Part shown: positions 1-64,000 of the stretch, piece after piece
Position numbering within the stretch: position 1 is the first letter of the stretch
Layout of the letters: the number at the start of each line of letters is the position of its first letter
Assembly (NCBI RefSeq): GCF_003334765.1
Contig: NZ_QOWT01000008.1
DNA from: Escherichia coli
GTDB taxonomy: Bacteria; Pseudomonadota; Gammaproteobacteria; Enterobacterales; Enterobacteriaceae
Length of the DNA stretch: 64,000 bases
Strand: one strand, 5' to 3'
The notes under the pieces: model-generated
Seen by the model: only the letters and a program-made list of their open reading frames with translations
Database searches by the model: none
Told to the model about the DNA's origin: nothing
Translations under genes and position numbers: made by a program

Positions 1-52
1 CCAGATGCGTAAACGTAAGCGTCTGATGAAGCACATCAAGAAAAATAAATAA
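1..52 (+). CDS. der: 3' end of ribosome-associated GTPase Der (EngA), partial
   Basis: Frame-2 ORF runs off the 5' edge and ends ...QMRKRKRLMKHIKKNK-stop at 50-52; basic C-terminal tail and position upstream of yfgJ fit der. Identity from memory of gene order. Confidence 0.5.
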   Translation, partial: QMRKRKRLMKHIKKNK

Positions 53-121
53 TTATCCGTAAGTATTTTATCTGCCATTCCCTCTATGAATGTAGAGGGA
101 ATGGCTACCGGAGGAATTCAT

Positions 122-1734
<1,613 letters not shown>

Positions 1735-1816
1735 TTATTCAGTCGATAGTAACCCGCCCTTCGGGGATAGCAAGCATTTTTTGCAAAAAGGGGTAGATGC
1801 AATCGGTTACGCTCTG

Positions 1817-1829
1817 TATAATGCCGCGG
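1817..1829 (+). promoter_or_regulatory. guaBA promoter -10 hexamer TATAAT followed by GC-rich discriminator GCCGCGG
   Basis: TATAAT at 1817-1822 about 40 nt upstream of the guaB ATG; GC-rich discriminator is typical of growth-rate/stringently controlled promoters; a weak PurR-like half-palindrome (ATGCAATCGGTTACGC) lies just upstream. Confidence 0.5.
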
Positions 1830-1865
1830 CAATATTTATTAACCACTCTGGTCGAGATATTGCCC

Positions 1866-3332
1866 ATGCTACGTATCGCTAAAGAAGCTCTGACGTTTGA
1901 CGACGTTCTCCTCGTTCCTGCTCACTCTACCGTTCTGCCGAATACTGCTGACCTCAGCACCCAGCTGACGAAAACTATTCGTCTGAATATCCCTATGCTT
2001 TCCGCAGCAATGGATACCGTAACGGAAGCGCGCCTGGCTATTGCTCTGGCTCAGGAAGGCGGTATCGGCTTTATCCACAAAAACATGTCCATTGAACGCC
2101 AGGCAGAAGAAGTTCGCCGTGTGAAAAAACACGAATCTGGTGTGGTGACTGATCCGCAGACTGTTCTGCCAACCACGACGCTGCGCGAAGTGAAAGAACT
2201 GACCGAGCGTAACGGTTTTGCGGGCTATCCGGTCGTTACCGAAGAAAACGAACTGGTGGGTATTATCACCGGTCGTGACGTGCGTTTTGTTACCGACCTG
2301 AACCAGCCGGTTAGCGTTTACATGACGCCGAAAGAGCGTCTGGTCACCGTGCGTGAAGGTGAAGCCCGTGAAGTGGTGCTGGCAAAAATGCACGAAAAAC
2401 GCGTTGAAAAAGCGCTGGTGGTTGATGACGAATTCCACCTGATCGGCATGATCACCGTGAAAGACTTCCAGAAAGCGGAACGTAAACCGAACGCCTGTAA
2501 AGACGAGCAAGGCCGTCTGCGTGTTGGTGCAGCGGTTGGCGCAGGTGCGGGTAACGAAGAGCGTGTTGACGCGCTGGTTGCCGCAGGCGTTGACGTTCTG
2601 CTGATCGACTCCTCCCACGGTCACTCAGAAGGTGTACTGCAACGTATCCGTGAAACCCGTGCTAAATATCCGGATCTGCAAATTATCGGCGGCAACGTGG
2701 CAACAGCTGCAGGTGCACGCGCTCTGGCAGAAGCTGGTTGCAGTGCGGTTAAAGTCGGCATTGGCCCTGGCTCTATCTGTACAACTCGTATCGTGACTGG
2801 CGTCGGTGTTCCGCAGATTACCGCTGTTGCTGACGCAGTAGAAGCCCTGGAAGGCACCGGTATTCCGGTTATCGCTGATGGCGGTATTCGCTTCTCCGGC
2901 GACATCGCCAAAGCTATCGCCGCTGGCGCAAGCGCGGTGATGGTAGGTTCCATGCTGGCGGGTACTGAAGAATCTCCGGGTGAAATCGAACTCTACCAGG
3001 GCCGTTCTTACAAATCTTACCGTGGTATGGGTTCCCTGGGCGCGATGTCCAAAGGTTCCTCTGACCGTTATTTCCAGAGCGATAACGCTGCCGACAAACT
3101 GGTGCCGGAAGGTATCGAAGGTCGCGTAGCCTATAAAGGTCGCCTGAAAGAGATCATTCACCAGCAGATGGGCGGCCTGCGCTCCTGTATGGGTCTGACC
3201 GGCTGTGGTACTATCGACGAACTGCGTACTAAAGCGGAGTTTGTACGTATCAGCGGTGCGGGCATTCAGGAAAGCCACGTTCACGACGTGACCATTACTA
3301 AAGAGTCCCCGAACTACCGTCTGGGCTCCTGA
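1866..3332 (+). CDS. guaB: IMP dehydrogenase
   Basis: ORF track 1797..3332; start reset to [18 protein letters not shown] (488 aa); CBS pair and catalytic [11 protein letters not shown] loop present. Confidence 0.95.
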
Positions 3333-3339
3333 TTCTCTT

Positions 3340-3360
3340 CGCCCGACTTCATGTCGGGCG
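3340..3360 (+). other. guaB-guaA intercistronic stem-loop
   Basis: CGCCCGAC-ttcat-GTCGGGCG, 8-bp GC-rich stem immediately after the guaB stop; no strong U-tract, so probably an mRNA structure rather than a full terminator. Confidence 0.45.
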
Positions 3361-3400
3361 ATTTATATTATCTGTTTCACTTGCCTCGGAATAAGCGTCA

Positions 3401-4978
3401 ATGACGGAAAACATTCATAAGCATCGCATCCTCATTCTGGACTTCGGTTCTCAGTACACTCAACTGGTTGCGCGCCGCGTGCGTGAGCTGGGTGTTTACT
3501 GCGAACTGTGGGCGTGGGATGTGACAGAAGCACAAATTCGTGACTTCAATCCAAGCGGCATTATTCTTTCCGGCGGCCCGGAAAGTACTACTGAAGAAAA
3601 CAGTCCGCGTGCGCCGCAGTATGTCTTTGAAGCAGGCGTACCGGTATTCGGCGTTTGCTATGGCATGCAGACCATGGCAATGCAGTTGGGCGGTCACGTT
3701 GAAGCCTCTAACGAACGTGAATTTGGCTACGCGCAGGTTGAAGTCGTAAACGACAGCGCACTGGTTCGCGGTATCGAAGATGCGCTGACCGCAGACGGTA
3801 AACCGCTGCTCGATGTCTGGATGAGCCACGGCGATAAAGTTACCGCTATTCCGTCCGACTTCATCACCGTAGCCAGCACCGAAAGCTGCCCGTTTGCCAT
3901 TATGGCTAACGAAGAAAAACGCTTCTATGGCGTACAGTTCCACCCGGAAGTGACTCACACCCGCCAGGGTATGCGCATGCTGGAGCGTTTTGTGCGTGAT
4001 ATCTGCCAGTGTGAAGCCCTGTGGACGCCAGCGAAAATTATCGACGATGCTGTAGCTCGCATCCGCGAGCAGGTAGGCGACGATAAAGTCATCCTCGGCC
4101 TCTCTGGTGGTGTGGATTCCTCCGTAACCGCAATGCTGCTGCACCGCGCTATCGGTAAAAACCTGACTTGCGTATTCGTCGACAACGGCCTGCTGCGCCT
4201 CAACGAAGCAGAGCAGGTTCTGGATATGTTTGGCGATCACTTTGGTCTTAACATTGTTCACGTACCGGCAGAAGATCGCTTCCTGTCAGCGCTGGCTGGC
4301 GAAAACGATCCGGAAGCAAAACGTAAAATCATCGGTCGCGTTTTCGTTGAAGTATTCGATGAAGAAGCGCTGAAACTGGAAGACGTGAAGTGGCTGGCGC
4401 AGGGCACCATCTACCCTGACGTTATCGAATCTGCGGCGTCTGCAACCGGTAAAGCACACGTCATCAAATCTCACCACAACGTGGGCGGCCTGCCGAAAGA
4501 GATGAAGATGGGCCTGGTTGAACCGCTGAAAGAGCTGTTCAAAGACGAAGTGCGTAAGATTGGTCTGGAGCTGGGCCTGCCGTACGACATGCTGTACCGT
4601 CACCCGTTCCCGGGACCAGGCCTTGGCGTTCGTGTTCTGGGTGAAGTGAAGAAAGAGTACTGTGACCTGCTGCGCCGTGCTGACGCCATCTTCATTGAAG
4701 AACTGCGTAAAGCGGACCTGTACGACAAAGTCAGCCAGGCGTTCACTGTGTTCCTGCCGGTACGTTCCGTTGGCGTAATGGGCGATGGTCGTAAGTATGA
4801 CTGGGTTGTCTCTCTGCGTGCTGTCGAAACCATCGACTTTATGACCGCACACTGGGCGCATCTGCCGTACGATTTCCTCGGTCGCGTTTCCAACCGCATT
4901 ATCAATGAAGTGAACGGTATTTCCCGCGTGGTGTATGACATCAGCGGCAAGCCGCCAGCTACCATTGAGTGGGAATGA
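3401..4978 (+). CDS. guaA: GMP synthase (glutamine-hydrolysing)
   Basis: 525-aa [29 protein letters not shown]...; GATase plus ATP-PPase (SGGVDSS) motifs; ends ...TIEWE. Confidence 0.95.
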
Positions 4979-5002
4979 TTTGACCCTGCACTATGAATGA
5001 AC

Positions 5003-5032
5003 AAAACCCTCTGTTACTACAGAGGGTTTTTT
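5003..5032. terminator. Bidirectional rho-independent terminator between convergent guaA and yfgI
   Basis: AAAACCCTCTGT-tact-ACAGAGGGTTTTTT: 8-bp stem flanked by an A-run on one side and a T-run on the other. Confidence 0.75.
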
Positions 5033-5070
5033 ATCTTCAAGAATTATAGGATTGAAGTTACTAACATCGA

Positions 5071-5610
5071 TTAATTAAACCAGCTGTCCGATTTGTTCTC
5101 TTCTGCTTTGCCCACGCTTTTCATCAGATCGCGACCGCCTTCAGTCATATTTCTGTTGGCGTCAGCTTCAGATTGCACCACATCGGTTTGCGCAGCTTTG
5201 TGCTTCAGTTCCTGATCGATAAATTCGTTTTCTCGCTTAACGCGGGCTTCTTCTTTCGCCAGCGCCAGTTTTTGTTTCTGAATCTCTAAGCTGCGTAGCT
5301 CATCTTCATAACTTTGATCGCGTTTTTTGTCCGCAGAGGCTTCGGCGTCCAGTTTATCCTGACGAGCTTTCTTATTTGCCGCTGCCGTTGCCGCTCTTTT
5401 GTTAGCGGCGGCCTGGGCATTTGCGCGACGTTGCTTCTCTTGCTGGATTTCCCTGTTGCGCTCCGCGACCCATTCGTCATGCTGCCTTTGCTCTTCATTT
5501 TTACCTTGCTGTTCCGCTTCTGCGACAGCAGAGAGTTGATCCTGCAATGATGAGGCGATAGCCGGATAGCTTAAGGAGGCTAAGATGGCGCAAAGAAAAA
5601 CTTTCTTCAT
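5071..5610 (-). CDS. yfgI: Secreted low-complexity Lys/Glu/Ala/Gln-rich protein YfgI
   Basis: 179-aa ORF with signal peptide MKKVFLCAILASLSYPAIA followed by a charged coiled-coil-like region. Confidence 0.85.
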   Translation of the reverse strand: MKKVFLCAILASLSYPAIASSLQDQLSAVAEAEQQGKNEEQRQHDEWVAERNREIQQEKQRRANAQAAANKRAATAAANKKARQDKLDAEASADKKRDQSYEDELRSLEIQKQKLALAKEEARVKRENEFIDQELKHKAAQTDVVQSEADANRNMTEGGRDLMKSVGKAEENKSDSWFN

Positions 5611-5625
5611 GACTCCTCCTGATTA

Positions 5626-6144
5626 TTAGCTCTTTTCAGGACATTTGGTATTTGGCTGAATACGCGTTTCGTTATACGTCGTGGTAATAACAACGGCTAA
5701 ACCTGTCGTAAACTGGCACTCTTTACCCACCTGGGTAGAGGTATACACTTTGGTGCCTTCCTTATAGGTTAAAGAAACACCTTCCACTAAGGTTTTATCA
5801 TTCACCATAGAACCCGCTGCCGCGCCTACAGCTCCGCCGCCAACTGCACCTGCCGTCGTTCCGGAATTGCTGCCAGACCCGACGTTGTGGCCGATAACAC
5901 CGCCAGCGACTGCGCCAATAAGCGCGCCGAAGGCTTGTGCGTTCCGTTTATTTTGGGAGTTGTCTACGGCAACTTTTGCGGGAAGAATGGAAATAATATT
6001 AACGGTTTTAGTTTCTTGTTTGGTATTCAGTTGATCGGTTTGATAAACATCGGCAGCATGATCGTCAGCATTTGACTGGCATCCTGCCAGAGTGAATGAC
6101 GCTAACATTGCCACAGGCAGAAGACATTTTTTAAATTTCATCAC
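5626..6144 (-). CDS. yfgH: Outer-membrane lipoprotein with glycine-zipper domain, YfgH
   Basis: 172-aa ORF; lipobox LAGC at the end of the signal peptide; Gly-rich GxxxG repeat segment. Confidence 0.85.
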   Translation of the reverse strand: MMKFKKCLLPVAMLASFTLAGCQSNADDHAADVYQTDQLNTKQETKTVNIISILPAKVAVDNSQNKRNAQAFGALIGAVAGGVIGHNVGSGSNSGTTAGAVGGGAVGAAAGSMVNDKTLVEGVSLTYKEGTKVYTSTQVGKECQFTTGLAVVITTTYNETRIQPNTKCPEKS

Positions 6145-6454
6145 TATTCCTTGTTATACACATTACGAAAAATAAGACATTTAAGATCATCAAAAGAGGA
6201 AAGTAAATGTATTGCGTATAAAGGGATAGATTAAATTTATTAAAATTCACGCAGGGAATAATTTATAAAAATATATCATCACAACATATATATTAATTTT
6301 ATATTTATTTCGCAGCCAAACAGGATAAACATCAGTCAGGATAAAGACGTAAAATTTAAGATGAAAGAATATCTGCCGCTTTGATAATCCCAAACAGCAA
6401 AAGCATCCGACAGCGAAGTGCCGTTATGTTCTGTGAAAGTGGAGAAGGTAACCG

Positions 6455-6646
6455 CTAACGTTGTACCGGTGATTCGACGGAGAGTGTGGATTGCTGAGCT
6501 TCTTTTTTGCTCTGATGGTGCTGCCAGGCACCGACGGACGAGTAGATAAAACGGCCAAAGAAGAAGATAAAGCTGATGAGCAGTACGATACGGGTCATGC
6601 GACTGTTAAATCGGTGTCGTTTTCGCATACTGGTTGCCTGACTCAC
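6455..6646 (-). CDS. yfgG: Small single-pass membrane protein YfgG (63 aa)
   Basis: 63-aa ORF MSQATSMRKRHRFNSRMTRIVLLISFIFFFG... with one hydrophobic helix. Confidence 0.7.
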   Translation of the reverse strand: MSQATSMRKRHRFNSRMTRIVLLISFIFFFGRFIYSSVGAWQHHQSKKEAQQSTLSVESPVQR

Positions 6647-6856
6647 AAAAGGTTCCTTGAAGTATGTCCCACGCTGTGGACGGTACTTACATTAAGGCAC
6701 AACAGGACAAAATGGTCAATTCTTCGTTATGTAAAAAAGCGTCAGTGGATACATATTTTAATGTTATGGAAGTTAATTTAATTATTTACAATGATGATGT
6801 AATAATGATGAATTAACATGATAAACGTAATAATTCATTAATCAGGGTTATTTTGT

Positions 6857-6870
6857 TTGATATATATCAA
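6857..6870 (+). promoter_or_regulatory. FNR-type box TTGATATATATCAA upstream of pdeF
   Basis: Perfect match to TTGAT-N4-ATCAA, about 130 bp upstream of the pdeF ATG in an AT-rich divergent region. Confidence 0.6.
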
Positions 6871-6997
6871 TTGGTACTTTCATATGACACTTAGAATCAA
6901 TGCTCTCTATAGTGATGAATAATCATCATTCGAAGTCAGGTGGGATGCCTGTCTGAATACACCTCCTTCAGGATGTGGGGGATTCTGCTGAGCATCT

Positions 6998-9241
6998 ATG
7001 AAACTGAATGCAACTTATATAAAAATACGTGATAAATGGTGGGGGCTTCCGCTGTTCCTGCCTTCTTTAATCTTGCCCATTTTCGCCCACATTAATACTT
7101 TCGCGCATATTTCTTCCGGTGAGGTTTTTCTCTTTTATCTGCCTCTGGCACTGATGATCAGCATGATGATGTTTTTCAGCTGGGCGGCATTGCCAGGGAT
7201 CGCCTTAGGGATTTTTGTCCGCAAATATGCAGAGCTGGGTTTTTACGAAACGCTATCATTAACGGCTAATTTTATTATCATTATCATTCTCTGTTGGGGC
7301 GGTTACAGGGTCTTTACTCCCCGGCGTAACAACGTTTCACATGGTGATACCCGTTTAATTTCCCAGCGTATATTCTGGCAGATTGTGTTTCCTGCAACGC
7401 TGTTTCTGATACTTTTCCAGTTTGCTGCATTTGTAGGATTACTGGCGAGCAGAGAAAATCTGGTCGGTGTCATGCCTTTTAACCTCGGGACTTTAATCAA
7501 TTATCAGGCCTTACTGGTGGGTAATCTGATCGGTGTCCCGCTGTGCTACTTCATCATTCGGGTAGTGCGAAATCCATTTTATTTACGTAGCTATTATTCG
7601 CAATTAAAACAGCAGGTTGATGCCAAAGTCACCAAAAAAGAGTTCGCGCTCTGGCTACTGGCATTAGGTGCTTTATTGTTGCTGTTATGCATGCCGTTAA
7701 ATGAAAAAAGCACAATTTTTAGCACCAATTATACCTTGTCATTATTGCTGCCCCTGATGATGTGGGGAGCGATGCGCTATGGTTATAAGCTGATTTCGCT
7801 GCTCTGGGCGGTCGTGTTGATGATCAGCATCCACAGCTATCAAAATTACATTCCCATTTATCCTGGCTATACCACGCAGCTGACCATAACCTCCTCCAGT
7901 TATCTGGTATTCTCTTTTATTGTCAATTATATGGCTGTACTGGCAACCCGTCAGAGAGCGGTAGTCAGACGCATTCAGCGGCTTGCGTATGTGGACCCGG
8001 TGGTTCATCTGCCAAATGTTCGCGCCCTGAATCGCGCGTTGCGTGATGCCCCCTGGTCTGCGCTTTGTTATTTACGCATCCCTGGCATGGAAATGCTGGT
8101 TAAGAACTATGGCATCATGCTGCGGATTCAATACAAGCAAAAACTTTCTCACTGGCTGTCACCCTTGCTGGAACCGGGTGAAGATGTTTATCAGCTTTCG
8201 GGTAACGATCTCGCGCTGCGACTGAATACAGAATCGCACCAGGAGCGCATTACCGCACTGGATAGCCATCTCAAGCAATTTCGTTTCTTTTGGGATGGCA
8301 TGCCGATGCAACCGCAGATTGGCGTCAGTTACTGCTATGTGCGCTCGCCAGTGAATCATATCTACCTGCTGCTGGGAGAGCTAAATACGGTCGCCGAACT
8401 TTCCATCGTGACCAACGCCCCGGAAAATATGCAGCGTCGCGGGGCAATGTATTTGCAACGCGAATTGAAAGATAAAGTCGCGATGATGAATCGACTACAG
8501 CAGGCGCTGGAACACAACCATTTTTTCCTGATGGCCCAGCCGATTACCGGTATGCGTGGTGATGTTTACCATGAAATTCTTCTGCGCATGAAAGGTGAGA
8601 ATGATGAACTGATCAGCCCCGATAGCTTCTTGCCGGTCGCGCACGAATTTGGTTTATCGTCGAGTATCGACATGTGGGTCATTGAGCATACGCTGCAATT
8701 TATGGCTGAAAACAGAGCGAAGATGCCCGCTCACCGTTTTGCTATTAATCTGTCTCCAACCTCGGTATGTCAGGCTCGTTTTCCTGTTGAAGTCAGTCAG
8801 TTGCTGGCTAAATATCAGATTGAAGCGTGGCAACTTATTTTTGAAGTCACCGAAAGTAATGCTCTGACCAATGTTAAGCAGGCGCAAATCACCTTGCAGC
8901 ATCTTCAGGAATTAGGCTGCCAGATTGCGATTGATGATTTCGGCACCGGCTACGCCAGCTATGCGCGGCTTAAAAATGTGAATGCCGATCTGCTTAAAAT
9001 TGACGGCAGTTTTATCCGCAATATTGTGTCAAATAGTCTGGATTATCAGATAGTGGCATCGATTTGCCACCTGGCGCGAATGAAGAAAATGCTGGTAGTG
9101 GCAGAGTACGTTGAAAACGAAGAGATCCGCGAGGCGGTGCTCTCTTTGGGGATCGATTATATGCAGGGTTATCTTATTGGTAAGCCGCAGCCGTTAATTG
9201 ATACGCTGAATGAAATCGAACCCATTCGCGAAAGTGCCTGA
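6998..9241 (+). CDS. pdeF: Cyclic-di-GMP phosphodiesterase PdeF (YfgF): MASE1 membrane domain, degenerate GGDEF, EAL domain
   Basis: 747-aa ORF; multiple N-terminal TM helices; C-terminal EAL domain. Confidence 0.9.
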   Translation: MKLNATYIKIRDKWWGLPLFLPSLILPIFAHINTFAHISSGEVFLFYLPLALMISMMMFFSWAALPGIALGIFVRKYAELGFYETLSLTANFIIIIILCWGGYRVFTPRRNNVSHGDTRLISQRIFWQIVFPATLFLILFQFAAFVGLLASRENLVGVMPFNLGTLINYQALLVGNLIGVPLCYFIIRVVRNPFYLRSYYSQLKQQVDAKVTKKEFALWLLALGALLLLLCMPLNEKSTIFSTNYTLSLLLPLMMWGAMRYGYKLISLLWAVVLMISIHSYQNYIPIYPGYTTQLTITSSSYLVFSFIVNYMAVLATRQRAVVRRIQRLAYVDPVVHLPNVRALNRALRDAPWSALCYLRIPGMEMLVKNYGIMLRIQYKQKLSHWLSPLLEPGEDVYQLSGNDLALRLNTESHQERITALDSHLKQFRFFWDGMPMQPQIGVSYCYVRSPVNHIYLLLGELNTVAELSIVTNAPENMQRRGAMYLQRELKDKVAMMNRLQQALEHNHFFLMAQPITGMRGDVYHEILLRMKGENDELISPDSFLPVAHEFGLSSSIDMWVIEHTLQFMAENRAKMPAHRFAINLSPTSVCQARFPVEVSQLLAKYQIEAWQLIFEVTESNALTNVKQAQITLQHLQELGCQIAIDDFGTGYASYARLKNVNADLLKIDGSFIRNIVSNSLDYQIVASICHLARMKKMLVVAEYVENEEIREAVLSLGIDYMQGYLIGKPQPLIDTLNEIEPIRESA

Positions 9242-9246
9242 ATAAT

Positions 9247-9273
9247 GCGGGCCGACATTTCTCGTCGGCCCGC
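9247..9273. terminator. GC-rich hairpin between convergent pdeF and ppx
   Basis: GCGGGCCGAC-atttctc-GTCGGCCCGC, 10-bp stem; flanking A/T runs are weak, so terminator strength is uncertain. Confidence 0.45.
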
Positions 9274-9279
9274 AAAGTA

Positions 9280-12892
<3,613 letters not shown>

Positions 12893-13021
12893 TACCACTT
12901 TTACTCCGTTTTATTCACGGGACACTGCCTGGATATTATGGCGAGCAATATTGGCAGATGTCCAACTATGCCAGAAAAGGGGGAAAAAAACTGCTGGAGC
13001 TTGCGATTTACAGGTGAATTG

Positions 13022-13047
13022 AAAAACGCCAGCGGCAGAGCTGGCGC
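13022..13047 (-). terminator. Rho-independent terminator after purN
   Basis: On the minus strand GCCAGC-tctgcc-GCTGGC followed by GTTTTT, 17 nt downstream of the purN stop. Confidence 0.5.
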
Positions 13048-13063
13048 TTTAATTACGGGGGTA

Positions 13064-13701
13064 TTACTCGTCGGCAGCGTAGCCCTGCGGCGGCAGACGT
13101 TGACCATCCAGCCACGCGGCGTTTTCGTGCATTTTCAGACGACCATCGGCAAACCAGCTAATCACCAGTGGATAAATGGCGTGTTCCTGGGTTTGCACGC
13201 GGGCGGTGATGTCATCTTCCGAATCACCAGCAAATACCGGGACTTTCGCCTGTAAAATAACCGGGCCACCGTCCAGTTCATCGGTGACGAAATGCACCGA
13301 TGTACCGTGCTCTTCATCGCCATTTTCCAGCGCCTGACGATGGGTGTGTAATCCGGGATATTTCGGCAGCAGAGAAGGGTGAATGTTCAGCAAACGCCCG
13401 GCATAGTGGGAGACAAACGCCGGGCTGAGAATGCGCATAAAACCAGCCAGCACGACCACATCGGGTGCGTACATGTCGATTTCATGAATCAACTCCCGGT
13501 CATAGGCTTCACGACTGTCAAACGCGCTGGCGATGAGCGTATGCGTTGCAATACCCGCCTGGCGGGCGCGTTCAAGGCCGAACGCGTCGGCCTTATTGCT
13601 GAAAACTGCCCGTACGGTGCCTTTAATTTTGTTGGTTTTACAGGCGTCAATAATTGCCTGTAAATTACTTCCGTTGCCGGAAATAAGCACCACAATATTC
13701 A

Positions 13702-13702
<1 letters not shown>
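13064..13702 (-). CDS. purN: Phosphoribosylglycinamide formyltransferase 1
   Basis: 212-aa ORF MNIVVLISGNGSNLQAIIDA...; start overlaps the purM stop (TAATG). Confidence 0.95.
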
Positions 13703-14757
<1,055 letters not shown>

Positions 14758-14802
14758 TTACTTGCGGTAGAAAAATAAAATTCGGCGCAATTCTAACAGG
14801 GA

Positions 14803-14818
14803 AAGCAAACGTTTGCGA
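14803..14818. promoter_or_regulatory. PurR operator (pur box) of purMN
   Basis: AAGCAAACGTTTGCGA with perfect palindromic core GCAAACGTTTGC, about 65-80 bp upstream of the purM start. Confidence 0.7.
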
Positions 14819-15015
14819 GACTGCTTTACACAACCTTTTTGCACGTCTTTTCCCCAGGCGCGCGGCGAAAGAAGACTTGTGCCAGGGTAAAGGTTAGTTT
14901 TCGGATGGAATAATCTTCTTTCATAACCATCTGAATATAAAATAACTTTATCTCAAACCGTTATCATTTTGACTAAAGTCAACGAAAAGAATATTGCCGC
15001 CTTGAAGAAAGGAGG

Positions 15016-15037
15016 TATAATCCGTCGATTTTTTTTG
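15016..15037 (+). promoter_or_regulatory. upp promoter -10 (TATAAT) and initially transcribed GATTTTTTTTG tract
   Basis: TATAAT at 15016-15021 followed by CCGTCG and an 8-T run; matches the upp UTP-sensitive start-site selection / reiterative transcription arrangement. Confidence 0.65.
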
Positions 15038-15063
15038 TGGCTGCCCCTCAAAGGAGAAAGAGT

Positions 15064-15690
15064 ATGAAGATCGTGGAAGTCAAACACCCACTCGTCAAAC
15101 ACAAGCTGGGACTGATGCGTGAGCAAGATATCAGCACCAAGCGCTTTCGCGAACTCGCTTCCGAAGTGGGTAGCCTGCTGACTTACGAAGCGACCGCCGA
15201 CCTCGAAACGGAAAAAGTAACTATCGAAGGCTGGAACGGCCCGGTAGAAATCGACCAGATCAAAGGTAAGAAAATTACCGTTGTGCCAATTCTGCGTGCG
15301 GGTCTTGGTATGATGGACGGTGTGCTGGAAAACGTTCCGAGCGCGCGCATCAGCGTTGTCGGTATGTACCGTAATGAAGAAACGCTGGAGCCGGTACCGT
15401 ACTTCCAGAAACTGGTTTCTAACATCGATGAGCGTATGGCGCTGATCGTTGACCCAATGCTGGCAACCGGTGGTTCCGTTATCGCGACCATCGACCTGCT
15501 GAAAAAAGCGGGCTGCAGCAGCATCAAAGTTCTGGTGCTGGTAGCTGCGCCAGAAGGTATCGCTGCGCTGGAAAAAGCGCACCCGGACGTCGAACTGTAT
15601 ACCGCATCGATTGATCAGGGACTGAACGAGCACGGATACATTATTCCGGGCCTCGGCGATGCCGGTGACAAAATCTTTGGTACGAAATAA
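15064..15690 (+). CDS. upp: Uracil phosphoribosyltransferase
   Basis: ORF track 15037..15690 begins at an in-frame GTG; true start [16 protein letters not shown] (208 aa) has SD AAAGGAGAAAG upstream. Confidence 0.95.
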
Positions 15691-15775
15691 AGAATAAAAA
15701 TAATTAAAGCCGACTTTAAGAGTCGGCTTTTTTTTGAGTAAAGCGCCTATAACACATAATACAGAGGATAATACT

Positions 15776-17065
15776 ATGACGCGCCGTGCTATCGGGGTGA
15801 GTGAAAGACCGCCACTTTTACAGACAATCCCGCTTAGTTTGCAACATTTGTTCGCCATGTTTGGTGCAACCGTCCTGGTGCCCGTCTTATTTCATATTAA
15901 CCCGGCGACTGTACTGTTATTTAACGGTATTGGAACGCTGCTGTATCTCTTCATCTGTAAAGGGAAAATTCCGGCTTATCTTGGTTCCAGCTTTGCCTTT
16001 ATTTCACCGGTATTGTTACTGTTGCCGTTAGGGTATGAAGTCGCGCTGGGCGGCTTTATTATGTGCGGCGTGCTGTTCTGCCTGGTTTCTTTTATCGTGA
16101 AGAAAGCGGGGACCGGCTGGCTGGACGTGCTGTTTCCACCTGCGGCAATGGGCGCAATCGTTGCCGTCATCGGTCTGGAGCTGGCGGGCGTAGCTGCCGG
16201 TATGGCGGGTTTACTCCCGGCTGAAGGGCAAACGCCAGACTCCAAAACCATCATCATCTCTATTACCACCCTGGCGGTCACGGTTTTAGGTTCCGTGCTG
16301 TTTCGTGGTTTCCTGGCAATTATCCCGATTTTAATTGGCGTGCTGGTGGGGTACGCGCTCTCTTTCGCAATGGGAATTGTCGATACCACGCCGATTATTA
16401 ATGCTCACTGGTTTGCGCTGCCAACCCTCTATACGCCGCGCTTCGAGTGGTTTGCCATTCTGACTATTCTGCCAGCGGCGTTAGTGGTTATTGCCGAACA
16501 CGTAGGGCACCTGGTAGTAACGGCTAATATCGTCAAAAAAGATCTGCTGCGCGATCCAGGTCTGCACCGTTCGATGTTTGCTAATGGCTTGTCGACCGTG
16601 ATTTCCGGCTTCTTTGGCTCTACGCCAAATACTACTTACGGAGAAAACATTGGCGTGATGGCGATCACCCGTGTTTACAGTACCTGGGTTATCGGCGGGG
16701 CGGCGATTTTCGCTATCCTGCTTTCCTGCGTCGGTAAACTGGCTGCCGCTATCCAGATGATCCCATTGCCGGTGATGGGCGGCGTTTCGCTGCTGCTTTA
16801 TGGTGTCATCGGTGCTTCCGGTATTCGTGTTTTGATCGAATCGAAAGTGGATTACAACAAAGCACAGAACCTGATCCTGACTTCCGTGATTTTGATCATC
16901 GGCGTCAGTGGCGCGAAGGTAAACATCGGCGCGGCGGAGTTAAAAGGTATGGCGCTGGCGACCATCGTCGGTATCGGCTTAAGTTTGATCTTCAAACTGA
17001 TCAGTGTGCTGCGCCCTGAAGAAGTGGTGCTGGACGCAGAAGACGCGGATATAACAGACAAATAA
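15776..17065 (+). CDS. uraA: Uracil:H+ symporter
   Basis: ORF track 15734..17065; start reset to [21 protein letters not shown] (429 aa); polytopic NCS2-family membrane protein. Confidence 0.93.
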
Positions 17066-17073
17066 TGTACCGA

Positions 17074-17094
17074 CCGGGCAGTGTTGCTGCCCGG
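17074..17094 (+). terminator. Hairpin downstream of uraA
   Basis: CCGGGCAG-tgtt-gCTGCCCGG, 8-bp stem 9 nt after the uraA stop; weak U-tract. Confidence 0.4.
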
Positions 17095-17159
17095 TTCAAA
17101 CATCATGGGATTCTGTGGTAAACTTCTCGCGATTTTGTGAAATCCTGGTTGAGGTATCT

Positions 17160-17861
17160 CTGAACACACCGGCACAGCTCTCTTTGCCACTTTATCTTCC
17201 TGACGACGAAACCTTTGCAAGTTTCTGGCCGGGGGATAACTCCTCTTTACTGGCCGCGCTGCAAAACGTGCTGCGTCAGGAACATAGCGGTTACATCTAT
17301 CTCTGGGCACGCGAAGGCGCGGGGCGCAGCCATCTGCTGCACGCGGCTTGCGCGGAATTGTCGCAGCGTGGCGATGCGGTGGGCTATGTCCCGCTGGATA
17401 AACGCACCTGGTTTGTTCCGGAAGTGCTCGACGGTATGGAGCATTTGTCGCTGGTCTGTATCGACAACATTGAGTGTATTGCAGGCGATGAGTTGTGGGA
17501 GATGGCGATTTTCGATCTCTACAATCGAATTCTGGAATCGGGCAAAACACGGTTGTTGATCACCGGCGATCGTCCACCGCGGCAGTTGAATCTGGGATTA
17601 CCGGATCTCGCGTCGCGACTCGACTGGGGGCAGATCTACAAATTGCAGCCACTTTCTGATGAAGATAAGTTGCAGGCGCTACAGTTACGCGCGCGTTTGC
17701 GTGGTTTTGAACTGCCGGAAGATGTGGGGCGTTTCTTGCTGAAGCGGCTCGACAGAGAAATGCGCACGCTATTTATGACGTTGGATCAGTTGGATCGTGC
17801 GTCGATTACCGCGCAACGTAAGCTGACCATTCCGTTTGTGAAAGAAATTCTGAAGTTGTAG
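17160..17861 (+). CDS. hda: DnaA-inactivating AAA+ protein Hda
   Basis: ORF track 17115..17861 (GTG, 248 aa); a 233-aa form would start at CTG 17160 preceded by GAGG; I recall CUG initiation being reported for Hda; AAA+ Walker motifs present. Confidence 0.8.
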
Positions 17862-17872
17862 ATAAGGTGTTT

Positions 17873-17972
17873 ATTGTCGGATGCGGCGCGAACGCCTTAT
17901 CCGAACTACGCGAAGTTAATCCATAGTATTCGTAGGCCGGATAAGACGTGGCAAGCGTCGCATCCGGCAATG
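17873..17972. repeat. REP (repetitive extragenic palindrome) pair
   Basis: Two GCCGGATGCGGCG...CGCCTTATCCGG-type palindromic units between hda and yfgD. Confidence 0.75.
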
Positions 17973-17998
17973 TGCTTCAACTAGCGATGGAGCACATC

Positions 17999-18358
17999 TT
18001 AACCCACGATTTCCAGTACCTGCTCCGGTGGACGACCAATCCGCGCTTTGCCATTCGCGACCACAATCGGGCGCTCCATCAGCTTCGGATTATCCACCAT
18101 TGCCTGAATCAGCGCCTCTTCGCTAAGCGAACTGTCAGCCAGGTTCAGTTCTTTATAAAGATCCTCTTTCTGGCGCATCAATTCACGGGCGCTATTCATC
18201 CCCAGTATTTTCAGCAAATCGCGCAGCGTTGCCGCATCGGCGGGTGTCTCAAGGTAGAGCACCACTTCTGGCTCCACGCCGTTTTCTTTCAGCAGGTTCA
18301 GCGTTTCCCGGCTCTTTGAACAGCGTGGGTTATGGTAGATTTTTACCTGTTTGGTCAT
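17999..18358 (-). CDS. yfgD: ArsC/Spx-family thioredoxin-fold protein YfgD
   Basis: 119-aa ORF MTKQVKIYHNPRCSKSRETLNLL... with CxxS redox motif. Confidence 0.88.
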   Translation of the reverse strand: MTKQVKIYHNPRCSKSRETLNLLKENGVEPEVVLYLETPADAATLRDLLKILGMNSARELMRQKEDLYKELNLADSSLSEEALIQAMVDNPKLMERPIVVANGKARIGRPPEQVLEIVG

Positions 18359-18378
18359 TGTTCTTCCTTTAATGCGAA

Positions 18379-19842
18379 TTACATCTTGGTATAAGGCTTA
18401 AAGCGTTCCTGCAGCTGGCGCAACTGGTCGATGCGCGCATCGTAACGCGCTTGTTGCAGGCTGCCTAATTTCACCTGCGAACTGGCGCTACTCAACAGCG
18501 AAATGGCCTGATCGAGTCGTCCGGCGAGCGCATAACCTTCTGCTCGCGCAGCCAGCTCCTGATCGCGGTTATTTAGCGCGGCTTCCGCCTGTGCCAGCAA
18601 ATCCCAGCCGTTGCTGTCATCTTTATTATTAAAGGTGTAGCGATTCAGAATATTGGCCGCTTCTTGTGGTTGACCGCCTTGCAAATAAGCGTTCGCCAGG
18701 TTGAGCTGCAACACCGGATTGGTGCGTAAATCGCGGGCATTTTTCAGACGATTGATCGCCTCATTGGCTTTGTTTTGCCCAAGATCGATATCAGTAGCCA
18801 GATCGAGATACCATGCGTTGCCAGGTTCTGCCGCCAGTAACGGTTGCAGCGTTTTACGCGCCTCGTCGTATTTATTGGCTTCCATCGCCTGTAAAGCACG
18901 ACCATATTGTGCTGCTCGTTGCTGACGAACGTTTCCTTTCGCCCATTCATCCAGCAAATCACTGGTGAGCTGGTTACGTCCGGAATTATACATCCCCAGT
19001 GTGCGCGCTTTCGCCAGATAGAAATCTTCCGACGACTGCACCACCATCGGGCGCATCTGATTAGCACGGTTGCGGGCATCTGCCAGACGACTTTCCGGCA
19101 ACGGGTGAGTCAATAAAATTTCCGGCGGGCGCGAGGAGTAACGCGCCTGATCGAGTAATTTTTCGAGGAAGGTTGGCATCGCCTGCGGATCGAATCCCGA
19201 GCGTTGCAGCACCTGAATACCAATGCGGTCCGCTTCCTGTTCATTTTGCTGGGTGAAACTGATCATCCCCTGACGCGTTCCCGCCAGTGTACCGGTCAGC
19301 GCCGCCATCCCCGCCTGCGGACTGGCCATCGCCAGTAAAATAGAACCTAACGCGCCGACCCAGGTCAGCGGCGCGCTGCGCTGCTGATCTTCCATCGCTC
19401 GCGCCAGGTGACGTTGGGTGACGTGGGAGATTTCGTGCGCCATAACTGAAGCCAGTTGACTTTCGTTATCGGAATAACGGAACAGGGCAGAGTGCAGCAC
19501 CACGTTGCCGCCAAAGAAAGCAAAGGCGTTAATTTCGTCGTTGTTGATCAGAAAAAAATGAAACGGTGTCTTAACCGAATTGGCATGCGAAACCAGACGC
19601 ATCCCCAGCGAATTAATATATTGCGTTAACAGCGGGTCATTAATTAACGGCGCGCTGCCGCGTAGCTGGCGGACATAATAGTCGCCCATCTGCATTTCCT
19701 GACCAATGGAAAGCGTGCTTCCTGCGGAGGTTCCCATATCCGGCAAGGTGTCTGCGCTGTCGGCAAACGCCGGGGCTACCTGACCAATGGTCATAGCAGC
19801 AATGAGGGTTGCAACCAGGTTTTTTTTCAACTGCCTGAACAT
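18379..19842 (-). CDS. bepA: Periplasmic beta-barrel assembly-enhancing protease BepA (M48 peptidase plus TPR)
   Basis: 487-aa ORF with signal peptide and HEISH zinc motif, C-terminal TPR repeats. Confidence 0.92.
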
Positions 19843-19873
19843 AACCTCTATCCTGTATTTCTGGAGATAGTCA

Positions 19874-19902
19874 TTTGACCGATACTGTGAAATATCGTTC
19901 CC
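19874..19902 (-). promoter_or_regulatory. Candidate sigmaE promoter for bepA
   Basis: Minus strand reads GGAACG-N16-GTCAAA (consensus GGAACTT-N16-TCAAA) about 30 nt upstream of the bepA ATG. Confidence 0.55.
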
Positions 19903-20054
19903 ACCGCGCCGCCTTTGAGTGTAACGGCGAAGATTAGCCCACTCAAATGACTTTTCAGTTTCCTGAATCCGTCATAAAAAGCGAAGTCTTTTTTGTGACA
20001 TTTCGATACAATTGCGGATCGCAATCCCGCTCTTGAGGTTCAGGGAAGGTCTTT

Positions 20055-21116
20055 ATGCTCGAAATGTTGATGCAATGGTATCGCCGCCGTTTTAGCGACC
20101 CGGAAGCGATTGCCTTGCTGGTTATTTTAGTTGCCGGATTTGGCATTATCTTTTTCTTTAGTGGCCTGCTTGCTCCGTTGCTGGTGGCTATTGTGCTGGC
20201 CTATTTGCTGGAATGGCCAACCGTGCGTCTGCAATCTATTGGCTGCTCCCGCCGCTGGGCGACGTCGATTGTATTGGTGGTTTTCGTCGGTATATTGCTA
20301 CTGATGGCGTTCGTGGTACTGCCTATCGCCTGGCAACAGGGCATCTACTTAATCCGCGATATGCCGGGGATGCTCAATAAGCTTTCTGACTTTGCCGCCA
20401 CGTTGCCGCGCCGCTATCCGGCGTTAATGGACGCGGGCATTATTGATGCAATGGCCGAAAATATGCGCAGTCGGATGCTGACCATGGGCGATTCGGTGGT
20501 GAAAATTTCCCTCGCCTCGCTGGTCGGTTTGCTGACCATAGCCGTCTATCTGGTGCTGGTGCCATTGATGGTCTTCTTCCTGCTGAAAGACAAAGAGCAG
20601 ATGCTGAACGCCGTTCGCCGGGTGCTGCCGCGTAACCGTGGGCTGGCAGGACAGGTGTGGAAGGAGATGAATCAACAAATCACCAACTATATCCGCGGCA
20701 AAGTGCTGGAGATGATCGTGGTGGGGATCGCCACCTGGCTGGGGTTCTTGCTCTTCGGGCTGAACTATTCGCTGCTGCTGGCAGTGCTGGTCGGCTTCTC
20801 GGTTCTTATTCCGTACATTGGCGCATTTGTGGTGACCATTCCGGTGGTTGGCGTGGCGCTATTCCAGTTTGGCGCAGGTACTGAATTCTGGAGCTGCTTC
20901 GCGGTGTATCTGATTATTCAGGCGCTGGACGGCAACCTGTTAGTGCCGGTGTTGTTCTCCGAAGCGGTTAACCTGCATCCGCTGGTGATTATTTTATCGG
21001 TGGTGATCTTCGGTGGTTTGTGGGGATTCTGGGGCGTATTCTTCGCCATTCCGTTGGCGACGCTGATCAAAGCCGTGATTCATGCCTGGCCCGATGGGCA
21101 AATCGCGCAAGAATAA
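20055..21116 (+). CDS. perM: AI-2E/PerM family membrane transporter (YfgO)
   Basis: 353-aa polytopic membrane ORF MLEMLMQWYRRRFSDPEAIALLVIL.... Confidence 0.88.
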   Translation: MLEMLMQWYRRRFSDPEAIALLVILVAGFGIIFFFSGLLAPLLVAIVLAYLLEWPTVRLQSIGCSRRWATSIVLVVFVGILLLMAFVVLPIAWQQGIYLIRDMPGMLNKLSDFAATLPRRYPALMDAGIIDAMAENMRSRMLTMGDSVVKISLASLVGLLTIAVYLVLVPLMVFFLLKDKEQMLNAVRRVLPRNRGLAGQVWKEMNQQITNYIRGKVLEMIVVGIATWLGFLLFGLNYSLLLAVLVGFSVLIPYIGAFVVTIPVVGVALFQFGAGTEFWSCFAVYLIIQALDGNLLVPVLFSEAVNLHPLVIILSVVIFGGLWGFWGVFFAIPLATLIKAVIHAWPDGQIAQE

Positions 21117-21120
21117 TCTT

Positions 21121-21155
21121 CAGCCCGACGAACTGTTTCGCCGGGCTGATTTTTC
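21121..21155 (+). terminator. Rho-independent terminator after perM
   Basis: CAGCCCGACG-aactgtttcg-CCGGGCTG followed by ATTTTT; abuts the focB stop on the other strand. Confidence 0.55.
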
Positions 21156-22002
21156 AGGGTTCCTGACGTAAATAAATAGCCCGATAACACATACTCACCA
21201 GCACCGCACCGCCGATAATATTACCCAGCATCACCGGGAGCAGATTGGCGGTAATAAAATGGCTGACCGTCAGTGCCGGAAAATTGTCTGCGCTACTGTG
21301 CGCCAGCTGCCAGAAGGGGGGAGGGGCGAAATGGCGAATGGCAATGGCGAACGGAATCACAAACAAATTGGCGATACAGTGCTCAAAGCCACTGGCGACA
21401 AACAGGGTGATGGGCAAAATCATGGCGACGATTTTGTCGCATAACGAACGCCCGCAATAACTCATCCACAGCGCCAGGCAAACCATCAGATTGCACATAA
21501 TGCCGAGGCTGACAGATTCAGTAAATGTATGATGCATTTTGCCCTCGGCGCAGTGTAAAACCGCGACTCCCCACATCGCGTTTTCACTCATCACCAGCCC
21601 GGAAAACCAGATTAACAAACTGAAACAGGCAATACCTGCCAGATTACCGCAGGCCACCAGAAGTGCGTTAATCAGCCAAGTTCGCCAACTAATAACGCCC
21701 CGACTTTTTGCCATCACCGTCATTACCGACGAGGTGAACAGGCTGGTGCCGCAAACCGCCAGCAAAATAAAGCCGAGTGTAAAGCAAAGGCCGCCCACCA
21801 GATGGGTTAATGCCTGTGAAGACGGGGCATCGGCGATAACGGAAAGGTAAAAAGTAAATCCGATCGCCATAAACACGCCAGCGGACATCGCCATTAAAAA
21901 GACCGACACTTTACTGCGGGCAATTTTATGGGCGGCAATCCGTTCAGCGATTGCCGCTTTTCTGGCGCTCAACTGCAAGTCGAAAGAGAGTTTGTTTCTC
22001 AT
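21154..22002 (-). CDS. focB: Formate channel FocB (FNT family)
   Basis: 282-aa membrane ORF directly downstream of hyfR; FNT-family TM pattern. Confidence 0.9.
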   Translation of the reverse strand: MRNKLSFDLQLSARKAAIAERIAAHKIARSKVSVFLMAMSAGVFMAIGFTFYLSVIADAPSSQALTHLVGGLCFTLGFILLAVCGTSLFTSSVMTVMAKSRGVISWRTWLINALLVACGNLAGIACFSLLIWFSGLVMSENAMWGVAVLHCAEGKMHHTFTESVSLGIMCNLMVCLALWMSYCGRSLCDKIVAMILPITLFVASGFEHCIANLFVIPFAIAIRHFAPPPFWQLAHSSADNFPALTVSHFITANLLPVMLGNIIGGAVLVSMCYRAIYLRQEP

Positions 22003-22023
22003 GCATACTCCTGCAAAAGCAGA

Positions 22024-24036
22024 TTACAACACCTCGCGAACCGAGATCCCCAGCCGCTGCATTCGTGACAGCAGCGTGGTGCGCTTCATCCCTAATCGCG
22101 TCGCTGCGCCACGGGGCCCGGCAACAATGCCATTGGTTTCTCGCAATACCTGAACAATGCGCTGACGTTCTTCTTCGTCATTCTCTGGCGTCGTCGGGTG
22201 CAGTAACTGCGCCATTGAACTGCGAAGCGCTGAATCTTCATTTAGCGTCGGCAGTAAACGGCTTTGTCGGACATTTAGATGTAAATTCAGACTGTTACCA
22301 CGAGTCAACAGTACCGCCCGCTCAATCACGTTTTCCAGCTCGCGCACGTTGCCCGGCCAATCCCACGACATCAACTGGCGTAGTGCCTCGGTCGGGATGG
22401 CGTCAATTGCGCGATTCATATGGCGCGCCATTTTTTGCGTGAAATGTTTTGCTAAAAGAGGGATATCTTCCGGACGGTCGCGTAGCGGCGGCAATTCCAG
22501 TGGGAAGACATTCAGGCGATAAAAGAGATCGCTGCGAAACTGGCGATCTTCAACCATTTGCCACAAATCACGGTTGGTGGCGGCAATGACTCTGACATTC
22601 ACCGGGATCGTTCTACTCCCGCCGAGACGCTCAATCTCCCGCTCCTGCAATACGCGCAGCAGTTTAGGCTGAAGTTCTAACGGCAGATCGCCAATTTCAT
22701 CGAGAAACAACGTGCCGCCATCGGCAATTTCAAAACGACCACGATGGGTATTAATCGCACCAGTAAACGCCCCTTTGTCATGACCGAATAACTCACTTTC
22801 CAGAAGACTGGCGGGGATGGCAGCGCAGTTGATTTTGACCAGCGGCTTGTCGCGTCGCGGGCTAAGTTGATGGATCGCTCTGGCGATCACCTCTTTGCCA
22901 GTTCCGGTTTCACCACAAATCAACACCGTACTGTCGCTCTTCGCCACAATATCTACCTGCTGGAGCAGGTCTTCCATTGCCTGGCTTTGATAGATAATGT
23001 CACCGATGCCCAGATTCGAAAGGAGCTGCTCGCTAAGCTGGTGGTTTTCTTGCTGCAAACTTTCCTGCAAATCGGTCATGCTACGCCAGGCATCGGCATT
23101 GCCAACGGCAATAGCGATGCGATCGGCTATGTGTTGTAGTAGCTGGCAGTTTTCCTCACTAAAGAGAGTGGAAGAGGTATGCGCCAGCAACAATGCACCC
23201 GGTGTATGGTTGCCAAAGGTAAGCGGTATAAGGAGCGCAGATTCGCAGCCGTTAGATGCAAGTAAGAGTAATAACGGGTCGCGTTGCCAGAGAAACAGAT
23301 CATCTGCACGGTGCGTCAAGGTCGGTTGTCGGGTTTGTAGCGTTTGTGTCAGCAATACACTTTCGCCAGGCATACAGCGTGGCAGACACGCACAATGTGA
23401 GGCAGAAAGATCGCTGCACCACAGGCTGAACTTCTCGTTCTTTCGATGATCGCCCAGTACCATACTGACTGAAGCCAGACCGAAAAAATGATGGATCTCA
23501 CGAGCGACGTCAGCGATCAGATCGTCGAGATCAAGATGTGACAGCACTGCATTAGTAATATCAACCAGTACCCGATGATGATCGCGATCTTTCTCCAGCA
23601 AACGCAGCGCCACCTGCTGTTCTTCATCATTGAGCCATGATTGCAGAACCGGGGTGATTATCCGCGCCAGCCAGTTAAACAGTGTGCAATCCTGGGAAGT
23701 AAAACGACTGCCGTGGGTGCGAATAAAGCGTAGCTCCGCCATTCCACTACTGCCGAGAAGGACGGCGTGACGCGAATAATCGACCATCTCGCCCTGATAC
23801 TCTGTTGTTGCCGTCACATCGCTGCCATCATCATGGTAGCGGTAATAGAAGTTGCTTTTGAGAACATGCAGTTCAATAAGTTGTACCGGGCTGAACGGCG
23901 GCGGCAGCGGGATGAAGGCGCGTAATAAAGACGCCTTGCCGTGTTTCTGTGCTAACCGCTCCGCGAGCATTCCGTTTACCGCTTCAATTGTTATTCCTTG
24001 TGGCGGGGCAAACATCGCCTCGTCTGACATAGCCAT
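22024..24036 (-). CDS. hyfR: Sigma54-dependent transcriptional activator HyfR (GAF, AAA+, HTH)
   Basis: ORF track 22024..24039; GESGTGKE and GAFTGA sigma54-interaction motifs; start set to the second Met for 670 aa. Confidence 0.9.
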
Positions 24037-24065
24037 CAACAGTCCTTATTAATGAGAAATCCTTC

Positions 24066-24479
24066 TCACGCAATTTTTCTGGCCATCAGATAGATGGCCG
24101 GTTCCTGCACAATTTCATCCAACAGATGAATGAATTGAATGCTACGCGCCTGCCACACAGACGTCGCGTCATCCGCCAGTGGCGCGAATGCCCGGGTCAA
24201 CAGGGCGGTGTGGCTGGCGTCAATAACAATCTCACCAAAAGTCATCACCCCCAGCATCTTACGTCGGGCTTGCTCCTCTTCGACCAGTGCAAGCCAATCT
24301 TCGTATTCCGTCAGTGGGCAGCGGAAGGCGACATTCAGACAATCAATCACGCCAACGTGATGGCCGATAGCTAGCGAGTAATACATTACCTGAGAGCTGT
24401 GTTCCGGCATCTCGTCGCTACTGGCGACAAACTTTTTTCGCAGCGTCCAGAAAACAATTTCCCCGCACTCTTCAGTCAT
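24066..24479 (-). CDS. hyfJ: Hydrogenase-4 component J (HycH-like maturation factor)
   Basis: ORF track 24066..24542; start reset to [11 protein letters not shown] (137 aa), overlapping the hyfI stop. Confidence 0.8.
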
Positions 24480-25230
24480 GTAACCCCCGGAGTACGCGAA
24501 AGAGTTGCTGAACGATACTATTGAGACGTGGATCGTCGGCATCGCGCAACCAGGTGTTAACCCGATTTCCTGTAGGAGCGTCGCTTAAATGGCGCAGGAG
24601 CCGATCGCAAATTTCTCGCCCCTGACGATAGCCCGCCAGCCGCCGCGCTTCTCGCTCAATGGCGATACGCTGTGATGGCGGGATCTGCGGCCACAACGGT
24701 TGCATAGTCACCCCGGTGGGATCGCGATAATCCACAGCGTGAATCTTCTGTTGCAGCAAACCGAGCGCCACGGCGAAACCGTGAATGGTGGCGGCCGGTG
24801 TTGGCGGGCAGCCGGGGATCCAAACATCAATGGGGACAATGGTGTCGCTACCGCCCCAGACGCTGTAGAGATCGTGGAAAATACCGCCGCCGACACCGCA
24901 CGCGCCGTAGGAAACACAAATTTTATGATCGGGGGCAGACTCATACGCCCGAAGTGCAGGCATACGCATCGCCCGGGTGACTGCGCCAGTAAATAACAAA
25001 ATATCGGCGTGACGCGGTGATGAAACAACCTTAATGCCAAAACGTTCTGCGTCGAATACTGGTGTAATGGCAGCAAAAATTTCGATTTCACAGGCGTTGC
25101 AGCCGCCGCAATCGACGCGATAAACGTAAGCCGAGCGACGGATATCCTGTAGCAAATGCCGCTTCATCTTTTGCGTTTGCTCGTCCAGCGTGATGGGCTG
25201 GCTGACATGTTGTGTAAGCACTGGACTCAT
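24472..25230 (-). CDS. hyfI: Hydrogenase-4 small subunit (NuoB-like, Fe-S)
   Basis: 252-aa ORF with conserved Cys ligands characteristic of NuoB/HycG family. Confidence 0.9.
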
Positions 25231-25772
25231 AGCTGCTCCTTAGCCACCAGCAGTACATCTGTATCGTCGTTGATCAGCGTCGCGCGTTGTTTGCATTCCG
25301 GGCAGACGCTCGCTTGCGCCCACAACATTTCGCGGTTTTGTGGCGCATTTTGTTGCTGTGCTAACAATTCAGCAGCCAGTGCGATGGTTTTTTGCGGGGC
25401 AAACGGGCGTTCGCAACGGCTGCAACGTTGTAGATGGAACGTCGCGCGGGTATAGAGATCGGCTTTATTGGTGACGGTCAGTTCAAAGTTATTGGTAAGC
25501 TGGATGGCTCTGGTCGGGCACACTTCTTCACAACGTCCGCAGTAAATACAACGCCCCAGATAGAGCTGCCAGGTGCGCGAATTTTGCTGGTCGTCGGTCT
25601 GGATAGTCAGCGCATTTGCCGGACAAGCACAGGCGCAGGCACCGCAGGCAATACATTGGCTGGGCATCAGGTCCGGTTTTCCGCGAAAGCCAGGGCTGAC
25701 CTCCAGTGGCGCGAAGGGATATTTCACCGTCGCGGTTCCGGCGCGCATAATAGTTTTCAGTAACTTCAGCAT
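25227..25772 (-). CDS. hyfH: Hydrogenase-4 ferredoxin-like subunit (2x[4Fe-4S])
   Basis: 181-aa ORF with two CxxCxxCxxxCP motifs. Confidence 0.9.
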
Positions 25773-25781
25773 CTTCTGTCC

Positions 25782-27449
25782 TTACTTCAGCGGCGAACGG
25801 TTACGATCAATGCCGTAGCGTTCGATCTCTTTATACGGCACGGTTTTTGACTGGCGCTTGCGCACATCTACCAGCGTCACACGGTCGGTACAGGAGTAGC
25901 AGGGATCAAGGCTACCGATAATCAGCGGTGCGTCAGAAACGGTATTGCCGCGCAGCATGTAACGCAACACCGGCCAGTTGGCGTAGGTGGCGGCACGGCA
26001 GCGCCAGCGGAACAATTTTTGGTTATCACCGAGCATGCTCCAGTGCACGTCTTCACCGCGTGGCGCTTCAACAAAGCCCAGCGCGAATGCGTGAGGTTTA
26101 TAGCTAAAGCCTTCGGTCAGCAGTGGGGTATCCGGCATGTTGTCGAGGGCAAATTCCAGCATTGCCAGCGAATCAAACGTCTCTTTGACACGGACCATCA
26201 CGCGGGAGAAAACATCGCCGCCGGTAAAGGTAAACAGTGTTTTTGGAATATTGCCGTAGTCGGCGTAGGGGTGATCAAAGCGCAAATCACGGGCGATTTG
26301 TCGGTCGAGAATGCCAATGCCCTGAGTGCGTTGTTCCATATTCGGCGTAGCAAGCAGCATCTCTACCAGCTCCGACACGTCGGCGCGCATCTCGCGCACC
26401 AGTTTCAGCGTTTGCAGACGTTGCTCTTTGAGAATATCGCGGCGAACACCACCAATCAGATTCAGACCGTAGGTTTTACGCGACCCGATCAGCAATTCCG
26501 CCATCGTCATCGACTTTTCCCGCACGCGGAAAAATTGCATAAAGCCGGTATCAAAACCAACGAAATGGCAGGAGAGGCCAAGGTTAAGCAAATGACTGTG
26601 TAGCCGTTCGACTTCCAGCAGAATCGAGCGAATAGTATGTGCTCGTTGCGGCACCTCAATCCCCAGTGCATTTTCAACCGAATTGGTATAGGCCACACTG
26701 TGGGCAAAACCGCAAATCCCACACACGCGGTCCGATAAGAAGGTCACTTCGTTGTAGCCCATCCGCGTTTCTGCCAGTTTCTCCATGCCGCGATGGACAT
26801 AAAACAGGCGGTAATCAGCATCGACAATTTGCTCGCCATCCACAAACAAGCGGAAGTGACCCGGTTCATCGGAGGTGATATGCAGCGGGCCGACAGGGAT
26901 CACCCGCGCATCGCTGTTGCCCTCATTGATAAACGGATACGTTTCGGAATCAGTCGTCGGTTCAGGGCGCAGTCGATAATCCATCGCATCTTTGCGCAGC
27001 GGATGCATATCTTCCGGCCAGTCATCGGGCAACACCAGGCGACGCTGATCCGGCAGGCCAACCGGAATCAGCCCGTACATATCGCGAATTTCTCGCTCGC
27101 CCCAGACCGCGGCAGGGACGCGCGGTGTGACTGACGGAAACTCCCGACTGTCGGCATCGACCAGCGCCTTCACCACAATCCAGCATTTTTCGGCCCCTTC
27201 CATTGAAAGGGCATAATAAACCGCGTAATGACCGTTAAGTGTCCGCTCGTCGTTGCCAAACAGGACCGGAAGCCAGCCATCATGTTGATAATAAAGATAC
27301 TGTACAACGTCAGGCAGCAGATTGATTTTCACCGCAATGGTGACCTGTTCAGGCGTTTGTCGCTCTTCATCCAGCACCGCGCCGGGGAACTGCGTTTTCA
27401 GGGCGGCGAGAATCGCTTCGCCACGATTTGACGATGAATTAACGTTCAC
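25782..27449 (-). CDS. hyfG: Hydrogenase-4 [NiFe] large subunit
   Basis: ORF track 25782..27494; start reset to GTG at 27447-27449 preceded by GGAG (555 aa); C-terminal DPCYSCTDR Ni-binding motif. Confidence 0.9.
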
Positions 27450-29019
27450 TGTGTTTCTCCGAAACAGATGCGGTGCCTGAAGGCAAAAAATCATGCCAGG
27501 TGCTACGTTGTGCAGGCAGATCGTGCGTCCCTGAGAGGACTATAGTGGAAGCGCCCGCCAGGATCCTGATGACAGGTTGTGGAATATGCGTTCCCATCGC
27601 CAGCATCATGACCAGCAGAATCACCATTGGCGAGGTGGTCAACCAGCCGAGATCACCCCGGTTAACGGCCTGCGGCGGTTTCGCCATTAACACCCGCGCA
27701 GCCATCCGTACCAGGCCCGCCAGCACCAGCGTTAACAGCAATAACAGCAGGACGATAATCAGCAGGTGATTACGTGCCAGTCCGGCGGTAATGGTCATAA
27801 ATTCGCTAAGAAAAATGTTGAAGGGCGGCATCCCTGCCAGCGCCAGCGCACCGCCGCCAAACAGCACGGCGGTAAATGGCATGATTTTGAGCATCCCACA
27901 GACGACGTTGAGATCGCGCGTGCCGTACTTGAGCAGTACATTGCCGGAACCGCAGAACAGCAGCGTTTTTGCCAGACTGTGGTTTAAGATGTGCAGCAGC
28001 GCGGCAAAAATTCCCAGCGGCCCGCCAATGCCTAGCTCCACCGCGACCAGCCCCATGTTCTCCACGCTGGAGTACGCCAGCAGACGCTTAATGTCCCGCT
28101 GTACCAGAATGAAAAATGCCGCCACGGCAACCGACAACATGCCGAAGATGAGCAACAACCGGTTGGGGAAATCGCTGCCGATGGCTTGGCAAATAATGAT
28201 GTAATAGCGAATCAGCACCAACAGCGCGCAGTTCAGCAATACGGCGGAGAGCAGGGCGCTGACCGGACTCGGCGCTTCACTGTGAGCATCCGGCAGCCAG
28301 GCGTGCATGGGAAATAGCCCGGTTTTGGTACCAAAGCCAATTAGCAAAAACACAAAGGCCAACAGCATTAATGTTGGGTCAAGCAAGGACGATTGCTTAA
28401 GAACCTCGCTCCAGAATATCGCCATTTCTGCCTGCGGCATAACGCTGGCGGCGTTGGCGTATACCAGCACGGTACCGAACAGACCAAAAGCGACACCAAC
28501 AGTACAAATAATGATGTACTTCCATGCAGCTTCCAGCGATGAACGCTGACCGTAAATGCCTACCAGAAACGCCGAGCTTAAGGTGGTGGCTTCGATCGCC
28601 GCCCACATCACAATCAGGTTATTGCTGGTAACAACCAGCAGCATGGTGAACAAAAACAGATGGAAGAAACCGTAGTAATCGCACAGCGTAACGGGTGAAA
28701 GCTCGCCGTGTGCCACTTCATGACGCATGTAGCCAATCGAGTAAATACCGGTGAGAAAGCCAATCACACCAAGAATGGCGAGGAACAAACCGCCCAGACC
28801 ATCAATATGAAGCCACAGTCCCGCAGCGAATATTTCTCCTGCATCAGCGGCAGTTTGGACCACCCAGAGTGCCAGAATCAGCAGCAGTATGATCCCTAAG
28901 CTATGTAATACGGTCACCGTGCGAGTCGCAGAAAGTCTCCGTTTCCGGCAGGCAAAACAGAGCAGCGAAAAAAGCAGCGGCGTGAGCAGGAGTAAAGCGA
29001 ACATCACAGAATAACTCAT
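27439..29019 (-). CDS. hyfF: Hydrogenase-4 membrane subunit F (NuoL/M/N antiporter-like)
   Basis: 526-aa polytopic membrane ORF. Confidence 0.9.
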
Positions 29020-29023
29020 CTCA

Positions 29024-29674
29024 TTATCCCTTCAGCGCGGTCAAGTTGTTCACGTCCAGCGTGCCGTGGGTACGCCATATTTTTCTTGCCAGTAACACCA
29101 TCACAATGACGGCGAAGATGGCGTCGGTAGCGATACCTATTTCCACCAGTTCCGGTGCTCGCCAGGCAAGAAGCGCCAGCACCAGATGGGAGCCGTTTTC
29201 CATCAGGCAGTAACCAAAAATTTGCCGCAGGATATTGCGCTGGCTGACAATGCACAGCAGGCCAAGCAGAAAATGACCTAACGCTACCGCCAGCGCCGGT
29301 TTCAGCCCGGTAGCCATCGGTAGCTTCACGGGCTGAACGACAAATGCGCAAAGCAGGACAATTAACGCCGCGAGCAGTGCCATCATTGCCGGACCGAATA
29401 ACGCTTTTTCCGGGATGTTCTGGGGAATATTTCGTGCAGCGTAAGTCATGATTAACGGTACCAGCAGCACTTTGGTGATAAAGGCGCTGGCGGACCAGAT
29501 CAGCAGTTGCTCTGCGGCGAACAGGCACGAGAGAGTGGCGAAAATAGACACCAGCACCAGTGACTGGCAGGCGTAAAATCCGCATGACAGGCGATAGCTT
29601 TTGACGCTAATCACAAACAGCGATGTCAGCATCATCAGTCCCGCCAGATTATTTACGATCATAGAACCGGTCAT
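29024..29674 (-). CDS. hyfE: Hydrogenase-4 membrane subunit E
   Basis: 216-aa hydrophobic ORF. Confidence 0.88.
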
Positions 29675-29685
29675 TCATCATCTCC

Positions 29686-31125
29686 TTACTGCAACCAGGT
29701 CGCGGCGATTACGCTGGAAATCAGCGACATCACAATCAGTACAATCAACACCAGGCGCATTGATCCTGGCAGCGGTGCGGCATCGGCGACGGCCTCGCTC
29801 GGTTTGCCAGGCACAACGCGACCAAACCAGCGAATAAACCAGGCGAAACTGGCGACCGATTCAATCATCAGAAGAATCATGGCGGGCAGCAGGATCCAGT
29901 ACTCCACTGACAACGCAAAACCGGCAGCAAACAGCGGGAATTTACTGAAGAAGCCGTTGAACGGCGGCACGCCGGTAATCGCCAGCGCTGCCACGCAGAA
30001 ACCCACGCCTGGCAACGGCAGGGTGTGCAATACGCCACGCAGACGCGGCAACAAGCGCGTGCCGCAGCTGTAACTCAGCGCACCTGCTACAAGGAAAAAC
30101 AGGCTTTTAGCGAACGCGTGGTTGACGATGTAGGCGATGCTGCCCTCCAGCGCCAGCCGCGAGCCGAAGATGGAGAGCGACAAGCCGAAGAACATCCAGC
30201 CAAGTTGAGTGATGGTCGACCAGGCTAGCAACCGCTTCATATCCTGCTGTGGCAAATACATCAGAAAGCCATAAAGAATGGTGACCAGTGCCATGACCAT
30301 GCCAACGCCGCCAATCACATGCGGGATATTGCCGCCGTCGATAATAGCGCGGGCAAAAATGTAAACGCCCACTTTCACCATCGATGCGGCGTGGAGATAG
30401 GCGCTGATCGGTGTTGGCGCTTCCATTGCGTCCGGTAGCCACGCTTGCATCGGTAGCTGGGCCGATTTCCCCCACGCGGCAAACAGGATGCCGCCATAAA
30501 CCAGATAACGTGCGTCGCCGTGTAACTCGCTCATCGCGCTAAGCGCAAACGTTCCGGTCTGCAAAAACAGCGTGGCGGCGGCAAGATACAACCCCAACGA
30601 GCCGATATGAGTGATAAGTAACGCTTTTAGTGCTGAACGCTGCGCTTTATCGCTCTGGTAATAACTGATCAACGCCCAGGAGCAGCCGCCTGTAATTTCA
30701 AAAAACAACAACTGACCGAGCAGCGTCGAGGAGAGTACCAGTCCCGCCATCGCGCCGATAAACACCAGTAAAAATGCGTAATAACGATTCGTGCCGTTAT
30801 GCGGGTGTTCGCGATTTTTATCCGTCAGATAACCCGTGGAGTAGATCGTGACCAGCAAACCGAGAAACACCACCACAAACAGAATCAGCGTACTCACGCG
30901 ATCAATGACCAGGCCAAACAACGCCACATCCCCCACGTTGACCAACGTCAACGTGACGGCAACTTTATCGGCCTGATAAAACGCGGAGATCAGTGACAAC
31001 ATGCACAGCGTGGTCAGCGCGGCGAACAAAACCCCCCATTCGGCGGCCCGACGTTGTGGCGAAAACGAAACGACCAGTGCGCCGATAAAAGGCAGCAATA
31101 ACGTCGTCAGAGCAAGATTTTCCAT
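29686..31125 (-). CDS. hyfD: Hydrogenase-4 membrane subunit D (antiporter-like)
   Basis: 479-aa polytopic membrane ORF. Confidence 0.9.
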   Translation of the reverse strand: MENLALTTLLLPFIGALVVSFSPQRRAAEWGVLFAALTTLCMLSLISAFYQADKVAVTLTLVNVGDVALFGLVIDRVSTLILFVVVFLGLLVTIYSTGYLTDKNREHPHNGTNRYYAFLLVFIGAMAGLVLSSTLLGQLLFFEITGGCSWALISYYQSDKAQRSALKALLITHIGSLGLYLAAATLFLQTGTFALSAMSELHGDARYLVYGGILFAAWGKSAQLPMQAWLPDAMEAPTPISAYLHAASMVKVGVYIFARAIIDGGNIPHVIGGVGMVMALVTILYGFLMYLPQQDMKRLLAWSTITQLGWMFFGLSLSIFGSRLALEGSIAYIVNHAFAKSLFFLVAGALSYSCGTRLLPRLRGVLHTLPLPGVGFCVAALAITGVPPFNGFFSKFPLFAAGFALSVEYWILLPAMILLMIESVASFAWFIRWFGRVVPGKPSEAVADAAPLPGSMRLVLIVLIVMSLISSVIAATWLQ

Positions 31126-31141
31126 ATTCCGTCAGTGCTCC

Positions 31142-32089
31142 TTACAGACCGGTTAACCAGAAGACCCATGCAAGCGCAGCAAGGCTGAAGCCAAGCCAGG
31201 TCACATGGTGAATGAGTAAAAAACGCCCGCGTGCCAGCGTGTTTTCTGCGATTGAGGCCAGTACAAAAATCAGCAAAACCTTGAGCAGCGTAACGACAAG
31301 TGAAGTCAGCAGGCAGGCGAGAGAAAGTTCTTGCGCGCGCCCAAAGGGCAGAAACAGGGCCACAAACAGTGATGCCATCACGACCTGTTTCAGCCCCAGC
31401 CCCCATTTCGCTAGCGCCAGCCCGGCACCGGAATATTCGGTCAGCGGGCCTTCCTGTAATTCCTGTTCTGCTTCAGCAACATCAAAGGGAATTTTTCCCA
31501 TCTCAATGAAGCAGGCAAAACCACAGGCCAGTAACGCCAGTACGGTGGTTAGCGGCGAGTTCCAGCCCATCGCCAGCGTATTGCTGATCATCTCGATATG
31601 CGTGGAACCTGCTATCAGCGCCAATACCAGCAGTGAGAGAATAAGCATTGGTTCGACCAGAATGCCGAGCGTCAACTCGCGACTGGCACCGACTCCCGCA
31701 AACGGACTTCCGGTATCCAGCCCGGAAAGAGCAAAGAAAAAACGAAACAGGGCAAGAAGATAGATAAGGGTGATCAGATCGCCGCCGCCCGCAAAAGGGG
31801 AAACGGTAATAAACAGTGGTAAGGCCATCGCCAGCACCAGCATGCTGCTGATTAATACCCACGGCATCAGGCGGAACATCAGACCTGAAGATGTCGGCGC
31901 AACTTCCTGGCGTTTAAACAGTTTGTGGATATCGCGATAATCCTGCCAGATCCCCGGCCCGCGGCGGGAGTGCATACGCGCGCGTATCTGCCGGGAAATA
32001 CCCGTAAAAAGTGGGGTTAGCATCAGCAGAATCACGGCCTGTGCTAACGCAAAAATGACCAGATATCCGTCGCAAAGAGTTTGTCTCAT
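31142..32089 (-). CDS. hyfC: Hydrogenase-4 membrane subunit C (NuoH-like)
   Basis: ORF track 31142..32110; start reset to MRQTLCDGYLVIF (315 aa). Confidence 0.88.
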   Translation of the reverse strand: MRQTLCDGYLVIFALAQAVILLMLTPLFTGISRQIRARMHSRRGPGIWQDYRDIHKLFKRQEVAPTSSGLMFRLMPWVLISSMLVLAMALPLFITVSPFAGGGDLITLIYLLALFRFFFALSGLDTGSPFAGVGASRELTLGILVEPMLILSLLVLALIAGSTHIEMISNTLAMGWNSPLTTVLALLACGFACFIEMGKIPFDVAEAEQELQEGPLTEYSGAGLALAKWGLGLKQVVMASLFVALFLPFGRAQELSLACLLTSLVVTLLKVLLIFVLASIAENTLARGRFLLIHHVTWLGFSLAALAWVFWLTGL

Positions 32090-32099
32090 GGTGATTTCC

Positions 32100-34118
32100 T
32101 TAGACGGCAATAGCGATTAGCAGCACAACCAGTGCGGCGACCACATACAGGCAATAGAGACGAAAGTCGCCGCTTTGCAGATGCTGTATTTCTTTGGCCA
32201 GCCGTTGGGTGGCGCTCACGATGGGGCGGATCACCCGCTCATCCCAGAAGGGTTCTGTGCTCTGAGCCCTGGCGGTGACGTGCGCAAGACCTTTATTTAG
32301 CCTCAGCGTAGGGTCGAGCTGTTGTCGTAGACGAAATAGCGCAGAAAAGACCACACGCAGCGGCTGCATCACGCCATTGCCTGACGGGGCCATCGCATTT
32401 TCCCAGCCGTAGCCGCATGCCCAGGCATCTCCTGTGCGACGAAACGCTGCGCGGCGCGAACGACACCACAGCCAGTAAAGGCCAGGCAGCAAAGGCATCG
32501 CCAGTAGTAACAGCAACAGTAATGAGGGGGTGACCTGTGTATGAAACGTGCCGGGTACAAGTGCTATTCCGCTGGCGACAGTGGCGGGAGGGGTATTGGT
32601 AAACGCATGGGCAATATGCATTATCTTCGGTGCCAGCCAACTGGCACTAAGCGCAATTAATACGCAGAGTGCCGCGAGCAGTAGCATGGCGACGATCATC
32701 GTATTTGGCACTTCCTGTGCCTCTTCAGCGTGTGTACTGCGCGGCGCACCACAGAAAGTAATACCGTACATTTTTACGAAGCACATTACTGCCAGCCCAC
32801 CAGTGACTGCCAGCATTACCATAGCAATAGGACCCGCAAGTTGTAGCGCTACGGCTTCCACACGACTTAGTGAGAACAGCGACTGCCAGGTGTACCATTC
32901 GCTGATAAAACCATTCAGCGGAGGAATGGCTGATATCGCGAGGCAACCAATCAGGCATGCTGCGGCTGTCCACGGCATCCGTTTCGCTAGTGCCCCCATT
33001 TTTTCCATGTCGTGGGTATGCAAACGCGAAATAATCGCTCCCGCGCCGAGAAATAGCAGCCCTTTGAACAGCGCATGGTTGAGCAGATGAAACAGTGCGC
33101 CGAGCAGTCCAACCACGGTGAGCAGCGGGTCGTGCAGTGACAGACCGACCATCGCCACACCGACTGCCAGCAAAATAATGCCGACGTTTTCGACGGTACT
33201 CCAGGCCAGCAGCCGTTTGATATCCTGTTCCGCCAGCGCATATAGCACGCCCAGGAGCGCGGAGATTGCGCCGATCGCCATCACCAGAATGCCCCACCAC
33301 AGAGGCAAACCCGTTTGCGCCAGCAGATCCATCGCTACTTTCAGGATGCCGAAAATACCTATTTTGACCATTACGCCAGACATCAACGCCGAAGCGTGCG
33401 ATGGTGCGGCAGGGTGAGCGCGCGGCAACCAGCTGTGCAACGGCATCATCCCGGCTTTCGCGCCAAAACCGAAAAAGGCCAGCAGGAACACCGCCGACGC
33501 CAGCCCCGGAGAAAGTGAAAGCGTGCGGAAACTGGCAAAATCGAGGCTGCCGCTTTCGCGCCCCATCAGCAAGAAGGCGATCATTATCAGCACCGATCCG
33601 GCGTGGGCGATAAAAAAGTAGAGCATGCCAGCGTTGATCGACGTTTTATCCTGCCTGGCAATGACCAGAAACCAGGAAGACAGCGACATCATTTCAAACA
33701 GCACGATGAACCAAAAAGCGTTGTCCATCACCAGCAGGGCAACCATCGATGCGATGAAAATATTCATAAAGAAGCCCATCGCCGCCGCGCCTTTGCCCTC
33801 GTATTCGCGCATATAAGTCAATGAATAGAGAGAACAAACCACCACCAGCAAGGAGATAACCAGCACCATAAATGCCGAGAGGCTATCCATTCGCAGGGTT
33901 AAATCGGCAAATTCAAAAGGGGTGGCAAAACGGGCGACTAAAGTTACACCAGCATGTAATTGCGTAATTCCGCTGATGATGCCAATCACGCCGCCCACCA
34001 GCGATGTGATGCCGGAAAGCTTAATAGCCAGTCTGTCCAGACCGAGTAAAAACAGCGAAGCCAGACTAGCAAACAGATAGAGAATCAGCGACCAGGTTAA
34101 TAATTGCAGGGCATCCAT
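32100..34118 (-). CDS. hyfB: Hydrogenase-4 membrane subunit B (NuoL-like antiporter-like)
   Basis: 672-aa polytopic membrane ORF; start overlaps the hyfA stop. Confidence 0.9.
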   Translation of the reverse strand: MDALQLLTWSLILYLFASLASLFLLGLDRLAIKLSGITSLVGGVIGIISGITQLHAGVTLVARFATPFEFADLTLRMDSLSAFMVLVISLLVVVCSLYSLTYMREYEGKGAAAMGFFMNIFIASMVALLVMDNAFWFIVLFEMMSLSSWFLVIARQDKTSINAGMLYFFIAHAGSVLIMIAFLLMGRESGSLDFASFRTLSLSPGLASAVFLLAFFGFGAKAGMMPLHSWLPRAHPAAPSHASALMSGVMVKIGIFGILKVAMDLLAQTGLPLWWGILVMAIGAISALLGVLYALAEQDIKRLLAWSTVENVGIILLAVGVAMVGLSLHDPLLTVVGLLGALFHLLNHALFKGLLFLGAGAIISRLHTHDMEKMGALAKRMPWTAAACLIGCLAISAIPPLNGFISEWYTWQSLFSLSRVEAVALQLAGPIAMVMLAVTGGLAVMCFVKMYGITFCGAPRSTHAEEAQEVPNTMIVAMLLLAALCVLIALSASWLAPKIMHIAHAFTNTPPATVASGIALVPGTFHTQVTPSLLLLLLLAMPLLPGLYWLWCRSRRAAFRRTGDAWACGYGWENAMAPSGNGVMQPLRVVFSALFRLRQQLDPTLRLNKGLAHVTARAQSTEPFWDERVIRPIVSATQRLAKEIQHLQSGDFRLYCLYVVAALVVLLIAIAV

Positions 34119-34735
34119 TAGCGTTGCTCCTGAGTGAGGGAAAGGGGATCCTCCCCGCCATTGGCAAACCAGCTTGCGGCAAGGCGCTGTTTTTCTTTCA
34201 TCTGACGTTGCAGGCTATCACCGGTGATCAGCCGTAACGCCTGATTCGGGCAAGCGCGAACGCAGGCCGGACCTTCTGGCAAGAAATCACACAGGTCGCA
34301 TTTCACCGCGACGGTCTGGACACCAGGTTCCCAGCGCAGCAAAGCATGTTGTGTTGGCGCGTTTTCTTCGCCGTCTTTGAGTGAGCCTTCAGCCTGAAAA
34401 ACATATTGCGCATGGGCATTCACCGGACGGCTTCCTGAAGCGCTGATTGCGCCAAATGGGCAGACCACGGCGCAAAGCTTGCAGCCAATACAGAGGCTTT
34501 CGTTGAGTTGGATCGCATCATCCCTCTGAGAGATGGCATTGACCGGGCAGACCTGCAGGCAAGGGGCTTCCTCACAGTGATGACACACGACAGGGGCAGT
34601 GATTGTTGACGTCTTCGCCAGGGCCAGGCGCGGGTGTTGCTGTAAACCTTGCGTTTTATGCACGTCCGAACAGGCAGCGAGACAGGTATTACATCCTGTA
34701 CACCACAGTGGTTCGGCCACCACAAAGCGGTTCAT
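34118..34735 (-). CDS. hyfA: Hydrogenase-4 4Fe-4S ferredoxin subunit A
   Basis: ORF track 34118..34774; start reset to MNRFVVAEPLWCTGCNTC (205 aa) with AAGGAG 5 nt upstream; four Cys clusters. Confidence 0.9.
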   Translation of the reverse strand: MNRFVVAEPLWCTGCNTCLAACSDVHKTQGLQQHPRLALAKTSTITAPVVCHHCEEAPCLQVCPVNAISQRDDAIQLNESLCIGCKLCAVVCPFGAISASGSRPVNAHAQYVFQAEGSLKDGEENAPTQHALLRWEPGVQTVAVKCDLCDFLPEGPACVRACPNQALRLITGDSLQRQMKEKQRLAASWFANGGEDPLSLTQEQR

Positions 34736-34776
34736 GTCGGCTCCTTGAAAATGATATGAAACATTGCATTTCATAT

Positions 34777-34792
34777 TGCATAAAGGATGCCA
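34777..34792 (-). promoter_or_regulatory. Sigma54 (-24/-12) promoter of the hyf operon
   Basis: Minus strand reads TGGCATCCTTTATGCA against consensus TGGCACG-N4-TTGCA; GG and GC correctly spaced; about 45 nt upstream of the hyfA ATG; fits a HyfR-activated operon. Confidence 0.65.
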
Positions 34793-34917
34793 TTCTGATT
34801 AACTCAATATATTCAATAAGTTATGTATTAACTGGATTCTGAACGGTACAAAAATGATGGTCATTAACGTTCAGCAAAAAATGGATTCGACACCCGTGTC
34901 GCAGGGGAAAGCGAGAA

Positions 34918-34933
34918 TGTGATCTTGATCACG
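34918..34933. promoter_or_regulatory. CRP-like palindrome TGTGATCTTGATCACG
   Basis: Close match to TGTGA-N6-TCACA, about 150 bp upstream of the sigma54 element, between the bcp 3' end and hyfA. Confidence 0.45.
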
Positions 34934-34987
34934 AGAAGTGAGGTATGCTGGCCGCAAGCGCAGCCAGCACGGAATGGAGCAAAGTAA

Positions 34988-35458
34988 TCAGGCGTGTTCT
35001 TTCAGCCAGTTCAGCACAACGTCGTGGTGATTGCTGGTTTTGAAATCGTCAAAGACATGTTCGATTTTGCCATCAGCGTCAATCAGGAAGCTGATGCGAT
35101 GAATGCCATCGTAGGTTTTGCCCATGAAGGACTTTTCACCCCAGACGCCGAATTGTTCGCACACCTGGTGGTCCTCATCAGACAGGAGCGTAAAGTTAAG
35201 CAGCTCTTTTTCCGCAAAACGGGAGAGTTTTTCGGGTTTATCGGTGCTGATACCCAGCACATCAACGCCCGCTTTTTTCAACTCATCCATGTTATCGCGT
35301 AAGCCGCAGGCCTGTACGGTACAGCCGGGGGTCATGGCTTTCGGGTAGAAATAAACCAGAACACGCTGTCCCTGGAAGTCGGTCAAATTAACTTGTTCTC
35401 CGTCTTGATCCGGCAAGCTAAATTTCGGTGCGATATCACCGGCTTTCAGTGGATTCAT
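34988..35458 (-). CDS. bcp: Thiol peroxidase Bcp (peroxiredoxin)
   Basis: 156-aa ORF MNPLKAGDIAPKFSLPDQDGE... with peroxidatic Cys in the TPGCT motif. Confidence 0.93.
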   Translation of the reverse strand: MNPLKAGDIAPKFSLPDQDGEQVNLTDFQGQRVLVYFYPKAMTPGCTVQACGLRDNMDELKKAGVDVLGISTDKPEKLSRFAEKELLNFTLLSDEDHQVCEQFGVWGEKSFMGKTYDGIHRISFLIDADGKIEHVFDDFKTSNHHDVVLNWLKEHA

Positions 35459-36030
35459 TACTTAACTCCATCCTGTTCATCATGTTGGGAATAATTGACG
35501 ACGTTAATACTGCCTTGTGCATTGAGTTCTGTACATAGGGCTTTGAACGCTTGCTCAATATTTGCTGCGTCCGCAGATGCGGGGCTGTGGGCGGTTATCT
35601 GAATATGCAACTGCGCAGCCCGTTCATTTTCAGCAGGTTGCGTGCGCGACACCAGCTCCGCAATGTTCATATGATGCGCGTCGAAAAGTGCTGTGAAGCG
35701 TTCAATTAAATGCGGGGAGTCTGCCACATCGACCTGAACCCAGACAGATGCTGGCATTGGCGGACGCGGACGCGCCGTCGTGCGCTTCATCACGATTAAA
35801 AGATCCAGTTCGGCACCTTTCAACGGTAACGTTGATTCAATCAGAGTAATGGCATTCCATGAACCGGAAAGCAGCATAATAAACGTGAACTCTTCTCCCA
35901 GCATCGCCAGGCGACTGTCTTCAATATTACAGCCGCAACTACTGACATGACGGGTGATGGTGTTCACAATTCCAGGGCGATCGGCACCCAACGCAGTGAT
36001 CACCAGATAATGTTGCGATGACAGTGTCAA
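35458..36030 (-). CDS. gcvR: Glycine cleavage system regulator GcvR (ACT domains)
   Basis: ORF track 35458..36096; 190-aa form starts at TTG 36028-36030 preceded by AAGGA; stop overlaps the bcp start. Confidence 0.8.
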   Translation of the reverse strand: MTLSSQHYLVITALGADRPGIVNTITRHVSSCGCNIEDSRLAMLGEEFTFIMLLSGSWNAITLIESTLPLKGAELDLLIVMKRTTARPRPPMPASVWVQVDVADSPHLIERFTALFDAHHMNIAELVSRTQPAENERAAQLHIQITAHSPASADAANIEQAFKALCTELNAQGSINVVNYSQHDEQDGVK

Positions 36031-36175
36031 ACTGGTTATTCCTTTAAGGGGTGAGTTGTTCTTAAGGAAAGCATAAAAAAAACATGCATACAACAATCAG
36101 AACGGTTCTGTCTGCTTGCTTTTAATGCCATACCAAACGTACCATTGAGACACTTGTTTGCACAGAGGATGGCCC

Positions 36176-37054
36176 ATGTTCACGGGAAGTATTGTCGCGA
36201 TTGTTACTCCGATGGATGAAAAAGGTAATGTCTGTCGGGCTAGCTTGAAAAAACTGATTGATTATCATGTCGCCAGCGGTACTTCGGCGATCGTTTCTGT
36301 TGGCACCACTGGCGAGTCCGCTACCTTAAATCATGACGAACATGCTGATGTGGTGATGATGACGCTGGATCTGGCTGATGGGCGCATTCCGGTAATTGCC
36401 GGGACCGGCGCTAACGCTACTGCGGAAGCCATTAGCCTGACGCAGCGCTTCAATGACAGTGGTATCGTCGGCTGCCTGACGGTAACCCCTTACTACAATC
36501 GTCCGTCGCAAGAAGGTTTGTATCAGCATTTCAAAGCCATCGCTGAGCATACTGACCTGCCGCAAATTCTGTATAATGTGCCGTCCCGTACTGGCTGCGA
36601 TCTGCTCCCGGAAACGGTGGGCCGTCTGGCGAAAGTAAAAAATATTATCGGAATCAAAGAGGCAACAGGGAACTTAACGCGTGTAAACCAGATCAAAGAG
36701 CTGGTTTCAGATGATTTTGTTCTGCTGAGCGGCGATGATGCGAGCGCGCTGGACTTCATGCAATTGGGCGGTCATGGGGTTATTTCCGTTACGGCTAACG
36801 TCGCAGCGCGTGATATGGCCCAGATGTGCAAACTGGCAGCAGAAGGGCATTTTGCCGAGGCACGCGTTATTAATCAGCGTCTGATGCCATTACACAACAA
36901 ACTATTTGTCGAACCCAATCCAATCCCGGTGAAATGGGCATGTAAGGAACTGGGTCTTGTGGCGACCGATACGCTGCGCCTGCCAATGACACCAATCACC
37001 GACAGTGGTCGTGAGACGGTCAGAGCGGCGCTTAAGCATGCCGGTTTGCTGTAA
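36176..37054 (+). CDS. dapA: 4-hydroxy-tetrahydrodipicolinate synthase
   Basis: ORF track 36158..37054; start reset to [18 protein letters not shown] (292 aa). Confidence 0.95.
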
Positions 37055-37070
37055 AGTTTAGGGAGATTTG

Positions 37071-38105
37071 ATGGCTTACTCTGTTCAAAAGTCGCGCCTG
37101 GCAAAGGTTGCGGGTGTTTCGCTTGTTTTATTACTCGCTGCCTGTAGTTCTGACTCACGCTATAAGCGTCAGGTCAGTGGTGATGAAGCCTACCTGGAAG
37201 CGGCACCGCTTGCGGAGCTTCATGCCCCGGCTGGAATGATTTTGCCGGTGACCTCCGGTGATTATGCAATCCCGGTGACCAACGGTAGTGGTGCTGTCGG
37301 TAAGGCGCTGGACATTCGTCCACCAGCCCAGCCGCTGGCACTGGTTTCTGGCGCGCGTACCCAGTTCACGGGCGATACCGCTTCATTGCTGGTGGAAAAT
37401 GGTCGTGGCAATACTCTGTGGCCGCAGGTGGTTAGCGTGCTGCAGGCGAAAAACTACACCATCACCCAACGTGATGATGCTGGTCAGACACTGACCACCG
37501 ATTGGGTACAATGGAACCGTCTGGACGAAGACGAGCAGTATCGTGGTCGTTATCAAATCTCTGTTAAGCCGCAGGGTTATCAGCAGGCGGTTACGGTTAA
37601 ACTGCTGAACCTGGAACAGGCGGGCAAACCGGTTGCAGACGCGGCTTCCATGCAGCGTTACAGCACGGAGATGATGAACGTTATTTCCGCCGGTCTGGAT
37701 AAATCTGCCACTGACGCCGCGAACGCTGCGCAAAATCGTGCCTCCACCACTATGGACGTACAAAGTGCAGCTGATGACACCGGTTTACCAATGCTGGTCG
37801 TACGCGGGCCGTTCAATGTGGTTTGGCAACGTCTGCCAGCGGCGCTGGAAAAAGTGGGCATGAAAGTGACCGACAGCACCCGTTCGCAGGGCAACATGGC
37901 CGTAACTTATAAGCCGCTGTCTGACAGCGACTGGCAGGAACTGGGCGCGAGCGATCCAGGCCTGGCATCCGGTGACTATAAACTGCAGGTTGGCGATTTA
38001 GATAACCGCAGCAGCCTACAGTTCATCGATCCGAAAGGTCATACTCTGACTCAGAGTCAGAACGACGCGCTGGTAGCTGTCTTCCAGGCTGCGTTTAGCA
38101 AGTAA
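37071..38105 (+). CDS. bamC: Outer-membrane protein assembly lipoprotein BamC (NlpB)
   Basis: ORF track 37068..38105; [27 protein letters not shown] with lipobox LAAC (344 aa). Confidence 0.93.
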
Positions 38106-38110
38106 AAATA

Positions 38111-38140
38111 CAGGGCTGGAATCATCCGGCCCTTTTTTCT
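38111..38140 (+). terminator. Rho-independent terminator after bamC
   Basis: CAGGGCTGGA-atcat-CCGGCCC followed by TTTTTT. Confidence 0.65.
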
Positions 38141-38148
38141 GATATGAT

Positions 38149-38164
38149 ACGCAAACGTGTGCGT
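38149..38164. promoter_or_regulatory. PurR operator upstream of purC
   Basis: ACGCAAACGTGTGCGT, near-perfect pur box directly downstream of a TATGAT -10-like hexamer; about 150 nt upstream of the purC ATG. Confidence 0.6.
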
Positions 38165-38208
38165 CTGCAGGAAAACGCGATTTTAGCGGTAATTCGCACG
38201 AAATTTGT

Positions 38209-38262
<54 letters not shown>

Positions 38263-38317
38263 CACACCAGACAGCAAAAGATTTTAAAACGTTAATTCAC
38301 ACCCAGGAGTGATAAAG

Positions 38318-39031
38318 ATGCAAAAGCAAGCTGAGTTGTATCGTGGTAAAGCGAAAACCGTATACAGCACGGAAAACCCGGACCTGTTGGTGCTCGAATT
38401 CCGCAATGATACGTCAGCAGGGGATGGCGCGCGCATTGAGCAGTTTGATCGCAAAGGTATGGTGAACAACAAGTTCAACTACTTCATTATGAGCAAACTG
38501 GCTGAAGCGGGTATCCCGACTCAAATGGAGCGTCTGCTCTCCGATACCGAATGTCTGGTGAAAAAGCTGGATATGGTGCCGGTTGAGTGTGTCGTGCGTA
38601 ACCGTGCTGCTGGCTCTCTGGTGAAACGTCTTGGAATCGAAGAAGGTATTGAGCTGAACCCGCCGCTGTTCGATCTGTTCCTGAAAAACGACGCCATGCA
38701 CGATCCGATGGTCAACGAATCTTACTGCGAAACCTTTGGCTGGGTGAGCAAAGAGAACCTGGCGCGTATGAAAGAGCTGACCTACAAAGCGAACGACGTG
38801 CTGAAAAAACTGTTCGATGATGCTGGTCTGATTCTGGTCGACTTCAAGCTGGAATTTGGTCTGTACAAAGGCGAAGTGGTACTGGGTGATGAGTTCTCCC
38901 CGGACGGTAGCCGCCTGTGGGACAAAGAAACGCTGGAGAAAATGGACAAAGACCGTTTCCGCCAGAGCCTCGGTGGCCTGATCGAAGCCTATGAAGCCGT
39001 CGCCCGCCGCCTGGGTGTACAGCTGGACTGA
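38318..39031 (+). CDS. purC: SAICAR synthetase
   Basis: ORF track 38309..39031; start reset to [22 protein letters not shown] (237 aa). Confidence 0.95.
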
Positions 39032-39048
39032 TTTTTCTGTTCATCATC

Positions 39049-39071
39049 TTGCCGTGCAGCTGGCACGGCAA
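39049..39071. other. Perfect 9-bp stem hairpin downstream of purC
   Basis: TTGCCGTGC-agctg-GCACGGCAA; no U-tract on either strand. Confidence 0.4.
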
Positions 39072-39198
39072 GACAACCGCTCTCGGAATATATGCATTGA
39101 ACGCTCATTCCTCCGCCATTTCATCCCGCTTTCCTGTGGTAATCTTCCTCTGAACCACCTACGATCATTTCTATAATGAATATATTGTTGAGGTATCT

Positions 39199-40062
39199 AT
39201 GCGTTGGCAAGGGCGACGTGAAAGTGACAATGTTGAAGACAGGCGCAACAGCTCTGGTGGTCCATCTATGGGCGGTCCCGGTTTTCGCCTGCCAAGCGGT
39301 AAAGGCGGGCTGATTTTACTGATAGTCGTGCTGGTTGCAGGCTACTATGGTGTTGATTTAACCGGGTTGATGACCGGGCAGCCGGTTTCCCAACAACAAT
39401 CAACGCGGTCAATTAGCCCAAATGAAGACGAAGCCGCAAAATTCACCTCGGTGATTCTGGCAACCACGGAAGACACCTGGGGACAACAGTTCGAGAAGAT
39501 GGGTAAGACCTATCAGCAACCGAAGCTGGTCATGTACCGTGGAATGACGCGTACCGGCTGCGGGGCGGGCCAGTCCATAATGGGGCCGTTCTATTGCCCG
39601 GCGGATGGCACGGTTTATATCGATCTCTCCTTCTATGATGACATGAAAGACAAACTTGGCGCGGATGGCGATTTTGCCCAGGGGTACGTTATCGCCCATG
39701 AAGTCGGTCATCATGTGCAGAAACTGTTAGGCATCGAGCCGAAAGTTCGTCAACTGCAACAAAACGCGACGCAGGCGGAAGTAAACCGCTTATCTGTGCG
39801 TATGGAACTCCAGGCCGACTGTTTTGCCGGTGTCTGGGGGCATAGTATGCAGCAGCAAGGCGTTCTGGAAACCGGCGATCTGGAAGAGGCGCTGAACGCG
39901 GCGCAGGCCATCGGCGATGACCGTTTACAACAGCAAAGTCAGGGGCGAGTAGTACCAGACAGTTTCACTCATGGCACTTCTCAGCAACGCTACAGCTGGT
40001 TTAAACGTGGTTTCGACAGCGGCGATCCGGCACAATGCAATACTTTTGGTAAAAGCATTTAA
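39199..40062 (+). CDS. ypfJ: Predicted zinc metallopeptidase YpfJ
   Basis: 287-aa ORF with N-terminal TM segment and HEVGHH zinc motif. Confidence 0.85.
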
Positions 40063-40076
40063 CTTCCGGGGCAGGG

Positions 40077-42092
40077 ATGGCTGAACTGACTGCGCTTCAC
40101 ACATTAACAGCGCAAATGAAACGTGAAGGGATCCGCCGCTTGCTGGTGTTGAGCGGGGAAGAGGGTTGGTGTTTTGAGCATACTCTTAAGTTGCGTGATG
40201 CCTTACCTGGCGACTGGCTGTGGATTTCGCCGCGGCCAGATGCTGAAAACCACTGTTCTCCCTCGGCACTACAAACTTTACTTGGGCGCGAGTTCCGGCA
40301 TGCGGTATTCGACGCCCGCCACGGCTTTGATGCCGCTGCCTTTGCCGCACTTAGCGGAACGTTGAAAGCGGGAAGCTGGCTGGTTTTGTTACTCCCTGTA
40401 TGGGAAGAGTGGGAAAACCAACCTGATGCCGACTCGCTGCGCTGGAGTGATTGCCCTGACCCTATTGCGACGCCGCATTTTGTCCAGCATCTCAAACGCG
40501 TACTTACGGCGGATAACGAGGCTATCCTCTGGCGGCAAAACCAGCCATTCTCGTTGGCGCATTTTACTCCCCGTACTGACTGGTACCCCGCGACTGGCGC
40601 ACCACAACCAGAACAACAGCAACTCTTAAAGCAGCTAATGACCATGCCGCCGGGCGTGGCAGCGGTAACGGCTGCGCGTGGGCGCGGTAAGTCGGCGTTG
40701 GCAGGGCAACTCATTTCTCGTATTGCGGGCAGAGCGATTGTCACCGCGCCCGCAAAAGCGTCAACGGATGTACTGGCACAATTTGCGGGCGAGAAGTTTC
40801 GCTTTATTGCGCCGGATGCCTTGTTAGCCAGCGATGAGCAAGCCGACTGGCTGGTGGTCGATGAAGCCGCAGCCATACCTGCGCCATTGTTGCATCAACT
40901 GGTATCGCGTTTTCCTCGAACGTTGTTAACCACTACGGTGCAGGGCTACGAAGGCACCGGACGTGGTTTTTTGCTGAAATTTTGCGCTCGCTTTCCGCAT
41001 TTACACCGTTTTGAACTGCAACAGCCGATCCGCTGGGCGCAGGGATGCCCGCTGGAAAAAATGGTCAGCGAGGCACTGGTTTTTGACGATGAAAACTTCA
41101 CCCATACACCACAAGGCAATATTGTCATTTCCGCATTTGAACAGACGTTATGGCAAAGCGATCCAGAAACGCCGTTAAAGGTTTATCAGCTCTTGTCTGG
41201 TGCGCACTATCGGACTTCGCCGCTGGATTTACGCCGGATGATGGATGCACCAGGGCAACATTTTTTACAGGCGGCTGGCGAAAACGAGATTGCCGGGGCG
41301 CTGTGGCTGGTGGATGAGGGTGGATTATCTCAACAACTCAGTCAGGCGGTATGGGCAGGTTTTCGTCGCCCGCGGGGTAATCTGGTGGCCCAGTCGCTGG
41401 CGGCGCACGGCAACAATCCACTGGCGGCGACATTGCGTGGACGGCGGGTCAGCCGGATAGCAGTTCATCCGGCTCGTCAGCGGGAAGGCACAGGGCGGCA
41501 ACTTATTGCTGGTGCTTTGCAATATACGCAAGACCTCGACTATCTTTCGGTGAGTTTTGGTTACACCGGGGAGTTATGGCGTTTCTGGCAACGCTGCGGT
41601 TTTGTGCTGGTGCGGATGGGTAATCATCGGGAAGCCAGCAGCGGTTGCTATACGGCGATGGCGCTGTTACCGATGAGTGATGCGGGTAAACAGCTGGCTG
41701 AACGTGAGCATTACCGTTTACGTCGCGATGCGCAAGCTCTCGCGCAGTGGAATGGCGAAACGCTTCCTGTTGATCCACTAAACGATGCCGTCCTTTCTGA
41801 CGACGACTGGCTTGAACTGGCCGGTTTTGCTTTCGCTCATCGTCCGCTATTAACGTCGTTAGGTTGCTTATTGCGTCTGTTACAAACCAGTGAACTGGCA
41901 TTACCGGCGCTGCGTGGGCGTTTACAGAAAAACGCCAGTGATGCGCAGTTATGTACCACACTTAAACTTTCAGGCCGCAAGATGTTACTGGTCCGTCAGC
42001 GGGAAGAGGCCGCGCAGGCGCTGTTCGCACTTAATGATGTTCGCACTGAGCGTCTGCGCGATCGCATAACGCAATGGCAATTATTTCACTGA
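40077..42092 (+). CDS. tmcA: tRNA(Met) cytidine acetyltransferase TmcA
   Basis: 671-aa ORF with Walker A (GRGKSA) helicase-like domain plus GNAT acetyltransferase domain. Confidence 0.9.
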   Translation: MAELTALHTLTAQMKREGIRRLLVLSGEEGWCFEHTLKLRDALPGDWLWISPRPDAENHCSPSALQTLLGREFRHAVFDARHGFDAAAFAALSGTLKAGSWLVLLLPVWEEWENQPDADSLRWSDCPDPIATPHFVQHLKRVLTADNEAILWRQNQPFSLAHFTPRTDWYPATGAPQPEQQQLLKQLMTMPPGVAAVTAARGRGKSALAGQLISRIAGRAIVTAPAKASTDVLAQFAGEKFRFIAPDALLASDEQADWLVVDEAAAIPAPLLHQLVSRFPRTLLTTTVQGYEGTGRGFLLKFCARFPHLHRFELQQPIRWAQGCPLEKMVSEALVFDDENFTHTPQGNIVISAFEQTLWQSDPETPLKVYQLLSGAHYRTSPLDLRRMMDAPGQHFLQAAGENEIAGALWLVDEGGLSQQLSQAVWAGFRRPRGNLVAQSLAAHGNNPLAATLRGRRVSRIAVHPARQREGTGRQLIAGALQYTQDLDYLSVSFGYTGELWRFWQRCGFVLVRMGNHREASSGCYTAMALLPMSDAGKQLAEREHYRLRRDAQALAQWNGETLPVDPLNDAVLSDDDWLELAGFAFAHRPLLTSLGCLLRLLQTSELALPALRGRLQKNASDAQLCTTLKLSGRKMLLVRQREEAAQALFALNDVRTERLRDRITQWQLFH

Positions 42093-42165
42093 CTCCTTCA
42101 ATTTTATCTCATGGTCATTGTGAGTCAGCGGCGTAAAATTAATGACATCAGTTAAGGAGTTCGCC

Positions 42166-42864
42166 ATGAAACATGACCATTTTGTTGTTCAAAGCCCGGA
42201 TAAACCTGCGCAACAGTTGTTACTGCTTTTCCACGGTGTCGGGGATAACCCGGTGGCAATGGGGGAAATAGGCAACTGGTTTGCACCGCTGTTTCCTGAT
42301 GCGCTGGTGGTGAGTGTCGGTGGCGCGGAGCCGAGCGGTAATCCGGCGGGGCGTCAGTGGTTTTCGGTGCAGGGTATTACGGAAGATAATCGCCAGGCGC
42401 GTGTGGATGCGATCATGCCGACGTTTATTGAAACGGTGCGCTACTGGCAGAAACAGAGCGGAGTAGGGGCTAACGCCACGGCGCTCATCGGTTTCTCTCA
42501 AGGCGCGATTATGGTGCTGGAGAGCATTAAAGCCGAACCGGGCCTTGCTTCACGCGTCATTGCTTTTAACGGACGCTATGCGAGCCTGCCGGAAACTGCG
42601 TCTACAGCCACGACAATTCACCTGATTCATGGCGGTGAAGATCCGGTTATCGATCTGGCGCATGCGGTTGCTGCGCAGGAAGCGTTAATCAGTGCCGGTG
42701 GTGACGTGACGCTGGATATCGTGGAGGATTTAGGCCATGCGATCGACAATCGCAGTATGCAATTTGCCCTGGATCACTTGCGTTATACCATTCCGAAACA
42801 TTATTTCGACGAAGCGCTAAGTGGCGGTAAGCCTGGCGATGATGATGTGATTGAAATGATGTAA
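42166..42864 (+). CDS. ypfH: Alpha/beta-hydrolase esterase YpfH
   Basis: ORF track 42142..42864; start reset to MKHDHFVVQSPDKPAQQLLLLFHGVGDN (232 aa); GFSQG nucleophile elbow. Confidence 0.88.
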   Translation: MKHDHFVVQSPDKPAQQLLLLFHGVGDNPVAMGEIGNWFAPLFPDALVVSVGGAEPSGNPAGRQWFSVQGITEDNRQARVDAIMPTFIETVRYWQKQSGVGANATALIGFSQGAIMVLESIKAEPGLASRVIAFNGRYASLPETASTATTIHLIHGGEDPVIDLAHAVAAQEALISAGGDVTLDIVEDLGHAIDNRSMQFALDHLRYTIPKHYFDEALSGGKPGDDDVIEMM

Positions 42865-42875
42865 AAGACAGATTA

Positions 42876-42960
42876 CCTGGCCTGATAAGACGCGTGAGCG
42901 TCGCATCAGGCATCGTTCACCATTGCCGGATGCGGCGTTAACGCCTTATCCGGCCTACGG
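42876..42960. repeat. REP element cluster
   Basis: Two REP-type palindromes (GCCTGATAAGACGCG...CGCATCAGGC and GCCGGATGCGGCG...CGCCTTATCCGGC) between ypfH and ypfN. Confidence 0.75.
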
Positions 42961-42973
42961 TTGAGCACTCAGC

Positions 42974-43174
42974 TTACTTCTTCGGTTGATCCTTTTTCGG
43001 CCAGTCGTCGTCATCGTCCCACTTATCGTTGAAATCACGATGCGGGGGAAGCTCCGGCTTGTTGGCGAGAAATTTCTTATGGTCGACGCGCTTGAGATCT
43101 TTAATCACGTTCAGCAGGACGCCTACCAAAAAGACAATCACCAGAATCCACCAATATTTAGCCAGCCAGTCCAT
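42974..43174 (-). CDS. ypfN: Small membrane protein YpfN (66 aa, UPF0370)
   Basis: ORF track 42974..43198; start reset to [23 protein letters not shown]; acidic DDDDDW tail. Confidence 0.75.
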
Positions 43175-43201
43175 GCTTATTTCCTCTTGCAGAACCACTC
43201 A

Positions 43202-44329
43202 TCAGGCGACGAGCTGTTCCATGATACGTTGATACATACGGGCAAGTAGCTGCAGGTCGGCAGCGTTCACACATTCATTAATTTTATGAATAGTGGCATT
43301 GACCGGCCCGAGTTCCACCACCTGCGCCCCCATGCGGGCAATAAAGCGCCCGTCGGACGTTCCGCCTGTGGTCAGTAGCTGCGGTTTAATTTCATTATAG
43401 TGCTCAACCGCGTTAACGACCGCATCCACCAGTTTACCGCGCGCGGTCAAAAATGGCTGCCCGGAAAGCCACCAATCCACCGTATAGCGCAGTTGATGTT
43501 TTTCAAGCAGGGCAAGCACCTGCGCTTTGATCATCTCATCAGTCAGTTCGGTGCTGAAGCGGAAGTTAAACTGCACAAACAGTTCACCCGGAATAACGTT
43601 GTTACTGCCCGTTCCCGCCTGAATATTGGCAATCTGCATACTGGTCGCCGGGAAGAATTCATTGCCCTGATCCCACTCAATAGCCACTAATTCATTAAGG
43701 AAAGGTGCTGCGCGATGTACCGGATTGTCAGCCAGATGTGGGTAGGCAACATGCCCCTGAACGCCATGAATGGTAAGGTTGCAGGTTAATGATCCGCGAC
43801 GACCATTTTTCACCACATCACCTACCACTTCGATACTCGACGGTTCGCCAACCAGGCAGTAATCGAGACGCTCATTACGTGCCATTAACGCTTCGACGAC
43901 TTTTACCGTACCGTTGTGGGCACTGGCTTCTTCATCAGAGGTGATCAGAAATGCCAGTCGCCCCGTATGGTTGGGATGTTGTGCGACAAAACGTTCTGCC
44001 GCCACCACCATCGCCGCCAGCGAGCCTTTCATATCTGCCGCACCGCGCCCGAATAACATGCCGTCACGAATGGTGGGTTCAAACGGGGGATTGATCCAAC
44101 GATCGGCGTCGCCAGGCGGCACCACGTCGGTATGCCCGGCAAAGGCTAACGTTTCACCCTGCCCACGCCATGCCCAAAAATTCTGCGTATCGGCAAAGTC
44201 CATGCGTTCAACGGTAAAACCGATCGCCTGCAAACGTTCAATCAACAAAGCCTGGCATCCTGCATCATCAGGACTCAGGGAAGGGCGGCGAATAAGCTGT
44301 TGTGTCAGCTCAATAACCGGGCACGACAT
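43202..44329 (-). CDS. dapE: Succinyl-diaminopimelate desuccinylase
   Basis: 375-aa [29 protein letters not shown]...; M20 peptidase family. Confidence 0.95.
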
Positions 44330-44332
44330 AGA

Positions 44333-44707
<375 letters not shown>

Positions 44708-45069
44708 TTATGAGAATAAATACTCATTTAAGGGTGAAAACATTTTGCCTGCAAATGATTATCAGGAAATATAACATTATCGAAGTATTCAAATTAACAA
44801 CTATTAAATAATATTAAACATTTTTAACGTAAACATTAAGAATATTCATCTTGTTATCTGTCTGTATTTTAACCAGAATTAAATCAGTATTAGATGCCGT
44901 ATGAATATCTCGAAATGTTGCTGTGTATCACATACAAATCATCACCGCAGGACCATAGTATTTACATAAGATTTGTCCCCCGGAGGTAGTCATCGCAGCA
45001 ATCGAGTAAATTAGCTTCACCACGGTATATTGTTTCCGTAGAATACCCATAATTATAAGAGAGGTTGTT

Positions 45070-45129
45070 ATGATTGAACGTGAACTGGGGAACTGGAAAG
45101 ACTTTATCGAAGTTATGCTTCGTAAGTAA
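45070..45129 (+). CDS. ypfM: 19-aa small protein YpfM
   Basis: ATG preceded by GAGAGG SD; encodes MIERELGNWKDFIEVMLRK; followed by a strong terminator; absent from the ORF track because of its size. Confidence 0.65.
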   Translation: MIERELGNWKDFIEVMLRK

Positions 45130-45190
45130 TTCCTGAGACAAAGTACAAACAGCAAGAACCCGCTGAGCAGGTTCTTAATCGGAAAGTTGA

Positions 45191-45222
45191 AAAAGGCGAC
45201 ACATTGGCATGTCGCCTTTTTT
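45191..45222. terminator. Bidirectional terminator between ypfM and convergent acrD
   Basis: AAAAAGGCGACA-cattggca-TGTCGCCTTTTTT. Confidence 0.7.
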
Positions 45223-45227
45223 ATTGC

Positions 45228-48200
45228 TTATTCCGGGCGCGGCTTCAGCGGGAAGCGGCGGCGCACCAGCACAAAGAACAGCGGCACGAAGTAAATAGCC
45301 AGAATAGTGGCCGAAATCATCCCGCCCATTACGCCAGTACCCACCGCATGCTGACCACCGGAACCGGCACCCGTGCTGGTTGCCATTGGCAATACGCCGA
45401 AGATAAATGCCAGCGAGGTCATCAGAATCGGGCGTAAACGCTGACGGCAGGCGTGGAGCGTCGCTTCAAACAGGTCGTGGCCTTTTTGGTTCATCTCGTT
45501 AGCAAACTCGACGATCAGGATGGCGTTTTTCGCCGATAAACCAATGACCGTTAACAGGCCCACCTGGAAGTAAACGTCGTTTTCCAGCCCGCGCATCCAG
45601 GTTGCCAGCAGCGCGCCGATTACCCCCAGCGGCACGACCAGCATTACCGAGAACGGCACCGACCAGCTTTCATACAACGCAGCCAGACACAGGAATACCA
45701 CCAGCAAGGAAATGGCGTACAGCGCCGGAGCCTGCGCGCCGGAAAGCCGCTCCTGATACGACATCGCCGTCCACTCCAGACCAAAGCCGTTTGGCAGCTG
45801 CTTCACTAACGATTCCATAATATCCATCGCCGTACCGGTACTGACCCCCGGTGCGGCTTCCCCAACAATCTCAACCGCAGAATAACCGTTATAGCGTTCC
45901 AGACGCGGCGAGCCTGTTTCCCAGCGTGAGGTCGCGAAAGCAGAGAAGGGCACCATGCCGCCATCTTTATTTCGGACATACCAGAGATTGATGTCATCTG
46001 GCAGCATGCGATACGGCGCAGCTGCCTGCACATAGACTTTCTTCACGCGACCGCGATCCATAAAGTCATTCACATAGCTCGAACCCCAGGCGGTTTGCAG
46101 TGTGTCGTTAATATCGTCGATAGCAACGCCCAGCGCCTGAGCTTTACGCTGGTCGATATCAATCTGCAACTGCGGACTGTCGTCGAGGCCGTTATGGCGC
46201 ACACGGGTTAGCTCCGGGTTTTCCGCCGCCAGCGCCAGCAACTGATTACTTGCTGCCATCAGCGCATCGTGACCCGCTCCAGCGTGGTCCTGCAACTCCA
46301 TATCAAAACCTGCAGAACTACCAAGACCGCTAATTGCTGGCGGGCTGCTGGCGATAACGCGAGCTTCTTTAATTTGGTTAAACGCCTTCGTTGCACGCTC
46401 GATAATGGCAAACGAGGTGCCGGTCTTACTGTCGCGTTCGCTCCAGTCTTTCAGGCGGATAAACATTCGCGCCACGTTTTGCCCGTTACCCCCAGGGCCA
46501 GAACCAACGGTGGCAAACACCGACATGATGTTGTCTTTTTCATGGGTGAAGTAGTATTTCTCGATTTGCTCAACGACTTTCAGGGTCTGTTGTTGCGTTG
46601 AACCGCTGGGCAACTGTACCGAGGTAGTAAACATGCCACGGTCTTCCAGCGGTAAGAACGACGTCGGCAAACGCAGGAACAGGAACACCATGCCGCCAAG
46701 CAGCAGGACATAAATCACAATCCAGCGCAGGCTACGGTGGAGAATTTTCGCCACCCCTTTTTCGTAGCGTTCGGCGTTGCGGTTAAACATCTGGTTAAAC
46801 CAGGCAAAAAAGCCTTTTTGCCCATGATGCTCACCTTTTTTCAGTGGCTTAAGTAGTGTGGCACACAGAGCCGGAGTGAGGATCATCGCTACCAGTACTG
46901 ACAGCACCATCGCCGCAACAATGGTAATAGAGAACTGGCGATAGATGGCACCGGTGGTGCCGCCGAAGAAGGCCATTGGTACAAATACCGCCGAAAGAAC
47001 CATCGCAATCCCGACCAGTGCCCCCTGGATCTGCCCCATCGATTTACGTGTGGCTTCGCGAGGAGTGAGTCCTTCCTCACTCATAATACGTTCGACGTTT
47101 TCCACCACCACGATGGCGTCATCCACCAGCAGACCGATCGCCAGCACCATCGCGAACATGGTTAAGGTGTTGACGCTGTAACCGAAGGCGTAAAGTACGG
47201 AGAAGGTTCCCATCAACACCACCGGCACGGCGATAGTGGGTATCAGCGTGGCGCGGAAGTTTTGCAGGAACAGATACATAACGAGGAAAACCAGAGCGAT
47301 AGCTTCCAGCAGCGTTTTCACCACGTCTTCAATGGAGGCTTTAACAAACGAGGTGGTTTCATACGCCACCTTGTATTCCAGTCCATGCGGGAAATACTGC
47401 GCCAGCTCGTCGAGACGATTGAGCACCAGCTCCGCTGTCGCCATTTCGTTAGCGCCGGAGGCCAGTTTTACCCCCAGCCCGGAGGCTGGCTTACCATTGA
47501 AGCGGCTAAGATAATCGTATTTCTCCGCCCCCATTTCGACGGTGGCGACATCGCCCAGCCTTACCTCTGAGCCGTCCTGATTGACCCGCAAGGTGATATC
47601 GCGGAACTGTTCTGGTGTTTGCAGCAGTGACTGGGCGTTAATGGTGGCGTTGAGCGCCTGCTTATCGACGGAAGGTGTACCACCAAGTTGCCCAACCGCA
47701 ATCTGCGCGTTCTGTGACTCAATGGCATCAGTGACATCTTTAGCCGTCATCTGGAAACTGTTGAGTTTCGCCGGGTCCAGCCAGATACGCATGGAATATT
47801 GCGAACCATAGGCATCGATATCCCCGACGCCATTCACGCGGCTTAACGGGTCCTGAATATTACTGGCAACATAATCAGCAATATCCTGTTTATCCATCGA
47901 ACCATCGGTAGAGACGAAGGCAATGGTCAGAATGTTGGTATCGCCGGTTTTACGCACCGTCACGCCCTGATTTTGCACCGCCTGCGGTAACTTTCGCATG
48001 GCTGATTGCAGCTGGTTTTGTACTTGCTGCACGGCTTCGTCCGGATCGGTGCCTGCTTTAAAACTTAAAGTGACAGATGCCTGACCGGTGCCACTGCTCT
48101 GAGATGACATATACATGAGATTATCGAGGCCGGTCATATTTTGCTCGATAACCTGGGTCACGGTGTTTTCCAGCGTCTGGGCCGATGCGCCGGGATAGTT

Positions 48201-48341
48201 AGCGGTCACTCGCACATTCGGTGGCGCGAGATCGGGGTATTGTTCAACGGGCAATGAAAAAATCGCCAGGGTACCTGTCAGACACAACAGGATTGCCAGC
48301 ACCCAGGCAAAAATGGGGCGATCAATAAAGAAATTCGCCAT
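45228..48341 (-). CDS. acrD: RND-family multidrug/aminoglycoside efflux pump AcrD
   Basis: 1037-aa [26 protein letters not shown]...; 12-TM RND architecture. Confidence 0.95.
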
Positions 48342-48504
48342 TAAAAGAGGACCTCGTGTTTCTGCGTATCGTTGTAGGCTTGACTTGCTTCACTGTAGCG
48401 GCAAGGTACGAGCCAATCGTGGAGAAAAAAAGGAGTTAATGTAAATTATCATGCCCTTTTATACTGAACCTTAAGTGCAAGTATTCTTTGGTCAGTAGGA
48501 GGCA

Positions 48505-50205
48505 TTACATTAACTGACTTTCCTCACCCTCCGCAGAGCGAAAGCTAATACTCACTAACGTGCCGCCGCCGGAAGGTTGTGAAAAAGTCAGCGTCCCACC
48601 TAGCCGTTCCGCGCGTTCGCGCATGATATTCAGACCATAATGACCTTCGGGTTCTTTCGGTTCACCGATACCAATCCCGTTATCACGGATATAAACCGTG
48701 TGATTGCCGTCCGGCGCGGTGACGCAACTGACGGCGATTTCGCTGGCGTTGGCGTGCTTCATCGCATTCAGCACCGCTTCGCGAATAATTTGCAACAAAT
48801 GCACCTGCATTTGCGCATCCAGTGCCAGGGTTGGCAGACGGCAGTCGAGGGTCAGTTTGGCGCTGGTTTGATTTTGTAACGTATCCAGCATTTCCCTCAA
48901 TGCGGAGGGGAGATCCGCCTGCTGCAGCGTCAGGCGGAAAGTAGTCAACAGCTCGCGTAACTGCCGATAAGCATCATTCAACGCCTGGGAAAAATCGGCC
49001 ATGATACTTTGTGCGGTGGCGTTATCTTCCGGTATCGAACGCTTCAGTAACGTCAACTGGATACGTAAGTAAGAAAGTACCTGAGCCAGCGAGTCGTGCA
49101 ATTCGCGGGCGATGGTCGCACGTTCTTCCATCAACAATAATTGCTGAAAATGCTTCTGCGCCTGATTAAAGTACAAACCGCGTCCCAGCATCGACGAAAC
49201 GCTGTTAAGCAGCGGTTCTGATGATGAAACGTGACTATTTTGCCAGTGCAGTTCGCCGTAAACCGTCTCTTGCATTGTCACCGGTAAAATCTGCATCGGC
49301 AATTCCGGGTTTGGTTGCCCTTCGCTAATCCGCCAGTTTTCACCGACATTTAACTCCAGATATTCAGCCGCTTCATTGTCGCGAACAATCTGCAAAATAT
49401 GGCGGAAACAATGCACATCAATCTGGCTAGTGTTCAGCGCCTGCGAACACTGATACAACACCTCCAGACGACGCTTGGCCTCGTGGAGATCGCGGGTCTT
49501 TTCTTCTACTGACGCTTCCAGCGAACGGTACAATTTATGCAGCTCGCTCGACATCTGGTTAAAGGTTTTTGCAAGCAGACCAAGCTCATTCGGCAGGTTG
49601 GTATCCAGCGGCGGCGAGTCGAACTGCCCGTGTTCAATACGCTGACTGGCGGTAACCAGCTGATTCAGCGGGGCAACCACCTGATGGCGTATGCGGCGCA
49701 AAGTAAAAAAGACCAGCGTGAAAATACCGATGCCGCCAGCCAGGGAAATCGCCACCACCAGCAGCATTTTGCGTTCAGCGTAGTGCTGTAAAGCCAGTAC
49801 GAACAGGTCTATCTGATTAACATAATTATTAATATTGGCCTGATACCACGGCAAATCGCCCTTGCTGAGCCGATTATTCATCTCCAGCCAGTTGGCATTC
49901 AGATGCGCATAGCGAGTTTTTACTGCTTCTGGCACATACCAGACGTTGAGGTTGGTTAATACCGGTGAATGCAGTGCCTGCTGAAATAACTGGCGATGTG
50001 CATTGAGTTGTGGACTGCCACTTTGCAAGTCGTAGCCCAGGCGGTAACTCTGCATACGCAGCGATCCGGCAATATTGATAGCCTCAGCGTCGCGCAAACT
50101 GCTCGCCAGAGTTAGCAGAGCGATACCCGTGGAAAGAATCGACAGCAGCACAATGTAAAAAAAGGCCCGGGCCAGACTGGCCGAGACGGGTCGTTTAACA
50201 ATCAC
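48505..50205 (-). CDS. narQ: Nitrate/nitrite sensor histidine kinase NarQ
   Basis: ORF track 48505..50220; 566-aa form starts at GTG (V)IVKRPVSASLARAFFYIVLL; HAMP plus HisKA_3 plus HATPase domains. Confidence 0.88.
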   Translation of the reverse strand: MIVKRPVSASLARAFFYIVLLSILSTGIALLTLASSLRDAEAINIAGSLRMQSYRLGYDLQSGSPQLNAHRQLFQQALHSPVLTNLNVWYVPEAVKTRYAHLNANWLEMNNRLSKGDLPWYQANINNYVNQIDLFVLALQHYAERKMLLVVAISLAGGIGIFTLVFFTLRRIRHQVVAPLNQLVTASQRIEHGQFDSPPLDTNLPNELGLLAKTFNQMSSELHKLYRSLEASVEEKTRDLHEAKRRLEVLYQCSQALNTSQIDVHCFRHILQIVRDNEAAEYLELNVGENWRISEGQPNPELPMQILPVTMQETVYGELHWQNSHVSSSEPLLNSVSSMLGRGLYFNQAQKHFQQLLLMEERATIARELHDSLAQVLSYLRIQLTLLKRSIPEDNATAQSIMADFSQALNDAYRQLRELLTTFRLTLQQADLPSALREMLDTLQNQTSAKLTLDCRLPTLALDAQMQVHLLQIIREAVLNAMKHANASEIAVSCVTAPDGNHTVYIRDNGIGIGEPKEPEGHYGLNIMRERAERLGGTLTFSQPSGGGTLVSISFRSAEGEESQLM

Positions 50206-50410
50206 ACGCGTCTTCTCCACAAAAAATCATTAATGTTCCAGTTCGCTGAAACGCAATTTAGTCAGTGATGGGATTATTTGATCTGCCACAGTTTATAGCG
50301 AAATAGTTACTTATTCTGGGCACATGAACATTGCCGATTCCCCTGTAAGTCGGGTAATAACAACACTCATATAAAGAATAAGGTTTTTACAACCAAAAAA
50401 GAAGGTCGTT

Positions 50411-52390
50411 ATGAATCGTTTTATTATGGCCAACAGTCAGCAATGTCTGGGTTGTCATGCTTGTGAAATCGCCTGTGTCATGGCTCACAATGATGAGCAA
50501 CATGTCCTGAGCCAACACCATTTTCATCCCCGAATTACGGTTATCAAACATCAACAGCAACGTAGTGCAGTGACCTGTCACCATTGTGAAGATGCGCCCT
50601 GCGCCCGTAGCTGCCCTAATGGCGCAATCAGCCACGTTGATGACAGCATTCAGGTCAATCAGCAAAAGTGTATTGGCTGTAAATCCTGCGTGGTGGCCTG
50701 TCCTTTTGGTACGATGCAAATCGTCCTGACACCCGTCGCGGCAGGAAAAGTAAAAGCCACGGCGCATAAATGCGACCTTTGTGCGGGGCGCGAAAACGGT
50801 CCTGCCTGTGTTGAGAATTGCCCGGCGGACGCGCTGCAACTGGTCACTGACGTCGCACTCTCCGGCATGGCGAAATCCCGCCGCTTGCGCACCGCGCGTC
50901 AGGAACATCAACCGTGGCATGCCAGTACCGCGGCGCAAGAAATGCCGGTAATGAGTAAAGTCGAACAAATGCAGGCAACGCCCGCGCGTGGCGAGCCGGA
51001 TAAACTGGCGATTGAAGCGCGCAAAACCGGTTTTGATGAAATTTATCTGCCATTTCGCGCCGACCAGGCACAACGGGAAGCCTCGCGCTGCCTTAAGTGC
51101 GGCGAGCACAGCGTTTGTGAATGGACCTGCCCGCTGCATAACCATATACCGCAGTGGATTGAACTGGTGAAAGCCGGAAACATCGACGCCGCCGTCGAGC
51201 TTTCTCACCAGACCAACACCCTGCCGGAAATTACCGGACGCGTTTGTCCGCAAGACCGTTTGTGTGAAGGTGCCTGTACTATTCGCGATGAGCACGGCGC
51301 GGTAACTATCGGCAACATTGAACGCTACATTTCAGATCAGGCGTTGGCGAAAGGTTGGCGTCCTGACTTAAGCCATGTCACCAAAGTGGACAAGCGGGTG
51401 GCGATTATCGGTGCAGGTCCGGCAGGGCTGGCCTGTGCGGATGTTCTGACCCGCAATGGCGTGGGGGTGACGGTGTACGATCGCCATCCAGAAATCGGTG
51501 GCTTGCTCACTTTCGGCATTCCTTCTTTCAAACTGGATAAATCCCTGCTGGCACGCCGTCGGGAAATCTTCAGCGCGATGGGGATTCACTTCGAACTCAA
51601 TTGTGAAGTGGGTAAAGATGTCTCTTTGGATTCGCTTTTGGAACAATACGACGCGGTCTTCGTTGGCGTAGGCACTTACCGTTCCATGAAAGCGGGTTTA
51701 CCCAATGAAGATGCGCCGGGCGTTTATGACGCGCTGCCGTTCCTCATTGCCAACACTAAACAGGTGATGGGGCTCGAAGAGCTACCGGAAGAGCCGTTTA
51801 TCAATACCGCCGGACTTAACGTCGTGGTACTGGGCGGCGGCGACACCGCGATGGACTGTGTGCGTACCGCACTGCGCCACGGCGCGAGTAACGTCACCTG
51901 CGCTTATCGTCGTGATGAAGCTAACATGCCAGGCTCGAAGAAAGAAGTGAAGAACGCCCGCGAAGAGGGGGCCAACTTCGAATTTAACGTCCAGCCGGTG
52001 GCGCTTGAGCTGAATGAACAAGGTCACGTCTGCGGGATTCGTTTCCTGCGCACGCGTCTTGGAGAGCCGGATGCCCAGGGGCGTCGGCGTCCAGTGCCGG
52101 TGGAAGGCAGTGAATTTGTCATGCCAGCCGACGCGGTGATTATGGCGTTTGGCTTCAATCCGCACGGGATGCCGTGGCTGGAGTCGCACGGTGTAACGGT
52201 AGACAAATGGGGCCGCATCATCGCGGATGTGGAAAGCCAGTACCGTTACCAGACCACCAATCCGAAAATCTTCGCTGGTGGTGACGCCGTGCGTGGTGCG
52301 GATCTGGTGGTTACCGCAATGGCAGAAGGACGTCATGCGGCACAGGGGATTATTGACTGGCTGGGGGTAAAATCAGTCAAATCTCACTGA
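50411..52390 (+). CDS. aegA: Fe-S / FAD-NAD(P) oxidoreductase AegA (ferredoxin domain fused to GltD-like domain)
   Basis: 659-aa ORF with N-terminal multi-Cys ferredoxin motifs and C-terminal GxGxxG dinucleotide-binding region. Confidence 0.9.
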   Translation: MNRFIMANSQQCLGCHACEIACVMAHNDEQHVLSQHHFHPRITVIKHQQQRSAVTCHHCEDAPCARSCPNGAISHVDDSIQVNQQKCIGCKSCVVACPFGTMQIVLTPVAAGKVKATAHKCDLCAGRENGPACVENCPADALQLVTDVALSGMAKSRRLRTARQEHQPWHASTAAQEMPVMSKVEQMQATPARGEPDKLAIEARKTGFDEIYLPFRADQAQREASRCLKCGEHSVCEWTCPLHNHIPQWIELVKAGNIDAAVELSHQTNTLPEITGRVCPQDRLCEGACTIRDEHGAVTIGNIERYISDQALAKGWRPDLSHVTKVDKRVAIIGAGPAGLACADVLTRNGVGVTVYDRHPEIGGLLTFGIPSFKLDKSLLARRREIFSAMGIHFELNCEVGKDVSLDSLLEQYDAVFVGVGTYRSMKAGLPNEDAPGVYDALPFLIANTKQVMGLEELPEEPFINTAGLNVVVLGGGDTAMDCVRTALRHGASNVTCAYRRDEANMPGSKKEVKNAREEGANFEFNVQPVALELNEQGHVCGIRFLRTRLGEPDAQGRRRPVPVEGSEFVMPADAVIMAFGFNPHGMPWLESHGVTVDKWGRIIADVESQYRYQTTNPKIFAGGDAVRGADLVVTAMAEGRHAAQGIIDWLGVKSVKSH

Positions 52391-52457
52391 TAGCCTGCGC
52401 AGACAAACCCGACTTCACAGCGTAAGATAATTGTTCATTTCGCGCTGTGGAGTCGGT

Positions 52458-53033
52458 ATGACGCAACAAATCACCCTCATTAAAGACAAAATTCTCTCCG
52501 ATAACTATTTCACCCTGCACAACATTACTTACGATCTCACGCGCAAAGACGGCGAAGTTATCCGCCATAAACGTGAAGTGTACGATCGCGGCAATGGTGC
52601 GACGATCCTCCTGTACAACACGAAGAAAAAGACCGTGGTTCTGATTCGTCAGTTCCGTGTCGCTACCTGGGTTAATGGCAATGAAAGCGGGCAGCTGATT
52701 GAAAGCTGCGCCGGGCTGCTGGATAACGACGAACCGGAAGTGTGTATTCGCAAAGAAGCGATTGAAGAGACGGGCTATGAAGTGGGTGAAGTGCGCAAAT
52801 TATTTGAACTGTATATGTCGCCAGGCGGTGTGACTGAGCTAATCCACTTTTTTATCGCCGAATACAGTGACAATCAGCGCGCTAACGCCGGTGGCGGTGT
52901 CGAAGATGAAGATATTGAAGTGCTCGAGCTGCCGTTCAGCCAGGCGCTGGAGATGATCAAAACCGGCGAGATACGTGACGGTAAGACGGTGTTATTGCTT
53001 AACTATTTGCAAACGTCACATTTAATGGACTGA
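52458..53033 (+). CDS. nudK: GDP-mannose pyrophosphatase NudK (Nudix hydrolase)
   Basis: ORF track 52431..53033; start reset to [18 protein letters not shown] (191 aa); Nudix box REAIEETGY. Confidence 0.9.
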
Positions 53034-53158
53034 AAAATAACAATAATATTTCGTTGTTTATTATTGGCTCAATCCGACAAATCCGATTGAGCCGCGCTAC
53101 CTGCGCAACGAAGATACGACTTGTGCTGTTTGTTTGAACTTCTGGGGTCGTACCGTCC

Positions 53159-54202
53159 ATGCGCTATCGCATTTTCCTTCTCTTTTTTTTCGCTTTGTTG
53201 CCGACGTCTTTGGTGTGGGCGGCACCAGCGCAACGGGCGTTTTCCGACTGGCAGGTCACCTGTAATAACCAAAATTTCTGCGTGGCGCGTAATACGGGCG
53301 ATCATAATGGACTGGTGATGACCCTGAGCCGCAGCGCCGGGGCGCATACCGATGCCGTTTTACGTATTGAGCGCGGCGGATTGAAGTCGCCGGAGGCGTC
53401 AGAAGGGGAGATAGCGCCACGGCTGCTGTTAGATGGCGAGCCGTTGGCGTTAAGTGGTGACAAGTGGCGGATTTCACCATGGTTATTAGTAACCGATGAT
53501 ACGGCAACCATCACCGCGTTTTTGCAGATGATTCAGGAAGGGAAGGCAATCACCTTACGCGATGGCGATCAGACCATTTCTCTGAGTGGCTTAAAAGCAG
53601 CGTTGTTGTTTATTGATGCTCAGCAAAAGCGCGTTGGCAGTGAAACCGCGTGGATCAAGAAAGGGGACGAACCGCCGCTCAGCGTACCGCCCGCGCCTGC
53701 GCTGAAAGAGGTCGCGGTGGTTAACCCAACGCCGACGCCACTCTCACTCGAAGAACGCAACGATTTGCTGGATTATGGAAACTGGCGGATGAATGGTCTG
53801 CGCTGCTCGCTTGATCCATTGCGTCGTGAGGTGAATGTCACTGCGCTGACTGATGATAAAGCGCTGATGATGATTAGCTGTGAGGCAGGGGCCTATAACA
53901 CCATTGATTTGGCATGGATTGTGTCGCGTAAAAAGCCACTAGCTTCGCGCCCGGTTCGGTTGCGTTTGCCGTTCAACAACGGTCAGGAGACGAATGAACT
54001 GGAACTGATGAACGCAACATTTGATGAGAAATCGCGTGAACTGGTGACCTTAGCGAAAGGGCGCGGATTAAGCGATTGTGGCATTCAGGCGCGCTGGCGC
54101 TTTGACGGTCAGCGTTTTCGCCTGGTGCGTTACGCCGCAGAACCCACCTGCGATAACTGGCATGGGCCAGACGCCTGGCCCACGTTGTGGATCACCCGTT
54201 AA
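53159..54202 (+). CDS. ypfG: Periplasmic DUF1176-family protein YpfG
   Basis: 347-aa ORF with signal peptide MRYRIFLLFFFALLPTSLVWA. Confidence 0.85.
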   Translation: MRYRIFLLFFFALLPTSLVWAAPAQRAFSDWQVTCNNQNFCVARNTGDHNGLVMTLSRSAGAHTDAVLRIERGGLKSPEASEGEIAPRLLLDGEPLALSGDKWRISPWLLVTDDTATITAFLQMIQEGKAITLRDGDQTISLSGLKAALLFIDAQQKRVGSETAWIKKGDEPPLSVPPAPALKEVAVVNPTPTPLSLEERNDLLDYGNWRMNGLRCSLDPLRREVNVTALTDDKALMMISCEAGAYNTIDLAWIVSRKKPLASRPVRLRLPFNNGQETNELELMNATFDEKSRELVTLAKGRGLSDCGIQARWRFDGQRFRLVRYAAEPTCDNWHGPDAWPTLWITR

Positions 54203-54217
54203 ACAAAATGGCGGGAC

Positions 54218-54290
54218 ATGTAGGCCGGATAAGACGCTGTAGGCCGGATAAGACGCGTCAGCGTCGCATCCGGCAATCAGCATCCGGCAA
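54218..54290. repeat. REP/BIME cluster
   Basis: Tandem TAGGCCGGATAAGACGC units followed by GCGTCGCATCCGGCAATCAGCATCCGGCAA, directly upstream of the tktB stop. Confidence 0.75.
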
Positions 54291-54296
54291 TCACCA

Positions 54297-56300
54297 TCAG
54301 GCACCTTTCACTCCCAGCACCTTATGCGCTTTTGCCACAATATTCTCGGCGGTAAAGCCAAAGAACGGGAACAGCTTATCCGCCGGAGCAGATTCCCCGT
54401 AACCCGTCATCCCGACAATTGCCCCTTTCAGACCAACATACTTGTACCAGTAATCGGCAATACCTGCTTCCACCGCCACGCGAGCCGCAACGTTAGAAGG
54501 CAACACCGACTCCCGATATTCCTCATCCTGGGCGTCGAAAATATCGGTCGAGGGCAGGGAAACTACGCGTACATTGCGACCTTCTCCTGCTAATTTCTCT
54601 GCCGCTTGCAGGGTAATTTCCATCTCTGAACCGGTGGCAATCAGAATAATATCTGGCTTACCGCCGCTGTCTTTCAGCACATAACCGCCACGAGCAATCT
54701 CTTTAACCTGATCCGGCGTACGTTCCACCTGGGCCAGATTCTGCCTTGAGAGGATCAGTGCCGTCGGTCCGTTGTGGCGCTCAACCGCCAGCTTCCAGCC
54801 CACCGCCGCTTCCACCTGATCGCACGGTCGCCAGGTGCTGAAATTTGGCGTTAAGCGCAGGCTGGCCAGTTGCTCAACAGCCTGGTGCGTCGGACCATCT
54901 TCGCCCAGGCCAATTGAGTCGTGGGTATAAACCATAATCTGCCGCGCTTTCATCAGTGCCGCCATCCGCGCGGCGTTACGGGCGTATTCAACAAACATCA
55001 GGAACGTCGCGGTATACGGCACAAAGCCGCCGTGGTGCGCGATGCCGTTGGCGATAGCGGTCATGCCAAATTCACGCACCCCGTAGTGAATGTAGTTGCC
55101 CGCTGGATCTTCCTTCAGCGAAACAGAACCTTTCCAGATGGTCAGGTTGCTGGGAGCCAGATCCGCCGAACCGCCGAGCAACTCAGGCAGCATCGGCCCG
55201 TAAGCGTTAAGCGTATTTTGCGAAGCCTTACGGGTAGCGATTTTCGCCGGATTTGCCTGTAACTCATTGATATATTTCTGAGTCGTTTTCTCCCAGTCCT
55301 TCGGTAAACCACCGCTCATCCGTCGGGTAAACTCTTCTGCCAGTTGCGGATGAGCCTTTTTATAGGCGGCAAACTTCTCATTCCAGCTCTGCTGCGCTTT
55401 TTCGCCTTTTTCACGGGCATCCCAGGCGTGATAAATCTCTTTAGGGATCTCAAATGGCGGATGGTGCCAGCCCAGTTTTTGCCGTGCCAGCGCCACTTCT
55501 TCTTCCCCCAGTGGTGCGCCGTGCGCCTCTTCCTTACCTGCTTTATTCGGCGAACCAAAGCCAATCACCGTACGGCAGATAATCAGCGACGGCTTATCTT
55601 TCACGCTTTGCGCTTCAAGGATCGCTTCCTTCACCGCCTGCGGATCGTGACCGTCGATTTCATGGATCACATGCCAGTGATAGGCTTCAAAACGTTTTGC
55701 CGTATCGTCGGTAAACCAGCCTTCTGTTTCACCGTCGATGGAAATACCGTTGTGATCGTAAAAACCAATCAGCTTGCCCAGTCCCAGCGTGCCTGCCAGC
55801 GAACAGACTTCGTGGGAAATACCTTCCATCAGGCAGCCGTCGCCCATAAACACATAGGTGAAGTGATCGACGATCTCATGGTCTGGCTGGTTAAACTGCG
55901 CCGCCAGTGTACGCTCTGCTATCGCCAGCCCGACGGCGTTCGCCAAACCTTGTCCAAGCGGGCCGGTGGTGGTTTCAACGCCTGGCGTATAGCCAATCTC
56001 CGGGTGGCCTGGGGTTTTCGAATGCAACTGACGGAAGTTCTTCAGTTCTTCCAGCGGCAGGTCGTAACCGGTCAGATGTAGCAAACTGTAGAGCAGCATC
56101 GACGCGTGACCGTTGGAAAGAATAAAGCGGTCGCGATCATACCAGGTTGGGTCGGTAGGGTTATGTTTAAGAAAATCGTTCCACAGCACTTCGGCAATAT
56201 CAGCCATGCCCATCGGCGCGCCGGGATGACCAGAGTTGGCTTTTTGTACCGCATCCATACTGAGTGCGCGAATCGCATTGGCAAGGTCTTTTCGGGACAT
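54297..56300 (-). CDS. tktB: Transketolase 2
   Basis: ORF track 54297..56363; start reset to [27 protein letters not shown] (667 aa). Confidence 0.95.
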
Positions 56301-56319
56301 ATAACACTCCGTGGCTGGT

Positions 56320-57270
56320 TTATAGTTTGGCGGCAAGAAGATCTTCCAGTTTGCGTTGATCAACGGCGAACAGACGAATGCCTTCAGACAGTTTTTCTAC
56401 CGCCATCGCATCCTGATTGTGCTCCCAACGGAACTCCGCTTCGCTCATGGGAGCTGGGCGTGGGAACGTCTGAGAAGGTGGGATTAATTTACGTACCACT
56501 GGCGAAACTTTTTCCTGCAGCTCCTTCAGTAAATTCGGTGCGATAGTCAGTCGATCGCAGCCGGTTAAGGCGAGGATTTGTTCGGTGCGACGGAAGCTCG
56601 CGCCCATCACAATGGTTTCATAGTGGTGTTGCTTATAGTAGTCGTAGATATTGCGCACCGATTTAACGCCCGGATCTTCTTCCACCACATACGGGTCCAT
56701 CGGCTTGCGTGCCTGATACCAGTCATAAATACGCCCGACAAACGGCGAAATCAGAAAAACGCCTGCTTCCGCACAGGCCCGTGCCTGTGCAAAAGAAAAC
56801 AGCAGCGTCAGGTTGCAGTTAATACCTTCTTTTTCCAGCTCTTCTGCCGCGCGAATTCCTTCCCAGGTCGAAGCCAGCTTGATCAGAATGCGTGATTTCT
56901 CAACGCCTTGTTGCTGATACAAGTCCACCAGATGGCGCGCCTTCTCAATACTCTTTTCTTTATCAAAAGAGAGGCGTGCATCAACTTCTGTTGACACGCG
57001 ACCGGGTACGATTTTGAGGATTTCAGCACCGAAATTGACCGCCAGTTTGTCACACGCTGCGACCACCTGTTGTTCCTGGGTCTTGCCATTTTTTTTACCC
57101 CAGGCGATAGCATCGTCTATTAAATGCTCATATTGTGATAATCCGGCAGCTTTGAGTAACAGCGAAGGATTGGTGGTGGCATCCTGGGGATGATAATGGC
57201 GAATGGACTCAATATCGCCGCTGTCTGCCACGACAGTGGTGAACTGTTTGATGCCGTCTAACTCGTTCAT
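56320..57270 (-). CDS. talA: Transaldolase A
   Basis: 316-aa [26 protein letters not shown]...; 19-nt gap to tktB indicates a talA-tktB operon. Confidence 0.95.
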
Positions 57271-57496
57271 AGGAAATACTCCTTGAAAAGTAAAGTGTTA
57301 GATGAGTGCGTTAATTCACACTTCTGAGAAATTTCGCTAAACGCATCAAAAAAGCATAGCAGACAGGCATGGTATTGCTGGATTAAGCAGGTAACATCAG
57401 TGTTATAGGATTATTACCAAAACATTATATTAATGGTGAGAGTTTGGACTTGCTCAAAGTCTGTAGACTCCGGCAGGGTAATAATGTGCGCCACGT

Positions 57497-57520
57497 TGTG
57501 GGCAGGGGCTGTTGCCCACA
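57497..57520 (+). other. Stem-loop in the maeB 5' leader
   Basis: TGTGGGCA-ggggctgt-TGCCCACA, 8-bp stem about 40 nt upstream of the maeB ATG. Confidence 0.35.
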
Positions 57521-57558
57521 CACTTTATTTGTGAACGTTACGTGAAAGGAACAACCAA

Positions 57559-59838
57559 ATGGATGACCAGTTAAAACAAAGTGCACTTGATTTCCATGAA
57601 TTTCCAGTTCCAGGGAAAATCCAGGTTTCTCCAACCAAGCCTCTGGCAACACAGCGCGATCTGGCGCTGGCCTACTCACCAGGCGTTGCCGCACCTTGTC
57701 TTGAAATCGAAAAAGACCCGTTAAAAGCCTACAAATATACCGCCCGCGGTAACCTGGTGGCGGTGATCTCTAACGGTACGGCGGTGCTGGGGTTAGGCAA
57801 CATTGGCGCGCTGGCAGGCAAACCGGTGATGGAAGGCAAGGGCGTTCTGTTTAAGAAATTCGCCGGGATTGATGTATTTGACATTGAAGTTGACGAACTC
57901 GACCCGGACAAATTTATTGAAGTTGTCGCCGCGCTCGAACCAACCTTCGGCGGCATCAACCTCGAAGACATTAAAGCGCCAGAATGTTTCTATATTGAAC
58001 AGAAACTGCGCGAGCGGATGAATATTCCGGTATTCCACGACGATCAGCACGGCACGGCAATTATCAGCACTGCCGCCATCCTCAACGGCTTGCGCGTGGT
58101 GGAGAAAAACATCTCCGACGTGCGGATGGTGGTTTCCGGCGCGGGTGCCGCAGCAATCGCCTGTATGAACCTGCTGGTAGCGCTGGGTCTGCAAAAACAT
58201 AACATCGTGGTTTGCGATTCAAAAGGCGTTATCTATCAGGGCCGTGAGCCAAACATGGCGGAAACCAAAGCCGCATATGCGGTGGTGGATGACGGCAAAC
58301 GTACCCTCGATGATGTGATTGAAGGCGCGGATATTTTCCTGGGCTGTTCCGGCCCGAAAGTGCTGACCCAGGAAATGGTGAAGAAAATGGCTCGTGCGCC
58401 AATGATCCTGGCGCTGGCGAACCCGGAACCGGAAATTCTGCCGCCGCTGGCGAAAGAAGTGCGTCCGGATGCCATCATTTGCACCGGTCGTTCTGACTAT
58501 CCGAACCAGGTGAACAACGTCCTGTGCTTCCCGTTCATCTTCCGTGGCGCGCTGGACGTTGGCGCAACCGCCATCAACGAAGAGATGAAACTGGCGGCGG
58601 TACGTGCGATTGCAGAACTCGCCCATGCGGAACAGAGCGAAGTGGTGGCTTCAGCGTATGGCGATCAGGATCTGAGCTTTGGTCCGGAATACATCATTCC
58701 AAAACCGTTTGATCCGCGCTTGATCGTTAAGATCGCTCCTGCGGTCGCTAAAGCCGCGATGGAGTCGGGCGTGGCGACTCGTCCGATTGCTGATTTCGAC
58801 GTCTACATCGACAAGCTGACTGAGTTCGTTTACAAAACCAACCTGTTTATGAAGCCGATTTTCTCCCAGGCTCGCAAAGCGCCGAAGCGCGTTGTTCTGC
58901 CGGAAGGGGAAGAGGCGCGCGTTCTGCATGCCACTCAGGAACTGGTAACGCTGGGACTGGCGAAACCGATCCTTATCGGTCGTCCGAACGTGATCGAAAT
59001 GCGCATTCAGAAACTGGGCTTGCAGATCAAAGCGGGCGTTGATTTTGAGATCGTCAATAACGAATCCGATCCGCGCTTTAAAGAGTACTGGACCGAATAC
59101 TTCCAGATCATGAAGCGTCGCGGCGTCACTCAGGAACAGGCGCAGCGGGCGCTGATCAGTAACCCGACAGTGATCGGCGCGATCATGGTTCAGCGTGGGG
59201 AAGCCGATGCAATGATTTGCGGTACGGTGGGTGATTATCATGAACATTTTAGCGTGGTGAAAAATGTCTTTGGTTATCGCGATGGCGTTCACACCGCAGG
59301 TGCCATGAACGCGCTGCTGCTGCCGAGTGGTAACACCTTTATTGCCGATACATATGTTAATGATGAACCGGATGCAGAAGAGCTGGCGGAGATCACCTTG
59401 ATGGCGGCAGAAACTGTCCGTCGTTTTGGTATTGAGCCGCGCGTTGCTTTGTTGTCGCACTCCAACTTTGGTTCTTCTGACTGCCCGTCGTCGAGCAAAA
59501 TGCGTCAGGCGCTGGAACTGGTCAGGGAACGTGCACCAGAACTGATGATTGATGGTGAAATGCACGGCGATGCAGCGCTGGTGGAAGCGATTCGCAACGA
59601 CCGTATGCCGGACAGCTCTTTGAAAGGTTCCGCCAATATTCTGGTGATGCCGAACATGGAAGCTGCCCGCATTAGTTACAACTTACTGCGTGTTTCCAGC
59701 TCGGAAGGTGTGACTGTCGGCCCGGTGCTGATGGGTGTGGCGAAACCGGTTCACGTGTTAACGCCGATCGCATCGGTGCGTCGTATCGTCAACATGGTGG
59801 CGCTGGCCGTGGTAGAAGCGCAAACCCAACCGCTGTAA
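57559..59838 (+). CDS. maeB: NADP-dependent malic enzyme (malic enzyme domain fused to PTA-like domain)
   Basis: 759-aa [26 protein letters not shown].... Confidence 0.95.
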
Positions 59839-59854
59839 TTTTTTTAACTCTCAC

Positions 59855-59880
59855 GCTTACCCTGAATATTCAGGGTAAGC
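59855..59880. other. Perfect 26-bp palindrome GCTTACCCTGAAT|ATTCAGGGTAAGC after maeB
   Basis: Read directly from sequence 17 nt after the maeB stop; no downstream U-tract; lies at the distal edge of the eut upstream region. Confidence 0.5.
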
Positions 59881-60129
59881 AGTTTAGCTGCAATATATTA
59901 GTAAAGCTTATTACTGAGTTTGCGAATAATAAAAAAAAGCAGTCTATATAATATCTCGATATTATTTTATTTATATTCATGCGTTGCATATGAAAGTTTA
60001 TGCACCACAGCGAATATCTCTCCATTCTTAGTGATCTACCTCACCTTTTAAACGCGCTTGCCGAATTTTGTTATTTACTCTGACGAAAAATTGTCACGAT
60101 ACACGAAAGTTTTTCACAGGCGGCGACTC

Positions 60130-60465
60130 ATGGATAAAGAACGCATCATTCAGGAATTTGTGCCCGGCAAACAGGTCACACTGGCGCATCTCATCGCGCA
60201 TCCCGGTGAGGAACTGGCGAAGAAAATCGGCGTTCCGGATGCGGGCGCAATTGGCATTATGACGCTAACTCCCGGCGAAACGGCGATGATCGCCGGTGAT
60301 TTAGCGCTGAAAGCCGCTGATGTGCATATCGGTTTTCTCGACCGATTCAGCGGTGCATTGGTGATTTATGGCTCGGTGGGCGCAGTAGAAGAAGCGTTAT
60401 CACAAACCGTCAGCGGTTTAGGTCGCTTATTAAATTATACGCTTTGTGAAATGACCAAAAGTTAA
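60130..60465 (+). CDS. eutS: Ethanolamine-utilisation microcompartment shell protein EutS
   Basis: ORF track 60058..60465; start reset to [21 protein letters not shown] (111 aa). Confidence 0.9.
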
Positions 60466-60477
60466 TACGAGGCATTC

Positions 60478-60957
60478 ATGAAACGAATTGCGTTTGTGGG
60501 TAGCGTCGGGGCAGGAAAAACAACGTTATTTAATGCGTTGCAGGGGAATTATACCCTCGCCAGAAAAACACAGGCCGTGGAATTTAATGATAAGGGCGAT
60601 ATTGATACGCCGGGTGAATATTTTAACCATCCCCGCTGGTATCACGCCTTAATTACCACGCTACAGGATGTAGACATGCTGATCTATGTCCATGGCGCAA
60701 ATGACCCGGAAAGTCGGTTGCCTGCCGGGTTGCTGGATATTGGCGTCAGCAAACGGCAAATCGCCGTCATCAGTAAAACGGACATGCCAGATGCTGACGT
60801 CGCCGCAACGCGAAAGTTATTGCTTGAGACGGGCTTCGAAGAGCCGATTTTCGAGCTAAACAGCCACGACCCGCAAAGCGTGCAGCAACTGGTGGATTAT
60901 CTGGCATCTCTCACCAAACAGGAGGAAGCAGGTGAAAAAACTCATCACAGCGAATGA
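60478..60957 (+). CDS. eutP: Ethanolamine-utilisation P-loop acetate kinase-like protein EutP
   Basis: 159-aa ORF with Walker A GSVGAGKTT. Confidence 0.9.
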   Translation: MKRIAFVGSVGAGKTTLFNALQGNYTLARKTQAVEFNDKGDIDTPGEYFNHPRWYHALITTLQDVDMLIYVHGANDPESRLPAGLLDIGVSKRQIAVISKTDMPDADVAATRKLLLETGFEEPIFELNSHDPQSVQQLVDYLASLTKQEEAGEKTHHSE

Positions 60958-61633
60958 TATTCGTGAAGCACACGCGCGCGGCGAACAGGCAATGTCCGTG
61001 GTTCTGCGCGCCAGCATTATTACCCCGGAAGCCCGTGAAGTGGCGGATCTACTGGGTTTTACCATCACCGAATGTGATGAATCGATCCCGGTAACGGCGT
61101 CCGTGCCCGCCAGCGTGCCAGCCGACAAAACCGAAAGCCAGCGCATCCGCGAAACCATCATTGCCCAGCTGCCGGAAGGCCAGTTTACCGAAAGCCTGGT
61201 CGCACAGCTGATGGAAAAAGTGATGAAGGAAAAACAGTCGCTGGAGCAGGGCGCAATGCAGCCGAGCTTCAAATCGGTGACCGGCAAAGGCGGCATCAAA
61301 GTGATTGATGGCAGTAGCGTCAAGTTTGGTCGTTTCGACGGCGCAGAGCCGCATTGCGTGGGCTTGACTGATCTTGTGACCGGAGACGACGGCAGCAGCA
61401 TGGCCGCCGGTTTTATGCAGTGGGAGAACGCATTCTTCCCGTGGACCCTGAACTACGACGAAATCGACATGGTGCTGGAAGGGGAGCTGCATGTTCGCCA
61501 CGAAGGCCAAACCATGATCGCCAAAGCAGGCGACGTGATGTTTATCCCGAAAGGCTCCAGCATCGAATTTGGTACGACATCCAGCGTGAAATTCCTGTAT
61601 GTCGCCTGGCCGGCTAACTGGCAATCCCTATGA
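60932..61633 (+). CDS. eutQ: Ethanolamine-utilisation cupin-domain protein EutQ
   Basis: 233-aa ORF MKKLITANDIREAHARGEQ...; overlaps the eutP 3' end by 26 nt. Confidence 0.88.
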   Translation: MKKLITANDIREAHARGEQAMSVVLRASIITPEAREVADLLGFTITECDESIPVTASVPASVPADKTESQRIRETIIAQLPEGQFTESLVAQLMEKVMKEKQSLEQGAMQPSFKSVTGKGGIKVIDGSSVKFGRFDGAEPHCVGLTDLVTGDDGSSMAAGFMQWENAFFPWTLNYDEIDMVLEGELHVRHEGQTMIAKAGDVMFIPKGSSIEFGTTSSVKFLYVAWPANWQSL

Positions 61634-62433
61634 AAGATTTCATCACCGAAGCATGGCTAAGAGCGAACCATACGCTCAGCGAAGGCGCAGAGATCCATCT
61701 CCCTGCGGACAGTCGCCTGACGCCCTCTGCCCGGGAGTTGCTGGAAAGCCGCCATCTGCGCATCAAGTTTATTGACGAGCAGGGCCGCCTGTTTGTTGAC
61801 GATGAACAGCAGCAGCCGCAGCCCGTTCATGGGCTGACCAGTAGCGATGAACATCCGCAGGCGTGCTGCGAACTGTGTCGCCAGCCGGTGGCAAAAAAGC
61901 CGGATACGCTGACTCACCTGTCGGCGGAAAAAATGGTCGCCAAAAGCGATCCGCGTCTGGGTTTTCGCGCGGTTCTCGACAGCACCATTGCGCTGGCAGT
62001 GTGGCTGCAAATTGAACTGGCGGAACCGTGGCAGCCGTGGCTGGCGGATATCCGTTCGCGTCTTGGCAACATTATGCGCGCCGATGCGCTGGGGGAACCG
62101 CTGGGCTGCCAGGCGATTGTCGGGCTTTCTGACGAAGATCTGCATCGGCTTTCTCATCAGCCGCTGCGCTATCTCGACCACGATCATCTGGTGCCGGAAG
62201 CCAGCCACGGGCGCGATGCTGCGTTGCTCAATCTGCTACGCACCAAAGTGCGGGAAACCGAAACCGTAGCGGCGCAGGTCTTTATCACCCGCAGCTTTGA
62301 AGTATTACGCCCGGACATTTTGCAGGCGCTGAACCGCCTTTCGAGCACGGTCTACGTGATGATGATCCTGAGCGTAACGAAGCAGCCGCTAACGGTGAAG
62401 CAGATCCAACAACGACTGGGGGAAACGCAATGA
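61630..62433 (+). CDS. eutT: Ethanolamine-utilisation corrinoid adenosyltransferase EutT
   Basis: 267-aa [22 protein letters not shown]...; 4-nt overlaps with eutQ and eutD. Confidence 0.9.

Positions 62434-64000: not shown

Follow-up and report, generated by a model that had tools for sequence, protein, structure and literature searches.

The guaA-pdeF region of Escherichia coli probably consists of two independent units lying side by side, in which the long AT-rich spacers are control regions and the leader of pdeF is a new element. This leader of about 93 nt seems to be a folded RNA, conserved across enterobacteria and previously undescribed. The conserved non-coding element belongs to the pdeF mRNA as a cis-acting leader instead of being an RNA gene in its own right. 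As for the three small envelope genes with their long, AT-rich spacers, this is ordinary E. coli chromosome with existing annotation. Positions refer to the window, i.e. the whole 64-kb stretch of DNA that was analysed, in which the region under study occupies 5071-6997 (Table 1).

Locus organization

The gene order guaA> <yfgI <yfgH <yfgG pdeF> is a core locus of E. coli, found in 5426 of 5426 complete genomes. The coordinates and gene calls of the preliminary description for yfgI, yfgH, yfgG and pdeF agree with the ORFs, the annotation and the Pfam matches. Spacer 1, between yfgG and yfgH (6145-6454), has 310 bp and spacer 2, between yfgG and pdeF (6647-6997), has 351 bp, with GC minima of 0.26 and 0.255, respectively, against about 0.5 in the flanking genes, and only 15 bp lie between yfgI and yfgH. 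The lengths of about 310 and 350 bp and the AT-richness had been correctly described, but the 351-bp spacer parts yfgG from pdeF and not two members of the trio. "Unusually long" holds in a relative sense: among the 44 intergenic gaps in the 50 kb of K-12 surrounding the locus, the 351-bp gap ranks second and the 310-bp gap fourth, the latter being the longest of the co-directional gaps, with divergent gaps of 380 and 324 bp nearby. The spacers are only roughly free of ORFs, since mechanical ORFs of 39-50 aa exist, one of which (6664-6816, + strand) is called by PGAP in many strains. This ORF is absent from the K-12 annotation, has no family match and is not kept in other genera; it is probably not a gene.

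Table 1. Features of the guaA-pdeF region in window coordinates.
Feature	Position	Strand	Description
Hairpin	5003..5030		Between convergent guaA and yfgI; G+C-rich, 12-bp stem, T-runs on both sides (terminator scan); probable bidirectional intrinsic terminator
yfgI	5071-5610	-	179 aa, low-complexity secreted protein (DUF5384); downstream gene of the yfgH-yfgI pair
yfgH	5626-6144	-	SlyB-like glycine-zipper outer-membrane lipoprotein
Predicted yfgH promoter	6179..6207	-	-35 TTTACT (6207-6202), 17-bp spacer, -10 TTAAAT (6184-6179)
Hypervariable AT-rich centre of spacer 1	6208..6362	-	GC 0.26; holds the published Rho-termination peak
yfgG 3' UTR	6363..6454	-	92 nt; dominant Term-seq RNA 3' end at 6363
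yfgG	6455-6646	-	63 aa, single-pass membrane protein (one hydrophobic helix), DUF2633
yfgG 5' UTR and promoter	6647..6719	-	37 nt, TSS ~6683; -10 CTTAAT (6696-6691), -35 TTGACC (6719-6714)
50-aa "hypothetical protein"	6664..6816	+	PGAP call, e.g. NZ_CP104788.1; probably not a gene
pdeF class II FNR promoter	6857..6897	+	Box TTGATATATATCAA (6857-6870), -10 TAGAAT (6892-6897)
P1 hairpin	6911..6930	+	aGTGATGA-ATAA-TCATCAtt, near the 5' end of the pdeF mRNA
Conserved 64-nt leader core	6934..6997	+	Identity, covariance model, pair counts, arm-swap tests
P2	6934-6940 with 6948-6954	+	Loop 6941-6947, GGA1 at 6943-6945
P3	6948-6951 with 6969-6972	+	Alternative to P2; crosses P4
P4	6962-6966 with 6977-6981	+	Loop 6967-6976, GGA2 at 6971-6973
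pdeF (yfgF)	6998..9241	+	MASE1 / degenerate GGDEF / EAL c-di-GMP phosphodiesterase, anaerobic expression

Two units with different histories

The yfgH and yfgI genes would form an operon-like unit, the former coding for a glycine-zipper lipoprotein of the outer membrane and the latter for a secreted DUF5384 protein. YfgI starts with a signal-like sequence (MKKVFLCAILASLSYPAIA), has a mature part composed of K/E/A/Q/R/D by 66% and matches Pfam DUF5384 at 9.1e-62. In YfgH, the signal sequence closes with the lipobox L-A-G-C, followed by QS, and Pfam matches were found to the glycine-zipper families Rick_17kDa_Anti, Gly-zipper_YMGG and Gly-zipper_Omp (PF05433 at 7e-08, PF13441 and PF13488). The NCBIfam scores fall under the curated cut-offs. 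The lipobox Cys, a Gln instead of Asp at +2 and the zipper domain are those expected of an outer-membrane glycine-zipper lipoprotein, and YfgH has all three. Translation of yfgH probably starts from the ATG at 6141, giving a protein of 171 aa, a form with ATG start that relatives have.

A yfgI gene is always located 10-16 nt downstream of a yfgH-like gene. Homologues of YfgI amount to only 258 clusters, limited to few enterobacterial genera, and in the species scan yfgHI was present in Escherichia and C. amalonaticus only. Elsewhere, the yfgG-guaA slot contains LysR and MFS genes, LysE, an MscS-like gene or phage lysis genes, or is empty. About 196 small plasmids carry a yfgI homologue, and in the one plasmid examined (CP056397.1) a glycine-zipper gene lies directly upstream of it. 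The patchy spread, plasmid carriage and variable chromosomal site of yfgH-yfgI are features of a horizontally mobile module. No integrase, tRNA or flanking repeats were seen around yfgH-yfgI, so it is not a classical island. We suggest that the pair occupies a slot with genus-dependent cargo and also travels on small Col-type plasmids.

On the other side, yfgG (Pfam DUF2633 at 4.3e-28) and pdeF are a divergent pair locked together throughout Enterobacteriaceae, with an almost fixed spacer of ~350 bp. In genome loci anchored on yfgG, pdeF adjoins it in 37 out of 37, and the spacer measures 338-366 bp in 32 of 35. When the pdeF leader served as anchor, in metagenomic loci, yfgG was present in 76 of 76 cases, with a modal spacer of 350-352 bp.

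The preliminary description grouped the three genes as a "cluster of envelope proteins", which is right in that three envelope genes adjoin each other and misleading in that yfgHI and yfgG have different histories. It is quite improbable that their products cooperate as a functional envelope-stress cluster. Every E. coli has the three genes next to each other, their products are all located in the envelope, the order is the same in S. bongori, yfgG transcripts extend towards yfgH under Rho inhibition, and stress tolerance is common to the three phenotypes. However, most genera have yfgG without yfgHI, C. portucalensis has an MscS-like gene between yfgG and yfgHI, and no yfgG was called beside the yfgH-like/yfgI-like pair on one small plasmid and two short E. 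hormaechei contigs. Transcription is terminated between yfgG and yfgH, and the phenotypes diverge at a closer look: Ni/Co tolerance for yfgG (PMC6338753), outer-membrane integrity and cardiolipin for yfgH, and sensitivity to nalidixic acid and DNA damage, published for yfgI mutants. A preprint describes an outer-membrane-stabilising role and predicted ring-like oligomers for YfgH (10.64898/2025.12.22.696046). With these three reports, the genes are not entirely uncharacterised any more.

The yfgG-yfgH spacer

Following the direction of transcription, spacer 1 would contain the yfgG 3' UTR with a weak intrinsic terminator, then a Rho zone, and then the yfgH promoter. Published Term-seq places the RNA 3' end of yfgG at K-12 2629573 (+) (PMC7815308, supplementary file 1; window = 2635936 - K-12 coordinate), just after a 7-bp imperfect hairpin (6367-6389) followed by UUUC. 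The terminator scan found a second weak terminator-like hairpin in the 3' UTR at 6408-6423. The Rho-termination peak is at K-12 2629689 (window ~6247), with a score of 8.5 and p ~1e-48 (PMC7815308, supplementary file 2). Both data sets come from aerobic LB or M63 cultures, and in this spacer they contain solely the yfgG 3' end and the Rho-termination zone (PMC7815308).

Of 5416 E. coli genomes, only 1467 (27%) reach an identity of at least 99% in the centre of the spacer and 1907 stay below 95%; in E. albertii and C. amalonaticus the centre is unalignable. This fast-evolving AT-rich stretch may be where Rho halts read-through. Between E. coli and E. albertii, the conserved part of spacer 1 is the yfgH promoter region only, while C. 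amalonaticus keeps just the -35 element and the Shine-Dalgarno of the predicted promoter; an AAGGA Shine-Dalgarno directly precedes the yfgH start codon. From its consensus and conservation, the yfgH promoter would sit in the final ~65 bp of the spacer.

The yfgG-pdeF spacer

The suggestion that the spacers could hold complex promoters finds support in spacer 2, where an FNR promoter, the yfgG promoter and binding of H-NS and BasR come together. It would be organized as the yfgG promoter with a short leader, a poorly conserved AT-rich middle, the FNR promoter and the ~93-nt pdeF leader. On the yfgG side, the promoter hexamers (PMC3946193) and the TSS 37 nt 5' of the start codon (PMC4447067) are published, and holoenzymes with sigma70 and with sigmaS bind this promoter (PMC3946193; PMC4447067). 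Within the 5' UTR there is an AAGGAAC Shine-Dalgarno, besides a small 5' hairpin (6666-6681) that is conserved. This leader and promoter contain near-invariant blocks (alignments A1 and A5), with a mean pairwise identity of 0.66. Published binding in this spacer includes that of H-NS, reported for the poorly conserved AT-rich middle (PMC3946193), and that of BasR (PMC12419081).

The FNR promoter of pdeF is already known, having been described for yfgF/pdeF by Lacey et al. 2010, as cited in PMC3718329, and FNR- and anaerobiosis-dependent transcription is published (PMC3718329; PMC4207228). The TTGAT-N4-ATCAA box is perfect and is the sole match in the 64-kb window, where 0.11 would be expected. 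The box lies 21 bp upstream of TAGAAT and has its centre at 6863.5, which puts the pdeF TSS at ~6905 by inference; in the class II FNR promoter the box is centred at -41.5 (PMC3718329). It is conserved, with constant spacing, in 61 of the 64 distinct leaders.

The presence in one or both spacers of free-standing small RNAs, each equipped with a promoter and a terminator, as also proposed in the preliminary description, is largely refuted and the least probable of all readings considered. In its favour are the length and AT-richness of both spacers, the consensus promoter-like hexamers on the + strand of spacer 1, and one RNA 3' end and one Rho region within spacer 1, both classed as "orphan". 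But these two map 92 and 208 nt past the stop codon of yfgG and on its strand, which fits an mRNA 3' UTR and read-through. The conserved blocks of spacer 2 are fully explained by two promoters and two mRNA leaders. A conserved sRNA is also unlikely in spacer 1, whose central part is hypervariable already among E. coli genomes and cannot be aligned in the closest relatives. A search of 4500-7500 on both strands with Rfam 15 in E-value mode gave just a chance lncRNA match (E = 0.96), and the curated K-12 annotation has neither an sRNA nor a small protein in the spacers. No promoter-plus-terminator pair was found there beyond chance, with 5 promoter-like sites against 4.5 expected from shuffles. 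Neither spacer has what defines a free-standing sRNA gene (its own promoter and terminator, a discrete transcript, conservation in relatives).

Structure and conservation of the pdeF leader

Near the 5' end of the leader, the P1 segment folds with z = -3.7. In most, but not all, lineages this position is occupied by a hairpin of unrelated sequence (mean z = -1.2). The core is different, with an identity of 0.64 against 0.32 in the neighbouring P1 region, being as conserved as the promoters. Within the species, it is identical in 5345 of 5408 genomes (98.8%), compared to 77% for the neighbouring 97 nt. Its 3' end consists of a pyrimidine-rich linker and a near-invariant GAGCATCT directly before the ATG. 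The covariance model R1 finds one match per locus and one in the window, at 78.9 bits, and Rfam has no match for the leader.

For P3 and P4 together, 81% of the cells are paired, and double changes affect 7 pairs against 3.8 in shuffles (2/500), with a covariation score of 0.220 against 0.148 (0/500). The register as given is the best among the seven tested, and the figures for P2 and P4 together resemble these. Arm-swap tests were carried out on 29 sequences less than 85% identical: the native value was reached by 37-77 of 20000 permutations for P4 and by 92-290 of 20000 for P3, i.e. p ~0.002-0.015 for P3/P4 with these representatives, while for P2 alone the signal was not significant. In the pairs, G-U combinations far exceed A-C ones (24:6, 36:4 and 22:8), as expected for an RNA read from the pdeF sense strand. 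The crossing P3 and P4, each with compensatory change, correspond to an H-type pseudoknot, although the evidence for it is moderate and not decisive. RNAalifold predicted almost no structure on the plain alignment and the single E. coli leader folds no better than shuffles (z = -0.25). The covariation rests on few independent events because the primary sequence is so conserved. Alignment A4 was fitted to the model, and the metagenomic leaders were selected by a pattern in which segment b and the start region are fixed.

The loops carry a GGA in almost all of the 57 distinct sequences (55 in the P2 loop and 54 in the P4 loop). Siccibacter has neither GGA motif, and K. indica is devoid of GGA1 and P4.

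Possible functions of the pdeF leader

A CCUG segment would pair either with the upstream CAGG, forming P2, or with the CAGG of the P4 loop, forming P3. The P2 form would place GGA1 in a 7-nt loop, and the P3 form would give a pseudoknot with P4. Our leading, still tentative reading is that the 64-nt core is an undescribed Enterobacteriaceae-wide cis-regulatory switch between the P3/P4 pseudoknot and two GGA-loop hairpins, operated by CsrA or a ligand. Such a switch would act on translation and/or mRNA stability of an anaerobic c-di-GMP phosphodiesterase. If so, this FNR-induced enzyme gains a second, post-transcriptional layer of control and, in the case of CsrA, the Csr and c-di-GMP networks would be linked under anaerobiosis.

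CsrA is the best single candidate as effector, a possibility that we hold somewhat short of an even chance. Its dimer would bind the GGA loops, favouring P2 and P4 over the P3/P4 pseudoknot. The 28 nt between GGA1 and GGA2 agree with the two-site spacing rule, the dimer being able to bridge sites 10-63 nt apart (PMC4066749). As to the location of the motifs in loops, P4 is supported by covariation and P2 is conserved, though not significant alone, while the supported competitor P3 pairs both G's of GGA2. The weak Shine-Dalgarno (GAG at -9) lies outside the GGA motifs, the closest of which, at about -28/-27, is inside the CSRA_TARGET window of -30..+5. For GGA1 the usual sequence is UUGGA, which does not fit A(N)GGA. 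With fewer than three conserved sites, the leader falls outside the published CSRA_TARGET criteria, which concern repressed targets (PMC4066749). The names pdeF, yfgF and yfgG are absent from the E. coli CsrA CLIP-seq/integrated-transcriptomics supplements of PMC5694010, an absence that is uninformative if those cultures were aerobic, as we assume, since pdeF is anaerobically induced and would hardly have been expressed. No regulatory link between CsrA and pdeF was found in the literature searched.

Unlikely, but the first to be weighed against this switch, is that a base-pairing sRNA targets the core, or that the core is a self-contained element that masks the ribosome binding site or depends on temperature or structure, with GGAUGC of the P2 loop pairing to GCAUCU(A) at the start codon. 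A complementarity of 6-7 nt indeed exists between the two blocks of highest invariance, and in the unbiased alignment the share of paired cells is 87%, which drops to 19-52% when the register is slid. The pairing is present in the minimum-free-energy fold of E. coli, and with such a weak Shine-Dalgarno translation could be limited by how accessible the start region is. However, there are no compensatory changes for this pairing: when one side varies, the other stays, as is also seen by eye in Superficieibacter, CTSoil and Ent_CC12.

A small-molecule sensor, instead of a protein site, is rather unlikely too. The crossing P3 and P4, both supported by covariation, would build a compact H-type pseudoknot of ~35 nt, in most sequences with no inter-stem nucleotides and with near-invariant loop and junction nucleotides. 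It precedes the gene for a nucleotide-second-messenger enzyme, so that a riboswitch-like response to, e.g., a guanine nucleotide or a c-di-GMP-related metabolite is conceivable, and as Rfam has no match it would be a new class. On the other hand, restriction to one gene in one bacterial family is unusual among riboswitch classes, the sequence names no ligand, and the 3' strand of the pseudoknot stops ~16 nt before the AUG, leaving the Shine-Dalgarno uncovered. There is no convincing terminator downstream of it, and the P3-P4 loop (AUUU, 3-4 nt) would probably be short to span a stem of 4-5 bp.

Very improbable is that the conservation past the pdeF TSS reflects DNA operators (for BasR, a nitrate/nitrite regulator or a roadblock repressor), with the repeats as protein-binding palindromes. 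In vitro, BasR binds a fragment of the yfgF promoter at an unmapped site, and its repression is 2.3-fold (PMC12419081), CAGG-N7-CCTG and ACCC-N9-GGGT are inverted repeats, and the P1 repeat TGATGA-ATAA-TCATCA covers +9 to +24. Nevertheless, the pairing in P2-P4 allows G-U and not A-C (82 against 18 cells), an asymmetry expected for a sense-strand RNA and not for double-stranded DNA palindromes. The arms change jointly, BasR-box matches are no better than chance, and P1 keeps only its ability to form a hairpin, not its sequence.

Comparison with known systems

The pdeF promoter shows no difference from other class II FNR-activated promoters. Spacer 1 is nothing special either, being one among hundreds of Rho-terminated long 3' UTRs, here between co-directional genes, in the data set of Adams et al. 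2021: as in that class, it has an "orphan" 3' end, 92 nt past the yfgG stop, and bicyclomycin-sensitive termination ~115 nt beyond this 3' end. YfgH shares with SlyB-type lipoproteins the lipobox and the glycine-zipper 2TM domain. They differ in that yfgH is always paired with a DUF5384 gene, which is not the case of slyB, and in their suppressors, which according to the preprint are in clsA for yfgH and in the Mla pathway for slyB.

Short crossing helices with minimal linker, conserved loop nucleotides and a 5' UTR site near the start codon are common to the pdeF core and to the preQ1-I, SAM-II and guanidine-III riboswitches and autoregulatory leader pseudoknots like that of rpsO. Unlike these H-type RNAs, the putative pdeF pseudoknot has no Rfam family, leaves the Shine-Dalgarno outside and occurs with one Enterobacteriaceae gene only.

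Compared to CsrA-controlled leaders, among which ymdA is a case of activation, the pdeF leader has no GGA overlapping the Shine-Dalgarno, a site 1 that is mostly UUGGA, two conserved sites only, and a GGA2 partly paired in the covariation-supported P3. It resembles CsrA-controlled leaders such as glgC, cstA and pgaA in having two GGAs, in its case 28 nt apart, in putative hairpin loops, and the variants of its site 2 (AGGA, CGGGA, TGGGA and CTGGA) are all on the published lists of primary and secondary CsrA sites. As in the CsrA-controlled dgcZ/ydeH and dgcT/ycdT, it is the leader of a gene for a c-di-GMP enzyme.

The locus and its long intergenic regions

Many E. coli chromosomes match the 5071-6997 region at 100% identity, and all of the 5426 complete E. 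coli genomes searched contain the stretch. RefSeq and K-12 annotations give the gene order guaA (+), yfgI (-), yfgH (-), yfgG (-), pdeF (+), ppx (-), and ORF calls and sequence agree with the coordinates of the preliminary description. The long AT-rich spacers that it singled out were confirmed with two caveats, since it had seen them as separating the members of a yfgI-yfgH-yfgG trio. The 310-bp spacer does lie between yfgH and yfgG, but yfgI and yfgH are only 15 bp apart; the 351-bp spacer is also real but divides yfgG from pdeF. Among the 44 intergenic gaps in 50 kb of K-12 around the locus, the shorter one is the fourth longest and the longest between co-directional genes. The longer one ranks second and is of ordinary length for divergent genes; neighbouring gaps of that kind measure 380 and 324 bp. 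In some E. coli genomes, IS1 or IS5 is found inside the 2-kb locus (matches H1 and H11).

Annotation or earlier publications already covered the genes, both promoters (the FNR one and that of yfgG) and the termination signals, so the finding as first written adds little, being known genes and mostly known regulatory DNA. The present analysis adds a division of the locus in two, with yfgHI as a mobile module and yfgG-pdeF as a conserved pair, and a conserved, structured pdeF leader that is apparently undescribed.

Features of the yfgI-pdeF region, with positions in the window and mean pairwise identity among 30 aligned yfgG-pdeF spacers (alignment A1)
Feature	Position	K-12 coordinate	Identity	Details
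yfgI	5071-5610			strand (-)
yfgH annotated start	6141-6144			GTG
Spacer 1 (yfgG to yfgH)	6145-6454			310 bp; GC down to 0.26
Spacer 1 centre	6208-6362
Rho termination peak	6247	2629689		Rho score 8.5
Dominant yfgG-strand RNA 3' end	6363	2629573		92 nt beyond stop codon
Hairpin before this 3' end	6367-6389			imperfect, 7 bp
"Internal" yfgG RNA 3' end	6512 (-)	2629424		134 nt into the 192-nt ORF
Spacer 2 (yfgG to pdeF)	6647-6997			351 bp; GC down to 0.26
yfgG 5' UTR			0.66
yfgG -10/-35			0.66
WP_000017552.1 ORF	6664-6816 (+)			50 aa
Semi-conserved block	6746-6790			ACAT-N6-ATGTTAT(A/G)(T/G)AA
Segment of low identity	6791-6850		0.34
FNR box	6857-6870
FNR box to -10			0.58
-10 TAGAAT	6892-6897
Segment of low identity	6900-6933		0.32
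pdeF TSS (inferred)	about 6905
P1 hairpin	6911-6930
Match of model R1	6929-7000			78.9 bits
pdeF leader core	6934-6997		0.64
P2				AGUCAGG with CCUGUCU; loop UGGGAUG
P3				CCUG of P2 with CAGG of P4 loop; excludes P2, crosses P4
P4				CCUCC with GGGGG; loop UUCAGGAUGU
GGA site 1	6943-6945			P2 loop
GGA site 2	6971-6973			P4 loop
pdeF AUG	6998
Rho region antisense to pdeF	about 9037 (-)	2626899 (+)

A mobile yfgHI module and a conserved yfgG-pdeF pair

A scan for YfgG in one genome per species gave 37 loci. In every locus extending far enough, pdeF is divergently upstream of yfgG, with a spacer of 338-366 bp in 32 of 35 cases. The reverse test was restricted to metagenomic loci anchored on the pdeF leader with enough upstream sequence, and yfgG was present in all of them (76/76; modal spacer 350-352 bp). 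On the other side of yfgG, the species scan found yfgH-yfgI only in Escherichia and Citrobacter amalonaticus. The yfgG-guaA interval (about 4190-8000 in loci L007-L037 of the relatives' genomes) is a hotspot of lineage-specific cargo. It is empty in several genera, leaving 63-214 bp, and contains a LysR regulator and an MFS transporter in Klebsiella, Kluyvera and Raoultella, a LysE-type exporter in Phytobacter and Kosakonia, an MscS-like channel in some genera, and phage lysis genes in Superficieibacter electus. S. bongori has the gene order of E. coli, and C. portucalensis carries an MscS-like gene between yfgG and yfgH. In Enterobacter hormaechei, a yfgHI-like pair was found on short contigs with HigB and MobC genes.

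YfgI homologues form only 258 clusters, all from a few enterobacterial genera. A yfgI homologue with 55-70% identity is carried by about 196 small E. coli/Salmonella plasmids (3.9-7.5 kb among the matches listed). In the one plasmid examined, the mobilizable, ColRNAI-type CP056397.1 (L167, 1163-4537), it comes directly after a glycine-zipper gene, and this yfgH-like/yfgI-like pair adjoins a phosphoethanolamine transferase gene, possibly mcr-like. The plasmid context hints at a tie of yfgHI to lipid A or outer-membrane remodelling, and the position of the pair beside the transferase gene suggests that YfgI is a functional partner of YfgH.

The patchy distribution of yfgHI and the constant yfgG-pdeF pairing lead us to conclude that yfgH and yfgI make up a mobile module occupying a variable slot, and that yfgG belongs with pdeF. 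The three genes do not form the one cluster initially proposed, since yfgHI is patchy and also plasmid-borne, and yfgG pairs with pdeF in all loci that could show it. We regard yfgHI as a mobile envelope module; the transferase neighbour of the pair on CP056397.1 fits the outer-membrane-stabilising role proposed for YfgH. The pairing of yfgG with pdeF suggests a possible link between a Ni/Co-tolerance peptide and an anaerobic c-di-GMP phosphodiesterase.

The YfgI, YfgH and YfgG proteins

YfgI is a DUF5384 protein (Pfam) with a signal-like N-terminus and a mature part composed of 66% K/E/A/Q/R/D. In E. coli it has length variants of 170, 172, 173, 175, 177, 178, 179 and 180 aa with 91-99% identity, and this number of variants suggests frequent in-frame insertions/deletions in the low-complexity K/E/A/Q region. 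YfgH has a LAGC lipobox and glycine-zipper domains. Its annotated GTG start gives 172 aa (MMKF...); the next codon, an ATG, is better spaced relative to the AAGGA Shine-Dalgarno, and the 171-aa orthologues of other Escherichia lineages and S. bongori begin at this ATG. YfgG has 63 aa with a single hydrophobic helix and belongs to DUF2633. Its mRNA is among the most NAD-capped transcripts (24-40%; PMC8040648), and a strong "internal" RNA 3' end was mapped by Term-seq within its ORF (PMC7815308).

The three proteins can no longer be called poorly characterised, as the literature now has results on each gene. YfgH was reported as an outer-membrane stabiliser in a December 2025 preprint (10.64898/2025.12.22.696046), where its deletion led to SDS/EDTA sensitivity and loss of outer-membrane proteins, suppressed by clsA mutations. 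Tolerance to Ni/Co needs yfgG, and its overexpression is sufficient (PMC6338753). Mutants of yfgI are reportedly sensitive to DNA damage and nalidixic acid, and the S. Typhi yfgHI orthologues (srgIL) are activated by SdiA, while an E. coli yfgHI fusion is not (PMC11619404).

The spacer between yfgG and yfgH

We mapped published Term-seq data onto the window (position = 2635936 - K-12 coordinate). The dominant RNA 3' end of the yfgG strand (PMC7815308) is preceded by an imperfect hairpin and UUUC, and a bicyclomycin-sensitive (Rho) termination peak is also found in this spacer (PMC7815308). Conservation between E. coli, E. albertii and C. amalonaticus is confined to the 65-70 bp adjoining yfgH, and this block contains TTTACT-17-TTAAAT, a predicted yfgH promoter, together with the AAGGA Shine-Dalgarno. 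Identity of the spacer centre reaches 99% in just 27% of E. coli genomes and drops below 95% in 35%; in some strains IS elements are found inside it. The suggestion of small RNAs found no support here: the Rfam scan at E <= 1 gave no match in the region, promoter-like and terminator-like matches in spacer 1 were at chance level only, the K-12 annotation has no RNA gene within it, and its centre is hypervariable. We read this spacer as a 3' UTR followed by a termination zone and a predicted promoter rather than as a small RNA locus.

Another Rho termination region is antisense to the 3' part of pdeF (PMC7815308). Since it lies past the stop codon of ppx and on the strand of that gene, read-through from ppx may account for it.

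The yfgG-pdeF control region

The 30 spacers aligned in A1, from about 15 genera, show islands of conservation (see table). On the side of yfgG, conservation coincides with the published promoter TTGACC-17-CTTAAT (PMC3946193) and with the published TSS, located 37 nt ahead of the start codon and inside a sigmaS-holoenzyme ChIP peak (PMC4447067). The short yfgG leader retains a small hairpin and an AAGGAAC Shine-Dalgarno (alignment A5). On the pdeF side, the perfect FNR box, the sole one in the 64-kb window, and TAGAAT constitute a class II FNR promoter known from the literature (PMC3718329); of 64 distinct leaders, 61 retain the box. The idea of complex promoters is thus supported for one spacer, yfgG-pdeF, where both promoters are conserved. 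Binding of H-NS (PMC3946193) and of BasR, the latter with 2.3-fold repression (PMC12419081), was reported in this region. Our search for a BasR/PmrA box returned only a match with 2 mismatches, not better than chance.

We considered whether the constant length of about 350 bp results from mutual compensation between the halves of the spacer. By our estimates from spacer lengths and box-to-core distances, about 194-210 bp separate the FNR box from the yfgG start codon, and about 135-150 bp lie between the box and the pdeF AUG. The two distances vary independently, so we dropped compensation, and no length constraint beyond a low indel rate is evident.

In many E. coli genomes, PGAP calls a "hypothetical protein" (WP_000017552.1) in this spacer. 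It runs across the yfgG promoter and leader, on the other strand. The K-12 annotation lacks it and other genera do not retain the ORF; the call is probably spurious. Between both promoters, about 75-90 bp upstream of the yfgG TSS, there is a semi-conserved block (A1 columns about 110-150); in Klebsiella and Kluyvera it forms the perfect palindrome ACATTAATTAATGT. The block is a candidate transcription-factor site, for which an ArcA-like direct repeat was considered. In E. albertii NBRC 107761 (L003, 1-270; A1 row 2), the sequence switches just upstream of the yfgG -35 and then the contig ends. We take the switched sequence to be the IS1 insA reading frame, in which case the control region is interrupted in this strain.

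A conserved and structured pdeF leader

The pdeF leader has about 93 nt from the inferred TSS to the AUG. Its first third contains the P1 hairpin, whose sequence is wholly different between genera; the hairpin recurs in most lineages (mean z = -1.2), but Phytobacter, Kosakonia and a Citrobacter freundii-like group lack it. Comparing the P1 repeat by eye with the Fur, NikR and RcnR consensus sequences, we found no convincing match. The last 64 nt, the core, are highly conserved. In E. coli the leader is single-copy, and its sequence is the same in 5345 of 5408 genomes; for the adjacent 97 nt the count is 4180 of 5416. Extra leaders came from a DNA-pattern scan of metagenomes (54 distinct cores, about 38 of them true leaders), preselected on segment b and the start region. 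The covariance model R1, built on an unbiased 34-sequence alignment, has exactly one match per locus and one in the 64-kb window, and rejects chance pattern matches. The leader had no match in Rfam at E <= 1.

Three helices are proposed for the core (see table). In A4, an alignment of 57 distinct sequences fitted to the model, P3 and P4 are paired in 81% of the cells, with 7 pairs changed on both sides versus 3.8 in shuffles (2/500) and a covariation score of 0.220 versus 0.148 (0/500), and the given register is the best among seven slid registers. P2 and P4 behave like P3 and P4 in pair counts, and the results from the unbiased A3 alignment agree, at lower power. Since the P4 register shifts between lineages, we added a test that depends little on the alignment, in which each 5' arm was matched with 3' arms taken from other sequences (29 sequences <85% identity). 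The native value was reached by 37-77 of 20000 permutations for P4 and by 92-290 of 20000 for P3; P2 was not significant in these 29 sequences. Variants of the P4 arms are ACCCA/UGGGU, AUACCC/GGGUAU, AAACCC/GGGUUU, ACCCUG/UAGGGU, GCCUC/GAGGU, AGCC/GGCU, CCCG/CGGG and GCCC/GGGC. RNAalifold on the plain MAFFT alignment predicted 3 pairs only, and the single-sequence fold of the E. coli leader was not better than shuffles; for P4 such a shuffle test is uninformative, as C-rich and G-rich arms pair in any order.

A DNA operator would be another reading of the core, but the paired positions have far more G-U than A-C (24:6, 36:4 and 22:8), which favours an RNA of the pdeF sense strand over a DNA palindrome.

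Two other candidates were rejected. Helix P5 (GGAU of the P4 loop with a downstream AUCC) has pair counts not above shuffles and 3270 of 5000 permutations in the arm-swap test. A mini-ORF in the P2 loop (AUG-CCU-GYC-UGA) lacks its AUG in about 1/4 of the unbiased sequences, whereas the GGA itself is retained.

Possible role of the pdeF leader

With somewhat more doubt than confidence, we propose that the leader may be a functional, previously undescribed regulatory RNA, and CsrA is the leading, still unproven, effector candidate. GGA is found in the P2 loop of 55 and in the P4 loop of 54 of the 57 sequences, and the two sites are 28 nt apart, within the 10-63 nt bridged by a CsrA dimer (PMC4066749). 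The variants of site 2 (AGGA, CGGGA, TGGGA and CTGGA) are all published primary/secondary CsrA motifs (PMC4066749). CsrA might capture the P2 and P4 loops, which would displace the P3/P4 pseudoknot and could alter access to a start region whose Shine-Dalgarno (GAG) is only weak. Several points speak against CsrA: the Shine-Dalgarno is not overlapped by any GGA, UUGGA is the usual form of site 1, the conserved sites are only two, and pdeF is absent from the E. coli CsrA CLIP-seq supplement (PMC5694010). As an FNR-dependent gene, pdeF would be barely expressed in those cultures if growth was aerobic, as we assume. Our literature search found no paper linking CsrA with pdeF regulation.

Alternatively, the core may be a ligand-sensing pseudoknot, or else a small RNA target or self-masking element. 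Self-masking would involve helix P6, in which GGAUGC is complementary to GCAUCU at the start codon, but P6 was rejected, with zero compensatory changes and no covariation support.

The leader is a candidate regulatory RNA that lends itself to testing. If it is real, pdeF would be controlled post-transcriptionally too, besides oxygen via FNR. CsrA also controls the c-di-GMP enzymes dgcZ and dgcT, so pdeF as a further CsrA target would be an incremental but coherent addition, and a ligand-sensing pseudoknot, if true, would be the more surprising outcome.

Follow-up and report, generated by a model that had tools for sequence, protein, structure and literature searches.

At the nirB promoter of Escherichia coli, a class II FNR site lies at -41.5, and upstream sites for NarL/NarP, IHF and Fis modulate activation. 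Class II promoters that depend on CRP or FNR place the RNA polymerase alpha C-terminal domains (alpha-CTD) upstream of the activator, and AT-rich DNA favours the contact. The PmrA/BasR box has the consensus YTTAAK-N5-YTTAAK, and H-NS has a high-affinity nucleation motif (TCGATAAATT-like) that is not obligatory for its binding. FNR sites can also be masked by H-NS and StpA, as at hlyE, yaiV and feaR (Myers 2013, PMC3688515).

The DNA considered here separates the divergent genes yfgG and pdeF (yfgF) of E. coli. It lies in a window of 64 kb, which is the whole stretch analysed, and all positions are those of the window unless a genome record is named. A first-pass annotation of the window had pointed to an AT-rich tract with ATGATG repeats and an imperfect inverted repeat just upstream of an FNR box, and had proposed that nucleoid proteins or a second regulator bind there.

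Layout of the yfgG/pdeF spacer

Gene order around the tract (guaA - yfgI - yfgH - yfgG <> pdeF(yfgF) - ppx) is that of E. coli K-12, and the divergent spacer measures 351 nt. Positions 6400-7100 are identical to MG1655 (a 15-kb overlap holds 3 mismatches), so that published MG1655 maps can be transferred to the window. For a window position w, U00096.3 = 2635936 - w and U00096.2 = 2633958 - w; the latter offset was checked against the start-codon distances in Aquino 2017. The features of the spacer and its flanks are:

6455-6646, minus strand: yfgG
6691-6719, minus strand: yfgG promoter, with -10 CTTAAT (ATTAAG on the plus strand, 6691-6696) and -35 TTGACC (GGTCAA, 6714-6719)
6706-6911: AT island (100-nt windows with GC <= 0.25), holding the tract, the FNR box and the pdeF core promoter
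6721-6790: conserved block 5' of the yfgG promoter, with ATGTAAAA (6729-6736), CGTCAG (6740-6745), ATA-N9-TAT (6753-6767) and TATTTACA (6783-6790)
6791-6843, no strand: AT-rich tract singled out earlier, roughly -114 to -62 counted from the pdeF start and -108 to -160 from that of yfgG
6857-6870: FNR box TTGATATATATCAA, perfect consensus, centred at -41.5 (class II)
6892-6897, plus strand: pdeF -10 hexamer TAGAAT (TA.AAT in all taxa)
6937-6997, plus strand: pdeF 5' untranslated block, CAGGTgGGATGCCTGyCT ... GAGCATCTATG, adjoining, outside the tract
6998-9241, plus strand: pdeF (yfgF)

The 53-nt string that had been singled out, ATGATGATGTAATAATGATGAATTAACATGATAAACGTAATAATTCATTAATC, is present once, at 6791-6843 within the span 6781-6850, and corresponds to U00096.3 2629093-2629145 in reversed order (6843-6791). 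The FNR box said to lie just downstream is indeed there: the 3' end of the tract stops 13 nt short of it, and the AT-rich stretch 6826-6856 abuts it. The pdeF promoter is given as class II with its FNR box at -41.5 in the passage of PMC3718329 that quotes Lacey 2010. A box so centred would put the pdeF transcription start at about 6905, so that the tract would run from -114 to -62. For yfgG, published mapping gives a start at 6683 and a sigma-70 ChIP-seq peak at 6679, and ChIP-seq of the sigma-S holoenzyme covers 2627100-2627399. The yfgG -10 and -35 elements are unchanged across genera, and alignments show that the conserved block 6721-6790 also carries ACAT..TTAATGTTAT.

Like nirB, pdeF has a class II FNR promoter with AT-rich DNA in the upstream 60-150 bp and modulation by a nucleoid-associated protein. 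Unlike nirB, it has in its tract no NarL heptamer pair and no IHF or Fis consensus above the level of shuffled sequence, and the evidence there is for H-NS, IHF and Fis giving no ChIP signal. The tract resembles UP elements and other alpha-CTD docking DNA in composition and position only (AT-rich, about -60 to -90). The masked FNR sites are like pdeF in that a good FNR box lies in an extended H-NS region, and yfgF itself appears in Tables S7, S9 and S11 of Myers 2013, where deletion of hns and stpA brings a rise in FNR signal and oxygen control (PMC3688515). Unlike them, the pdeF site is FNR-bound in the wild type, and is thus damped and not fully silent; Table S6 of the same study lists it without nucleoid-protein overlap (PMC3688515).

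Base composition, repeats and folding

The tract is as AT-rich as had been claimed: its GC content is 0.21 over 53 nt, a value as low being reached at only 0.3% of positions in the 64-kb window. The 100 nt from 6750 have a GC content of 0.20, the lowest 0.14% of the window, and the island 6706-6911 is one of only four in the window by the 100-nt measure. The remaining three are at 6121-6372, 44706-44911 and 59874-60007; of these, 6121-6372 is the yfgG-yfgH spacer and holds a second Nac ChIP-seq peak, at 6253.

Both repeat features are also present. The ATGATG repeats start at 6791, 6794 and 6805, and the inverted repeat is as follows:

6803-6840: imperfect inverted repeat, 6803-6815 TAATGATGAATTA against 6828-6840 TAATAATTCATTA, arms complementary at 10/13 positions, core perfect at 8/8 (6808-6815 / 6831-6838), spacer 15 nt; chance-level and unconserved

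Their standing as special features does not survive comparison with chance. They recur with p 0.13-0.85 in 500 dinucleotide-preserving shuffles, applied to the 70-nt span, to the 161-nt AT core and to the complete spacer. A perfect 8-nt inverted repeat arises in 13-29% of the 500 shuffles, a 10/13 arm pair in 51-85% and an 8-mer occurring twice in 44-89%, so that none exceeds chance. The strongest case among the repeats is AATGATGA, which occurs three times in the whole 351-nt spacer (shuffle p about 0.07). Folded as single-stranded DNA, the tract reaches -3.8 kcal/mol (z = -0.09), an energy equalled or bettered by 82 of 200 shuffles. Tandem Repeats Finder sees 1.9 copies of an 11-nt unit in the tract, with a score of 35 below the default threshold of 50.

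On the strength of the shuffles, DNA folding and Tandem Repeats Finder, the idea that the repeats and their inverted partner form a real element was rejected. A tandem repeat or phase-variable microsatellite was rejected on the 1.9 copies and on the constant 53 nt in every Escherichia lineage examined; the full-length rows sampled for this DNA from 5416 E. coli genomes are all exactly of query length. A structured non-coding RNA was discarded as well, given the fold z of -0.09 and a search of 6300-7300 that returned no relevant Rfam family match at E <= 1. Two individual operator readings also fell away: the ArgR-type reading of TGAAT...ATTCA has a spacing of 19 nt instead of 4, and the Fur-box reading of AATAATGAT matches at 12/19, which is chance level. 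What is exceptional about the tract is its base composition; its repeats, inverted repeat and folding are ordinary, and both kinds of repeat follow from the low complexity of such AT-rich DNA.

A separate palindrome, TGATGA-N4-TCATCA, lies at 6913-6928, about +9 to +24 of the pdeF transcript, and shares the word ATGATGA with the tract. It is found in all Escherichia lineages examined and is missing from the other genera.

Conservation across genera and within Escherichia

Orthologous spacers were compared from four other Escherichia lineages, Salmonella enterica, Citrobacter braakii and one further Enterobacteriaceae genome, together with six Kluyvera genomes, Enterobacter asburiae and two Phytobacter genomes. 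They were gathered by scanning genome contigs for a PdeF peptide pattern, and for Salmonella and Citrobacter by protein search and exact-sequence look-ups; the Salmonella enterica record, L083, was recognised by its protein P0009, 100% identical to one named as Salmonella, and L086, an error-prone metagenome copy of E. coli, was left out. Synteny and the FNR box are retained in all taxa compared (TTGAY-N4-ATCAA in 16/16). The alignments contain four conserved islands, namely the yfgG -10/-35, 6721-6790, the FNR box with the -10 hexamer, and 6937-6997, and the tract is not among them. Between E. coli and eight other taxa its mean identity is 0.50, where the random expectation at the same composition is 0.34; on the same measure the neighbouring block scores 0.69, the FNR box 0.79 and the 5' untranslated block 0.74. 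Identity of the tract is 0.51 in Salmonella and 72% in Citrobacter, and is near random in the five most distant taxa.

The repeats follow the same pattern. In Salmonella and Citrobacter the ATGATG motifs read TTAATAATA(A/G) or TTAATAATG, and neither the repeats nor the inverted repeat is retained in Salmonella, Citrobacter, Kluyvera, Enterobacter or Phytobacter. The arms of the inverted repeat fail to pair in every non-Escherichia genus aligned. Within Escherichia, the left arm is altered in E69, E1V33 and E. whittamii with the right arm unchanged. Repeats at chance level, unconserved and with uncompensated arm changes are not operator-like, and a palindromic operator of a dimeric regulator was rejected on these grounds and on the lack of any match above shuffles to the known regulator consensus sequences listed below.

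Length and composition behave differently from sequence. The tract is 52-53 nt long in every taxon, and 142-143 bp separate the yfgG -35 from the FNR box in 16/16 taxa; elsewhere in the spacer, the region 6906-6936 varies from 24 to 41 nt across taxa and the distance from the FNR box to the 5' untranslated block from 79 to 96 bp. Every taxon likewise keeps the tract at a GC content of 0.19-0.38, in genomes of about 50-55% GC. From the alignments, spacer length and AT content are conserved across genera where the sequence is not, which is a mildly new point.

Within Escherichia the tract changes slowly, with 3-5 differences per 53 nt against 23-29% at flanking four-fold sites (binomial P 4e-5 to 3e-3). 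This is 3-5 times slower than local synonymous sites and holds for the whole spacer too. Selection for AT-richness that permits mainly the rarer A-T transversions would give slow change of this kind.

Several further differences among the taxa concern the flanks. Salmonella has an insertion of about 59 nt (L083, about 870-930) in the yfgG leader/promoter region, between 6683 and 6684, which occurs in no other taxon. The pdeF gene is unusually diverged among Escherichia, with four-fold-site identity of 0.54-0.61 (against L006, L007, L009 and L018); the corresponding values for yfgI, yfgH, yfgG and ppx are 0.65-0.90, and the spacer upstream of pdeF has diverged by 3-10% only. In three records pdeF is called as 2-3 separate genes, with a MASE1 part and an EAL part (Salmonella L083, 1201-3413; Citrobacter braakii L084, 948-3147; L085, 1201-3069). 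These split calls suggest frameshifted or truncated alleles, and the 442-residue form of the Salmonella product is found on more than 200 contigs. The 5' untranslated block 6937-6997 is nearly invariant in at least six genera, and in this it surpasses the core promoter. It is predicted to form a small hairpin, CAGGU/GCCUG, with no Rfam match; its bases never vary, so that there is no covariation to test.

Occupancy by H-NS, FNR, IHF and Fis

Of the nucleoid proteins whose published maps had been suggested as a check, H-NS is supported at this DNA, and IHF and Fis are not. In Table S3 of Myers 2013 (PMC3688515), both an anaerobic H-NS ChIP-chip region (2626274-2628408, window 5550-7684) and an aerobic one (2624400-2628963, window 4995-9558) are classed as 'extended'. 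Both contain the tract, at a resolution of about 2 kb that is too coarse for assignment to 53 nt. Genomic SELEX likewise marks the yfgF/yfgG spacer as binding the RpoD holoenzyme and H-NS. For IHF and Fis no signal is reported at either the tract or the FNR box: the IHF region closest by, 7446-7725, is within pdeF, and Table S6 has no Fis or IHF overlap at the FNR site (PMC3688515). Within the tract, the best match to the H-NS high-affinity motif is 7/10, a score reached by 93-99% of shuffles.

FNR occupancy at this promoter depends on the H-NS/StpA background. The yfgF FNR site is ChIP-positive with a PatSer score of 16.08 (Myers 2013, PMC3688515), and its ChIP-chip peak average increases significantly, from 0.35 in the wild type to 1.68 when hns and stpA are both deleted (PMC3688515). 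In the wild type yfgF is FNR-bound without an FNR-dependent change in expression, and it is oxygen-regulated solely in the hns stpA background (+O2/-O2 = 0.23; PMC3688515). The same study contains an internal discrepancy: Table S6 gives 'None' for overlap of the yfgF FNR site with Fis, IHF or H-NS (PMC3688515), which for H-NS contradicts its own Table S3, where the H-NS regions span the FNR box at 6857-6870.

The AT island has been struck repeatedly by insertion sequences. IS1 follows about 6726 and 6796 in O15_8X and LR-64-1 (L003, L087), which lack the promoter and 5' end of pdeF, and IS5 is inserted at 6894, within the -10 hexamer, in a gallium-evolved MG1655 line. Coverage of 6740-6900 falls below 80% in 24 of 5416 genomes.

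Specific regulators of the spacer

The idea of a second regulator holds in part. Regulators of the spacer exist (Nac, BasR and PgrR), and none of them is tied to the flagged repeats or inverted repeat. Fifteen regulator consensus sequences were scanned against shuffles; apart from the FNR box, the scan picked out nothing but a BasR-like repeat of marginal score. Fur, IHF, Fis, ArcA, NarL, CRP, FNR, OmpR, Lrp, CpxR, TyrR, NikR and Nac were at or below shuffle level within the tract. For OmpR, yfgF stands in an earlier ChIP-chip list that ChIP-seq did not reproduce, and PgrR genomic SELEX names the spacer as a whole.

As at LysR-type activation sites of Nac (ATA-N9-TAT), there is a Nac peak in the spacer and the divergent gene responds: the ChIP-seq peak covers 2627041-2627367 with its summit at 2627183 (window 6775), and Nac induction raises yfgG 138-fold (0 to 137 RPKM). 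Expression of yfgF is essentially unaffected (0.79-fold). The single perfect ATA-N9-TAT in 6700-6900 falls at 6753-6767, inside the conserved block and not in the tract, where the best Nac-type match is 5/6, seen in 96% of shuffles. Because the perfect motif and the summit are both in the conserved block and pdeF hardly responds, Nac belongs to the neighbouring block and yfgG. The summit lies 16 nt from the tract, and ChIP summits are imprecise, as the FNR ChIP call shows, with a centre (6812) about 50 nt off its box. At the homologous position, Kluyvera and one further Enterobacteriaceae genome (L013-L017, L019, L020) have a perfect 16-bp palindrome, AACATTAATTAATGTT. The E. coli sequence at 6751-6768 is ACATATTTTAATGTT, which includes the ATA-N9-TAT and lies 8-22 nt from the Nac summit at 6775.

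For BasR, an electrophoretic mobility shift assay (EMSA) gave a shift with 2-16 micromolar protein and a 180-bp probe, and yfgF mRNA was 2.3-fold up in a basSR deletion mutant (Yu et al. 2025). The primers of Yu et al. 2025 place the probe at 6817-6996. It thus takes in the right half of the tract only and misses the left arm of the inverted repeat as well as the ATGATG repeats; 150 nt of it lie outside the tract. Within the probe there is one candidate site:

6826-6842, plus strand: candidate PmrA/BasR-like direct repeat cGTAAT-N5-aTTAAT, 10/12 matches, sharing positions with the right arm (6828-6840) of the inverted repeat

Neither half-site is a full match to the PmrA/BasR consensus. The direct repeat has a shuffle p of 0.02 in 76 nt and 0.06 in 201 nt, values uncorrected for 15 motifs. 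The pattern GTAAT-N6-TTAAT is retained in all Escherichia lineages and in Citrobacter, and the BasR-like repeat is missing from Salmonella. It is a weak lead, and the sole one for a sequence-specific site in the tract.

An open reading frame over the repeats

The ATGATG repeats coincide with the end of an annotated gene:

6664-6816, plus strand: 50-codon open reading frame (ORF), hypothetical protein WP_000017552.1, called by PGAP in most E. coli genomes

The frame ends in NDDVIMMN*, and these last codons are the ATGATG repeats. It is annotated as a hypothetical protein in RefSeq genomes and is open in every Escherichia lineage examined, which would make the repeats the 3' end of a real gene for a 50-residue protein. 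That this is so is very improbable. The ORF is missing from the curated MG1655 record and its frame is broken after 9-37 codons in every other genus; its C-terminus differs in length and sequence, and its pN/pS of 0.42-1.34, calculated from very few changes, gives no clear purifying selection. It also runs across the conserved promoter of yfgG, which faces the other way, and its sequence has no promoter-like site upstream and no strong ribosome-binding site in view. The ORF is probably spurious, an annotation artefact.

What the tract is likely to do

On balance, we take the tract to be an AT-rich spacer between the divergent yfgG promoter and the class II FNR-dependent pdeF promoter, acting through its composition and length. 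Most likely it is neither a discrete repeat element nor a palindromic operator, and its exact sequence matters less than its composition and length. H-NS and StpA would form an extended filament over yfgH-yfgG-pdeF, with the tract as part of its AT island, and the filament would lower FNR occupancy and mute the anaerobic induction of pdeF. Published work, at about 2-kb resolution, shows that the DNA is occupied and that deletion of hns and stpA has an effect, and from it we infer that this tract helps to nucleate or carry the filament. The end of the tract nearest the promoter (about -62 to -90) would be the expected seat of the alpha C-terminal domains of RNA polymerase, and by analogy with other class II promoters alpha-CTD probably docks on the tract upstream of the FNR site.

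A discrete site for a second regulator in the tract or its right half is a rival that we rate as unlikely. In its main form, BasR bound at 6826-6842 (about -79 to -63) would block alpha-CTD docking or FNR-dependent activation, in keeping with the shifted probe, the raised yfgF mRNA in the basSR deletion mutant and the pattern common to all Escherichia lineages and Citrobacter. Against this, the shift took micromolar protein on a probe that lies mostly outside the tract and in which no site was mapped, the motif statistics are uncorrected, and Salmonella lacks the repeat. In its other form a LysR-type regulator, Nac or PgrR, would reach in from the neighbouring block; the nearness of an imprecise Nac summit and the inclusion of the spacer in PgrR SELEX fit this, and the position of the perfect Nac motif outside the tract, the flat yfgF response and the chance-level match inside it do not. 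The slow evolution of the tract within Escherichia would suit either form. Together with the Citrobacter identity it could reflect at least one specific low-affinity site, which is the counterpoint to a tract acting by composition and length. The same BasR operator, blocking FNR-dependent activation, is also the weaker variant of a distinctly improbable reading in which the tract is a structural coupling element. Here the spacer would keep two promoters, that of yfgG with its Nac/sigma-S-linked block and the FNR-dependent one of pdeF, at a fixed helical phase to each other, and the 142-143 bp kept in at least six genera would let one H-NS bridge or anti-silencing event switch both genes.

It is quite unlikely that the tract is filler without a regulatory role of its own, made AT-rich by mutation bias and its promoter neighbourhood and constant in length because indels are scarce. 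The low identity to Salmonella and the near-random identity of the five most distant taxa would be expected of filler, as would the failure to find any motif, structure, repeat or RNA family above chance. Indels are nevertheless frequent elsewhere in the spacer (6906-6936, and the insertion of about 59 nt in Salmonella), and the tract varies by at most 1 nt. Its divergence within Escherichia is 3-5 times below that of neighbouring four-fold sites, its low GC content is held in genomes of intermediate GC, and deletion of hns and stpA alters FNR occupancy and yfgF regulation, all of which argue against filler. A cruciform or hairpin with a structural role is barely credible. The perfect 8-bp core across a 15-nt spacer invites it, but the arms are AT-only, imperfect and unconserved, the loop is long and the folding energy is that of shuffled DNA; shuffles, alignments and folding effectively refute it.

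The tract, which we regard above all as a composition-dependent spacer, is DNA of a familiar kind, and most regulators of its promoter are already in the literature. The repeats that first drew attention to it carry no signal and have little significance beyond bookkeeping. The pdeF product is the anaerobic c-di-GMP phosphodiesterase of E. coli, and FNR is bound at its promoter in the wild type with activation muted by H-NS. As the most AT-rich DNA beside the pdeF FNR site, the tract would be the obvious piece for dissecting how H-NS damps a class II promoter.

Follow-up and report, generated by a model that had tools for sequence, protein, structure and literature searches.

FNR-activated promoters and the published control of yfgF

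Class II promoters activated by FNR, among them those of narG, nirB, dmsA, and yfiD/grcA, carry a binding site at about −41.5, where the FNR dimer overlaps the −35 region, and have no −35 element of their own. Respiratory operons with promoters of this class are strongly induced, unlike pdeF (formerly yfgF), in which a site of perfect consensus is combined with a weak and condition-dependent output (low temperature, stationary phase, and relief from H-NS). Expression of yfgF reportedly peaks at 28°C and in stationary phase, which would fit the idea that nucleoid proteins silence the promoter.

The E. coli yfgF promoter, as described in PMC3718329 by the laboratory in which yfgF was characterized, contains an FNR box of the form TTGAT--ATCAA at −41.5 and the −10 hexamer TAGAAT (Lacey, Partridge & Green, 2010), and the Salmonella yfgF promoter is given there as TTGAC--ATCAA with TACAAT (PMC3718329). 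FNR is entered as an activator of yfgF under anaerobiosis in a curation paper of the RegulonDB type. Binding in vivo has been reported in two studies: the 14-mer TTGATATATATCAA is a predicted site with a PatSer score of 16.08 and an FNR ChIP-seq peak, for which yfgF is the estimated target (Myers et al., 2013, Tables S5 and S6), and ChIP in the DISTILLER study shows FNR bound at the yfgF/yfgG spacer. The PdeF protein is undetectable in aerobic cultures, which has been attributed in the literature to anaerobic induction of its gene.

The site called "yfgF/yfgG" by Myers et al. (2013) is the identical 14-mer, and their data add two conditions under which its output differs. The peak was accompanied by no FNR-dependent change in expression in glucose minimal medium (Table S9), and a yfgF aerobic/anaerobic ratio of 0.23, or 4.3-fold anaerobic induction, was recorded in the hns stpA double mutant only (Table S11), with an FNR peak of 1.68 in that mutant versus 0.35 (Myers et al., 2013). 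The presence of H-NS in the yfgG-pdeF spacer has also been flagged by Shimada et al. Given the unchanged expression in glucose minimal medium and the restriction of induction to the hns stpA mutant, the FNR site is necessary for output but does not suffice under every condition.

The element ties the sensing of oxygen by FNR to the turnover of c-di-GMP and, through it, to motility, cell-surface remodelling, and peroxide tolerance, a link between oxygen and c-di-GMP that has been established since 2010, with confirmation from genome-wide ChIP in 2013. The pdeF FNR switch analyzed below is a re-discovery of this characterized element, which was already known, and the checks that such a prediction calls for (anaerobic reporter fusions with and without fnr, FNR ChIP, and mapping of the transcription start) are already published.

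The pdeF-yfgG locus and its FNR box

The DNA analyzed here, referred to as the window, is a 64-kb stretch of a K-12-like E. coli chromosome, and its yfgG-pdeF spacer is 100% identical to that of E. coli DH1 (a K-12 derivative). Both locus and sequence are those of the E. coli K-12 yfgF promoter, with no difference from that published element (Lacey, 2010, Microbiology 156:2873). The genes around the site are arranged as follows:

3401-4978, + strand, guaA
5071-5610, − strand, yfgI
5626-6144, − strand, yfgH
6455-6646, − strand, yfgG coding sequence (63 aa, DUF2633, Ni/Co stress response protein; open reading frame list and RefSeq)
6998-9241, + strand, pdeF (formerly yfgF) coding sequence (747 aa, MASE1-GGDEF-EAL c-di-GMP phosphodiesterase; open reading frame and RefSeq)
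9280-10860, − strand, ppx

Precomputed Pfam domains for PdeF comprise MASE1 and EAL, and a phenotype in nickel and cobalt tolerance has been described for yfgG (PMC6338753). The two genes are divergent and separated by a spacer of 351 bp, inside which the box is located. The spacer is 66% A+T as a whole and 75% between 6740 and 6930, and the window is 48% A+T. The initial annotation, which was made from the sequence alone and placed the site in an AT-rich spacer shared divergently by pdeF and yfgG, was right in the gene names as well as in their arrangement. A 50-aa "hypothetical protein" is annotated by PGAP/RefSeq inside the spacer (6664-6816, + strand), where it overlaps the yfgG promoter; this open reading frame is probably spurious, the longest equivalent in most other genera spanning 4-30 codons.

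Three features, of which the third follows from published geometry, define the pdeF promoter on the + strand:

6857-6870, + strand, FNR binding site TTGATATATATCAA, palindromic, centered at 6863.5, consensus match 10/10
6892-6897, + strand, −10 hexamer TAGAAT of the FNR-dependent pdeF promoter, beginning 21 nt past the box
~6905, + strand, probable pdeF transcription start, placed by adding 41.5 to 6863.5 on the basis of the published geometry, as described in PMC3718329

Reading bases 6857-6870 directly from the window confirms the perfect FNR box that had been claimed there, and scanning of both strands returned this exact TTGAT-N4-ATCAA as the single match within the 64 kb. Published coordinates were converted to window positions by w = 6870 − (coordinate − 2627088), a map that was validated with two other FNR sites: guaB/xseA (2632240) and upp/purM (2618976) were found at 1705-1718 and 14969-14982, exactly as predicted. 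Both of these sites (guaB/xseA, TTGATCTCGCTCAC, − strand; upp/purM, TTGACTTTAGTCAA, − strand) thus also lie within the window, and both are predicted and occupied in ChIP-seq (Myers et al., 2013, PLoS Genet 9:e1003565). Allowing one mismatch, four FNR boxes were found in the window, the perfect box included, versus 2.2 expected; the other three (43493-43506, 53613-53626, and 57587-57600) are FNR-like boxes whose number is not above chance.

As a motif count alone, the bare FNR box is only weakly unusual, because dinucleotide-preserving shuffles of the window, which contain 0.11 exact matches on average, yield at least one exact match in 11 of 100 cases. The same figure, together with the 75% A+T of the surrounding DNA and the finding that FNR in vivo occupies fewer than half of its predicted sites (Myers et al., 2013), speaks for a palindrome that arose by chance in AT-rich DNA, or for a CRP site, with no role in oxygen control. 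The case against chance rests on the geometry of the promoter and on its conservation, motif count aside.

Architecture and conservation of the pdeF promoter

The layout of the site is almost certainly that of a class II FNR-activated promoter (−41.5) reading into pdeF. Three sequence hallmarks of such promoters are present, namely an inverted repeat, a box-to-(−10) spacing of 21 nt, and the absence of a −35 element: the position at which a −35 would stand with a 17-nt spacer reads AATTGG, and comparable non-matches occupy it in all orthologues. The implied start at ~6905 gives pdeF a leader of 93 nt. A "constitutive" promoter with the hexamers ATGACA and TATAGT at an 18-nt spacing has been predicted in this spacer (Shimada, 2014). 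That candidate (6884-6913) was rejected as the main pdeF promoter, its hexamers having no conservation beyond Escherichia, unlike the TAnAAT at 6892-6897.

Conservation was followed through 26 orthologous pdeF loci from Escherichia spp., E. fergusonii, Salmonella, Citrobacter, Enterobacter, Phytobacter, Kluyvera, and metagenomic relatives, representing at least six genera. A PdeF scan of species-representative genomes supplied the loci of Escherichia spp., Enterobacter, Phytobacter, and Kluyvera; a protein search with contig look-ups added Salmonella, E. fergusonii, three Citrobacter lineages, and further relatives; and a metagenome scan contributed three further pdeF loci. The box is present with no or one mismatch in all 26 loci, with half-sites that read TTGAT or TTGAC on one side of the N4 and ATCAA or GTCAA on the other, and in every locus (26/26) it is followed after exactly 21 nt by TAnAAT, with the 21-nt spacer and the flanks largely divergent. 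An ungapped, box-anchored comparison of seven divergent loci gave the same picture, the half-sites and the −10 making up nearly all invariant columns. The box lies 124-174 nt upstream of the start of the PdeF match or the called gene start in the 26 loci, so that its distance to the annotated or matched start of pdeF varies by ~50 nt. At least six genera of enterobacteria share the box, the 21-nt spacing, and the lack of a −35.

The promoter of Salmonella Enteritidis shares the box position of −41.5 and the spacing to the −10 with that of E. coli and differs from it in one half-site substitution (TTGAC) and in TACAAT instead of TAGAAT (PMC3718329). The Salmonella locus among the 26 has TTGACTTAAATCAA, 21 nt, and TACAAT.

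Within the species, the 91-bp promoter core was found at ≥95% identity in 5,407 of 5,426 complete E. coli genomes, and at ≥99% identity to the window in only 1,549 of the 5,407. Among four divergent E. coli strains that were sampled, substitutions occur at 6812, 6875, and 6900, all of them outside the box and the −10. Base 6875, between the box and the −10, is T in the window and A in the four sampled divergent strains as well as in other Escherichia species.

Retention of box, spacing, and −10 in 26/26 loci with divergent flanks argues against a chance palindrome, as does occupancy of the site in ChIP-seq (Myers et al., 2013). The form of the half-sites separates FNR from CRP, whose half-site pattern TGTGA/TCACA is replaced by TTGA/TCAA in the window and in all 26 orthologues; since the half-sites are always the FNR-specific TTGA and never GTGA, the form used by CRP (26/26 loci), the element belongs to FNR and not to CRP. 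Published work also shows expression that depends on FNR, and the combined ChIP and reporter data of the literature already refute a chance or CRP site, which we consider extremely improbable.

We therefore read the 14-mer as the FNR site of the class II FNR-dependent pdeF (yfgF) promoter, with a probability of about 95%. The exact site, the 21-nt distance, the absent −35, and the cross-genus conservation were established in the present analysis, and the literature supplies the occupancy by FNR in vivo, the mapping of the start, and the dependence of expression on FNR and anaerobiosis. The oxygen- and FNR-responsive control of c-di-GMP turnover through pdeF that the initial annotation had proposed agrees with the published class II promoter, with the curated activator entry, and with the ChIP-seq peak. 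According to the proposed mechanism, FNR carrying its [4Fe-4S] cluster would dimerize without oxygen and bind the palindrome centered 41.5 bp upstream of the pdeF start (~6905), where it would overlap the missing −35 element and recruit RNA polymerase to the −10 hexamer TAGAAT, and the PdeF phosphodiesterase would as a result be made mainly under anaerobic or micro-aerobic conditions. The very AT-rich spacer may in addition be partly silenced by H-NS/StpA, which would make the output dependent on the growth condition.

The divergent gene yfgG

On the other side of the spacer, a separate core promoter (6691-6719, − strand) reads toward yfgG:

6719-6714, − strand, −35 hexamer TTGACC of the yfgG core promoter
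6696-6691, − strand, −10 hexamer CTTAAT, after a 17-nt spacer
~6683, − strand, yfgG transcription start

Identical yfgG hexamers, TTGACC and CTTAAT, have been predicted by Shimada (2014). In a spacer alignment and a promoter-anchored view, TTGACC is invariant in 19/19 loci; its distance to CTTAAT is 17 nt in 18 of these and 18 nt in one metagenomic locus (L159). A sigma-S ChIP-seq study places the yfgG start at 2627275 (PMC4447067), which maps to ~6683 in the window, 7-8 nt past the yfgG −10, and puts the center of the FNR box at about −180.

The initial annotation had also extended FNR control, with a hedge, to yfgG, which would require a single site that acts in both directions and directly controls this gene too. 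A perfect palindrome in a shared spacer is what such a site would look like, and yfgG was placed with high confidence in an FNR module by DISTILLER, with FNR binding confirmed by ChIP; its aerobic/anaerobic ratio of 0.45 corresponds to ~2.2-fold higher expression anaerobically (Myers et al., 2013, Table S12), and in 19/19 loci from several genera the box and the yfgG −35 stand 135-137 nt apart despite the divergence of the sequence between them. ChIP, however, cannot separate two divergent targets, and Myers et al. (2013) assigned the peak to yfgF and do not have yfgG in their tables of FNR-dependent operons (S8 and S10). The architecture weighs against the extension as well: a center at about −180 is far outside the positions known for activation by FNR (−41.5, and ~−61 to −93 for class I), and comparison of the orthologous loci revealed no conserved −10-like hexamer toward yfgG at spacers of 20-22 nt, so that a mirrored class II yfgG promoter was rejected. 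We thus find direct control of yfgG by FNR unsupported and unlikely, and take the site to serve pdeF.

ArcA was considered as a source of the anaerobic yfgG signal and received no support, yfgF/yfgG being absent from the ArcA ChIP-seq supplements (PMC3798270).

Several further features were observed upstream of yfgG. Conserved blocks are found within 6729-6768 (− strand): CTGACG-N-TTTTTTACAT stands directly upstream of the yfgG −35, and ATAACAT lies at about −80, where it forms part of a perfect 14-bp palindrome in Kluyvera (ACATTAATTAATGT) and reads ACATATTTTAATGT in E. coli. In E. coli SCZE5 (NZ_CP051222.1), an IS1A element is inserted at ~6727, just upstream of the yfgG −35; the insertion moves the FNR box ~0.8 kb away from the yfgG promoter and thereby provides a natural test of coupling between the two.

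Conserved hairpins in the pdeF leader

Within the spacer, conservation peaks not at the FNR box but in a stretch of the pdeF leader at ~6935-6957, GTCAGGTGGGATGCCTGTCTGAA. Two predicted hairpins are found in this part of the leader:

6934-6954, + strand, pdeF leader hairpin 1, AGUCAGGU-GGGAU-GCCUGUCU, with GGA in the 5-nt loop, nearly invariant across genera
6962-6981, + strand, pdeF leader hairpin 2, CCUCC-UUCAGGAUGU-GGGGG, with a stem that varies among genera and GGA almost always in the loop

Hairpin 1, with a loop of GGGAU or UGGAU, is 100% paired in 18/18 sequences (alignments A1 to A3 and single-sequence folds). Hairpin 2 occurs in all 18 leaders with stems that include CCUCC/GGGGG, CCCC/GGGG, CCCUC/GAGGG, AAACCCU/AGGGUUU, AUACCC/GGGUAU, and CCCAC/GUGGG, and shows compensatory changes at four pairs. 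In a MAFFT alignment of the leaders, which is not structure-aware, 88% of cells pair, versus 22-50% when the partners are slid. Changes on both sides of a pair were counted in 10 cells, a number reached by 0 of 500 shuffles, with the qualification that relatedness inflates such counts. The loop of hairpin 1 contains the first GGA (6943-6945) in 18/18 sequences, and that of hairpin 2 contains the second (6971-6973) in 16/18, with the GGA abutting the loop in one further sequence. The two GGAs are 28 nt apart, within the pattern of at least two loop GGAs at distances of 10-63 nt that is found in CsrA-bound leaders, and the E. coli loop 2, UUCAGGAUGU, contains a CsrB-like CAGGAUG motif. To judge from sequence, the paired GGA-loop hairpins would resemble CsrA binding sites, which makes them a lead and not a result.

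A scan of 6350-7150 against Rfam at permissive thresholds gave two chance-level matches (E = 2.3 and 2.9) and none for the pdeF leader. Supplementary CsrA CLIP-seq and RNA-seq data for E. coli and Salmonella do not contain the gene, either as yfgF/pdeF (PMC5694010) or as yfgF/STM2503 (PMC6347204); if the cultures in those studies were aerobic, as we assume, this absence says little, because pdeF is barely expressed aerobically. When metagenomes were scanned with the 15-mer CAGGTTGGATGCCTG, three of the 80 loci listed were pdeF loci (L145, L157, and L159) and the rest were chance matches. Since the matches listed outside pdeF were at chance level, the scan gave no evidence for the leader motif as a dispersed element.

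Two other roles for the leader were rejected. A mini-open reading frame, ATG CCT GTC TGA, loses its ATG in two loci (L205 and L206) and is not conserved in length, and a function of hairpin 2 as an intrinsic terminator or attenuator does not suit the U-run, which is short or absent in most genera (e.g., GGGGUAUCC in Kluyvera). Long-range pairing between the leader GGAUGC and the GCAUCU beside the start codon was also considered; both are invariant, which leaves no covariation possible.

As far as could be found in the literature, the leader hairpins and the fixed yfgG spacing, which are two side observations of this analysis, are undescribed. The constant distance of 135-137 nt that separates the FNR box from the invariant yfgG promoter in every genus examined gives a hint that the spacer may be organized as one nucleoprotein unit. 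A speculative reading, to which we give a minor but real chance, is that the leader would impose a CsrA-type post-transcriptional checkpoint on FNR control and that the spacer would act as a single nucleoprotein unit, formed with H-NS or a different factor, by way of which an effect of FNR on yfgG from about −180 could be possible. If this were true, the Csr system would be linked to an anaerobic c-di-GMP phosphodiesterase.

Follow-up and report, generated by a model that had tools for sequence, protein, structure and literature searches.

The palindrome in the purM–upp spacer of Escherichia coli is the characterised purMN operator of the purine repressor PurR

The spacer between the divergently transcribed purM and upp genes of E. 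coli contains a short palindrome, which raises the question of whether this element is a binding site for PurR, the LacI/GalR-family purine repressor, and, if so, which of the two flanking transcription units it controls. We addressed this question in a window of 64 kb, by which we mean the whole stretch of E. coli DNA analysed here; the features discussed below are collected in Table 1. Gene calls placed the element inside a 324-nt divergent purM–upp spacer, 64 nt 5' of the purM start codon, in agreement with the location proposed by a first-pass annotation of this DNA. purM is the first gene of the regulated operon and purN the second, with the purN start overlapping the purM stop by one base, and their products catalyse steps 5 and 3, respectively, of the de novo route to IMP. 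The assignments of purM, purN and upp agree with the RefSeq annotation of K-12.

The plus strand of the element reads AAGCAAACGTTTGCGA, the reverse complement of the TCGCAAACGTTTGCTT found on the purM-sense strand. The first-pass annotation had described a perfect palindromic core, and the sequence was found exactly as written there: the inner 12 bp (GCAAACGTTTGC) form an exact palindrome, flanked by two positions on each side that are not self-complementary. This core occurs as a single exact copy across the window, compared with an expectation of approximately 0.004 for uniform sequence of 64 kb. Read on the purM-sense strand, the 16-bp element agrees with the consensus ACGNAAACGTTTGCNT at 15 of its 16 positions. 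A permissive 12-mer pattern search of the window, allowing up to two mismatches, was uninformative (2 hits compared with 5.7 expected), and since it could not separate signal from chance we relied on a 16-mer search together with a weight matrix. This matrix was symmetrised and trained on 24 PurR ChIP motifs located outside the window (Cho et al. 2011, PMC3159470). The element scored 18.39 bits, with p = 3.2e-7 per position. The training sites have a median score of 17.9, which the element (18.4 bits) exceeds. Chance would yield 0.02 hits this strong per 64 kb and 1e-4 in the 324-nt spacer. For comparison, the maxima obtained from mononucleotide shuffles had a mean of 13.6 and reached at most 20.1.

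Table 1. Genes, promoter elements and PurR motifs discussed in the text, in window coordinates.
Feature	Position	Strand	Sequence	Details
PurR operator (PUR box) of the purMN promoter	14803..14818	-	TCGCAAACGTTTGCTT	sequence given for the purM-sense strand
Exact 12-bp palindromic core	14805..14816	.	GCAAACGTTTGC	central CpG at 14810/14811
Predicted extended -10 element of the purMN promoter	14790..14798	-	TGTTAGAAT	4 nt downstream of the operator
Predicted purMN transcription start	14782..14783	-		7-8 nt past the -10 hexamer, from conserved -10 geometry
purM (phosphoribosylformylglycinamidine cyclo-ligase)	13702..14739	-		GTG start at 14739; TIGR00878, 515 bits (cut-off 236); RefSeq b2499
purN (phosphoribosylglycinamide formyltransferase)	13064..13702	-		TIGR00639, 281 bits (cut-off 150); RefSeq b2500
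upp promoter	14994-15021		TTGCCG-16-TATAAT	10/12 matches (sigma-70 scan)
upp	15064..15690	+		above the NCBIfam equivalog cut-off
uraA	15776..17065	+		above the NCBIfam equivalog cut-off
uraA-internal matrix hit	16152-16167		GCGCAATCGTTGCCGT	14.4 bits; 0.3 expected per 64 kb; third-best in the window
PurR operator upstream of purC	38149..38164	+	ACGCAAACGTGTGCGT	19.7 bits; 0.007 expected per 64 kb; ChIP motif (PMC3159470)
Weaker PurR operator, guaBA promoter	1797..1812	+	ATGCAATCGGTTACGC	13.5 bits; 0.6 expected per 64 kb; ChIP motif (PMC3159470)
Weak PurR ChIP motif, yfgO/yfgC (yfgO/perM)	20100..20115	+	CCGGAAGCGATTGCCT	13.0 bits; 0.7 expected per 64 kb

Comparison with published data identified the element. 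The purM-purN motif listed in Table 1 of the ChIP-chip study by Cho et al. 2011 is TCGCAAACGTTTGCTT, at MG1655 2,619,140-2,619,155 (PMC3159470). The window runs in reverse orientation relative to the E. coli K-12 MG1655 genome (NC_000913.3) and matched it with 0 mismatches and no gaps over the 3,836 nt compared; published coordinates convert to ours as window position = 14818 + 2,619,140 - genome position. With this conversion, the purC, guaB-guaA and yfgO/yfgC ChIP motifs all fell exactly at the window positions predicted from their MG1655 coordinates. The identity between our element and the published purMN motif is thus supported both by identical flanks and by the same distances to the purC, guaBA and yfgO motifs. 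A PurR ChIP experiment, one of the checks that the first-pass annotation had called for, was already available, and it established that PurR occupies this site in vivo and does so more strongly with adenine: the purM-purN peak has a log2 enrichment of 2.08 with adenine and 0.98 without, and is one of 13 regions bound by PurR in both conditions (PMC3159470). In the same study, purMN appears both as a PurR target characterised earlier and as one of the IMP-pathway operons that PurR-hypoxanthine represses (PMC3159470).

The palindrome is thus the purMN operator for PurR that was already known from E. coli K-12, and nothing about it is new. Its characterisation dates from around 1990 and its genome-wide re-mapping from 2011. 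He et al. 1990 (J Bacteriol 172:4555) reportedly described purR-dependent regulation of pur-lacZ fusions, purMN included, and are said to have found that the purified repressor specifically bound a 16-bp operator overlapping each promoter. A report by Meng et al. 1990 is likewise said, by its title, to concern purR-dependent repression of purMN. Many solved structures of PurR exist, 1PNR included; this entry is reported to show PurR with hypoxanthine on the purF operator, where Leu54 kinks the central CpG step.

The element and its repressor are near-universal in the species. A 60-bp query centred on the operator matched 5,425 of 5,426 complete E. coli genomes, in 5,309 cases with 100% identity, and a 401-bp query covering the spacer matched the same number of genomes (5,425/5,426), some at 100% identity. 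The purR gene (b1658, annotated in K-12) lies outside the 64-kb window, and its DNA was found in 5,425 of the 5,426 genomes, which places the cognate repressor in the organism at the level of the species.

Could a different member of the LacI/GalR family, such as GalR, GalS, CytR or RbsR, be the main protein that binds this palindrome? The AANCGNTT core is common to operators of the LacI family, and GalR binds sites that overlap PurR sites at the purR gene (PMC5110547). However, purM is not among the 15 regions found by GalR ChIP-chip, and the outer positions of our element (TCGC...GCTT) do not fit the GTG...CAC ends of the GalR sites tabulated in that study (PMC5110547), whereas occupancy of the purMN site by PurR is directly documented (PMC3159470). 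We consider it extremely improbable that another family member is the principal regulator here. A GalR/GalS operator was rejected as a candidate, as the element has no GTGNAANCGNTTNCAC-type ends and the 15 regions occupied by GalR in vivo do not include it.

We examined conservation in 120 purM loci from species-representative genomes of widely differing bacteria. The loci were retrieved through a degenerate DNA pattern encoding the N-terminal peptide of PurM, without use of the operator sequence. In each locus, the 400 nt upstream of the PurM peptide were scanned with the PurR matrix. In fifteen loci there was a box (12.9-23.2 bits) whose offset from the Tyr codon was -95 to -116; in E. coli this offset is -103. 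These were all ten Enterobacterales sampled (Escherichia albertii, Citrobacter, three Enterobacter, Superficieibacter, Rahnella, Acerihabitans, Providencia and Photorhabdus), all four Vibrio and one Aeromonas (Aeromonas caviae). Among the remaining 105 loci, 4 were too short upstream to score, and the 101 that were scored had no such box and peaked at 11.4 bits, at a position of -321. Represented among the 101 are Pseudomonas, Shewanella, Pseudoalteromonas, Colwellia, Halomonas, Orbaceae (order Orbales) and beta-, delta- and epsilon-proteobacteria. In the sampled loci the box was therefore kept in related lineages and absent outside them, a distribution similar to the range that has been described for the regulon of LacI-type PurR. 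MAFFT alignment of the DNA upstream of purM revealed two conserved blocks only, cTCGCAAACGTTTGC (the box) and CTGtTAGAATtGC, and DNA further upstream was not alignable. The position of the box upstream of purM is thus fixed across three orders even though the flanking DNA cannot be aligned.

This fixed position bears on the possibility that the palindrome arose by chance, or forms a DNA or RNA hairpin, and has no regulatory role. Short palindromes do arise by chance, and the weaker match inside uraA, at 14.4 bits, resembles such a hit. For the purMN element, by contrast, the low numbers of exact cores and of equally strong matrix hits expected in 64 kb, the constancy of position across three orders and the published ChIP data together effectively refute a chance origin, to which we assign a negligible probability. 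A search of 14600-15200 on either strand gave no Rfam match at E <= 1.

The second conserved block led us to the purMN promoter, whose -10 element was identified through cross-genus conservation. The motif TGnTAGAAT, an extended -10 element, was found in 16 of 16 aligned loci, E. coli included. Because this conserved element sits 4 nt downstream of the operator, the operator would lie at about -35 to -20 of the promoter; by the predicted start it spans about -35/-36 to -20/-21, with its centre at -27.5 or -28.5. This centre agrees with the '28 nucleotides' given in an earlier study (PMC3266220), provided that the figure is, as we read it, the distance from centre to start. In general, PurR sites are located between the -35 and -10 elements and affect the initiation step of transcription (PMC3159470). 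The PUR box is therefore located at a promoter, with a start that is predicted from the geometry of the -10 element. The purMN -35 is weak (TCGCAA versus TTGACA), and the promoter relies on its extended -10. On the purM strand a simple sigma-70 scan gave no promoter, and on the other strand it recovered the upp promoter alone; the purMN promoter was missed because the scan requires a good -35 and that of purMN is poor. Candidate -10 elements nearer to purM, such as TATTTT at 14777-14772, were dropped, as they are not conserved in the alignment. Since the operator is upstream of the predicted transcription start, it would be absent from purM mRNA. A structured RNA in the purM leader or intergenic region was rejected on this ground and for want of an Rfam match in 14600-15200.

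Directly after the purMN -10 we also observed a GC-rich discriminator, (T/A)GCGCCG, at 14783-14789 (minus strand), which is kept in most Enterobacterales and Vibrio. Promoters under negative control by ppGpp/DksA typically have discriminators of this GC-rich kind.

The distance between the box and the TG of the extended -10 differs between lineages. This gap was 4 nt in 11 of 11 Enterobacterales (E. coli among them), 15 nt in 4 of 4 Vibrio (loci L028, L048, L101 and L108) and 20 nt in Aeromonas (L105), which shifts the centre of the box relative to the predicted start from about -28 in Enterobacterales to about -39 in Vibrio and about -44 in Aeromonas. The lineage-specific spacing (4, 15 and 20 nt) is the sole item in our analysis that is mildly new. 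It is conceivable, though unlikely, that PurR uses different RNA polymerase contacts in different lineages, occluding the spacer and -35 in some and an upstream region, that of the -35 or the UP element, in others. If true, such lineage-specific contacts could yield different strengths of repression.

We regard it as almost certain that the element is the operator of E. coli purMN for PurR, and our analysis turned up no evidence against this reading. The proposal of the first-pass annotation, that PurR represses purMN from this site, is supported by identity with the ChIP-chip motif (PMC3159470), by the matrix score and by conservation. Under this model, when purines are plentiful, hypoxanthine or guanine would bind the PurR dimer, which would in turn bind the 16-bp near-palindrome. 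PurR on the operator would then compete with RNA polymerase, so that transcripts of purM and purN are initiated less often. Under purine scarcity, PurR would be without corepressor, its occupancy would drop and purMN would be expressed. Because the operator would occupy the -35 region and the spacer, the most likely mechanism is that corepressor-loaded PurR blocks RNA polymerase at the purMN promoter by steric occlusion. A study of a multicopy clone of the purM–upp intergenic region also speaks for a PurR operator: deletion of AAACGTTTGCTT weakened a phenotype of the clone for which the authors invoked titration of PurR (PMC3266220). It is conceivable, though again unlikely, that the strong purMN site acts as a physiologically relevant sink for PurR, as this titration phenotype would suggest.

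Considering that the operator lies in a divergent spacer, we asked whether the same PurR site might also control the upp-uraA operon, or act in both directions. The divergent layout of upp and purMN was kept in 16 of the 16 loci examined, and some pyrimidine genes are known to be regulated by PurR (PMC3159470). However, the upp promoter is approximately 175 bp away from the operator, and in Cho et al. the peak is attributed to purM-purN alone, with 0 occurrences of upp in the text (PMC3159470). Moreover, in E. cloacae and Superficieibacter, an insertion of approximately 1.7-3.3 kb separates upp from the box, and yet the 4-nt gap to the purM -10 is retained. Control of upp-uraA from this site is therefore very improbable, and we retain purMN as the target of the operator. 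The additional DNA between upp and purMN amounts to 1.7 kb in the Enterobacter cloacae locus (L086) and 3.3 kb in that of Superficieibacter electus (L072).

The upp side of the spacer has features of its own. Window 14994-15037 holds the upp promoter and, in the initially transcribed region after it, GATTTTTTTTG. The T-run of this region has been described in connection with UTP-sensitive start-site choice and reiterative transcription at upp. On the far side of the upp promoter, upstream of it at 14969-14982, there is a near-perfect FNR-type palindrome, TTGACTAAAGTCAA; it has been reported as a site for FNR, with its centre 61.5 nt upstream of the upp start (PMC3266220).

The first-pass annotation had counted three pur-regulon operators in the window, adding a purC site and a weaker guaB site to that of purMN. 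Both of these sites are real, and the genes downstream were confirmed as purC and guaB-guaA, but the count was one short: four PurR-bound motifs have been reported in this stretch, the fourth being that of yfgO/yfgC (PMC3159470). The purC operator follows the bamC terminator and lies approximately 175 nt before the purC ATG. A GC-rich hairpin with a T-run, AGGGCTGGAATCATCCGGCCCTTTTTT, is found at 38113-38140, after bamC and directly upstream of the purC box, and is probably the bamC terminator. The guaB operator ends 3 nt before a TATAAT at 1816-1821, and the guaB-guaA motif was bound by PurR only with adenine (log2 0.84; PMC3159470). The mechanical open reading frame call starts guaB at the ATG at 1797, inside the PurR box; the ATG at 1867 gives the familiar N terminus MLRIAKEAL. 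The yfgO/yfgC motif is weak and was likewise bound only with adenine (PMC3159470); its 13.0 bits do not exceed what chance would give in 64 kb. It is located 45 nt inside an open reading frame at 20055-21116 (within its first 61 nt), although all binding regions are called intergenic in that study (PMC3159470); this open reading frame had no NCBIfam hit at E <= 1e-30.

Judged from sequence alone, significance in the window is limited to the purC and purMN sites. The guaBA and yfgO motifs are not significant by this measure, because the maxima of mononucleotide shuffles average 13.6 bits; their assignment draws on promoter context and the ChIP data. The uraA-internal hit has no counterpart in the published ChIP regions and probably arose by chance.

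The purMN operator teaches nothing new about purine regulation. Its value is as a control, in that a textbook operator was recognised from raw sequence and was cleanly recovered by a small PurR matrix together with a cross-genus scan anchored on the gene.

Compared with known systems, the element does not differ from the purMN operator of E. coli K-12 (MG1655): the 16-mer and its flanks are identical, and we consider the two to be the same element. Like the purF, purT, purL, purHD, purEK and purC operators, it is a near-palindrome of 16 bp centred on CG and of the form ACGNAAACGTTTGCNT, it overlaps the promoter of a gene of the IMP pathway, and its occupancy is enhanced by the corepressor. Within the window, the purMN site has the most symmetrical core (12/12) and non-consensus outer bases, namely T at position 1 on one strand and A at positions 2 and 16 on the other, whereas the purC site has better outer bases and one mismatch in its core. 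The roadblock-type sites in purB and purR use the same repressor and motif, but lie downstream of the promoter and block elongation (PMC3159470); unlike these, the purMN site is upstream of its predicted start and overlaps the region to which polymerase binds. Finally, the PurR of Bacillus subtilis and Lactococcus has the same name and acts on the same pathway, but is an unrelated PRT-fold protein with PRPP as its effector and a different DNA element, the PurBox (PMC10912719), and has no bearing on this site.

What the first reader, a model, noticed from the sequence alone, without database searches (positions are those of the whole stretch)
15016..15037. upp initially transcribed T8 tract (GATTTTTTTTG)
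A TATAAT hexamer is followed by an 8-T run ending 26 nt before the upp ATG. This is the arrangement used for UTP-sensitive start-site switching and reiterative transcription.
Basis: partly seen in the sequence, partly recalled or inferred. Interest (0 to 1): 0.25.

Follow-up and report, generated by a model that had tools for sequence, protein, structure and literature searches.

The report
Known upp promoter T8 slippage tract

Summary
TATAAT lies at 15016-15021, then CCGTC, G (15027), A (15028), T8 (15029-15036) and G (15037), upstream of the upp ATG at 15064. The only slip is the distance: 27 nt separate the last T from the ATG, not 26.

The window is E. coli K-12-type chromosome, 100% identical to MG1655 here (ppk1-purN-purM <> upp-uraA-hda). 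The 11-mer GATTTTTTTTG is quoted in the literature as the upp-uraA initially transcribed region that undergoes UTP-dependent reiterative transcription with UTP-sensitive start-site switching (Tu & Turnbough 1997; Cheng, Dylla & Turnbough 2001).

- **Conservation:** 97 of 120 species-representative genomes have TATAAT-N5-G-A-T(6-10). These cover the Enterobacterales apart from a few host-associated lineages and two cut-off loci.
- **Position:** the run is fixed relative to the -10 hexamer but lies 25-163 nt from the ATG. Conservation collapses immediately after the run.
- **Exclusions:** there is no Rfam match, no significant leader fold and no hairpin before the run.

One minor new point: among about 5,425 complete E. 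coli genomes the run is T8 in 4,939, T7 in 440 and T9 in 21. T7 is roughly 40 times more frequent here than at two control T8 runs, so the length polymorphism is genuine.

Interest is low.

The parts
14994..14999 (+). -35-like hexamer TTGCCG of the upp promoter, 16-bp spacer to the -10
   Evidence: Consensus scan, 10 of 12 matches together with the -10. This region is only weakly conserved in other Enterobacterales. The assignment is by consensus only.
15016..15021 (+). -10 hexamer TATAAT (perfect consensus)
   Evidence: It is invariant (2.0 bits at every position) in 97 of 97 Enterobacterales upp promoters that carry the element.
15022..15026 (+). G+C-rich discriminator CCGTC between the -10 and the start sites
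   Evidence: Relatives have CCCGC, CCGGC or CTCGC at the same length. Mean information over the six positions after the hexamer (these five plus the start-site G at 15027) is 1.5 bits.
15027..15027 (+). G, 6th base after the -10 ('G6'): the upstream alternative start site. It is favoured at low UTP, and its transcripts are mostly elongated productively.
   Evidence: The position is read from the sequence. The role comes from Tu & Turnbough 1997 as I recall its abstract; the paper is not held, and its title is seen. G is present here in 96 of 97 relatives.
15028..15028 (+). A, 7th base after the -10 ('A7'): the downstream alternative start site. It is favoured at high UTP, and its transcripts (AUUUU...) slip and are aborted.
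   Evidence: The position is read from the sequence. Position 7 is the modal start-site distance for sigma-70 promoters (PMC5730371). A is present in 94 of 97 relatives. The role comes from the published work.
15029..15036 (+). T8 run (T.A tract) of the initially transcribed region: the slippage site for repetitive UMP addition
   Evidence: PMC7039003 quotes 5'-GATTTTTTTTG for upp-uraA. Run length in 97 species is 7 in 44, 8 in 39, 9 in 12, 6 in 1 and 10 in 1. Information is 1.99 bits over T1-T7. In E. coli the run is T8 in 4939, T7 in 440 and T9 in 21 genomes.
15037..15037 (+). First non-T base (G) after the run; adding it ends the slippage-prone stage
   Evidence: The base is G in 77, A in 18 and C in 2 of 97 relatives. 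The functional statement is inference.
15038..15063 (+). Remainder of the short 5' leader, with Shine-Dalgarno GGAG at 15053-15056
   Evidence: The fold is no better than shuffles, z = +0.87. There is no Rfam match. It is poorly conserved, about 0.3 bits.
15064..15690 (+). upp coding sequence (208 codons plus stop), uracil phosphoribosyltransferase
   Evidence: ORF list. RefSeq annotation WP_001295473.1 at the equivalent MG1655 position.

Best explanation
This is the sigma-70 promoter and initially transcribed region of the E. coli upp(-uraA) operon, which encodes the pyrimidine salvage enzyme uracil phosphoribosyltransferase. RNA polymerase bound at TATAAT (15016-15021) can start at G6 (15027) or A7 (15028). 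When UTP is high, starts at A7 predominate. The nascent AUUU... transcript pairs only through weak A.U/U.A pairs with the T.A tract, slips backwards repeatedly, acquires extra U residues (AUUUUn) and is released without reaching upp. When UTP is low, starts shift to G6; these transcripts largely escape slippage and are elongated into upp mRNA. upp is thus repressed by pyrimidine sufficiency without a repressor protein. Shown here: the exact anatomy, identity with the studied locus, and conservation of the geometry. Taken from the literature: UTP dependence, the two start sites and the fate of the transcripts.
For: (1) Anatomy: TATAAT-CCGTC-G-A-T8-G at 15016-15037, 27 nt before the upp ATG, with a -35-like hexamer at a 16-bp spacing. 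(2) Identity: 100% match to MG1655 and presence in 5,425 of 5,426 complete E. coli genomes, with upp annotated downstream. (3) Literature: PMC7039003 lists 'upp-uraA (5'-GATTTTTTTTG)' among promoters whose reiterative transcripts are long and do not switch back to canonical transcription. [quoted passage not shown] PMC6245113 lists upp among the first UTP-dependent reiterative-transcription cases. The titles of the primary papers appear. (4) Start-site geometry: sigma-70 holoenzyme prefers to start 7 bp after the -10 at a purine on the non-template strand (PMC5730371); here positions 6 and 7 are G and A. (5) Conservation: 97 of 120 species-representative genomes keep TATAAT-N5-G-A-T(6-10). The -10 is invariant, the G is kept in 96 of 97, the A before the run in 94 of 97 and a run of at least 7 in 96 of 97. 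Information is about 2 bits through the run and falls to about 0.3 bits right after it. (6) The run keeps a fixed distance from the -10 while its distance to the ATG varies from 25 to 163 nt. It is therefore tied to initiation, not to the ribosome-binding site.
Against: No tool result contradicts it. The two primary papers and the Turnbough reviews are not held, so the G6/A7 details rest on my recollection of their abstracts plus secondary citations. A few relatives depart from the canonical start-site pair: E. albertii has T at position 6, Photorhabdus has G at position 7, and Ca. Pantoea persica has no A. The exact switch therefore may not be universal.
Confidence: 0.95

Rival explanations
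1. The T run is an incidental homopolymer in a short 5' leader with no regulatory role. The TATAAT is a promoter, but the run is neutral.
For: T8 and A8 runs are about ten times more common in this window than a mononucleotide model predicts. 7 of 100 shuffles give at least one TATAAT-N5-8-T6 match.
Against: The run is kept at 7 or more T in 96 of 97 species, at a fixed offset from the -10, while the adjacent leader diverges to about 0.3 bits. Published mutagenesis carries the title 'A long T.A tract ... is required for regulation'.
Confidence: 0.01
2. The U8 stretch acts mainly at the RNA level, as a U-rich 5'-leader element such as a ribosomal protein S1 or Hfq landing site, or an mRNA stability determinant, that tunes upp translation rather than initiation.
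For: G6-initiated mRNA would carry GAUUUUUUUU at its extreme 5' end, 16 nt upstream of the Shine-Dalgarno sequence. Nothing here excludes an additional RNA-level effect.
Against: The distance from the run to the ATG varies from 25 to 163 nt, whereas its distance to the -10 is constant. Pectobacterium and Brenneria tolerate 72-136 nt inserted between the run and the ribosome-binding site. The leader has no significant structure. The published mechanism accounts for the regulation.
Confidence: 0.03
3. The T run is the tail of an intrinsic terminator, attenuator or riboswitch in the leader, or ends transcription coming from upstream.
For: T8 runs elsewhere in the window do follow hairpins, for example at 15706-15735 after upp.
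Against: No terminator-like hairpin precedes 15029-15036 on either strand. No Rfam family matches the leader even at E <= 1. The leader folds no better than shuffles. The run starts only 7 nt after a perfect -10, so it lies at the 5' end of the transcript.
Confidence: 0.005
4. The conserved block from about -9 to +15 is the operator of a DNA-binding regulator such as a pyrimidine-responsive repressor, and the T run is part of its site.
For: The conserved block also includes AAAA and GGCGG just upstream of the -10, which core promoter needs do not obviously explain.
Against: The block has no dyad symmetry, as read. The literature describes pyrimidine control in enterobacteria as working mainly without repressors (PMC13328217; PMC6524683). 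The PurR-like box in this intergenic region lies 200 bp away, on the purM side.
Confidence: 0.015

Closest known systems
E. coli K-12 upp (upp-uraA) promoter, Tu & Turnbough 1997; Cheng, Dylla & Turnbough 2001
   Same: It is the same locus and sequence. The match to MG1655 is 100%, and the 11-mer GATTTTTTTTG is quoted for upp-uraA in PMC7039003.
   Different: Nothing differs. This is the studied element itself.
E. coli codBA promoter (ITR 5'-ATTTTTTG), Qi & Turnbough 1995
   Same: UTP-sensitive start-site switching is coupled to non-productive UTP-dependent reiterative transcription in a long T run, controlling a pyrimidine salvage operon.
   Different: The run is shorter (T6), the gene is different (cytosine permease/deaminase) and it is not in this window.
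E. coli pyrBI promoter (ITR 5'-AATTTG), Liu, Heath & Turnbough 1994
   Same: UTP-dependent reiterative transcription yields aborted AAUUUn transcripts.
   Different: The run has only three T's. High UTP acts directly at a single start site without start-site switching. It is combined with a leader-peptide attenuator.
B. subtilis pyrG (ITR 5'-GGGCTC), Meng, Turnbough & Switzer 2004
   Same: Nucleotide-sensitive reiterative transcription at the start of the transcript regulates a pyrimidine gene.
   Different: The slippage adds G residues, is productive, is triggered by low CTP, and works by preventing formation of a downstream terminator hairpin. The upp slippage is non-productive and there is no attenuator in the E. 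coli leader.

Membership tests
UTP-sensitive start-site switching plus non-productive reiterative transcription (upp/codBA class) | A sigma-70 promoter whose -10 places the start site(s) at the 5' edge of a homopolymeric T run on the non-template strand | tested here: met
   TATAAT is at 15016-15021 and the T run starts at the 8th base after it. A -35-like hexamer lies at a 16-bp spacing.
UTP-sensitive start-site switching plus non-productive reiterative transcription (upp/codBA class) | Two adjacent purine start positions within the preferred start-site window, the downstream one followed directly by the T run | tested here: met
   G at position 6 (15027) and A at position 7 (15028). The start-site preference for position 7 and a purine comes from PMC5730371. 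The pair is conserved in 93 of 97 relatives.
UTP-sensitive start-site switching plus non-productive reiterative transcription (upp/codBA class) | A long T.A tract; published work states that a long tract is required at upp | tested here: met
   T8 at 15029-15036. Relatives have 6-10 T, with at least 7 in 96 of 97. The requirement is stated in the title of Cheng et al. 2001.
UTP-sensitive start-site switching plus non-productive reiterative transcription (upp/codBA class) | Identity with the experimentally characterised locus | tested here: met
   100% identity to E. coli K-12 MG1655 across 14750-15100. upp is annotated downstream. The 11-mer is quoted in PMC7039003.
UTP-sensitive start-site switching plus non-productive reiterative transcription (upp/codBA class) | UTP-dependent shift of start site and production of AUUUUn transcripts that are not elongated | not testable with these tools
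   This needs 5'-end mapping or in vitro transcription. It is reported in the literature (summaries); the primary papers are not held.
UTP-sensitive start-site switching plus non-productive reiterative transcription (upp/codBA class) | The controlled gene belongs to pyrimidine metabolism | tested here: met
   The downstream genes are upp (uracil phosphoribosyltransferase) and uraA (uracil permease).
Intrinsic terminator / leader attenuator | A G+C-rich hairpin immediately 5' of the T run | tested here: not met
   The scan of 14600-15900 finds terminator-like sites only at 15706-15730. The leader fold has z = +0.87.
Known cis-regulatory RNA family (riboswitch, leader) | A match to a curated covariance model | tested here: not met
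   No Rfam match in 14600-15650 at E <= 1. The only sub-threshold hits lie on the hairpin after upp.

The most novel reading that the evidence does not exclude
The T-run length at the upp start site may be a naturally variable setting rather than a fixed feature. In E. coli it is T8 in about 91%, T7 in about 8% and T9 in about 0.4% of complete genomes. T7 is found on both common flanking haplotypes and is about 40 times more frequent than T7 at two control T8 runs. Recurrent slippage mutations, or a maintained polymorphism, could tune basal upp expression, and hence uracil salvage and 5-fluorouracil sensitivity, between lineages. Across Enterobacterales the run ranges from 6 to 10.
Probability: 0.25. 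Interest if true: 0.3.

Novelty: already known. Interest (0 to 1): 0.08.

Why it matters
The element is one of the classic examples of gene regulation without a regulator protein. RNA polymerase senses the UTP pool directly, through its choice of start site and through transcript slippage. Recognising it in the window confirms that the first-stage reader can identify such elements from sequence alone, but it adds no new biology for E. coli K-12. First, the whole -10/G/A/T-run geometry is conserved across most Enterobacterales. Second, the run length is genuinely polymorphic within E. coli. Both could feed a comparative study of how tract length sets the regulatory range.

Tried and rejected
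**Papers not available.** The primary papers (PMC179593, PMC94869) and the Turnbough reviews (PMC2415746; PMC3083454, an id I guessed for the 2011 review) could not be read because they are not held. One find call failed on term length. The supplements of the 2025 nascent-RNA study (PMC12709180), which might have shown in vivo slippage at upp, are not held.

**Rfam.** A permissive scan of 14600-15900 found nothing in the leader. The only sub-threshold matches lie on the hairpin after upp.

**Leader fold.** The fold of 15027-15090 is no better than shuffles, so an RNA-structure explanation was dropped.

**Terminator reading.** No hairpin precedes the run, so this was dropped.

**T7 alleles as assembly artefacts.** I first suspected that the E. 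coli T7 alleles were homopolymer assembly errors, because they occur on both flanking haplotypes in proportions similar to T8. This was rejected after controls. T7 at the T8 run inside the bepA coding sequence occurs in only 10 genomes, and at the upp-uraA terminator T8 in only 13, against 440 at the upp start site.

**Other.** One alignment call failed on a length limit and was redone in Python. An Rfam scan of the extended Pectobacterium leader gave nothing.

Full report
**Observation**

The bases at 15016-15037 read TATAATCCGTCGATTTTTTTTG. TATAAT occupies 15016-15021 and the 11-mer GATTTTTTTTG occupies 15027-15037, with the T8 run at 15029-15036. The upp ATG is at 15064, preceded by a GGAG Shine-Dalgarno at 15053-15056.

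A consensus scan pairs the -10 with TTGCCG at 14994-14999 at a 16-bp spacing, matching 10 of 12 positions. The pattern TATAAT-N5-8-T6 occurs once in the window against 0.11 expected from shuffles. T8 runs alone are not unusual here: there are five T8 and two A8 runs. The significance therefore rests on the position of the run and on its conservation.

**What the locus is**

A 351-base query (14750-15100) spanning the intergenic region upstream of upp and the start of the gene is 100% identical to E. coli K-12 MG1655 and is present in 5,425 of 5,426 complete E. coli genomes. The RefSeq annotation around it is ppk1, purN and purM on one strand and upp, uraA and hda on the other, matching the ORFs in the window. 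The element is thus the promoter and initially transcribed region of upp, which encodes uracil phosphoribosyltransferase.

**Literature**

- PMC7039003 lists 'upp-uraA (5'-GATTTTTTTTG)' with pyrBI and codBA as E. coli promoters that engage in reiterative transcription. It says they make long reiterative RNAs and do not switch back to canonical transcription.
- PMC6245113 names upp among the first UTP-dependent cases.
- All three cite Tu & Turnbough 1997 (J Bacteriol 179:6665) and, Cheng, Dylla & Turnbough 2001 (J Bacteriol 183:221). The titles of those papers state the mechanism and the requirement for a long T.A tract.
- The primary papers are not held.

Three details rest on my recollection of the abstracts: the G6 and A7 start sites, the AUUUUn products, and the gradual loss of regulation as the tract is shortened.

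General start-site rules fit the G at position 6 and the A at position 7. The modal distance is 7 bp after the -10, with a preference for a purine on the non-template strand (PMC5730371).

**Comparative test**

I scanned one genome per species for the degenerate start of upp (MKIVEVKHP) and obtained 120 loci. Of these, 97 carry TATAAT-N5-G-A-T(6-10) upstream of upp. They come from Escherichia, Citrobacter, Enterobacter, Klebsiella, Kluyvera, Serratia, Yersinia, Rahnella, Pantoea, Erwinia, Dickeya, Pectobacterium, Brenneria, Hafnia, Edwardsiella, Proteus, Providencia, Photorhabdus, Xenorhabdus and others.

The 23 loci without the element break down as follows:
- Pasteurellaceae, Orbaceae, Thorsellia and Alkalimonas.
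- Two reduced endosymbionts.
- Two loci cut off at the ATG.

Across the 97 loci that have it:

| Feature | Result |
|---|---|
| -10 hexamer | TATAAT in all 97 |
| Run length | 7 in 44, 8 in 39, 9 in 12, 6 in 1, 10 in 1 |
| Base before the run | A in 94 |
| Base before that | G in all but one (E. albertii) |

Anchored on the -10, information content is 2.0 bits over the hexamer, 1.5 over the discriminator, 1.8 at the A and 1.99 over T1-T7. It then falls to about 0.3 bits in the leader.

The run sits at a constant distance from the -10 but 25-163 nt from the ATG. That ties it to initiation rather than to the ribosome-binding site.

**Rivals**

- **Terminator or attenuator:** no terminator-like hairpin precedes the run.
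- **Known RNA family:** no Rfam family matches the leader.
- **Leader structure:** the leader RNA folds no better than shuffles, z = +0.87.
- **Protein operator:** this is not excluded by sequence alone. It lacks symmetry and runs against the published repressor-free mechanism.

**Polymorphism within E. coli**

Exact-match counts with 66-68-mers centred on the run give T8 in 4,939, T7 in 440 and T9 in 21 of about 5,425 genomes.

T7 occurs on both alleles of a common flanking SNP: 241 with G14989 and 198 with T14989. Among T8 genomes, 2,139 carry T14989. The proportions are similar, which could indicate either recurrent change or assembly error.

Controls argue for a real polymorphism. A T7 version of the T8 run inside the bepA coding sequence (19820) is found in only 10 genomes. 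A T7 version of the T8 run of the hairpin after upp (15728) is found in only 13. The start-site run is therefore about 40 times more variable than comparable runs in the same assemblies. T7 is also the commonest state among other species, so it is presumably functional.

**Verdict**

The element is already known and is a classic case of regulation by the NTP substrates of RNA polymerase. The comparative conservation and the length polymorphism are minor additions. Interest is low.

Noticed in passing
window 15029-15036 (E. coli population): The T-run length is polymorphic among complete E. coli genomes: T8 in 4,939, T7 in 440 (including the type strain DSM 30083) and T9 in 21 (several O157:H7). 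T7 occurs on both alleles of the flanking SNP at 14989. It is about 40 times more frequent than T7 at two control T8 runs.
   Followed up: yes
L016 3971-4156; L034 2849-2725 (- strand); L067 1513-1637; L119 2549-2673; L121 158-36 (- strand): In Pectobacterium and Brenneria the upp leader keeps the TATAAT-G-A-T7/8 start but carries an extra insert of about 72 nt, duplicated in B. roseae. The insert has a short ORF in a conserved frame (MPAALRAAASGV*, MVIPPAVLRAAVNGV*, MAGVLSATLRAVTR*) that ends just before a short hairpin followed by a U run. This may be a leader-peptide attenuator added to the slippage tract. There is no Rfam match.
   Followed up: partly
L003 1862-1882 (Escherichia albertii NBRC 107761): The upstream start-site G is replaced by T (TATAATCCGTCTATTTTTTTTG). 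The G6 escape route of the published model would be missing in this species representative.
   Followed up: no
L010 3230-3211 and L059 4838-4819 (Photorhabdus); L018 1897-1878 (Ca. Pantoea persica): These carry variant start-site pairs. Photorhabdus has G-G before T7. Ca. Pantoea persica has G followed directly by T8, with no A.
   Followed up: no
window 14803-14818: A PurR-box-like palindrome, AAGCAAACGTTTGCGA, with 2 mismatches to ACGCAAACGTTTGCGT. It lies in the purM-upp intergenic region on the purM side and is presumably the purMN operator.
   Followed up: partly
window 38149-38164: A second PurR-box-like site, ACGCAAACGTGTGCGT, with 1 mismatch. It lies about 150 bp upstream of an ORF whose product begins [16 protein letters not shown], which I recognise as PurC.
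   Followed up: partly
window 15677-15735: A strong terminator-like hairpin (15706-15730) with its own T8 tail (15728-15735) sits between upp and uraA, although the two are described as one operon. A promoter-like site (TTGGTA-16-AATAAT, 15677-15704) lies just before it. The hairpin attracts several sub-threshold Rfam sRNA and leader hits.
   Followed up: partly
window 15037-15063: An in-frame GTG at 15037, the base right after the T run, extends the mechanical upp ORF to 217 codons. The annotated start, which is preceded by a Shine-Dalgarno sequence, is the ATG at 15064.
   Followed up: yes
window 59931-59952: An A8 run (59931-59938) lies 8 nt upstream of another perfect TATAAT (59947-59952). 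It is in the intergenic region between a maeB-like ORF and an ORF beginning [10 protein letters not shown], which I take to be eutS.
   Followed up: no

Follow-up and report, generated by a model that had tools for sequence, protein, structure and literature searches.

The CTG start codon of hda in Escherichia coli and its conservation in Enterobacterales

Where does translation of hda begin? The gene encodes the DnaA regulatory inactivator Hda, the key factor turning DnaA-ATP into DnaA-ADP after replication initiation, and the question arises in a 64,000-nucleotide stretch of E. coli DNA, hereafter called the window. The mechanical ORF of this gene, 17115..17861, is opened by a GTG codon at 17115-17117 and encodes 248 amino acids, as stated in the initial annotation, in which it was also pointed out that CTG 17160 would give a protein of 233 amino acids. 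Both statements agree with the translation, as the CTG at 17160-17162 lies in frame with GTG 17115, 15 codons downstream, and its product has 233 residues. With a probability of about 95%, we consider that hda occupies positions 17160-17861, that the 233-aa Hda is initiated at CUG 17160 under the direction of GAGGU, and that the 45-nt stretch from the GTG to the CTG is untranslated. As shown by the literature and by the comparison below, the 30S subunit binds GAGGU, and the CUG, located 5 nt downstream, is read as fMet. The resulting 233-aa product bears the clamp-binding motif in its N-terminal tail, at residues 6-11, and the 45-nt "extension" is untranslated leader or promoter DNA that is open in frame by chance in K-12.

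The site is embedded in the gene order upp-uraA-hda, with arsC (yfgD) and bepA on the opposite strand. Sequence comparison showed that positions 17060-17870 are identical to E. coli K-12 MG1655, and a 901-nt query from this locus was found in 5426 of 5426 complete E. coli genomes. The ORF list also over-extends both neighbours: upp was listed at 15037-15690 from GTG 15037 (217 aa), and the ATG at 15064, preceded by a Shine-Dalgarno (SD) sequence, begins MKIVEV, while uraA was listed at 15734-17065 from TTG 15734 (443 aa), the RefSeq start being 15776 (429 aa).

Several features immediately upstream of the two codons distinguish them. First, GAGG occupies 17151-17154 on the plus strand, followed by the 5-nt spacer TATCT and then the CTG; the distance of 6 nt given in the initial annotation is right when the count runs from the final G of GAGG to the first base of the CTG. 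The complete SD element, GAGGT, spans 17151..17155, is invariant in the 80 Enterobacteriaceae loci described below, and forms an anti-SD duplex of -6.9 kcal/mol for CTG 17160, which ranks within the top ~8% when 20-nt windows of the sequence are compared. Second, the corresponding duplex for GTG 17115 reaches -4.0 kcal/mol, an unremarkable value in the top ~22%, and is provided by a weak GGGA located 4 nt upstream. The in-frame near-cognate codons ATC 17142 and CTG 17145 were also considered as starts and rejected, as both are devoid of an SD (+0.3 kcal/mol).

The CTG start of hda is already known: it was shown experimentally in 2008, as far as the account given in EcoGene 3.0 goes, and it stands in the reference annotation. 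In a strain with identical sequence, RefSeq/PGAP annotates hda at 17160-17861 (702 nt, WP_001307333.1), and in K-12 the gene b2496 is placed at 2618075..2618776 of NC_000913.3 (702 nt, NP_416991.2), encoding the CTG-initiated 233-aa Hda. The gene described herein has the same sequence, coordinates, start codon and SD as K-12 hda and is that gene, with no difference between them. In EcoGene 3.0, the CTG start is attributed to Su'etsugu 2008 (PMID 18977760 / PMC2662290), and the N-terminal evidence for Hda is also referred, at second hand, to that paper. The mention of CUG initiation for Hda in the initial annotation is borne out by this citation, and the N-terminal analysis suggested there as a check had already been published according to the same source. 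The second suggested check, ribosome profiling, is likewise available. In the supplement of the tetracycline ribosome-profiling (TetRP) study, hda has 747 nt in the 2006 annotation and 702 nt in that of 2014, a shift of 45 nt, and the manual inspection of hda is recorded as "3. 2014", indicating a signal at the version-3 site, i.e. the CTG; the automated call was "no change", and the signal was placed at the CTG by manual inspection only. The proposal that CTG 17160 is the true start is in line with RefSeq, with Su'etsugu 2008 as cited in EcoGene 3.0, with TetRP, and with the comparison across species reported below; the same four kinds of evidence identify 17160..17162 on the plus strand as an initiation codon decoded as fMet. 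According to EcoGene 3.0, yfjD follows hda as the second E. coli K-12 gene with a confirmed CTG start, which was predicted from conservation and the ribosome-binding site and confirmed by start-codon mutagenesis. Like hda, yfjD is a chromosomal K-12 gene whose true CTG start had been passed over in favour of a canonical codon close by; unlike hda, it belongs to another protein family, and its wrong start (TTG) lies downstream of the CTG, whereas the wrong GTG of hda lies upstream.

The identity of the protein and the position of its N-terminus are consistent with the shorter form. The hda CDS (17160..17861, plus strand, 233 aa and stop) is defined by annotation, profile match, PDB 5X06 and codon-position entropy. 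Hda matched NCBIfam NF005982 with 476.6 bits (cutoff 268) over profile positions 1-235 of 235 and TIGR03420 with 281.4 bits (cutoff 194.8), and its close homologues carry PF00308 (Bac_DnaA) and PF22688 (Hda_lid). When the 248-aa form was used, the profiles started at residue 14 (NF005982) and residue 21 (TIGR03420). Chain E of PDB 5X06 matched Hda over its full length, residues 1-233, the deposited chain consisting of a tag followed by MNTPAQ and the remaining residues. The structure and its paper number Hda from 1 to 233, with the motif 6-QLSLPL-11, which contacts the clamp cleft, and Arg153 (Kim 2017). In agreement with that numbering, residues 6-11 of the 233-aa form read QLSLPL (codons 6-11, positions 17175..17192, plus strand, as identified from the translation and Kim 2017), and residue 153 is the arginine finger of Box VII. 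RIDA activity, the stimulation of DnaA-ATP hydrolysis together with the DNA-loaded clamp, has been established for this exact protein (Kim 2017). Because the N-terminus of Hda carries the clamp-binding motif, the correct start fixes both the biochemical protein and its residue numbering. The motif starts at residue 6 in the 233-aa form versus residue 21 in the 248-aa form; in the wider Hda family, sampled as 50%-identity representatives, it begins at residue 2-14 in 119 of the 123 representatives where it was found, with a mode of 4.

To place the codon in its evolutionary context, 86 species were compared, comprising 80 Enterobacteriaceae hda loci together with Yersinia, Erwinia, Proteus, Hafnia, Dickeya and Photorhabdus, from at least six Enterobacterales families. 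At the codon corresponding to 17160, all 86 species have CTG, with CDS identity falling as low as 68%, and GAGG with a 5-nt spacer precedes it in 85 of the 86, the neighbouring bases being variable; GAGGT is invariant across the 80 Enterobacteriaceae loci. Judged from these alignments, the arrangement of CTG and GAGG is far beyond chance. The use of leucine codons provides a second line of evidence. Among the 27 columns occupied by leucine in all 86 species, codon 1 alone is nucleotide-invariant, the other 26 using three to six leucine codons, with TTG occurring somewhere in 23 of the 26. Codon 1 is also the sole nucleotide-invariant codon among 132 degenerate columns in which the amino acid is invariant. 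Since it is nucleotide-invariant among all-leucine columns, codon 1 fits an initiation codon and not an ordinary leucine codon. Two elements of this analysis are mildly new, namely the order-wide invariance of the CTG and its SD, and the suggestion that a conserved extended -10-like element overlaps the old GTG start; both fit the established picture and add little to it. Outside the order, the nearest Hda relatives fetched (L088, L089 and L090; 52-63% identity) have the called starts GTG, GTG and TTG, respectively, with an in-frame stop 1-7 codons upstream of the called start. On these three cases, which are anecdotal, hda may favour non-AUG starts more widely.

The second of these elements concerns the DNA around the GTG itself. 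A putative extended -10-like element, TG-n-TAAACT, occupies 17116..17124 on the plus strand and was recognised from conservation, with a predicted transcription start site (TSS) at about 17131-17132. All 80 Enterobacteriaceae loci share T17116, G17117, T17119, A17120, A17122, C17123 and T17124, while G17115, the first base of the GTG, varies. The pattern TGnTAnnnT is present in 86 of 86 species, with T-12, A-11 and T-7 kept and the TG one base upstream of the hexamer, and, depending on the species, 39 to 45 nt separate the -10-like hexamer from the CTG. These observations suggest that hda has its own sigma-70 extended -10 promoter at this site, with a start near 17131-17132. The putative extended -10 would take its TG from the last two bases of the "GTG", and transcripts starting from this promoter near 17131 would omit the GTG. 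The codon at 17115..17117 (plus strand), which opens the 248-aa ORF, is not the start codon. A consensus promoter and terminator scan of 16900-17300 returned no call; the -35-like TTCAAA scores 8/12 by our own count versus a scan threshold of 9/12. In Kim 2012 (PMC3415461), the only TSS is one of 2 reads that falls within uraA, at a distance of 620 nt upstream from the former hda start, and none is listed at the predicted site; a literature search for a mapped hda TSS found nothing relevant.

Downstream of the putative -10 element, the stretch GATTTTGTG (17131..17139, plus strand) carries a conserved CG(A)TTTT at the predicted transcription start, in which T17133 and T17134 are invariant. Its surroundings resemble those of upp, which also lies in the window: hda reads TAAACT-tctcgc-GATTTTGTG (17125-17139), and upp reads TATAAT-ccgtc-GATTTTTTTTGTG (15016-15039). 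The common layout consists of a -10 hexamer, 5-6 nt, and then G-A-T-run-G-T-G, and the codBA promoter may be named beside them. The T-run of hda has 4 nt versus 8 in upp, and the likeness to upp and codBA is a resemblance only. The upp and codBA promoters are characterised by UTP-sensitive start-site selection and reiterative transcription. The main text of a genome-wide study of reiterative initiation (PMC12709180) does not name hda. The stretch GATTTTGTG may represent a short T-tract where transcription begins, or what is left of a terminator. A DnaA box was also considered at TGTGGTAAA (minus strand TTTACCACA, 8/9 to TTWTNCACA) and was rejected, the window containing 107 such matches versus 106.6 expected.

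Transcripts entering hda from upstream have to be considered separately, as those from the TSS inside uraA, or from uraA read-through, would carry the GTG. A GC-rich, terminator-like hairpin, CCGGGCAG-tgttg-CTGCCCGG, was recognised by folding and as an inverted repeat at 17073..17095 (plus strand); it begins 8 nt past the uraA stop, is devoid of a T-run, is kept in most of the 80 Enterobacteriaceae loci, and was not called by the consensus terminator scan. When positions 16950-17300 were scanned against Rfam (E<=1), no family was returned. Because the hairpin lacks a T-run, uraA read-through is possible, and the structure may act as a uraA terminator of weak or atypical kind, letting transcription pass into hda. 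Such transcripts provide the setting for dual initiation, in which the CTG yields the main 233-aa product and a minor 248-aa form is made from the GTG on uraA-derived transcripts in K-12-like strains. The plausible read-through, the weak TSS inside uraA assigned to hda (Kim 2012, PMC3415461), and the frame that is open in K-12 speak for this explanation; however, TetRP manual inspection assigned hda to "3. 2014" and not to "4. multiple", the SD at the GTG is poor, and the extension is not kept even within Escherichia (L003, L005). Taken together, dual initiation appears very unlikely. Because the extension is not conserved within Escherichia, any 248-aa isoform would be strain-specific and probably functionless.

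A second, stronger hairpin is found in some lineages. A structure that spans the -10 element and ends in a T-run reaches -19 to -23 kcal/mol in Kosakonia/Phytobacter, Hafnia and Pluralibacter; the strong -10-enclosing hairpin with its T-run was observed in L032, L035, L036, L049, L070 and L021 (Kosakonia/Phytobacter group), L085 (Hafnia) and L078. In those lineages, a terminator-like structure overlaps the putative hda promoter. As a conserved part of the start site, this hairpin was rejected, since E. coli, Klebsiella and others have it only in weak form or not at all.

Initiation at the GTG alone would require the 45 nt upstream of the CTG to be coding sequence, and the comparison speaks against this on several grounds. 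First, a stop interrupts the 15 "extension" codons in 60 of the 80 Enterobacteriaceae, an in-frame GTG occurs at the E. coli position (17115) in only 7 of the 80, and 46 of the 80 lack any in-frame ATG, GTG or TTG in the interval running from the closest stop upstream to the CTG. Second, the leader carries 1-nt indels, even within E. coli: in strain SCPM-O-B-8794 (L003), a 1-nt insertion ~14 nt upstream of the CTG (AAATCCCTGG versus AAATCCTGG) puts GTG 17115 out of frame. Third, entropy by codon position over the 45 nt upstream of the CTG is 0.70/0.71/0.66, indicating no periodicity. Downstream, where periodicity is strong, the first 30 codons give 0.19/0.04/0.69 and the 100 codons that follow give 0.14/0.04/1.09. 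The comparison points to CTG 17160 independently of the literature, and it shows a 45-nt "extension" that behaves as non-coding DNA. Translation from GTG 17115 with a main product of 248 aa, the form given by both the 2006 annotation and the raw ORF, has in its favour that this codon is the first canonical start of the open frame, that non-curated databases widely contain the 248-aa protein, and that the weak GGGA stands 4 nt upstream (-4.0 kcal/mol). These points are outweighed by the broken frame, the missing periodicity and the insertion in L003; in addition, the first 13 residues of the 248-aa form lie outside the best family profile (NF005982), and the TetRP signal and the published experiments, as EcoGene 3.0 reports them, favour the CTG, so that this explanation is effectively refuted. 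With a chance close to nil, a start at the downstream TTG of codon 9 (17184), giving 225 aa as in some automated Klebsiella, Serratia and Pantoea annotations, can be set aside: such calls exist (P0077, P0118; KPN_02819, 678 nt) and TTG is a canonical start, but there is no SD at 17184 (-1.7 kcal/mol), 42 of the 86 species have CTG or TTA at codon 9, which lies inside the clamp motif, codons 2-8 are conserved in a coding manner, and the structure and the requirement for the clamp motif contradict it.

Initiation of the 233-aa Hda at CUG 17160 raises the further question of why an inefficient codon has been retained. In reporter constructs, CUG initiates at ~1-2% of the level of AUG. Because the CTG is never replaced by TTG, GTG or ATG, each of which is one base away, in the 86 species, selection would appear to keep the weak start, and this strict retention suggests, at the level of sequence, that the weak start itself is selected. 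The invariance of the codon is consistent with a function in keeping Hda scarce. Raised Hda leads to delayed initiation and SOS induction (Kim 2017, introduction). A selected weak start would fit this known sensitivity of the cell to the dosage of Hda. The gene infC, encoding IF3, provides a parallel: its AUU start is conserved and autoregulated, as has been shown experimentally, and IF3 discriminates against near-cognate starts. Both genes combine a conserved, inefficient near-cognate start with dosage sensitivity; they differ in that infC uses AUU within an experimentally shown autoregulatory loop, whereas hda uses CUG, where any such loop would be hypothetical. We also considered, as a speculative and improbable extension, that the 5' region of hda is a conserved low-output module composed of the extended -10 promoter, the G-A-TTTT tract, with its upp- and codBA-like layout, and the selected CUG. 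If true, such a module would make the amount of the DnaA inactivator depend on the pyrimidine-nucleotide pool and on the discrimination of start codons by IF3.

The remaining practical value of these results lies in annotation, where a single rule, CTG 5 nt after GAGGT, accounts for hda in all 86 Enterobacterales species compared. The prediction in the initial annotation that automated annotation would mis-call this start holds for naive ORF and gene callers and fails for RefSeq/PGAP, which annotates the CTG form. Outside the curated RefSeq entries, at least seven Hda N-termini were found, corresponding to 200, 225, 235, 238, 241, 248 and 258 aa, and the 248-aa form is present on at least 1000 contigs. 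The 225-aa form is exemplified by KPN_02819 (hda) of Klebsiella pneumoniae, given as 678 nt and 225 aa in the ortholog table of the Kim 2012 supplement (PMC3415461); this entry is a mis-annotation, because a start at codon 9 would cut the clamp-binding motif. In Yersinia, Erwinia, Proteus, Hafnia, Dickeya and Photorhabdus (L082-L087), all sequences read TGAGGTGCTT followed directly by CTG at about locus position 1501. For Yersinia, Erwinia, Hafnia, Dickeya and Proteus, 235-aa forms beginning MLLNTP have been called from a GTG inside the SD (GAGGTG), and because of this position the GTG has no ribosome-binding site of its own; in Photorhabdus, the gene caller took an upstream TTG (244 aa). RefSeq contains both 233-aa and 235-aa forms in the families of L082-L087, and its annotation is to this extent inconsistent. 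Public collections also hold the 238-aa forms, and the 200-aa form was found in Yokenella. The 241-aa Hda of Salmonella and Citrobacter is called from an ATG that lies in frame, 8 codons before the CTG. This ATG, ~24 nt upstream of the CTG, was observed in L004, L006-L008, L010-L014 and L016 (GATTTTATG); it is devoid of an SD, would fall only a few nt away from the predicted TSS, and is not kept in other genera.

Follow-up and report, generated by a model that had tools for sequence, protein, structure and literature searches.

The bepA locus raises the question of whether the gene for a protease of outer-membrane quality control carries a stress promoter of its own, or whether a motif that resembles such a promoter stands in front of it by coincidence. 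A preliminary description of this DNA had placed a sigma-E-type promoter on the minus strand upstream of bepA and had taken it to fit a protease induced by envelope stress. The analysis supports that reading, and the site is very probably the promoter from which RpoE (sigma-E, sigma-24) drives the bepA-yfgD transcription unit. The case is built on the identity of BepA, the fit of the motif to consensus and spacing, its conservation footprint, its fixed distance to bepA and the sigma-E regulation described in published papers.

The bepA locus and its sigma-E-type motif

The window, by which is meant the whole 64-kb stretch of DNA that was analysed, resembles E. coli K-12 DNA; over the 501 bases surrounding the site it matches E. 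coli K-12 MG1655 at 100% identity, and this 501-base region was found in every complete E. coli genome searched (5426/5426). Identification of bepA is based on its open reading frame, on the RefSeq annotation and on the NCBIfam equivalog M48_BAM_BepA, which scored 742 bits (cut-off 570). The RefSeq annotation gives bepA and the divergent yfgO, encoding an AI-2E family transporter, as the genes that flank the site. A terminator-like site was sought in the 20-nt gap between bepA and yfgD and none was found, nor was an intrinsic terminator detected for the bepA-yfgD unit, and the literature describes the two genes as a bicistronic, sigma-E-dependent operon. An Rfam search of 17800..20200 gave no RNA-family match in the leader of bepA or in the intergenic region. 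The same search returned three sub-threshold matches to naRNA4 (28-31 bits, the gathering score being 59.5), lying on both strands at 17869..18003, between the convergent hda and yfgD; these matches are probably REP elements.

The motif itself is as first described, GGAACG-N16-GTCAAA on the minus strand, and the full reading from 19902 to 19874 is g-GGAACG-ATATTTCACAGTATCG-GTCAAA. The interval originally assigned to it, 19874-19902, is exact except at its upstream edge, where 19902 takes in one surplus G, the motif proper being 19901..19874. In this register GGAACG occupies 19901..19896, the 16-nt gap 19895..19880 and GTCAAA 19879..19874, and the -10 ends 31 nt before the ATG at 19842, in agreement with the earlier estimate of about 30 nt. 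Aligned instead to the seven-base -35 consensus and the extended -10, the same bases divide as given in Table 1. The predicted discriminator is TGACT, of 5 nt, and the 5' UTR of bepA would be 26 nt long if counted from the predicted start. In a search of both strands of the window (128 kb), the strict pattern GGAAC-N18-TCAAA was matched once, against an expectation of 0.14 derived from 100 dinucleotide-preserving shuffles of the window, 13 of which held at least one match. By count, a single strict match in 128 kb is unremarkable; what goes beyond chance is that the sole match stands directly 5' of an envelope gene and has been conserved between genera. Loosening the spacer adds one match in the window, inside dapA, and a pattern scan of the bepA upstream region found no further sigma-E-like site.

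Table 1. Coordinates in the window of the genes, promoter elements and candidate elements discussed in the text.
Feature	Position	Strand	Remarks
bepA (yfgC) CDS	18379..19842	-	487 aa; M48 beta-barrel assembly-enhancing protease; ORF, NCBIfam equivalog, RefSeq annotation
yfgD (arsC-family) CDS	17999..18358	-	20 nt 3' of bepA; second in the transcription unit
Sigma-E -35 element GGAACGA	19895..19901	-	5/7 match to consensus GGAACTT; GA replaces TT at positions 6-7
16-nt spacer, GGAACGA to TCAAA	19879..19894	-	last three bases, CGG, form part of the extended -10 CGGTCAAA
Sigma-E -10 element CGGTCAAA	19874..19881	-	consensus T/C-GGTCAAAA, 8/9 match; core TCAAA 19878..19874
Predicted +1 (A)	19868	-	5 nt past TCAAA and 26 nt past the -35; placed by published spacing rules
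Sigma-E promoter sequence with predicted +1 at 19868		-	GGAACGATATTTCACAGTATCGGTCAAA
Shine-Dalgarno AGGA	19851..19854	-	within the conserved ACAGGA block; 8 nt 5' of ATG
Candidate sigma-70-type promoter TTGAGT-N17-TACACT	19918..19946	-	8/12 consensus positions
Sigma-E-type motif GGAACTT-N17-TCAAA	36669..36697	+	inside dapA (36158..37054); 371 nt 5' of bamC (37068..38105)

Conservation of the site and rival readings of it

The footprint was drawn from one scan of species-representative genomes, which yielded 80 Enterobacteriaceae bepA loci with protein identities of 84-99%, including those of Escherichia, Citrobacter, Enterobacter, Klebsiella, Raoultella, Kosakonia, Kluyvera, Buttiauxella, Cedecea, Leclercia, Lelliottia, Trabulsiella, Yokenella, Franconibacter and Siccibacter, among others. 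The 79 distinct upstream regions were aligned with MAFFT, and it should be borne in mind that the alignments and the conservation shuffles ignore kinship. In this alignment the GAAC core is 96-100% conserved, at 1.8-2.0 bits per column, and the columns of GGTCAAA show 82-97% conservation, with 1.2-1.8 bits, GTC within the -10 reaching 96-97%. The spacer columns between them (-51..-39) carry mostly 0.05-0.7 bits and are thus almost unconstrained. The predicted +1 is A in 92% of the orthologues, and the Shine-Dalgarno block ACAGGA (columns -14..-9) is 91-100% conserved. Across the individual loci, GAAC-N18-(G)TC[A/T]AA lies 56-61 nt 5' of the ATG in most of the 80, and the apparent misses mostly retain GAAC together with GTCGAA, GTCATA, GTCAAT or GTCTTA at unchanged spacing, such that the more permissive GAAC-N17-19-TC is present at -56..-61 in 77/80 loci. 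The bepA-yfgO intergenic region varies in length from 151 to 231 bp, and the distance from the motif to the bepA ATG has a standard deviation of 1.3 nt as against 6.8 nt for the distance to the yfgO start; the element therefore travels with bepA. The three exceptions are one locus (L052) with a degenerate -35 and two (L041 and L056) without the motif. The latter two, UBA7338 and 'Escherichia sp. ESNIH1', have intergenic regions of 151-152 bp with no recognisable sigma-E motif and no recognisable TACACT block of the upstream candidate discussed below, and it follows from these short, motif-free regions that the promoter has been lost or replaced in that lineage.

These patterns bear on two other ways of accounting for the motif. 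It could be a chance sequence with no role, in which case the induction of bepA by sigma-E would be indirect or would proceed through another site. The frequency of strict matches in shuffled windows speaks for such a view, as does the literature on sigma-E-induced genes that have no recognisable site and are thought to respond indirectly (imp-surA and djlA). However, in roughly 25 genera both elements are conserved around a free spacer and keep their distance to the bepA ATG, and the upstream region offers no alternative sigma-E-like site, which together make coincidence very improbable. The conserved blocks could also be read by some other factor, for example as a sigma-70 promoter or as a transcription-factor site that mimics the sigma-E consensus. 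TCAAAT (19878..19873) does match TATAAT at 4/6 positions, and a separate, conserved sigma-70-like promoter is found nearby. However, TCAAAT is without the key A at position 2, its final T (column -31) is conserved in only 48% of the sequences as against the near-invariance of GTC, bases without relevance to sigma-70, at the -35 it is GAAC and not a TTGACA-like hexamer that is conserved, and a generic sigma-70 scan was negative at the site. E. coli is known to possess two ECF sigma factors only, and the motif of FecI differs. A reader other than sigma-E is accordingly given very little likelihood, and a sigma-E promoter remains the preferred explanation of the conserved blocks.

Among E. coli genomes, 4853/5426 share an identical 38-nt core (19903..19866). 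Four divergent alleles, a small sample, carry SNPs 5' of the promoter, within the spacer (19889) or past the +1 (19864), and none in either hexamer; L001 and L002 were left out of this gapless SNP comparison because of indels. A separate observation concerns E. coli strain A24, from an armadillo (L081, NZ_CP028751.1 3648889-3649221), in which 186 bp are deleted between two CGATA direct repeats. The deletion, corresponding to about 19897-20079 of the window, takes out the start codon of yfgO and all of the intergenic DNA upstream, the sigma-70-like promoter included, together with the GGAAC of the -35, and leaves the -10 in place. A deletion of this type was seen in 1/5426 E. coli genomes, and it could be either a natural promoter knock-down or an assembly artefact.

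Published induction, a candidate upstream promoter and a model of control

The expectation that bepA is induced by envelope stress is upheld by papers that place yfgC/bepA under sigma-E. Overexpression of rpoE was reported to induce yfgC 2.4-fold and yfgD 1.5-fold, in a table that gives 56-fold for degP, and the same authors mark yfgC and yfgD as previously reported by Rhodius et al. (2006) (Bury-Moné et al., 2009). Further papers likewise assign yfgC/BepA to the sigma-E regulon. Sigma-E control of bepA has thus been in the literature since 2006, and the present finding is correct and ordinary. Other sources contributed nothing on this point: yfgC, bepA and bamC are mentioned neither in the text of the Salmonella sigma-E ChIP-seq study and the ChIP-exo supplements nor in the MicL paper, and a full-text literature search with the promoter's own letters and with promoter names gave irrelevant matches only. 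The finding contributes little that is new: sequence and comparative data confirm a direct connection of bepA to the envelope-stress response, the textbook context for BAM/LptD quality control. The detail that it does add is modest, and consists of the Enterobacteriaceae-wide conservation at a fixed distance from bepA, the lack of an UP element, a probable housekeeping promoter behind the sigma-E site and one natural E. coli isolate in which the -35 appears to be deleted.

The probable housekeeping promoter is a sigma-70-like candidate on the same strand, about 50 nt 5' of the sigma-E promoter (Table 1). In 75/81 sequences a TAcAcT-like hexamer falls at -77..-86, preceded two bases 5', at the extended -10 position, by a conserved G (68/70), and a T-rich -35-like hexamer lies 17 nt 5' of it; these columns are also conserved in the unbiased MAFFT alignment. 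A generic sigma-70 scan of 19700..20200 found no consensus promoter at its threshold, and did not report TTGAGT-N17-TACACT because only 8/12 consensus positions match. A literature search found no record of this predicted promoter. It could supply basal transcription of bepA, and bepA would then appear to be under dual control, with a conserved and apparently unrecorded sigma-70-type promoter in tandem with the sigma-E promoter. It is conceivable, if unlikely, that the upstream candidate makes most of the bepA mRNA and that the sigma-E promoter is minor and nearly vestigial. Such a division would accord with upstream elements that are conserved about as well as those of sigma-E, with an induction of bepA by sigma-E of 2.4-fold only and with a sigma-E promoter that has no UP element. 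However, GAAC and GTC are under strong purifying selection, which speaks for use of the sigma-E promoter, and a dominant upstream promoter would complement the sigma-E explanation without excluding it. A further point against a vestigial role is that rpoE is essential in E. coli and has basal activity there.

A model of sigma-E control at bepA can be constructed that takes the induction of the gene from the papers and joins it to the sequence, the consensus fit, the conservation and the linkage to bepA observed at the site. Within this model we infer where transcription starts, how strong the promoter is and how it shares the work with the upstream promoter. Upon accumulation of unfolded outer-membrane proteins, the anti-sigma factor RseA would be degraded and the sigma-E thereby freed would join core RNA polymerase. 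Region 4 of sigma-E would then read GGAACGA at 19901..19895 and region 2 would read (G)TCAAA at 19879..19874, with transcription starting from the predicted A or an adjacent base and proceeding through bepA and then yfgD. The outcome would be more BepA, a periplasmic M48 protease/chaperone that helps BAM to assemble LptD and other beta-barrel proteins or to degrade them. The promoter would be of moderate strength, adding a stress-induced increment to basal expression, as fits the lack of an UP element and the presence of the sigma-70-like candidate upstream.

A second motif inside dapA and comparison with known sigma-E systems

The match gained with the looser spacer lies within the coding sequence of dapA, upstream of bamC, and is spelled by the codons GGG-AAC-TTA...ATC-AAA, of which GGG-AAC-TTA encode the Gly-Asn-Leu of the active-site KEATGNL motif. 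Because dapA is at least 99% identical in 5408/5426 E. coli genomes, a polymorphism test of the internal site within the species has no power. Wider comparison was made with 120 metagenome loci that were fetched by a degenerate bamC pattern, and thus independently of the dapA-internal motif, and that provided 70 distinct dapA segments of 390 nt each, between which the median pairwise identity was 77%. The GGG, AAC, TTA and ATC codons are invariant in 70/70 of these segments, synonymous positions included. Among the 53 codons of conserved amino acids with at least fourfold degeneracy, only two are invariant, and these are the Gly and the Leu of the -35. An A/T-rich AAT-ATT pair about 25 nt 5' of the site is likewise invariant.

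In the literature, sigma-E induces bamC 3.1-fold and purC 2.4-fold, and Rhodius et al. (2006) have NlpB (BamC) induced "through an unknown mechanism." The literature search found no description of a dapA-internal promoter, with key older papers lying outside its reach. It is doubtful that the site is both functional and not already described in such sources as Dartigalongue (2001), Onufryk (2005), Mutalik (2009) or RegulonDB/EcoCyc. If it were both, it would supply a direct mechanism for the induction of bamC and purC by sigma-E, show how BamC, a BAM lipoprotein, comes under the stress response and offer a clean case of codon choice constrained by regulation. It could then matter more than the bepA promoter, and for this reason it is an item worth passing on.

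Returning to bepA, the site may be set beside the published rules for sigma-E promoters, which were drawn from 28 RACE-mapped promoters (Rhodius et al., 2006; PLoS Biol 4:e2). The rules comprise a -35 of GGAACTTTT, a -10 of T/C-GGTCAAAA, a spacer of 15-19 nt with 16 strongly preferred, a discriminator of 5/6 nt, a purine start and a distance from -35 to +1 of 25-28 nt, mostly 26/27. The region 5' of the -35 is A/T-rich, a frequent but not obligatory property that modulates strength and does not define membership. The bepA site has the -35, the -10 and the spacer of Enterobacteriaceae RpoE-dependent promoters, and its sequence permits a purine start at the widely conserved A, with discriminator and distance in the published range. 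It departs from the rules in the UP region, where the 30 nt at 19931..19902 are G+C-rich, with about 37% A+T by manual count, and the site is therefore without an UP element.

Measured against canonical E. coli sigma-E promoters as a class, the bepA site is alike in its -10 (8/9) and its 16-nt spacer, and with the predicted start it would also be alike in its 5-nt discriminator, its purine at +1 and its 26-nt distance from -35 to +1. However, its -35 ends in GA rather than TT, it has no UP element and its induction is modest beside that of degP. The weak distal half of the -35 and the missing UP element fit this modest induction. Tandem sigma-70 and sigma-E promoters occur at envelope genes within the sigma-E regulon, and bepA shares with these arrangements the same-strand order of the two, its own upstream promoter being a predicted one. 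The closest comparison is with the yfgC promoter published for E. coli K-12 (Rhodius et al., 2006), which concerns the same organism, the same gene, the same yfgC-yfgD operon and the same sigma factor, and whose consensus and spacing rules the bepA site obeys. No difference from the bepA site would be expected, with the coordinates presumed to be identical, and it is highly likely that the exact site described here is that published promoter.
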